The position numbers were made by a program, and so were the translations under genes. The notes below the pieces were generated by a model. It had not been told where the DNA came from and did no database searches. It saw nothing but the letters and a program-made list of their open reading frames with translations. A stretch of DNA of 20,000 nt. It comes from Phyllosticta citribraziliensis (lineage: Eukaryota). Every line of letters starts with the position of its first letter. The first letter of the stretch is position 1. Below, one piece after another: positions 1 to 20,000 of this stretch. The DNA is taken from positions 680,378-700,377 of the forward strand of contig NW_027117353.1 of NCBI RefSeq assembly GCF_038025025.1. The letters are read 5' to 3'.

Positions 1-1
1 A

Positions 2-310
2 GCAAAGTCAAAGGGTGCAGCACCGCCGCCGCCAAAGCCCAAGCCTGCCCGTTTGGCAGGATCGTCGGCGGTGGAGAAATGCACTGCACTTTATGACTAC
101 GAGGCGCAAGCCGAAGGCGACCTGAGTTTCTCGGCTGGCGAGGTCATTGAGATTGTGAACCGGACGCAGAATGAAAATGAATGGTGGACGGGCAAGACAA
201 GAGGAAGAACGGGCCAATTTCCTGGTGAGCTAATCCTTTCTGCCCATGGGCTAGGGGACAACCAACTGATCTTGATTTCAGGAAACTATGTGCGCTTAAA
301 CCCGCAATGA
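2..310 (+). CDS. RVS167: 3' end of amphiphysin-like BAR-SH3 protein (C-terminal SH3 domain); partial, exons <2-224 and 282-310
   Basis: Pro-rich linker then [47 protein letters not shown], closely resembling the fungal Rvs167/Hob1 SH3. Intron 225-281 (GTGAGC..CTGAT..CAG) restores the FPGNYV motif. Stop TGA 308-310. Confidence 0.85.
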
Positions 311-3300
311 TAGAATCCTTCCATCGCATGTCGACTCTTCCTGTCCAATCTCCTTGTGGATAGACGGCGTTGCGTAATGCTACGGAGACCTCCCAACATC
401 CACATTTTTCACTGGGTTGACTTTCATCTTTTTCCTGGCTCCTCGTCCTTCGCCAACCCAAATGATATCACTTGTCGAATTACTCGCGCCGACGGACTCT
501 CGCAGGGCTACATCAGCTCTTCCACTGTAACCGCAACCATTGATTCCGGTTTCTACTTATCTTTCTGACGACGGAGTTGGGCTGGGAGCTGTTGGGTAGA
601 ATGCAAGGAACGATTGGGGGCGGGATGGCCGTGTGGTGGTTGGACGGACATGTGCCGCGAGGGTAGCACACGGAAAACTGGCAGCAAGTGAAGAGAACCT
701 CCTAGGCATCGGCGAGTCGTGTCACGTCTTGGGTGGCCCCTCGAGTGGTGCCAGCTGTGCACACTGCCACGGCTCGCCGCAAACATTAACGTGAGAGAAG
801 GAGGCGAGGAGGAGTGGATGTGAGAGGAACCCGTGCCTCTCTTCTTCGCTTGGGACGCTGTCTGCTCATCTTTCCGTCTGCTTGTCCGTCCGTCCGTATG
901 TGGCTGTTGTACAATATATACATTTTCGTTCGCCCTGCGCCTGTTCCTTGCTCGGTCTTCCTACCCCCCGACATGAAAAATATTACCTCGCTCATATCGA
1001 ATCACTCTTGACCTGCTGCCCCTTGGCCGTTCCTTCTGCTCATCCCTTGCTTCATCCGCCTCGAGCGCTAGCCGTCGTCTTACTTGCTGTCCTTGTGCTC
1101 AACCCCGTTCAACCACAACGCTGAAGATCCCATACTGGCGTGACGTCGATGGACTAAACAAGTGAGCTAGCTCAGCAGAAAGACAAACGCAGACACCCAC
1201 CAAAACCAAAGGACAACAAGTAACCTTCAAGTCTGGTTTTCCCCGCACGGTTGCTCATTTGCGCATCACCTCTTCCTCACATCCTGCATCGAGGCTGTCG
1301 ATGCATCGGAGTCTGAGAAGGGCTGGCGGCGCTTTATATACCCTCGAGTACTCCACATGGTACCCCTGATTCCGCACGTGAAGCATCCTTGCGCTACATC
1401 ACATGTGCGCGCATGCGGAGCCTCCTGGCGCGTGGAGGGCGGTCGTGACTGTGTGTGCAAGGGAGGGGGTGGTTGAGTGGTCGGTGCGGTTGTTGTGCTT
1501 GGTGTATATATATATCTTCTTGTGCCGCTGTGCTGCTGGTCACTTTTCTGAGAAAGGGGCTGTGCCTGATTGAGGAGGTGCGTCACAGGGTCTTCACACA
1601 CGTACTTTGCGCCGCTTCTTTTTGTTTTTCGTTTTTTTTTGAGATTCTGATTGTTGGAGAAGTGGAGAATGTAGGGGAGGAGTGGTGCATCTTGAGGAAT
1701 AATGCAAAATAGCGTGGAATTCAAAGGGGGAGCGGGGGCGTCATAATTTAATGCTGATGTCCTGCCACCTGGCACGATGGTAGAGCGGGATTCACGCTCA
1801 TAGGAAACTCATGGCGGCAAAATGGAAGCACCAGAAAAAAGCAAAAAGTCTGTGTTCACAGAGATCCTCTTCTAACGGAGCACAGTGGCCCAGCTGTTTC
1901 GTGGAATTAGAGCGACGCGCTCACTCGCAGTGTTGTAAAGCTCAGGACAAGCGGGAGGGAGTGCCCTTTTATACTCCGCCTGGATGGACCGCGCTGTCAG
2001 TACGAGCGGCAGGTTGTGAAATGCACCTACTGAGCGACCGCGGGATTATCCAGCTGACCAAAAAGTCGCATGGGGACTGCGGAATCGGAGCGGTTACCAG
2101 CCCCTGATTCGCACAGTGCTTCTGCCGCTGGAGTATTTAAGCAGGAACCGCCGCTCGTTGTTTTCTGGCATCGAATTGTCGGCTTGACGGGGCGCTTTAA
2201 AGCACTGCGGCCCCTAAAAAAATTCCAAGCCCTCCGTGTACTATGGTTACTTTTGTGCTGTCTTTCTCGATGTGCATTTCACAACCCATGAGAAGACAGA
2301 GACAAAAAAGAGCAATTGATGCATGGATTCATCGTCATTGATCGATACTTGTCAGCACTGCTGGTCCATTGTCTTCTCTGCCACTTTATCATGTTAAAGA
2401 AACGAATCGTGGGCAGATCACCCCTGAATCTGATCCCAATGGCATAAAACCAAGAAAGAAAAGAAACAAGTGGAACGTGTCGATATCCGAGATCACCGCC
2501 GCAGTACCACATATTCGCGGTGCCTTTGTTAAGGCAGCGGACTTTGCCCTGTTGCCAGCCAAACCAGGGGAGCCCGAAACCTCCTTTTATACTTCAGAGC
2601 CTTCACATCACAAGCCAACAGCAGCCAAAACTTCCATCCGCACGATCAATCTCGCGCGTGACGCCATGCAATCACAAGCTACCCATTTAGGGGTATCAGC
2701 AGACAGCACTCTTTGGCGGCCAGACCAAGCCAGCGCACCAACCTTCCACATGCTTGTCTTGTGGCCGCGTGTCTGTGCTGACCCGACAAGTATTTAAGCA
2801 GTGCTTCTCTTCGCGAATTTCTCTTGCATTCAACCCTCAGAAACTCCACTCGGGCGTAAATTATCGACTATGGCACTCTTTTTTGGCCGTTGCGGTATTA
2901 TCTCTCATTTTATGTCCTGGGAGACACCACGGTATCATCGCAGTCACTTGTTCCGGGAGTTTGAAACCGTCGTGTCTGTCCTGGCTATCGGGTCGGCTTT
3001 TGGTGAAGTGCTTCAGTTTTGTGAGAGTACGACATTCTTCGGCAACATTGCTCAGTGTTGACCTCCACTGTTAAAAGGGGTTGGATATCCTTCCACCAAG
3101 CCGGAGCTCAGAAAGAACTTGTGGACAGCAGGGGAGACGACGCGGGACGCCAAAAAGCTTTGTGAATGTCGAAGCCCGAGAGAAGCAAGTAGAAAAATGA
3201 TTGTCCCTTGTCTCTCCAAAAGCACTGGGAAGCAGTTGTTGATGTCAGGAACAATTGAAGAACAGGATCGATCAAGCCTTTAATACCACCACGACGCCGA

Positions 3301-4673
3301 AACCGGACCAGACACGCCTCCTGGCCCCTGGGTAGGCTTGTGAACTCCACTGCCCAGCGGACATGTGCGCAGCGGCAAACCCCGCGCTGTCGCCGCCGGA
3401 CGCGAAGTATTTAAGTAGCTGCTCCCTCCCTCCGGACACTCATTCATTTGCAGCGACGTCCTGGGGTCTTTCAAAGATGATTACATTGCAAGTTCCTGGG
3501 TACTCGTGCCTTTGCTTGTGGAGAGCAAAGAGCTATTGAGTTTCTCCGGTCGCTCGCCCGGCGCCCGGGTGCGAAGATCTTGGGAGGAGAGTACATCACA
3601 CCATGACGCCACTGTTTCATAACATGGAGATACACCAGAATCCAAGCTCTTTCATTGTGTCTCAATGTAGAGCACCAACAATCTGTTTTTTTGCATACCC
3701 CTGAGAGCTCCAAGTCAGCCCATCGCTCATCCGCTGCCGTCAGAGTCGTCATGACTTGAGCGGCAGCGGAAGACTCAGCAGTACTGTCCCCTCAATCTCC
3801 AAGAGAGACCGAATCTCGTATTTGAGGTGCCTGTTGAGCGAGGACGAGCTGCGGAAAGGCGAGACTTTATACCTCTTCATCCCTACGGTCTCCGGAAAAT
3901 GGCAGGTGATCCGCGACGTGGGAGGCAGACACGGCCACGACGACGTCTGACGGACCTGAGGAATGACCAAAGCGCCTGTCCATCGTGAGCGAAATCGGCT
4001 TCTTCAGCGCTTACACGTGAAGCGCCAATTTTCGAGGGTCGTCGAGCACTCAACGCCCCCCGTGACCGCATGCGTACATATTTTAGAGCATAGATACGTG
4101 GTGAGGTATGTTCCAACTCGCCTTTACATACTGCGCTGTAGCCGGGCATCATGCCGAACAAACCGCTTTCCCTAGACAGACCGGCGCAAAAAGGCCGTAC
4201 AGCATTCCATCGACAATCAACCGACAAATCCAATTCGCCTGGCACTCCCGCGTCCAAGAAATGAATGAAATCCACCGTGGTCCGTCTTCTTGGCATCATA
4301 TCCATACCAAAAAGAGAAGGAAAGACAAGTCCTGTGCAACCAAGGCCAATCGACGATACGAAACCAGACAGGCCAGAGCCCAGCGAGCGAGCATGGAGCC
4401 TCCATCGTGGCTGATGACAATAACACAAAAGAAAGAACTCCGGCACGCCTTCTATGCTCCAAATCCAGGACAGATTGATGGGAGTAGGTAGGTAGGACAG
4501 AAGAAGCAAGGTGATAGACAGGAAGAATCTCGAGCAAGACGCCGACCGCTTTTCCCAGTCGTCCAAGCCTTGCATCCACAAATTCAAAATCGACATATGA
4601 CACAGCTCTTCCTCTTCATCTCTCTTCGGCCATCACCATCATGCAGACATAAAGGGAGGCGGGCAAATCCCGC

Positions 4674-6785
4674 TCACACGTCCGAGCTGTCCATGGCCCA
4701 AATCTCAATGTCCTTGACGGCGCTGCGGTCTACGCGCTTGACGACGCGCCGCACGTCCTTGTCGCGCTCCTCTTCCGGGCGGCCCCCGCCATTCCAGTGT
4801 TTCCGGGCCTGGATGCCGGGTCCGCCTTTGCCCACGCCATTGGCCCCATGAGCTCCTCGCACGCCAGGGCTGTTTTCCGGAGTGCTCGACGAGCCGCTGC
4901 TGCCGCTACCATTCAGGGCAAATGGACTCGCATTTGCACTTGACACCGTCGTCAACCCCCCGCAGTAAAACACCGTGTCGGCAATCCCGAGCCACCGCAT
5001 GTTGTCCCACTCTTTCCGCCGCAACTCGAGGGACAAGATACGCTCGCCCAGCGCGCCGGCAGCCGCGTCGAGCGGATCCATGCCGGGGACATTGCCCGGC
5101 CCGTACATTAGCAGCCTTAGCGCAAAAAGCTTGGGTGTGTGGTGTAGTGCGCTGCGCACCGCGCCCGGGTTCTTGTCTTCCATTGCGACACCGAGTTGTT
5201 CGAGATTCGGGCACGCGCGGAGGAGCGAATTGAGAGATGAAGGTGTTAGGAGCCATTGGTCGGAGAGCAGGAGGTGCCGCAAGCTGCCGCCAATATCGCG
5301 CGTTATGGCGGCGAGGTAGTCGGCGGCGAGGGCGGCATTTTCCCGGCCAATCCGTGGTGAAGGGGCGGTGGTTGAGGCGGATGGAGGATTCAGGTCTGGT
5401 GTGCGAGGAGAATTGGTTGGATTGCTGATTTTGAATTCGTTGGGCGCGTTGGACGTGTAGACGTGGGTTTGGTGTGCGATACCGTTGGCTGGGCTAAAGG
5501 CCGCGCTATTGCTGGTGGTGCTGGGAGAGCGCTGTGACTGCTGTCTTCGGCGTGTGCTGACCGTGATGAGGGTTTCGAGCTGCTTCAGTTGCCCCAGCAT
5601 CTGCACTGCGTTTTTATCCATGGAATCGCCCCGCATTGTCTTGAGGTTCTTGGGGACATGCTTTGGAGCAAACAGGCGCCAGGTGTCGTCCACAAAAACT
5701 GTCATGGCTTCTTCGGTTTGGCAGTTGATGAAGATCATGTGCTCCAGCGTGTCGACGCTTATGACATCCTCCATGTCTATGCTGTCTGCTCTCGTGTAGA
5801 GGTTGACCAGAGCAAACCTTCTGAGTTGTAGGGTAGTCTTTGCAGCCACGCAGCGACCAAAATAGGTGTTGAGATTGGTGCTTTCTTCGCCTTCGTCTCG
5901 CATTCGTGGGCTGAAGTGCATTGTCAGGGCCTCGAGCTGTTTGGCATGCATGAGCATGATTGATATGTCGTCGGGATAACAGAGAGGATCTATTTCCAAG
6001 GCTTTGAACTCGCGCAGGTTTGGGAGAGGGGGTATCACAACGGTGGGCCGGGGTATTCGCGTATTTGGAAATTTAAGGGTGAGCGAGGTGAGCGAAGGGC
6101 AGGCCATTGCGCCTTGGTATATTGTGGAGAGCGGTTTGGTGTTTAGTTCCCAGCTGCGCGCGCACGTCAGCCAAAGCCCGTCGCATTTCTTGCGAAGCTG
6201 CCATACCCAAAATGCTCCATCCTGTCCATGCGATCCATTGCCGCTCTCACGGCTATGTTGAGCATCATTGAATTGTCTGGAACGCGGCCTTTGGCGAAGT
6301 CGTCAATGTCGCTTTCGCGCCATTCTCCAACCAACCGGAAGCTGCGCACATAGCGCGCTACATTCTTGGTGACCAGCCCATTCAAACCCATTGTGAAGGG
6401 GCTGCCGCTCCCGAAACCCTCGGGCCGTCCATTTTCTTTGTAGCGCAATTCGCTGTAGGATCGCAGTGTCACCTTTTCGTAGAGGCGGGGCAAGGTCATG
6501 TAGTACAGGAGCCGCGAGGTCCGTGTGATGCGGGCGAGGTCATCGATTTCGTCGACCTGGAGCGCGTTGGCTGTCAGCTCGTCTCTTCAAGCGGCGCATC
6601 CGCACACAGTCGACGCCCGGGCACAGGCAGAAGCGGTCAACACACACATGGGAGAGGATCAGGGCCAACAGGTTGAGCGGCAGGTTGCGATGGTGGTAGG
6701 CGGGGACAGGACTGGTGTAGGCGATGGGCATCTGGGGCGCGTGGAGCGCGTCGATGTTGATCTTTTGTTGGTTGGTCGTCGGCAT
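4674..6785 (-). CDS. Fungal F-box-like protein with LRR/RNI-like C-terminal region, ~655 aa; exons 6785-6648, 6556-6207, 6153-4674
   Basis: Spliced N-terminus LPLNLLALILSH|VDEIDDLARITRTSRLLYYMTLPRLYE is F-box-like. Introns 6647-6557 (GTGTGT..GCTGAC..CAG) and 6206-6154 (GTATGG..GCTGAC..CAG) give a continuous 1968-nt frame. LRR-like segments include LRHLLL and CPNLEQLGV. Confidence 0.8.
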
Positions 6786-7400
6786 GGCGGCTGGGGGTTG
6801 CTGGGGTCCTCAGGTTGCGGGCGCCGGCGCCAGGGTCGGCGGGGTCTTGTCGAAGTTGGTCCCAAGGCTCGCGCAGCTTTTGGGCGATGTGCGAATCTGA
6901 TATCGGCAAGACTGCATTGGCGGTGGGTGACGAGGTTCTTTGAGCGCTGTGGCTTGTCCGGATTGCAGGGACCAAAAGAGACACCGGATGGTCGTGGAGC
7001 CGGCTGTTAGCTTAGCACAAGCTAGCTTGAGGTTCCCCGGGAGCGACCAGCGACCCCTGCCCCCGTGCATCGCATCCACCATCCTCTGTGCCCGCTGCTG
7101 ATGCGAATCCGAACGTCATACCTTTTGCTTTCCTTTACTTCTTGCATCACTCCCAAGAGCCCATCATTATTACTCATCACTGGCAGCTACATGCACCAGA
7201 ACCACGCCCGCCGTACAGTAGTCCCATCCAATCCACTTCGCCCGAAACCCCCTCCCGCTGCTTGCATGGATATACTCAAAACCGCCGCACGCTACAGTGG
7301 GCGTTCGTGTGTCTCCCCCGACGCATTTCGTCCGAAAAATCAAACCTCAGTCCACCTTGTCCTGGATCCCCACGGCATCATCCCCTTCCACCCCGTAGAC

Positions 7401-9372
7401 TTAAAAACCCGTGCTCCTGTGAATCCAAGGAGCCTGTCCGTCGTAGCGAGCTCCGGGCGCAGTGAATGGGATCGCCAGAGTCCCGTCAAACACCCCAAAA
7501 TCCGGCACCTGGCCCGCCTCGCTTCCCTTGCCCGCCGCCAGCTCCCTCGGTACAGGGATCAGCACGCCACACTCATAGTTGCGAACCGTCAACTTCGGCG
7601 TTCTGGTCTCCCGATCTGTCGTCATGGAGCCCCAAGCGCTCTCCGTCAGGTTGGCGCTGCCGACGTACACCCACGCAACCTTGACGTCCCTGTCTCCGTC
7701 ATCCTCGCGTCGTCCGCGAGCCAACATGATCTTGTTGTGGCTCAAGACACCCTCCCTCGTCGACTTGTGATCATGCATTACCTCTTTCGGAAAGGTGGGA
7801 GCGTCGTAGAATTTCTTCATGAGGGTGATGGTGCTGGCTGCATTGGGGCCACCTCTGCTGGATTCGACTGTGTTTTGCGTCGGAAAATACACTCTGAACT
7901 TTGAAGCCAGATCAGCCGCGGAGATGTCAGTCGCATTCCTGAGGGTCAACGGTTTGACCTCTTGGCCTGTCTCTCGTCAGCAACGAGCTAAGCCCCCGCT
8001 TGAGCCAGGATACTGACCTCGTGCAGCAGCAAGCATCTGAGTGAGGAAGGTTTTCTTGAGGGCGCCGAGCGACGAGGTCGCGTAATCGAGTTTGAGGAAA
8101 TTAGTCTGCAGACCCAGCTTCTTCACGGCGTGGGAAAGACCTGTGATGCCAGTTCGCTGTGCATCGTCACCGACGTGAGTGCCGGCCCTGTCAGAGTCAG
8201 CATTGGCAAAGAGCAGGCTTCTTCTTTGACACTTACATTGAATGAACAAACGCAATGTCCCTGGTGCGCGAAAAGTCGAATTTGTAGAGGCTCTGGACGA
8301 TGGCAGGGCGCATGTCCACGTAGCGCAAGTAGCGAATCAGCTCTTTGCCAAAGAAGGTCATGTTCTCTTCGCTGGTTGTATGGCCGTCCAGAAGACGTGG
8401 GAGGTCGACAAGGAAGACACTGTTCTCCATGTTGCCCCTCTCGCCCCAGTCATAGTCTGTCAAGTTGGCCGAAGTGACGACAACGCGAAGGTGGGTTGGG
8501 AACGACAGGATGAGGAATTTGCCGTGGTTGATAGTCCTGATGCCACTCATGTCGAGAAAGCGAACGGCCAAGTTTGGTATCATAGACGGGCCTTCAGCGA
8601 AGGAGTCCTTCATGGCCTGGTCCGTGGCGCCGATGGCCCAGACCTGGCTGGTCTTGGACGGGTCGATCTTGTTCATCCACCAAGCCGTGTCGAATTGGAA
8701 AGCGCTGAGAGCCACCAATTGCAGCTTGTCCTTTTGTAAGATCTCTTCAATCTTAACATCGTTTCCCCGCGGCTGTCCAAAGCACCACGTCTTTTTGATT
8801 GTCGGGTTCAAGTACCGCAGCCCGGTAGCATTTGGTCCGGCATAACCGGTAGATGTGTGATGTTGGCGCTGCGCGTAGTAGCCGTAGGTCGAAGTGGAGT
8901 CAGGCGTGGGCGTCGAATTCGCGAGTGCGAGGTTGCGACGGATGCCATAGGCTGGCTCTCGCGGGACATCGTGGAAGCTCTCAAGAGACCGAAGGTTGGC
9001 GCTGGAAGCCTGCTCTGCGAGACCGCTTCCACGGGCCTTCTTGGTGTTGGGAGCTTTGTCATCGTCGGAATTAGGGTCGACCTGATTGAGCGCGCGCTTT
9101 CGCGCCGCGTTCTGACGTGCCAGGCGTTCCATCTCCATTTGCTTCCTATCGATTGTGGCGAACGAAGAGCTGGGATTTGTCGCAGACGGTCGCTGTTCGA
9201 TGTTGGCACCTGATTGAAGTGGGGATGGTCCTAGGGCGTCACCAGTCTCGTTGGTTGTGGGTGGTTGAGGCGACGCAGGTGGGTGGGAGGAGTTTTGAGT
9301 TGTTGGGCGAGCGGGCTCTTGCCCGAGAGACATGGCAATCGCCAGCTGGAGCTCCTCGTCTTCGCTGGACAT
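7401..9372 (-). CDS. TDP1: Tyrosyl-DNA phosphodiesterase 1-like (PLD superfamily) with N-terminal ubiquitin-interacting motif, ~623 aa; exons 9372-8237, 8187-8018, 7966-7401
   Basis: Two HxK..N motifs: NHGKFLILSFPTHLRVVVTSANL and SHNKIML..WVYVGSANLTESAWG, plus RNYECGVL. UIM SEDEELQLAIAMSLG at the start. Introns 8236-8188 (GTAAGT..CAG) and 8017-7967 (GTCAGT..GCTGAC..CAG) give an 1872-nt frame. It may be a paralog rather than the canonical TDP1 ortholog. Confidence 0.85.
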
Positions 9373-9916
9373 GGCCGCCGACACATGTGATGCAAGTGGA
9401 ATGGCATCGTGGTGATGAAGATGATGTCGTTGCTGTAGCCGTCGCGTCGCAGCCGAACCCGACGCGACTTGCGGCACACGCACAGTCACGTGTATTCTAG
9501 GTTGTCTTTACCTTATTAGGAAGTATACCCGAGGCGGCAACCCCCGCATGCATGCCCCGGTGTTTTCCGTTGTTTTCCTGTCCTTTGTGCACTTCGGTCT
9601 GCTGAAGGCACCGCTGTGCTACTTTGCATGCACAAACGCATTTCTACTCTGAAATTGCCCCATGTACGTCTGCTGGAAGCCCGAGCTGCAGTCCCGCCTG
9701 TTGGTCTTACTCCTCTTTTTTCAGAAATAGCACGGATGAAGGAGCTTCCGACTTCCCCTAGACTGCTTTTCTGCTTTGGGTGAGCACGGAGAAAAGTGAT
9801 GCCACGAGAAGCAGCGAGAGAAGGCCTTTGGGAAAATCCTTTGGCACATGCGTAGGCCATGTTCATCCTCAAATTCCCTCCACCAAAGAGTGATATGCTA
9901 GCGCGGAACCAACCAA

Positions 9917-10351
9917 TCAACCCCCATGCAGGGTAGATACAAACAGCACAGTGTCGCCCTTTTGAAGCTCGTACTGCTCCTCTCCTTCCAATTCCCAGTC
10001 AGCCTCGTTGATGAGAACGAGGATACCGGGTCGTCTGCCGAAGAAATGAGCGAGGATACGGCGTCGGCCTCGGGGCAGGACTTACACAGTATCATCAAGC
10101 ACAAAGAGGTCTTTCCGGTGGTCCTTCATCGTGTTCTTGCACAGGTACCGCACGAGAAAGGCAACGTTGGCAGGGTTTCCGTCCTCGCCTTTGGCTGGCA
10201 GAGCAATGTCATGCTTGCGCTGGTTTGAGAACAACATCTCGAGACCTCCTCTGCTCCTCGTTAGCACAGAAAGCTGGAGATGTTCTTTGAACGCAACCTA
10301 CGTAAATTCCACCGTCACTGGTACCACATCTTGGCCGGATGCTGTCGCCAT
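9917..10351 (-). CDS. URM1: Ubiquitin-related modifier 1, 110 aa; exons 10351-10302, 10250-10086, 10034-9917
   Basis: Spliced product [76 protein letters not shown] has the Urm1 signatures [23 protein letters not shown] and C-terminal STLHGG. Two 51-nt GT-AG introns. Confidence 0.97.
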
Positions 10352-10709
10352 GTTTTTGCTCTAAAGTCGTTGCCGCCGGAGTCAGGTACTTGCGCAGGAC
10401 TAGCGTCGGTGATAACGAGCCGTTGCTTTCGAATTTTGCTCGTGAGAATCTTCGGGTCTCACGCTTTGCTCGTGGAATCTGGTTGCCTCGATTTTCTGGG
10501 CCGTTTGATGATGTTTGATCGTTGGGCAGCGCAACGTCGTCTCTACCGCGGCGGCAAAATTACGCGAGGGAGCTAGCGCCAAAATTTCCTGGTGTTGAGC
10601 CACACCATCAACAACACCACGCACTTCGCCCGACGCACACCTGCCCGGAAAGTCCATTGCAAAGCTTAAGCAGAAAAAGCAAATCTGACCGACACCCAGT
10701 GCTCCAGAC
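10352..10709. promoter_or_regulatory. Short divergent intergenic region shared by URM1 and ELP2 (probable bidirectional promoter)
   Basis: Only 358 bp separate the two start codons on opposite strands, and this must hold both 5' UTRs and promoters. No specific binding site assigned. Confidence 0.6.
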
Positions 10710-13529
10710 ATGATGGAGACGACGACAAACTTCATTGCAGCGGGCGGCAACCGAAATCCATCCGCCGCAGACTGGGACCCGCATGGCTCAGGCCTGCTTG
10801 CCTATGGCGCTGGAAACAACCTTGCCCTCTGGAATCCTCTCGTGAGTCTCTCGGAACTTCCTAAATCTCTTGTCTAGTCTCCACCTTTGGAAGCAATTTT
10901 TTACTCAACTCTATGTTTGCAACGCGACTCGCAACTTGTCCAATCATTCATTCTCGATTGTCATCATTGTCCACTCTTTGGCGGGGCAATTCATCACCGT
11001 TGTCTTCCCTCTTGCTGAGGTCTCTTGTGCCATCTGCTTCTCAAACACGTCTCAGCCTAACGCGCGCAAGGACATACATTACCGCGGCTGCACCGCGCTA
11101 CTCTCTGGTCACACCAAACCTATCAACGTTGTCAAATTCTTCCGCGGGTCAAGAGATCAGAGGACCATTCTGCTCACCGGAGGTGCCGACAGTAGCATCA
11201 GGATTTGGGCCAGCAGTGATTCATCAGCCAACGGATTCCAGCAGAAGGATGTATTGGCCGCGCATTCAGCATCCATCAACTGCATAGCTACCCTACCAGA
11301 TTCCGACGTCTTCATCTCTGGAGCCGCAGATGCTACGATCAAAGTCTGGAGGCTTGCCACCTCTGCGGATGAGTCGTTTCAAACAACTCTCCTCCAGGTA
11401 CGCCCCTCCACTTGTGCCTTCGACGCGACTGGCGCCGACAAGTAACCCATGTCTAGACGATCGACCTTCGCAAAAAACCCAAAACTGCATACTTCCCTCT
11501 CTCAATATCTCTTGCTCGCCTGTCTACTTCAACTTTGGTGTTTGCCTCTGCTGGCACAAAAAACTACATCCAAATCTATGCCCAAGACAGCAATGGCAAT
11601 TTCATCAATGCTGCCACGCTGAAAGGACACGAAGACTGGATCAGGTCGCTCAATTTCACGCACGAGAATCCTTCGGTGGCATCAGACTTGCTGCTTGCAT
11701 CAGCTAGCCAGGACAAATTCATTCGCCTGTGGCGATTTCACGCTGGCGAAACGTTGCCGGAAGTCAGTCGCGCAGCCGACAACCCCGCGCTGGGCGCGTT
11801 GGGAAAGAGTTTGCACAACAAAGCCCACCGGATAGATGACGCTGATGGAGCCCCTTACACCATCACCTTCGAGGCCCTTCTGGTTGGTCATGAAGACTGG
11901 ATCTACTCGGCTCAGTGGAGGCTTTCGCAAGCTCCGACATCTGAGAATGGCGCTTCAACACAGACTCTCCAGCTTCTCACTGCATCTGCCGACAACTCGC
12001 TAGCCATCTGGTCACCAGATCCGCTCTCTGGTATTTGGGTGAGCACAGCGCGGCTTGGTGAAATATCTGCGATAAAGGGCGCAACCACGGCCACAGGATC
12101 AACAGGTGGCTTCTGGATTGGACTGTGGTCTCCCGACGGAAGCTCTGTGACTTCTCTTGGGCGGACTGGCTCATGGCGTCTTTGGAGCTACCACGCGGAG
12201 GAAGACAGGTGGACACCTCGAGTCGCCGTGTCGGGTCACGTCCGCGCCGTCAAAGACCTCTCTTGGAGTCCTGATGGATCGTACCTGTTGTCAACATCAT
12301 CAGACCAGACCACAAGACAGTGGGCGCAATGGAAGCGAGACAGGGGCAATCCTCTCGCATCTTACCACGAATTCTCGCGGCCACAAATCCACGGCTACGA
12401 CCTCAATTGCCTGGCGACACTTTCACCTCTTCGATTCCTCTCCGGAGCAGACGAGAAGCTTCTCCGCGTATTCGATCAGCCTGCTTCCGTCGCTGAGCTG
12501 CTCGAAAACTTGTGCGGTGTCACTCCCCAGGGCGAGAAATCAGCACTCCCAGACGCTGCCAATATCCCTGTACTCGGCCTCAGCAACAAAGCTATCGATA
12601 ACACGGCAGGAGATGCGGAGGCTGAAAACGGAGGAGCTGAATCGGCCGAAGAACTCGCTGAGAAACCGACGAAAGGCCTTTCTCTCACCCACCCTCCCCT
12701 TGAGGAACACCTGAGTCGACATCTGCTGTGGCCCGAGCATGAGAAGCTTTACGGGCACGGTTACGAGATAAATTGCGTTGCTGCGACACACGACGGGGCC
12801 CTGGTCGCTACTTCATGCCGCGCCACATCTGTTGACCATGCGGCAATTCGTCTCTACGAAACTGCAACGTGGCGGCAGGTGGCCCAAAAAGAATTGAGCA
12901 AGACCACTAGTGAGCCAACCATGAAGCTACATTCTTTGACGGTGACCGGGCTTGAATTTTCCCCAGGAGACAGCAGGTATCTTCTCAGTGTTGGCCGAGA
13001 CCGCGTGTTCGGCTTGTGGGAAAGAGACGAAGACGAGTCAAAAGGATACAAGCTGTTGCACTCGCAGGACAAGGCCCATTCGCGAATGCTTTTGGGTGTT
13101 TCATGGGCGCCACTGGTGGAAGACAACAAGGTGTTCGCCACTGCAGGACGCGATTTGAAGATCAAGTTGTGGAGGCTTGCGGAGACCGACGGCAAGACCG
13201 CGACATCAAACATTGCGACAGTACCGGCTACCGCTCCCGTCACGGCTCTCTCATTCTGTCCCGTAGTTACCGGCTCGGAGAAGCAAGTCTTGATGGCATA
13301 CGGGACTGAGAAGGGAGCCATCAGCTTGGTCGGGTTTAGCCTGGAGGCCTTGTCGAAGGGAGAGATCGATGTTAGACCGCTGTCGACCGAGATCCTGGCA
13401 GATGATGTGGTGCCGAGTGATGCAATCACTTCGCTGGCTTGGAGGCCCACGAGCATAGTCGATGGGCAGTTGGAGCTGGCGGTCAGCAGCGACGACGGAA
13501 GCGTGAGGATCTTCGGAGTGAGCTTTTAG
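10710..13529 (+). CDS. ELP2: Elongator complex subunit 2 (WD40 repeats), ~843 aa; exons 10710-10841, 11071-11397, 11457-13529
   Basis: Elp2 motifs FIAAGGNRNPSAADW, LKGHEDWIRSL, LLASASQDKFIRLW, FEALLVGHEDWI, HEFSRPQIHGYDLNC, SGADEKLLRVF, LWPEHEKLYGHGYEI. Introns 10842-11070 (GTGAGT..CTAAC..AAG) and 11398-11456 (GTACGC..TAG). Confidence 0.96.
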
Positions 13530-13807
13530 CTTGTCTTCGAGGGCGAATCATTGTGAAAGGCAAGTCCGGATTATCTGTATCTCACCGAGCTCATCCACAG
13601 GGACATAGATGTCTGGAGCTTCTTGTTAACGGGAGGCAAAAGCACAATAGAGATTCCAATCCAACAACTGCAGGACGTTTGCACGACAAGTTCAACTCAA
13701 GTTACAGTCGCACCGTCTTAATTTCGGACAATGAACAGCCCATATCGACAATTTGAATCTGCAGTCCGCCTGAAAATCCCGGGAGCTCGAAATGTTCGCC
13801 AAACAAT

Positions 13808-15358
13808 CTAGTGCCACTTGAATGCCGAACCTGGGTGGTCGTCCCGCAACCTTGGCCCCTTTCCATCAGCATAGTAATTTTCTCTCGTCGTTGCAGCTGG
13901 ATAATCCTCCCAAAACACACCACGCTTCCGCAGCTCGGGCCAGAGCCACTTGATGATGTCCTCAAAGTCGCCCGGATTGATCGCGTATGGGATGTTGAAG
14001 CCGTCGACCCCTGCCTCGTCTACCCAGGTTTGCAGAATGTCTGCCACTGTTTTCGGCGACCCAATGGCTTTCGGGAGTGGACCACCGACTGCCAGCTCCT
14101 CCGCTACGCGCTTCTTTGTCCACCGGGCGCCGTCAGTTCCAGGGACTGTGGCGCTCCAGCAATTGACCATGGACTGAATCCCTGGGGTACCTGTAAAGCG
14201 CAAGTCCTCGTCGTCTGAAAATTGGCCAAAATCGGTGCCAGTCCAGCCAGCAGCCAGTACCAGCGACCCCTCCAGATCAGCATACGACATGTACTCTTCA
14301 TACTTGGCGCGCGCCTTCTCGTCCGTTTCATCCACGATGATCAACATGCCAATGATCAGTTTGGGCGTGCCTGGGCCCCGACCGTTCTTCGCTGCGAGGG
14401 CTCGGATGTCGTCGACTTGCCCGCGCACGGTGTGTGTCTCGAAGCCGGTCAAGAACATGCACTCTGCATATTTGGTTGCAAAGGCCTTGCCAGCAGGGCT
14501 CGCGCCTGCTTGAAAGATGGATGGCGACCGTTGGATCGAAGGCTCGTTGGTAAAAGGACCCGCAACCTTGAAGTACTTTCCCTCGTGGTCGACACGACGC
14601 ACGCGGCCCGGGACCGTGAAAACGCCCTTCTTTGCGTCTTTGACCACAGCGTCATCTTTCCAGGAACTTTCCCACAACTTCAAGGTCACCTGGAGGTACT
14701 CTTCGGCAATCACGTACCGCTCGTCGTGCGGAATCTGGGTGTCCAGGTTGAGGTTTCGCGCGGCGCTTTCGAGGTAGCTGGTCACGACGTTCCACGCAAT
14801 CCGGCCCTTTGTCAGGTGGTCCAGCGTCGAGTACTTTCGCGCCAAAAGAAATGGTGGCTCATACGTCGTCGAAGCCGTCACTCCGAAGGAGAGATGCTTT
14901 GTCACTGCAGCCATCGCTGCGATTGGCATCCTATGACGTTTAACTCTGCAAACAGGGCTACACCCGGAAAGAAGTCATCTCACAATGGATCCGAAATGGG
15001 GAACTGAGCGGCACCTGGGAGCGCAGAATCAATGTTCCCCGGGCCCTTGTACACATCGTATACGCCCAGCATGTCGGCGATGAAGACACCATGGAATTTT
15101 CCTGCCTCGAGGATCTTGGCAAGGTCGGTCCAGTATTCGATGTCTGTGTATTCTGCTGTTCTGTTTTTCGGATGGCTCCAGAGACCTTGGCATGTTACCA
15201 CGTTGTCCGAACTGACTAGCCTGAGGCTGCATACCTGCTGCGACATGTCCCGGGGAGCTCATCGAGAAGGCGTTCATGATCCATTGTTTCTTTGGAGCCG
15301 ATCCATTTGTCGATCCATTGGCCTCGACGCCGTTTTTCTCATTACTCAAGTCAGCCAT
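13808..15358 (-). CDS. FMN-dependent luciferase-like monooxygenase, NtaA/SnaA/DszA family, ~482 aa; exons 15358-15235, 15185-14984, 14930-13808
   Basis: GLWSHP..YWTDLAKILEAGKFHGVFIADMLGVYDVY, DPLMPIAAMAAVTKHLSFGVTASTTYEPPFLLARKYSTLDHLTKGRIAWNVVTS, QAGASPAG..FA, GVDGFNI. Introns 15234-15186 and 14983-14931 give a 1449-nt frame. Confidence 0.92.
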
Positions 15359-15426
15359 TTTGCAGAGAAGACTTGCGCGCGTTGTCGCGGTTTTTGTTGA
15401 GCTGTCTCTGGACTCTCGTCGCCGTT

Positions 15427-16105
15427 TTATCAGACCCGGCGCCAATGATTTCCTCAACTTGACTTTGCTTCCGTCCCGCTCAAACCTTGCTGCGAGGGCA
15501 CGTCATTGCAGCTTGTCATCACATCACTTTTCGATCACCTTCGTGGTCGCAAGTCAGCGTTCTCGCCTCAAGCATCACGATCGCCGCCGGGACATGGTTC
15601 AAAGAAGCTGTGCGGGATGTTCGCTCCGCTCCGCTGTTGGCGCCGGCAGCCCAGACCAAACTCTGGGTCTACTGACACAACACCAACTTTGTGCATTCGC
15701 AACTTTTTCGCGGACCCTGAAATGAAACTACGCAAGCGGCGATTTGCTGTCCGCGTACAGTCTTCTCTCAAGCTTTCGATTTGGCTCTCATCGCGACGCA
15801 TTGCCGGAAATGGAAGGTAAGGCATTTTGTCGTGCCGCTGATTCTGGGGTGTTGGATGATACCATGGAGCTGATTATGAGACAATATCTGCTGGCGCAAG
15901 TTTTCCCTGGTCCTTCCTTCGATAGCGATAGGACAGATGCAATCAGGAGCAAGATAGGAAACTTTTTTCGACGACTAAACGAATCTGCACTTGCAGCTGG
16001 AGGGCCCATCTTTCTGGATACACGACTATATTTGCACACATGCTCGAGATCGACAATAACGATAGAATTGATGTCTATGGCATCATTGTGGCTCTATCTC
16101 GATAG
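15427..16105. promoter_or_regulatory. Cluster of HGATAR sites (candidate AreA/NIT2 nitrogen-control elements) in the monooxygenase-transporter divergent intergenic region
   Basis: CGATAG at 15920, 15926, 16060 and 16100; AGATAG at 15952; AGATAG on - at 16094-16099; TGATAA on - at 15427-15432. Confidence 0.45.
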
Positions 16106-16215
16106 CGCCTGCGGTGCTTAATGCTAGGGAAGCCGGGAAACAGGTGGACAGTCACGGGCCCTCTGGCTGTTTTTCTCGACTTTTCAACCATCACATATCG
16201 TACCGACCACACGAA

Positions 16216-18727
16216 ATGGCAGAAACAGTCCCACCACCCCTCTCGCAGGCCGTAGGATATGGAATCGTCGTTGGGCTTGGAGCTGCCTTCGCCATTGGTG
16301 AGTCCTGGATCCCACAACCTGCGAAACTACTGTACACTATTGCTGACAACCTAGGCATGGTATTTGTGACCAGAGCTTTGAAAAACTCATTCGGCGAAGA
16401 CAATCGAACAACGGAGACGTACGTATGAGCTCCCTCGTTGCTTTGAAATCAACGGGGAATAAATGACGGCGACAGGTTCATGGTTGCAAACCGCACCGTC
16501 GGCACTGGCCTCACTGCATCGGCCGTGATCAGCTCTTGGACTTTTACTTCCGCACTTCTCGGCGCTCCTTACCTGACGTACTGGTACGGAATCGCATTAC
16601 CCATTTGGTGGGCCAATGGCCAGTCCGCGATGATCTGTTTCTTCGCCTTCCTCGCGATCCAGGCAAAATTGAAGGCGCCCAACGCGCACACGCTGACAGA
16701 GCTGATTCGCACGCGCTATGGAACCGTAGCTCACATCACTTGGATCGTCATGGCGTTGCTGAACAACATATTTAATTTCACGAGCATGCTCGTCGGCGCC
16801 AGTACGGCCGTGAGCGCCTTGACTGGAGTCGACATTGTTGCCAGCACGTACTTGCTGCCGCTTGGAGTCGTCATCTACACCTACTTCGGTGGTCTCCGCG
16901 CTACTTTCTTGACTGACTATGTCCACACCTTCATCATCATGATCGTCCTGGTTTGGTTCTCGATCAAGGTGATTGTAGTAAAGGAGATTGGATCACTGGG
17001 CGATCTCTACGACGCTGTTACCGAGCTATCGGGCAATGGCACGCCTGTTGAGGGGAATTACAAAGGAGACTACTTGACCATGACAAGCAGAGAGTCTCTT
17101 CTTTGGAATCATTCACATTGTGTTGAGTGCCCAAGGAACCCCAACCCGAGATGAAGGTTTGCTGATTGCGGTATAGAACAAACTACGGGATCGTGATCAT
17201 GGATACCGGCTTTTGGCAAAAGGTGAGTTTGTGAAGGAGGTCAGGGCCGACGAAGGTGCGAAATCAAAGGGTATATTGTATTAAGTAGGTAAGTCGGGTA
17301 GTGATATCGTCCTAGACGACGCCCGCAGCAGCACCACGCTAGACTATCTATGGACTAGCGCCTTAGCTATCTAACGACTCTACTGCCTACTAGAGACTCC
17401 ATCCTCTATTAGTTTAGCTAATCTATTTAGAGACTAGCTTATTAATACTATAAGGGGTTTTCTACTAATATTACTACTATAGTCTTAAGATATATTCTTA
17501 AAGGGAATATATACTTTACTATTCTATAAGTATTTAGAACTATTATTAGGCTTAGTATACTAGCTCTAGAGTAGATACCTATATTTCTAATATATTTAAG
17601 AGTAAGCTATATTTATTTTATAAATATTCTAAAACTAATAATAAGTAATAAATAATAAATATAGAGGTAAGTAGAGGTCTAGTCCTTTTATATATAGCTT
17701 AAGTAGTTACTAGAAAAGGGGGTACTATAGCTATTCTATTAATTCTATTTATAGTATATACCTCTATTATATTAGCTCTTCTTATTACTATAAGCTCTAT
17801 TATCTTATTTAATATCTATAGTAAGTATATTAATAAGAATCTAATAGACTAAGAACTTATTTACTAGTTATATATTAGTATTATTAGTTCTATACTATTT
17901 ATTTTATTACTTATTACTACTTTCTATAAAGGTAGTATTAATCTTAACTAGACTATTTATATAATTAGTATTATTATATATTTAGAAACCTTCTCTACCT
18001 ACTTTATACTACTCTAAAAAGACTAGATAGAGGCCGCTACTATTATTAGCCCTATATATAGTATAGTCTATAGTTTTACTATCTAGATAGGTATTATATA
18101 CTACTTTTCTAGTAAAATTATAATTATATTAACTAGTAAGACTCTATCTTATATATATACCTATTTAATATCTATATTTATCCTACTATTTATTTTAGTT
18201 ATAATATTACTTATATAGCTAAGTAAGTTTAACTAGAATAAGTTTATAGAGATTAAAAGAGTTAATCCTAACTATTTAATATTAGTTATAAAATTTAACT
18301 ATAATATATACTTTAGCCCTAAATAAGTAGCTTTTATAAAAAGAATAAGTTAATAGGTAGCCCTCTAGGTACTTATTATTTTTTTTAGCTAGATTATTCT
18401 ATAGCTACTACTAATATATAGTATAAAGTTTATTTTTTTAAAAAAGGTCTATATTAACTAGTTATTATATATCTACCTTATTATTAACTAACTATATACT
18501 AGGTCTTTATTATTTAGGTTATTATATTACTTTTCTAGCTATAATTTACTTTATTTATTATAAACTTTTACCTATTAATTAATAGAGGTATCTAGAAGAT
18601 CCTACTTATTTTAAAAAGTACTAAAGAACTCTATATTAAAAATAGTTCTAAAAGTAAAAAGATTATTAATATAGAAGATAATATAAGAATTAATATTATA
18701 GATATTATTAAAAAGACTAAAGATTAA
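16216..18727 (+). pseudogene. DUR3: DUR3/UreA-like urea/polyamine transporter (SSS family) pseudogene: 5' half readable with one frameshift, 3' half RIP-destroyed. Exons 16216-16297, 16355-16418, 16476-17121, 17177-17222, 17455-17601, ~17646/17652-18446, 18503-~18727
   Basis: 5' part reads PPPLSQAVGYGIVVGLG, FMVANRTVGTGLTASAVISSW, KAPNAHTL.E.IRTRYG, GGLRATFLTDYVHT, GNYKGDYLTMTS, NYGIVIMDTGFWQK. The 3' part holds one frame per exon with only TAA/TAG stops and de-RIPs to VPGYILGG.YFAIPWAFGT, PIFPTYP, EVSGGLVLPY.AQAVAGKGG, AVSSIISFDIYG.YIN, ILWPLPMYG, NFYPLIDGG. The 3' end is approximate, and orthology to yeast DUR3 versus a paralog is not established. Confidence 0.9.
17231..17410. mobile_element. 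Possible ~180-bp insertion (solo-LTR/MITE-like remnant) in DUR3 intron 4
   Basis: Intron 17223-17454 is 232 nt versus about 45-57 nt for the gene's other introns. AGTTT direct repeats lie at 17226-17230 and 17411-17415, and removing the insert plus one copy leaves a 47-nt intron. Ends GTGAAGGA..TCCTCTATT are only imperfectly inverted. Confidence 0.3.
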
Positions 18728-19866
18728 TTCTATTACTTTAAATATTTTATTTATAAGTAGTTAGTCTAGAGCTAGTTATTTATAAGATAATTTAATAGCT
18801 ATCTTACTAATTAAAAAATTTTTAATAGATAAGAAGTAGTAGATAATAAGTATTAAGTTATTATTAAGCTATATATTAAATATAGTACTACTTCTAAGGC
18901 TCTACTTATAACTATATTTTAATAATTAACTTAAAGGTTATAATATTAATATATATTTTAATAAAAATAATATAAACTCTTCTTTATTCTATATTTATTT
19001 ATTTAGCTATATATAAATTTTATAAAATTATAAGTTCTATAATATAAATAGTATCTTAAATATAACTATTAACTAATAAAAAATTACTTAACTAGTAGTT
19101 ACTAATTCTAAGATAGAAGATAAGTATAAAATCTATAATATAATTTAGTAGCTTATTATAGATCTTAAGGTATTAGACTAGATTAATATAGACTTATTTA
19201 AATAGGCCCTTTTAATAAATTATAAGGGCTATAAGCTACTAATTAAAGTCTATTACTTATTTTAGAAGTCCTATTTAAAAGAAAATTTTAAAATAGAAGA
19301 CTTTAAAGCTCTTTTATTTTTAAATTAAAGTTTATACTTTTTCTACTTATATTCTAAATAGAGTAATAATAAGTAAGTAGTTAGATTTATATTATTTAAG
19401 TACTTATTAAAATAGAATCTTTTATTATTTAAAAAGAAAGATATTTTTAAATATCTAAATATAAATTAAGTCTTTAATCCTAACTAGATTAATATTAGAG
19501 TTTTAAAAGACTAGAAAAAAGAGTATATTTTAAATTATAGCTTTAAATATAAAAACCTAGTAAAGATCTAGAAAATATAGCTAGCTTAGCTTATTAATAT
19601 AGTTTAAAAGTATCTAGTTTTAAGGAGTATTTCTATAGAGGCCCTCTATATTATAATTAGCTATAGTTATAAGAACTAAGTAGGAATTAATATTAATTAT
19701 ATAATATTAAATAGACTATAAAAAGATAGAGCCTTAAATACTTTTAAAATTTCTATAAGACTAGCTATTATAATTAAGTATATTATATATTTAATATATA
19801 AGATTAATAAATAGTATTTATAAGTAGATATATTCTATATTATAAGAGTAGATCCTATTATAATAA
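17402..19866. other. RIP-saturated AT-rich terminal block
   Basis: By-eye scan found no CpA or TpG after position 17401, one CpG (18035-18036) and a large excess of TpA. This is the classic repeat-induced point mutation signature. A partly mutated transition zone spans ~17270-17401. Confidence 0.93.
19044..19866 (+). pseudogene. RIP-destroyed HET-domain (heterokaryon incompatibility, PF06985-like) gene, truncated by the telomere
   Basis: One uninterrupted frame from 19044 with only TAA/TAG stops. De-RIP reading gives CxxC (19125-19136), DPDWID..LKDWK..C..HG.KCENP.KIW..RPAWLIDV..KCLVPG..YVAISY and I.ERYLWVDALCI (observed AAA TAG TAT TTA TAA GTA GAT ATA TTC TAT ATT, 19809-19841), the HET hallmark motifs YxALSY and YLWVDALCI. 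The start (ATA from ATG at 19044) is inferred. Confidence 0.8.
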
Positions 19867-19901
<35 letters not shown>

Positions 19902-20000
19902 GGTTAGGGTTAGGGTTAGGGTTAGGGTTAGGGTTAGGGTTAGGGTTAGGGTTAGGGTTAGGGTTAGGGTTAGGGTTAGGGTTAGGGTTAGGGTTAGGGT
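19867..20000 (+). repeat. Telomeric (TTAGGG)n array, 22 units including one TTTAGGG variant
   Basis: Tandem TTAGGG from 19867 to the window end with the G-rich strand running towards the end. Extra T at 19879. Confidence 0.99.

Follow-up and report, generated by a model that had tools for sequence, protein, structure and literature searches.

Gene content of the chromosome end

The stretch of DNA analysed here (hereafter the window; 20,000 nt of Phyllosticta citribraziliensis, contig NW_027117353.1, positions 680,378 to 700,377) runs to the end of a Phyllosticta chromosome. The terminal 2.6 kb carry parts of two genes with a spacer between them: the inner one, a DUR3-like transporter gene, is represented by its 3' half and the outer one, a HET-domain gene, by its first third. 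In the telomere itself (19867..20000, forward strand) TTAGGG is repeated 22.2 times, a single variant unit (TTTAGGG) occurring near 19879, and the repeats continue to the end of the window.

The 5' part of the transporter gene (SSS family, urea-type) is un-mutated and lies on the forward strand at 16216..17222, where alignments give exon blocks at 16216-16296, 16354-16419, 16477-17092, 17093-17122 and 17178-17222, corresponding to residues 1-280 of the orthologue. As reference orthologue for the alignments we used an SSS transporter of Phyllosticta citricarpa (P0001), to which this part is 92% identical over 16447-17100; its RIP index is normal, and the listed relatives of the transporter carry PF00474, which places it in the SSS / DUR3-type family. 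The un-mutated half contains a frameshift (17084..17095, forward strand), at which the reading passes from ...TMTSRE to SLFFGIIHIV with no intron between them: in the alignment to the orthologue frame 0 reads SRESLLWNHSHCV at this site, and SLFFGIIHIV is read at 17093-17122 in another frame (score 49 vs 24 +/- 4 for shuffles). Judged by eye, this change near 17090 fits a loss of 2 nt in an AG run, an assembly error being also possible.

The 3' half of the gene (17446..18625, forward strand, orthologue residues 278-614) is RIP-mutated and aligns with P0001 in blocks at 17446-17601, 17664-18338, 18369-18449 and 18545-18625, the first three aligned codons (17446-17454) falling in the tail of an intron after which coding proper resumes with KGFS at 17452. 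The sequence-only reading, an earlier inspection of this DNA by eye of a model and without database searches, had decoded a DUR3-like 3' half here, and rightly so: the plain BLOSUM62 local score against P0001 is 495, compared with 36 +/- 4 for 30 shuffles, and 244 of the 252 aligned codons (97%) can be derived by G:C-to-A:T changes from the residues of the Phyllosticta orthologue, compared with 124-125 of 252 (49-50%) under two mock mutation models. All Met positions (8/8) are now ATA, 12 in-frame stops stand opposite Q, R or W, and a phmmer search with the translation of the mutated half recovered 118 of 120 DUR3 homologues. The frame shifts at 17602-17663 and 18450-18544 are probably introns, and the frame is open as far as a stop at 18725-18727. 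Since the mutated half has 12 in-frame stops and the other half the frameshift near 17090, the transporter gene is a pseudogene. A scoring matrix that took the maximum over possible ancestors was dropped in favour of plain BLOSUM62, as shuffled proteins also scored 800-900 with it. The best DUR3 relative among metagenome contigs (L001) reaches just 65% identity and lacks a HET gene within 10 kb, and is thus uninformative on synteny. Among sequencing runs, one metagenome run contained 0.12 of the sampled words of the stretch and three others next to none, a result that carries no weight either way.

At 19389..19856, on the forward strand, lies a RIP-mutated relic of a HET-domain gene, which extends from the N-terminal region to midway through the HET domain and stops about 4 codons short of the telomere repeats. 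A phmmer search of 1.84 billion proteins returned seven matches with E <= 0.001 (best 6.3e-14, over 19419-19856), and all seven carry PF06985, so that the HET gene proposed in the sequence-only reading is borne out. A profile of 112 homologues matched one of the six frames, at 19389-19853, with an E-value of 1.1e-18. The alignment spans residues 109-254 of the protein P0121, whose HET domain begins at residue 185; compared with this protein, 105 of 146 codons are compatible with RIP (55-63 of 146 under the mock models), five of its five Trp are now stops, and the stops of the relic face Q, R or W, plus one D. Homologues are 624-747 aa long and the match ends near residue 254, the relic holding the first third of the gene. 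Two other searches were negative. An hmmscan of stop-as-X translations of the six frames of 18600-19868 gave no match, but carries no weight because the positive control, the mutated DUR3 half, was also missed (PF00474). A word-indexed search against longer proteins with 19290-19868 as query gave 391 candidates and none with E <= 10, which is a product of the word index since the later exhaustive search succeeded.

Between the two genes, 18626..19388 (no strand assigned) comprises the intergenic spacer and the unrecognisable start of the HET gene, and hmmscan, phmmer and the profile of 112 HET homologues found no family or homologue match in it. A codon model trained on in-silico mutated coding DNA of the window favours forward frame 0 from about 18810, and did better than stop-codon density per frame, which gave no frame separation in the terminal kilobase. 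A spacer of about 300 bp had been proposed earlier; its existence between the two genes stands, whereas its size can only be bounded, to 330-760 nt, by the end of the transporter frame (18625 or 18727) and the start of the HET gene (about 19060-19389).

RIP signature and extent of the tract

The RIP-saturated tract (17401..19866, no strand assigned) is 2,466 nt long and contains zero CpA or TpG and one CpG, at 18035, which is the sole CpG distal to 17375. The sequence-only reading had stated that the last 2.5 kb or so lacked CpA and TpG, and a dinucleotide count indeed gives 0 of either over 17401-20000. Sliding RIP indices, which it had proposed as a check, agree: each 500-nt window within 17501-20000 has 0 CpA and 0 TpG, a TpA/ApT ratio of 1.45-1.77, a (CpA+TpG)/(ApC+GpT) ratio of 0.0 and a GC content of 0.16-0.26, so that the composite RIP index is 1.45-1.77 in every window from 17501, as in RIP-mutated DNA, for which values above 0 are expected. 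Windows upstream of 17000 contain 59-87 CpA+TpG per 500 nt, with composite indices of -0.27 to -1.42, the RIP index being negative throughout the approximately 17 kb upstream of the tract. The tract is mutated beyond CpA/CpG saturation, as its GC content is 0.147-0.235, whereas 85 windows of this locus that were saturated in silico have 0.207-0.302, and there is a mild gradient within it, the distal part (GC 0.15-0.18) being somewhat more mutated than the proximal part (0.20-0.235). The damage in both genes is of the G:C-to-A:T type, as judged from the above comparisons, which were made at the codon level against homologous proteins. The tract is thus the result of RIP-type mutation of two ordinary genes, reaching a telomere that is set within one of them.

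The change from normal to RIP-saturated DNA takes place entirely within an intron of about 232 nt (17223..17454, forward strand) that opens with GTGAGT at 17223, the alignment placing the close of the upstream exon (...TGFWQK) at 17222 and the restart of coding (KGFS...) at 17452. CpA/TpG sites become sparser from 17277, the final one is at 17400, and the final CpG, save the one at 18035, is at 17375. An RIP zone had previously been placed at this chromosome end with a start at 17223; the zone is there, but saturation begins only at 17401, and 17223 opens the transition zone, since 15 CpA/TpG persist in the 178 nt of 17223-17400. Upstream their density is at background, and saturation thus gives way to background in less than 180 nt, all of it inside the intron, the inner edge being locatable to about 150 nt. 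The dead 5' half of the transporter gene shows no trace of RIP, either in the RIP index or in the positions of CpA/TpG. No selection would be shielding the sequence of this dead half from RIP.

At the outer limit the telomere interrupts the HET gene, the relic ending at 19856 and the repeats starting at 19867 with no subtelomeric repeat between. Telomere repeats thus stand directly on a truncated unique gene, as in a healed break (de novo telomere addition), and since the gene is truncated, distal DNA has certainly been lost from this chromosome end. There are no interstitial telomere repeats at the RIP edge or elsewhere in the window, 21 of 21 matches falling within 19867-19999.

The claim that no transposon array is in sight also holds within the 20-kb window: 16 ORFs from 1-15258 have no transposon domain, and no AT-rich block lies upstream of the tract. 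Nor is there a second copy of the tract inside the window, and within 17000-19868 there are no repeats of more than 43 nt, only low-complexity matches of at most 43 nt.

Comparison with known systems

A chromosome-end pattern of this type is already known from Neurospora, and the telomere-adjacent, AT-rich, RIP-like tracts of Neurospora crassa were reportedly treated by Wu et al. (2009, Genetics). Smith et al. 2008 (PMC2596135) describe RIP-like AT-rich tracts of "roughly 2 kb" that separate the most distal gene from the first TTAGGG unit, and propose that these "may have once shared homology". Like them, the present tract is short, AT-rich, CpA-depleted and TpA-enriched, with no common subtelomeric repeat family (PMC2596135); unlike them, it can be decoded as two specific cellular genes, its inner edge is intronic and its host is a Dothideomycete. 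The telomere-adjacent AT-rich DNA of Neurospora has been described as RIP-derived, with an original sequence that is past recognition. Here the content is still readable, as two ordinary genes that are neither a transposon nor a subtelomeric repeat family, and this, together with an edge placed within about 150 nt, offers a convenient test case for the origin of such tracts.

Single-copy cellular genes with RIP-type mutations and stops are also found in the AvrLm6 region of Leptosphaeria maculans (PMC2973834). Leakage there is partial and declines from a repeat that is present, whereas here 2.47 kb are saturated, the end is abrupt and no repeat is seen. Published leakage into single-copy DNA declines with distance, and in N. 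crassa it has been followed for 930 bp or more (cited in PMC2973834). The DIM-2 / heterochromatin-dependent form of RIP (Gladyshev and Kleckner, bioRxiv 10.1101/115501; PMC11969663) would account for mutation that goes on past CpA saturation in AT-rich, already RIPed DNA and also for mutations in neighbouring single-copy DNA; as described, however, it initiates at repeated DNA. In Magnaporthe oryzae (PMC7367193), terminal truncation with de novo telomeres has been reported, as have duplication of end sequences by BIR or NHEJ, subsequent disappearance of the template copy, and RIP acting on genes that lie in segmental duplications. As in the present case, telomere repeats there stand directly on truncated unique sequence, but the Magnaporthe events were seen in mitotic lineages and were tied to telomeric retrotransposons, whereas here there is no such element and the region has been overwritten by RIP. 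In one Phyllosticta genome paper RIP is named in the reference list only.

Possible origins of the tract

The sequence-only reading offered two causes for the RIP tract, a past or present duplication of the terminal segment and mutation driven by the new chromosome end. The best fit to the window, to which we assign a probability of about one half, is that the terminal segment was once duplicated and was then struck by ordinary RIP. The segment from about 17300 outward would have existed as two copies in the same nucleus, which could have come about by break-induced replication that copied the end onto another broken end, by a terminal translocation leading to a duplication in a cross, or by a breakage-fusion-bridge palindrome. 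Homology-triggered RIP over several sexual cycles would have mutated the segment, and further mutation would have followed in the resulting AT-rich heterochromatin. The transporter gene would have been killed by RIP, its untouched 5' half gaining the frameshift later, while the partner copy may reside at another chromosome end or may have been lost by segregation or truncation.

Saturation over 2.47 kb followed by a drop within 180 nt is better explained by a homology-bounded event than by spreading, and the abruptness of the edge, set against the graded leakage in the published cases (PMC2973834), counts in the same direction. Outward the tract extends as far as the telomere, as one would expect of a terminal segment copied out to the end, and the processes involved are on record for a different filamentous ascomycete (PMC7367193), which also counts for duplication. 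A like argument from former shared homology has been made for the telomere-adjacent tracts of Neurospora (PMC2596135). On the other side, no repeat of the tract occurs in the window, and the over-saturated, distally heavier mutation of the tract fits spreading from the end as well as it does differences in original composition. A feed-forward of AT-richness and heterochromatin could, as we see it, also make a sharp edge. Finally, the similarity in length between this tract (2.5 kb) and those of Neurospora ("roughly 2 kb") is not something that random terminal duplications predict.

One may also consider an explanation other than duplication of the segment itself, namely creeping leakage from a repeat that is now lost, i.e. 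a transposon or subtelomeric repeat situated distal to the HET gene. RIP, together with DIM-2-type mutation of single-copy DNA next to RIPed repeats, would have crept inward with each cycle through the HET gene and the spacer and on through half of the DUR3-like gene. The repeat would then have gone in a terminal deletion, a new telomere forming inside the mutated HET gene. This scenario, which the sequence-only reading named only as a refutation of its own model, agrees with the certain loss of distal DNA beyond the truncated HET gene and with the slightly heavier mutation toward the telomere (GC 0.15-0.18 vs 0.20-0.235), and RIP does spill into single-copy genes near repeats in Leptosphaeria maculans (PMC2973834). 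We nevertheless regard it as unlikely, since reported leakage is partial and graded, whereas here the edge leaves no tail in the 5' half, and since no remnant of a repeat is present in the window.

More doubtful still is mutation nucleated by the telomere without any duplication, in which the telomere repeats that all ends have in common, or their heterochromatin, would recruit the RIP / DIM-2-type machinery in premeiotic nuclei and turn the adjacent 2-3 kb of any DNA at a healed break AT-rich. The tract does abut the telomere exactly and is made up of ordinary genes, no repeat being in sight within the window, it has the mild distal-to-proximal gradient, and a tract of similar size adjoins Neurospora telomeres (PMC2596135). 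Moreover, AT-rich DNA recruits H3K9me3, HP1 and DIM-2 (PMC10246852), so that a self-sharpening front is conceivable. However, the all-or-none edge is unlike what simple spreading predicts, and no duplication-independent case was found in the portions of the literature available. In Neurospora, the domains that telomere repeats and new chromosome ends induce carry H3K27me2/3 and span about 180-225 kb, differing from the present tract in both mark and scale (PMC5752202), and in the text of that paper the term RIP occurs 0 times. If true, a trigger nucleated by the telomere would explain why alike-sized, non-repeated RIP-like tracts occur both at this Dothideomycete end and at Neurospora ends.

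An artefact, either an AT-rich contig end mis-joined onto the gene or an AT-rich tract that is not due to RIP, is highly improbable even though the join rests on a single assembly, since the changes are specifically G:C-to-A:T (97% of codons compatible vs 49-50% in mock models) and the same gene crosses the edge from un-mutated exon through the intron to mutated exons in the correct order, which argues against an assembly chimera. This chromosome end also shows how a break together with RIP is able to remove, in one stroke, a transporter gene and a gene of the HET-domain (heterokaryon-incompatibility) family.

The mutated chromosome end

The window closes on a telomere of 22.2 TTAGGG units (19867-20000), in which the second repeat from the junction is a TTTAGGG variant (19873-19885) and the remaining units are perfect; a whole-window search revealed no interstitial telomere repeat. 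From 17401 to the window end there is neither a CpA nor a TpG, and 500-nt windows from 17501 have TpA/ApT of 1.45-1.77, a substrate ratio of 0.0 and GC of 0.16-0.26, while in the windows upstream of 17000 GC never falls below 0.49, CpA+TpG number 59-87 per window and the composite RIP index is negative throughout. These sliding indices bear out the sequence-only reading, which had claimed RIP saturation next to the telomere. CpA/TpG density is normal until 17277, eight such dinucleotides remain at 17302-17400 and none beyond, and the last CpG is at 17375, except for one at 18035. The shift from normal to RIP-saturated DNA is therefore abrupt, taking less than 180 nt. The lone CpG at 18035 lies in a small GC-richer island (GAGGCCGCT) of the saturated tract.

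Mutation in the tract exceeds CpA/CpG saturation: its GC is 0.147-0.235, versus 0.207-0.302 (mean 0.258; 85 windows) when the upstream 17 kb is saturated in silico. The distal part, from 18400, has lower GC (0.15-0.18) than the proximal part (0.20-0.235), and CC+GG drops from about 0.03-0.04 to 0.007-0.02 in the same direction; the lower distal GC may reflect either a gradient or an unlike original composition of the tract.

A transporter gene spanning the edge

Un-mutated DNA just upstream of the tract encodes residues 1-280 of an SSS-family, DUR3-like transporter, with 92% identity over 16447-17100 to the orthologue of Phyllosticta citricarpa used as reference (P0001, 614 aa). Alignment to P0001 places un-mutated exon blocks at 16216-16296, 16354-16419, 16477-17122 and 17178-17222, and RIP-mutated blocks, covering residues 278-614 in order, at 17446-17601, 17664-18338, 18369-18449 and 18545-18625, all on the plus strand. 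The mutated half has a plain BLOSUM62 score of 495, compared with 36 +/- 4 for 30 shuffled proteins, and in translation its frame is open as far as a stop at 18725-18727. Since GTGAGT follows the exon that closes with TGFWQK at 17222, and KGFS... reopens coding at 17452, the interval 17223-17454 is an intron of about 232 nt, and the entire transition from normal to saturated DNA falls within it. The other two introns with limits fixed by exon blocks are 57 nt each.

In the un-mutated half there is a frame change near 17090 (17084-17095), where SRESLLWNHSHCV replaces the orthologue's SRESLFFGVIHIV, recovered in another frame; by eye, two nucleotides seem to have been lost from an AG run, and the change may be dead-gene decay or an assembly error. 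The mutated half has 10 codons more than P0001 at 18339-18368, and stays open 33 codons past its C-terminus (18626-18727). Other homologues exceed P0001 by 40-50 aa, and the annotation of P0001 may therefore be short.

A HET gene relic at the telomere

Pfam hmmscan of translations with stops read as X gave no match, a blank that is uninformative for the HET stretch because the mutated DUR3 control was missed as well. In a local phmmer search (database size 1.84e9), the translation of the mutated DUR3 half found 118 of 120 homologues. For decoding RIP-mutated tracts, phmmer against full-length homologues thus finds families easily, whereas Pfam hmmscan missed both. Trained on the window's coding DNA after mutation in silico, a codon model chose the correct DUR3 frames and preferred plus frame 0 at 18810-19170 and 19350-19868. 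When plus frame 0 of 18630-19868, stops as X, was searched exhaustively by phmmer against 1.84 billion representatives, seven proteins had E <= 0.001 (best 6.3e-14, at 19419-19856), all seven with PF06985, the top match being a 747-aa HET-domain protein of Phyllosticta capitalensis. A profile from 112 homologues matched one of six frames, at 19389-19853 (E 1.1e-18). The match ends some 4 codons short of the telomere, at the HET domain's LW.D.LCI-like motif, and the gene lacks about its last two thirds: the chromosome most likely broke inside the HET gene and was then capped.

The damage in both genes is RIP-type. Codons derivable by C-to-T or G-to-A change numbered 244/252 (97%) for the DUR3 half against P0001 and 105/146 (72%) for the HET relic against P0121, a HET-domain protein (PF06985); two mock mutation models gave 124-125/252 and 55-63/146, and permuted residues 21% and 20%, respectively. 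Since DUR3 relatives sharing about 55% identity show a compatibility similar to 72%, the HET match is a family member, not an orthologue. Met codons had turned into ATA in 8/8 and 1/1 cases and Trp codons into TAG/TAA in 6/7 and 5/5, and the in-frame stops (12 in the DUR3 half, 11 in the HET relic) face Q, R or W, plus one D in the relic. The pattern described from sequence alone, with most of the tract made up of ordinary cellular genes, is thus real and cleanly decodable.

What triggered RIP

We consider a past terminal duplication the leading trigger, with a probability of about 0.5, and favour this conventional mechanism over the telomere-driven one also put forward from sequence alone. 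The pattern is all-or-none, with its transition of under 180 nt, and no mutation tail extends into the transporter's 5' half, which is dead and not under selection, whereas published leakage is graded (PMC2973834). The tract's outer limit is the chromosome end, as for a segment copied to a telomere, and the component processes are all documented in Magnaporthe oryzae, where one report (PMC7367193) describes truncation with de novo telomeres, end duplication by BIR or NHEJ, template-copy loss and RIP of duplicated genes. The terminal segment would have been duplicated, copied out to the telomere and subjected to RIP, and continued DIM-2-type mutation of AT-rich heterochromatin (PMC11969663, PMC10246852) would explain the changes beyond saturation.

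Repeated leakage from a repeat formerly distal to HET, later removed by truncation, is unlikely: the documented effect of DIM-2 on adjoining single-copy DNA and the tract's mild distal gradient speak for it, but the sharp inner edge speaks against it. Still less probable is mutation nucleated by the telomere without duplication. It would account for the like tract size here and in Neurospora, but no precedent appeared in the literature surfaced, mostly listings, and Neurospora telomere repeats are known to induce H3K27me2/3 across ~200 kb, not a mutated zone of 2 kb (PMC5752202). An artefact is highly improbable, since a single gene crosses the edge in correct order, which makes mis-assembly very unlikely.

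Comparison with known chromosome ends, and surroundings

Wu et al. 2009 (Genetics) reportedly found many ends to finish in RIP-like AT-rich DNA that is now mostly not repeated. In Neurospora, according to Smith et al. 2008 (PMC2596135), AT-rich DNA of roughly 2 kb, deficient in CpA, rich in TpA and lacking a common subtelomeric repeat, separates the first telomere repeat from the most distal gene, and past shared homology among these tracts is proposed. The anatomy here is the same, but the organism is a Dothideomycete, two cellular genes can still be read in what was erased, and the edge is mapped within an intron. This end is a good, directly testable case for the unsettled trigger question, and by itself no evidence for a new process.

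The lack of a transposon array noted from sequence alone held: none of the 16 ORFs from 1-15258, which include a tyrosyl-DNA phosphodiesterase, WD40 proteins and a luciferase-like monooxygenase, has a transposon domain, and 17000-19868 contains no repeat longer than 43 nt. A 542-aa open frame at 4674-6302 (minus strand) has as its sole Pfam match a sub-threshold LRR, F-box-associated type (21.3 bits, cut-off 27). One related metagenome locus, with 65% identity and no HET nearby, is too distant to inform; one 'surface metagenome' run contains 12% of sampled 31-mers from 15500-19866.

What the first reader, a model, noticed from the sequence alone, without database searches (positions are those of the whole stretch)
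19044..19885. HET-domain gene fossil cut mid-domain by telomere repeats: de novo telomere healing
Seen: the decoded frame runs through YLWVDALCI..DP and ~25 nt later is joined directly to TTAGGG repeats, with no subtelomeric spacer. Known: HET domains continue beyond this motif (typically QI..M..IY..A..TI and RGWTFQE-like segments), so the rest of the gene is missing. Inference: a chromosome break inside a non-self-recognition/cell-death family gene was capped by telomerase. The gene is invisible to the ORF track.
Basis: partly seen in the sequence, partly recalled or inferred. Interest (0 to 1): 0.75.

Follow-up and report, generated by a model that had tools for sequence, protein, structure and literature searches.

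The report
Telomere cuts a mutation-erased HET gene
A fungal chromosome ends in the middle of a dead cell-death-family gene, which is a known way for broken chromosomes to be repaired; the less ordinary part is that the AT-rich cap behind the telomere is made of the wrecks of two ordinary single-copy genes rather than of transposons.

Summary
Observation confirmed. A RIP-aware profile finds a HET-domain gene relic in one frame (19410-19856 supported, 88-90 bits, background at most 23); plain Pfam sees nothing. The telomere array starts at 19867, removing about 490 of about 750 codons. The reading is partly supported. A direct join is the rule in this genome: the 19 telomere junctions share no common element, and another end cuts an un-RIPped CHAT gene (the scan noted that one before). 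The more interesting fact: the 2.45-kb RIP-saturated cap is not transposon DNA. It holds the 3' half of the single-copy DUR3-like gene (271 of 280 codons explained by C>T/G>A) plus the HET relic, and begins at a 180-bp solo-LTR-like insert in a DUR3 intron. No partner copy was found. Most likely RIP, driven by repeats since lost, killed both genes and the cut came later (0.5). Rival: the cut came first and the new telomere drove the mutation (0.33); repeat copies near telomeres are more mutated at 8 of 8 loci. No read support or synteny for the junction was obtained.

The parts
16216..17222 (+). DUR3-like (SSS family) transporter gene, 5' half, not RIP-mutated
   Evidence: tblastn with orthologue P0373; 194 of 210 codons identical in the long exon; Pfam SSF positions 1-186 of 406
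17232..17411 (+). 180-bp solo-LTR-like insert in a DUR3 intron; TG...CA-type ends, 5-bp target duplication with one G>A change in the right copy; inner edge of the RIP zone runs through it
   Evidence: 8 other copies in the genome; alignment and dinucleotide gradient; ends and target duplication; 2 of 4 isolated copies have perfect 5-bp duplications
17455..18661 (+). 3' half of the same DUR3-like gene, RIP-saturated, exon order kept
   Evidence: RIP-aware profile 306.9 bits; 49 of 52 and 222 of 228 codons compatible with C>T/G>A only, shuffled maximum 20 and 65; found with 11 TAG and 6 TAA stops in the genome search
18662..19043 (.). RIP-saturated intergenic DNA (14% GC)
   Evidence: composition; assignment as intergenic is inference from the flanking gene relics
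19044..19409 (+). probable N-terminal region of the HET gene relic (same frame; not statistically supported)
   Evidence: stops 11 vs 17 and 21; profile score 3.0 bits, 193 of 1000 shuffles as high
19410..19866 (+). HET gene relic: pre-HET region and first half of the HET domain, cut by the telomere
   Evidence: 87.7-90.2 bits in one frame, no frameshift; 25 of 30 conserved columns compatible
19867..20000 (+). telomere array (TTAGGG)n, 22 units, at the contig end
13811..14974 (-). luciferase-like monooxygenase exon, divergent partner of the DUR3-like gene (context)
   Evidence: Pfam PF00296; the same pair is adjacent in metagenome locus L138

Best explanation
The last 2.45 kb of this chromosome arm is ordinary gene-bearing DNA (3' half of a DUR3-like transporter gene, intergenic DNA, 5' third of a HET-domain gene) that was erased by repeated rounds of RIP (shown). 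The trigger was repeated DNA that is no longer there: either a copy of the segment distal to the solo LTR on another chromosome end, or repeats further out on this arm between which the genes lay (inferred). Later the arm lost its tip by a break or by erosion, and telomerase added repeats inside the already dead HET gene (cut shown in the assembly; order and enzyme inferred). The cut is then a neutral event in dead DNA, one of many at the ends of this genome.
For: Pure transition decay without frameshift: 271 of 280 DUR3 codons, CpA sites 20 of 20, CpC 11 of 43; saturation to 0 CA/TG is what RIP does to duplicated DNA (established; thresholds in PMC1805685 passages). The edge is sharp (50% to 24% GC within about 200 nt) and lies in a dispersed repeat, a natural breakpoint for ectopic copying; 4 of 4 isolated copies of that repeat and their flanks are unmutated, so the LTR alone does not cause RIP. 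The assembly holds an unmutated terminal duplication of about 149 kb (C5 5' end and C13 3' end, 99.97%), the precursor state, if real. No decayed telomere unit stands in phase at any of 19 junctions, as expected if junctions are younger than the mutation. Ends are cut often: an un-RIPped CHAT gene is cut at model position 232 of 289, and 6 junctions fall inside repeats with internal homologues, with short matches of about 1-5 nt to the telomere repeat, as in Magnaporthe (19 of 24 events with 1-4 nt seeds, PMC7367193 passages).
Against: No partner copy in the assembly by DNA search, protein search or RIP-aware search of 187 kb of AT-rich contig ends (best 11.5 bits); none of the LTR copies examined is followed by DUR3 sequence. 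The C5/C13 duplication may be an assembly overlap and its inner edge has no copy of this LTR. Telomere units may be protected or renewed, so their intactness does not fix the order. Seeds of 2 nt or more occur by chance at 52% of positions in RIP DNA, so short junction matches are weak evidence. 15 of 19 ends carry such caps and telomere-near repeat copies are more mutated, which this account explains only by age.
Confidence: 0.5

Rival explanations
1. Cut first, mutation second: the arm broke inside an intact HET gene and was healed; the new telomere then seeded heterochromatin over the last 2.45 kb, as far as the LTR, and a RIP-type (DIM-2/RID) activity mutated this single-copy DNA over successive sexual cycles without any duplicate. 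The un-RIPped CHAT end would be the 'before' state and this end the 'after' state.
For: No duplicate found. 15 of 19 telomere arrays are preceded by a RIP cap, 11 of them 0.3-2.6 kb long. RIP windows within 2 kb of a telomere are poorer in GC than those at other contig ends (median 18.8%, n=51, vs 25.4%, n=169). The same repeat families carry 660 vs 193 T/A-for-C/G differences in favour of the telomeric copy, 8 of 8 loci in that direction, against 9 of 16 in the control among non-telomeric copies (sign test p=0.008). Non-CpA sites are hit (CpC 11 of 43). In Neurospora the DIM-2 pathway mutates non-repetitive linkers and flanks of repeats (bioRxiv 10.1101/2021.04.05.438447 passages) and ends carry H3K9 methylation and about 2-kb AT-rich caps (PMC2596135 passages). 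The genome has three C5-methyltransferase genes (not assigned).
Against: Saturation at this level without a duplicate is not described in the passages read. The excess at telomeric copies can reflect age (best hits in large repeat blocks may be young copies), sites are not independent, and single control loci reach the same 3:1 ratio. Most other caps contain repeat fragments, which ordinary RIP explains. One end (C10 5') has about 100 unmutated bases right at the junction. Only one other end (C15 3') shows a host reading frame apparently running into the cap, by eye only; at C3 5' and C18 5' the last gene ends before the cap.
Confidence: 0.33
2. Misassembly: the telomere array was joined to the HET relic by a chimeric read, and the chromosome continues.
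For: 5 of 19 arrays in this assembly are followed by further, non-telomeric DNA, and two contigs share about 149 kb of end sequence, so ends are not all clean. No read-level confirmation is in hand.
Against: The array is at the contig end, correctly oriented and of usual length (22 units; others 15-25, one internal 7). The missing 3' part was not found intact or decayed at any fetched contig end, where an assembly break would most likely leave it.
Confidence: 0.08
3. The HET piece is not native to this place: a 5' fragment was captured onto the end of the arm (break-induced copying or end joining) and capped; it was RIP-mutated because it was then a duplicate of its donor locus.
For: Capture of internal sequence at failing ends is described in Pyricularia (PMC8381367 passages). 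The one related locus found (L138) has the monooxygenase and transporter but no HET gene within 8 kb.
Against: No donor: the closest own-genome HET gene is only 38% identical to the relic's best homologue and scores 23.8 bits against 53.2 for outside homologues. It does not explain why the DUR3 3' half, which is native and collinear, is equally mutated. L138 is a distant fungus (65% identity).
Confidence: 0.07

Closest known systems
Simple terminal truncation with de novo telomere formation in Magnaporthe/Pyricularia oryzae (PMC7367193, PMC8381367; passages read), including loss of AVR-Pita
   Same: Telomere repeats joined directly to internal sequence, poorly conserved junctions, short seeds, loss of terminal genes.
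   Different: Here the cut gene is a RIP relic with 23 stops, and no MoTeR-like element or interstitial telomere is at this junction; the seed cannot be measured because no intact homologous DNA is in hand.
Neurospora crassa chromosome ends: about 2 kb of AT-rich RIP-marked DNA between telomere and first gene, no shared subtelomere (PMC2596135, passages read)
   Same: Same architecture: 15 of 19 ends with a RIP cap, no common element.
   Different: That paper supposes the caps are old repeats whose homology is unrecognisable; here one cap is decoded and consists of two host genes with no copy elsewhere in the assembly.
RIP-inactivated NWDp1/NWDp2 pseudogenes of Podospora anserina (PMC1805685, passages read)
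   Same: Non-self-recognition family genes erased by several rounds of RIP, with zero CpA extending into flanks.
   Different: Those are a duplicate pair (about 80% identical) with WD repeats; here no partner is found and the gene is cut by a telomere.
DIM-2-dependent RIP of linkers and flanks in Neurospora (bioRxiv 10.1101/2021.04.05.438447, passages read)
   Same: Mutation of non-repetitive DNA next to repeats.
   Different: Shown for engineered close repeats at moderate levels on both flanks; here mutation is saturating, one-sided and reaches 2.45 kb to the telomere.

Membership tests
HET domain (Pfam PF06985) | Score above the curated cut-off (22.5 bits) with the Pfam model | tested here: not met
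   0 families for the frame read with X at stops; expected for DNA that has lost about two thirds of its G and C; the decayed DUR3 exon also gives none
HET domain (Pfam PF06985) | Homology to HET proteins once C>T/G>A decay is allowed | tested here: met
   87.7-90.2 bits, shuffles at most 16.0, other AT-rich DNA at most 23.4; homologues carry PF06985
HET domain (Pfam PF06985) | First motif Y.ALSY.WG | tested here: inconclusive
   Aligned at the right place, but L, V and W columns are not compatible with RIP changes alone (3 of the 5 misfits)
HET domain (Pfam PF06985) | Central motif YLWVD.LCI | tested here: met
   Aligned and compatible
HET domain (Pfam PF06985) | Second half: M..IY..A..TI and R.WT.QE motifs | tested here: not met
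   Absent: the telomere array starts before them; not found elsewhere
Heterokaryon-incompatibility (het) gene in the functional sense | Allelic or non-allelic cell death on fusion | not testable with these tools
   Dead gene; one of about 30 HET-domain loci; PMC1805685 reports 120 further HET loci of unknown role in Podospora
De novo telomere addition (chromosome healing) | Repeats joined directly to formerly internal sequence, correct orientation, at the chromosome end | tested here: met
   (in the assembly)
De novo telomere addition (chromosome healing) | Short seed matching the telomere repeat at the break | tested here: inconclusive
   Not measurable at this end; about 1-5 nt at 6 other ends, with high chance rates in RIP DNA
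De novo telomere addition (chromosome healing) | Junction seen in reads; uncut allele in a relative | not testable with these tools
   No read alignment obtained; only one run holds part of the region (share 0.20); no close syntenic locus
Repeat-induced point mutation (RIP) | C>T/G>A transitions with CpA preference and TpA excess | tested here: met
   CpA 20 of 20, CpC 11 of 43; 271 of 280 codons; indices
Repeat-induced point mutation (RIP) | Target is duplicated in the genome | tested here: not met
   No second copy; the assembly is incomplete at repeats and only the best candidates are scored, so a lost or unassembled copy is not excluded
Solo LTR | TG...CA ends, 5-bp target duplication, dispersed copies | tested here: met
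   2 of 4 isolated copies with perfect duplications
Solo LTR | Same repeat flanks a gag-pol element | not tested
   One copy borders a long RIP block on C13/C5; the block was not decoded

The most novel reading that the evidence does not exclude
In this fungus a telomere itself drives RIP-type hypermutation of the 1-3 kb of single-copy DNA behind it, up to the first barrier (here a solo LTR). New ends are formed inside genes (the un-RIPped CHAT end), are then erased to an AT-rich cap (the HET/DUR3 end), and are cut again: a ratchet that eats genes from chromosome ends and explains the AT-rich caps long seen in RIP-competent fungi without needing lost repeats.
Probability: 0.3. Interest if true: 0.75.

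Novelty: new variant of a known kind. Interest (0 to 1): 0.42.

Why it matters
The cut itself is ordinary chromosome healing. What matters is that one AT-rich telomeric cap can be read back and proves to be host genes with no surviving copy. The origin of such caps was left open for Neurospora (PMC2596135, passage read). If caps are commonly made of single-copy genes, RIP is not confined to duplicates at chromosome ends, annotation pipelines miss recent gene losses there, and terminal gene families (HET, CHAT, NLR, transporters) turn over by a route that leaves a readable record. The RIP-aware search used here makes that question testable in any telomere-to-telomere fungal genome.

Tried and rejected
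Plain Pfam on the decayed frames: no hit for the HET relic or the DUR3 3' exon, so Pfam scans of other caps were not run (no power). First idea that 17430-18690 is a transposon relic: rejected, it is the DUR3 3' half. Support for the HET N-terminal part: not significant. A 23.4-bit HET-like hit in a multi-copy repeat on C6/C14 is short and treated as background. Idea that the gene at the C3 5' end is cut by its cap: rejected, it ends before the cap. The first control for the unmutated DUR3 exon was out of register and was redone. Of 29 own-genome HET matches, 24 full-length ones were extracted and 1 dropped for wrong orientation. Synteny: 4 metagenome loci, only L138 long enough; no ELP2 or HET near it. 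Contig ends: 8 kb fetched for both ends of 20 of 22 contigs plus the two smallest whole; the rest of the genome's repeats were searched only through the genome tool. Literature searches (listings only, five papers read as passages) gave no report of a telomeric cap decoded as single-copy host genes; subscription journals are largely missing from that library, and a 2009 survey of Neurospora chromosome ends is recalled but was not read.

Full report
Setting. The window is the last 20 kb of contig G000:C16 in a 31.4-Mb fungal assembly of 22 contigs. The closest named homologues of two genes from this genome are from Phyllosticta species, which places it near that genus. A (TTAGGG)n array of 22 units occupies 19867-20000. 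From about 17430 to the array the DNA has 19% GC and no CA or TG dinucleotide, the mark of saturating RIP.

The HET relic is real. The + frame from 19044 has 23 stops in 274 codons, against 42 and 43 in the other frames. Pfam finds nothing in it. I therefore scored the DNA against protein profiles with a model that lets C become T and G become A. Scores rose with closer homologues: 16.0 bits (23 own-genome domains; 2 of 2094 shuffles as high), 32.9 (7 picked by eye; 0 of 1839), 50.2 (120 homologues), 87.7-90.2 (119 homologues of the best-scoring protein; 0 of 2487 shuffles, maximum 16.0). The best hit in 187 kb of other AT-rich DNA was 23.4. The alignment covers 19410-19844 in one frame without a frameshift, and single homologues extend it to 19853-19865; 25 of 30 conserved columns fit C>T/G>A alone, and three of the misfits are in the first HET motif. 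The part 19044-19409 is plausible but unsupported.

The gene is cut. 115 of 118 homologues with the motif have a median 258 residues before this point and 494 after it. The rest was not found as an intact orphan (20 matches of 23 candidates, all in other HET genes) nor decayed in the AT-rich blocks fetched (best 13.7 bits; a simulated decayed half scores 76-86). No read-level check of the junction is in hand.

A direct join is normal here. All 256 pattern matches are accounted for by 19 arrays, 14 at contig ends and 5 followed by other DNA. No element is shared by all junctions. Three join GC-rich DNA directly; one of these cuts an unmutated CHAT gene at model position 232 of 289 (also noted earlier by the scan). 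Six fall inside repeats that continue at internal sites, with about 1-5 nt matching the telomere repeat; chance rates for such matches are high (52% for 2 nt, 16% for 3, 2% for 4). This is the pattern described for Magnaporthe/Pyricularia (passages of PMC7367193 and PMC8381367).

The cap is not transposon DNA. The DUR3-like gene upstream is intact in its 5' half (194 of 210 codons identical to orthologue P0373), and its 3' half continues inside the cap (306.9 bits, 17446-18661), with 49 of 52 and 222 of 228 codons explained by C>T/G>A and no gap in either exon. Orthologues are about 600 residues long (4 of 5 cluster members). The edge of the mutated zone lies in a 180-bp repeat inserted in an intron, with TG...CA-type ends and a 5-bp target duplication. 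Four isolated copies of this repeat elsewhere are unmutated with unmutated flanks; two border a RIP block in the same orientation and two lie inside one. The exon 10 nt inward of the repeat is untouched. No second copy of the cap was found.

How it most likely happened. Shown: transition-only saturation of two host genes; a sharp, one-sided edge at a dispersed repeat; truncation by a telomere array in the assembly. Inferred: RIP needs repeats (established), so the simplest account is a partner since lost, either a copy of the segment distal to the LTR on another end or repeats further out. The assembly shows a possible precursor, about 149 kb shared by the C5 5' and C13 3' ends at 99.97%, though this may be an assembly overlap. 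None of 19 junctions has a decayed telomere unit in phase, which fits junctions younger than the mutation. On this reading the HET gene was dead before the cut (0.5).

The rival is that the telomere came first and drove the mutation (0.33). Fifteen of 19 arrays have a RIP cap; windows within 2 kb of a telomere are poorer in GC than RIP windows at other contig ends (18.8% vs 25.4%); and copies of the same repeats are more mutated at telomeric ends (660 vs 193 differences, 8 of 8 loci) while the control is balanced (9 of 16). Against it: age can produce the same excess, single control loci reach 3:1, most caps hold repeat fragments, and only one other end shows, by eye, a host frame entering the cap. 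In Neurospora DIM-2-dependent RIP does reach non-repetitive linkers and flanks (passages of bioRxiv 10.1101/2021.04.05.438447), and ends carry about 2 kb of RIP-marked AT-rich DNA whose origin was supposed to be old repeats (passages of PMC2596135). Misassembly (0.08) and capture of a foreign HET fragment (0.07) are less likely.

Verdict. Observation confirmed; interpretation partly supported. Healing inside a gene is known, and this genome does it repeatedly. HET membership holds by decay-aware homology; a role in non-self recognition is only a family label (29 other matches). The added value is a decoded telomeric cap made of single-copy host genes with an LTR as edge, and a first within-genome hint of extra mutation near telomeres. 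Eight literature searches showed no such decoding in their listings; no supplements were read. Interest 0.42; new variant of a known kind.

Noticed in passing
L068:6103-7890 (G000:C10, 3' end): Unmutated CHAT-domain reading frame runs straight into the telomere array, cut at model position 232 of 289. Also noted earlier by the scan.
   Followed up: partly
G000:C5:1-148770 and the mirrored 3' end of G000:C13: About 149 kb shared at 99.97% identity up to the same telomere junction, GC-rich parts unmutated: recent terminal duplication or assembly overlap.
   Followed up: partly
L071 (C13 3'), L074 (C17 3'), L056 (C18 5'), L058 (C20 5'), L078 (C6:1757823-1757863): Five telomere arrays continue, each after TT, into 1-4 kb or more of other DNA, four of them GC-rich: fusions, internalised telomeres or chimeric reads.
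   Followed up: no
L059:5574-7784 (G000:C1, 3' end): A NACHT-ankyrin NLR-type gene ends 108 nt before the telomere with no AT-rich cap; with HET and CHAT, three immune-type genes sit last on their arms.
   Followed up: no
L073:2607-3785 (G000:C15, 3' end): A kinase-like frame runs into the RIP cap and continues as a run of in-frame stops that may be a decayed glutamine tract: possibly a second host gene half erased.
   Followed up: partly
all telomeric ends fetched: Repeat copies in telomeric caps carry about 3.4 times more T/A-for-C/G differences than their best non-telomeric matches (660 vs 193).
   Followed up: partly
window 13811-17222 and L138:4813-9868: The divergent pair luciferase-like monooxygenase plus DUR3-like transporter is conserved in a distant fungus (61% and 65-82% identity); here the transporter is destroyed while the monooxygenase exon is open.
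   Followed up: no
L039 (C1 5'), L048 (C10 5'): C1 5' has three variant telomere units at the junction; C10 5' has about 100 unmutated bases between a long RIP block and the array.
   Followed up: no
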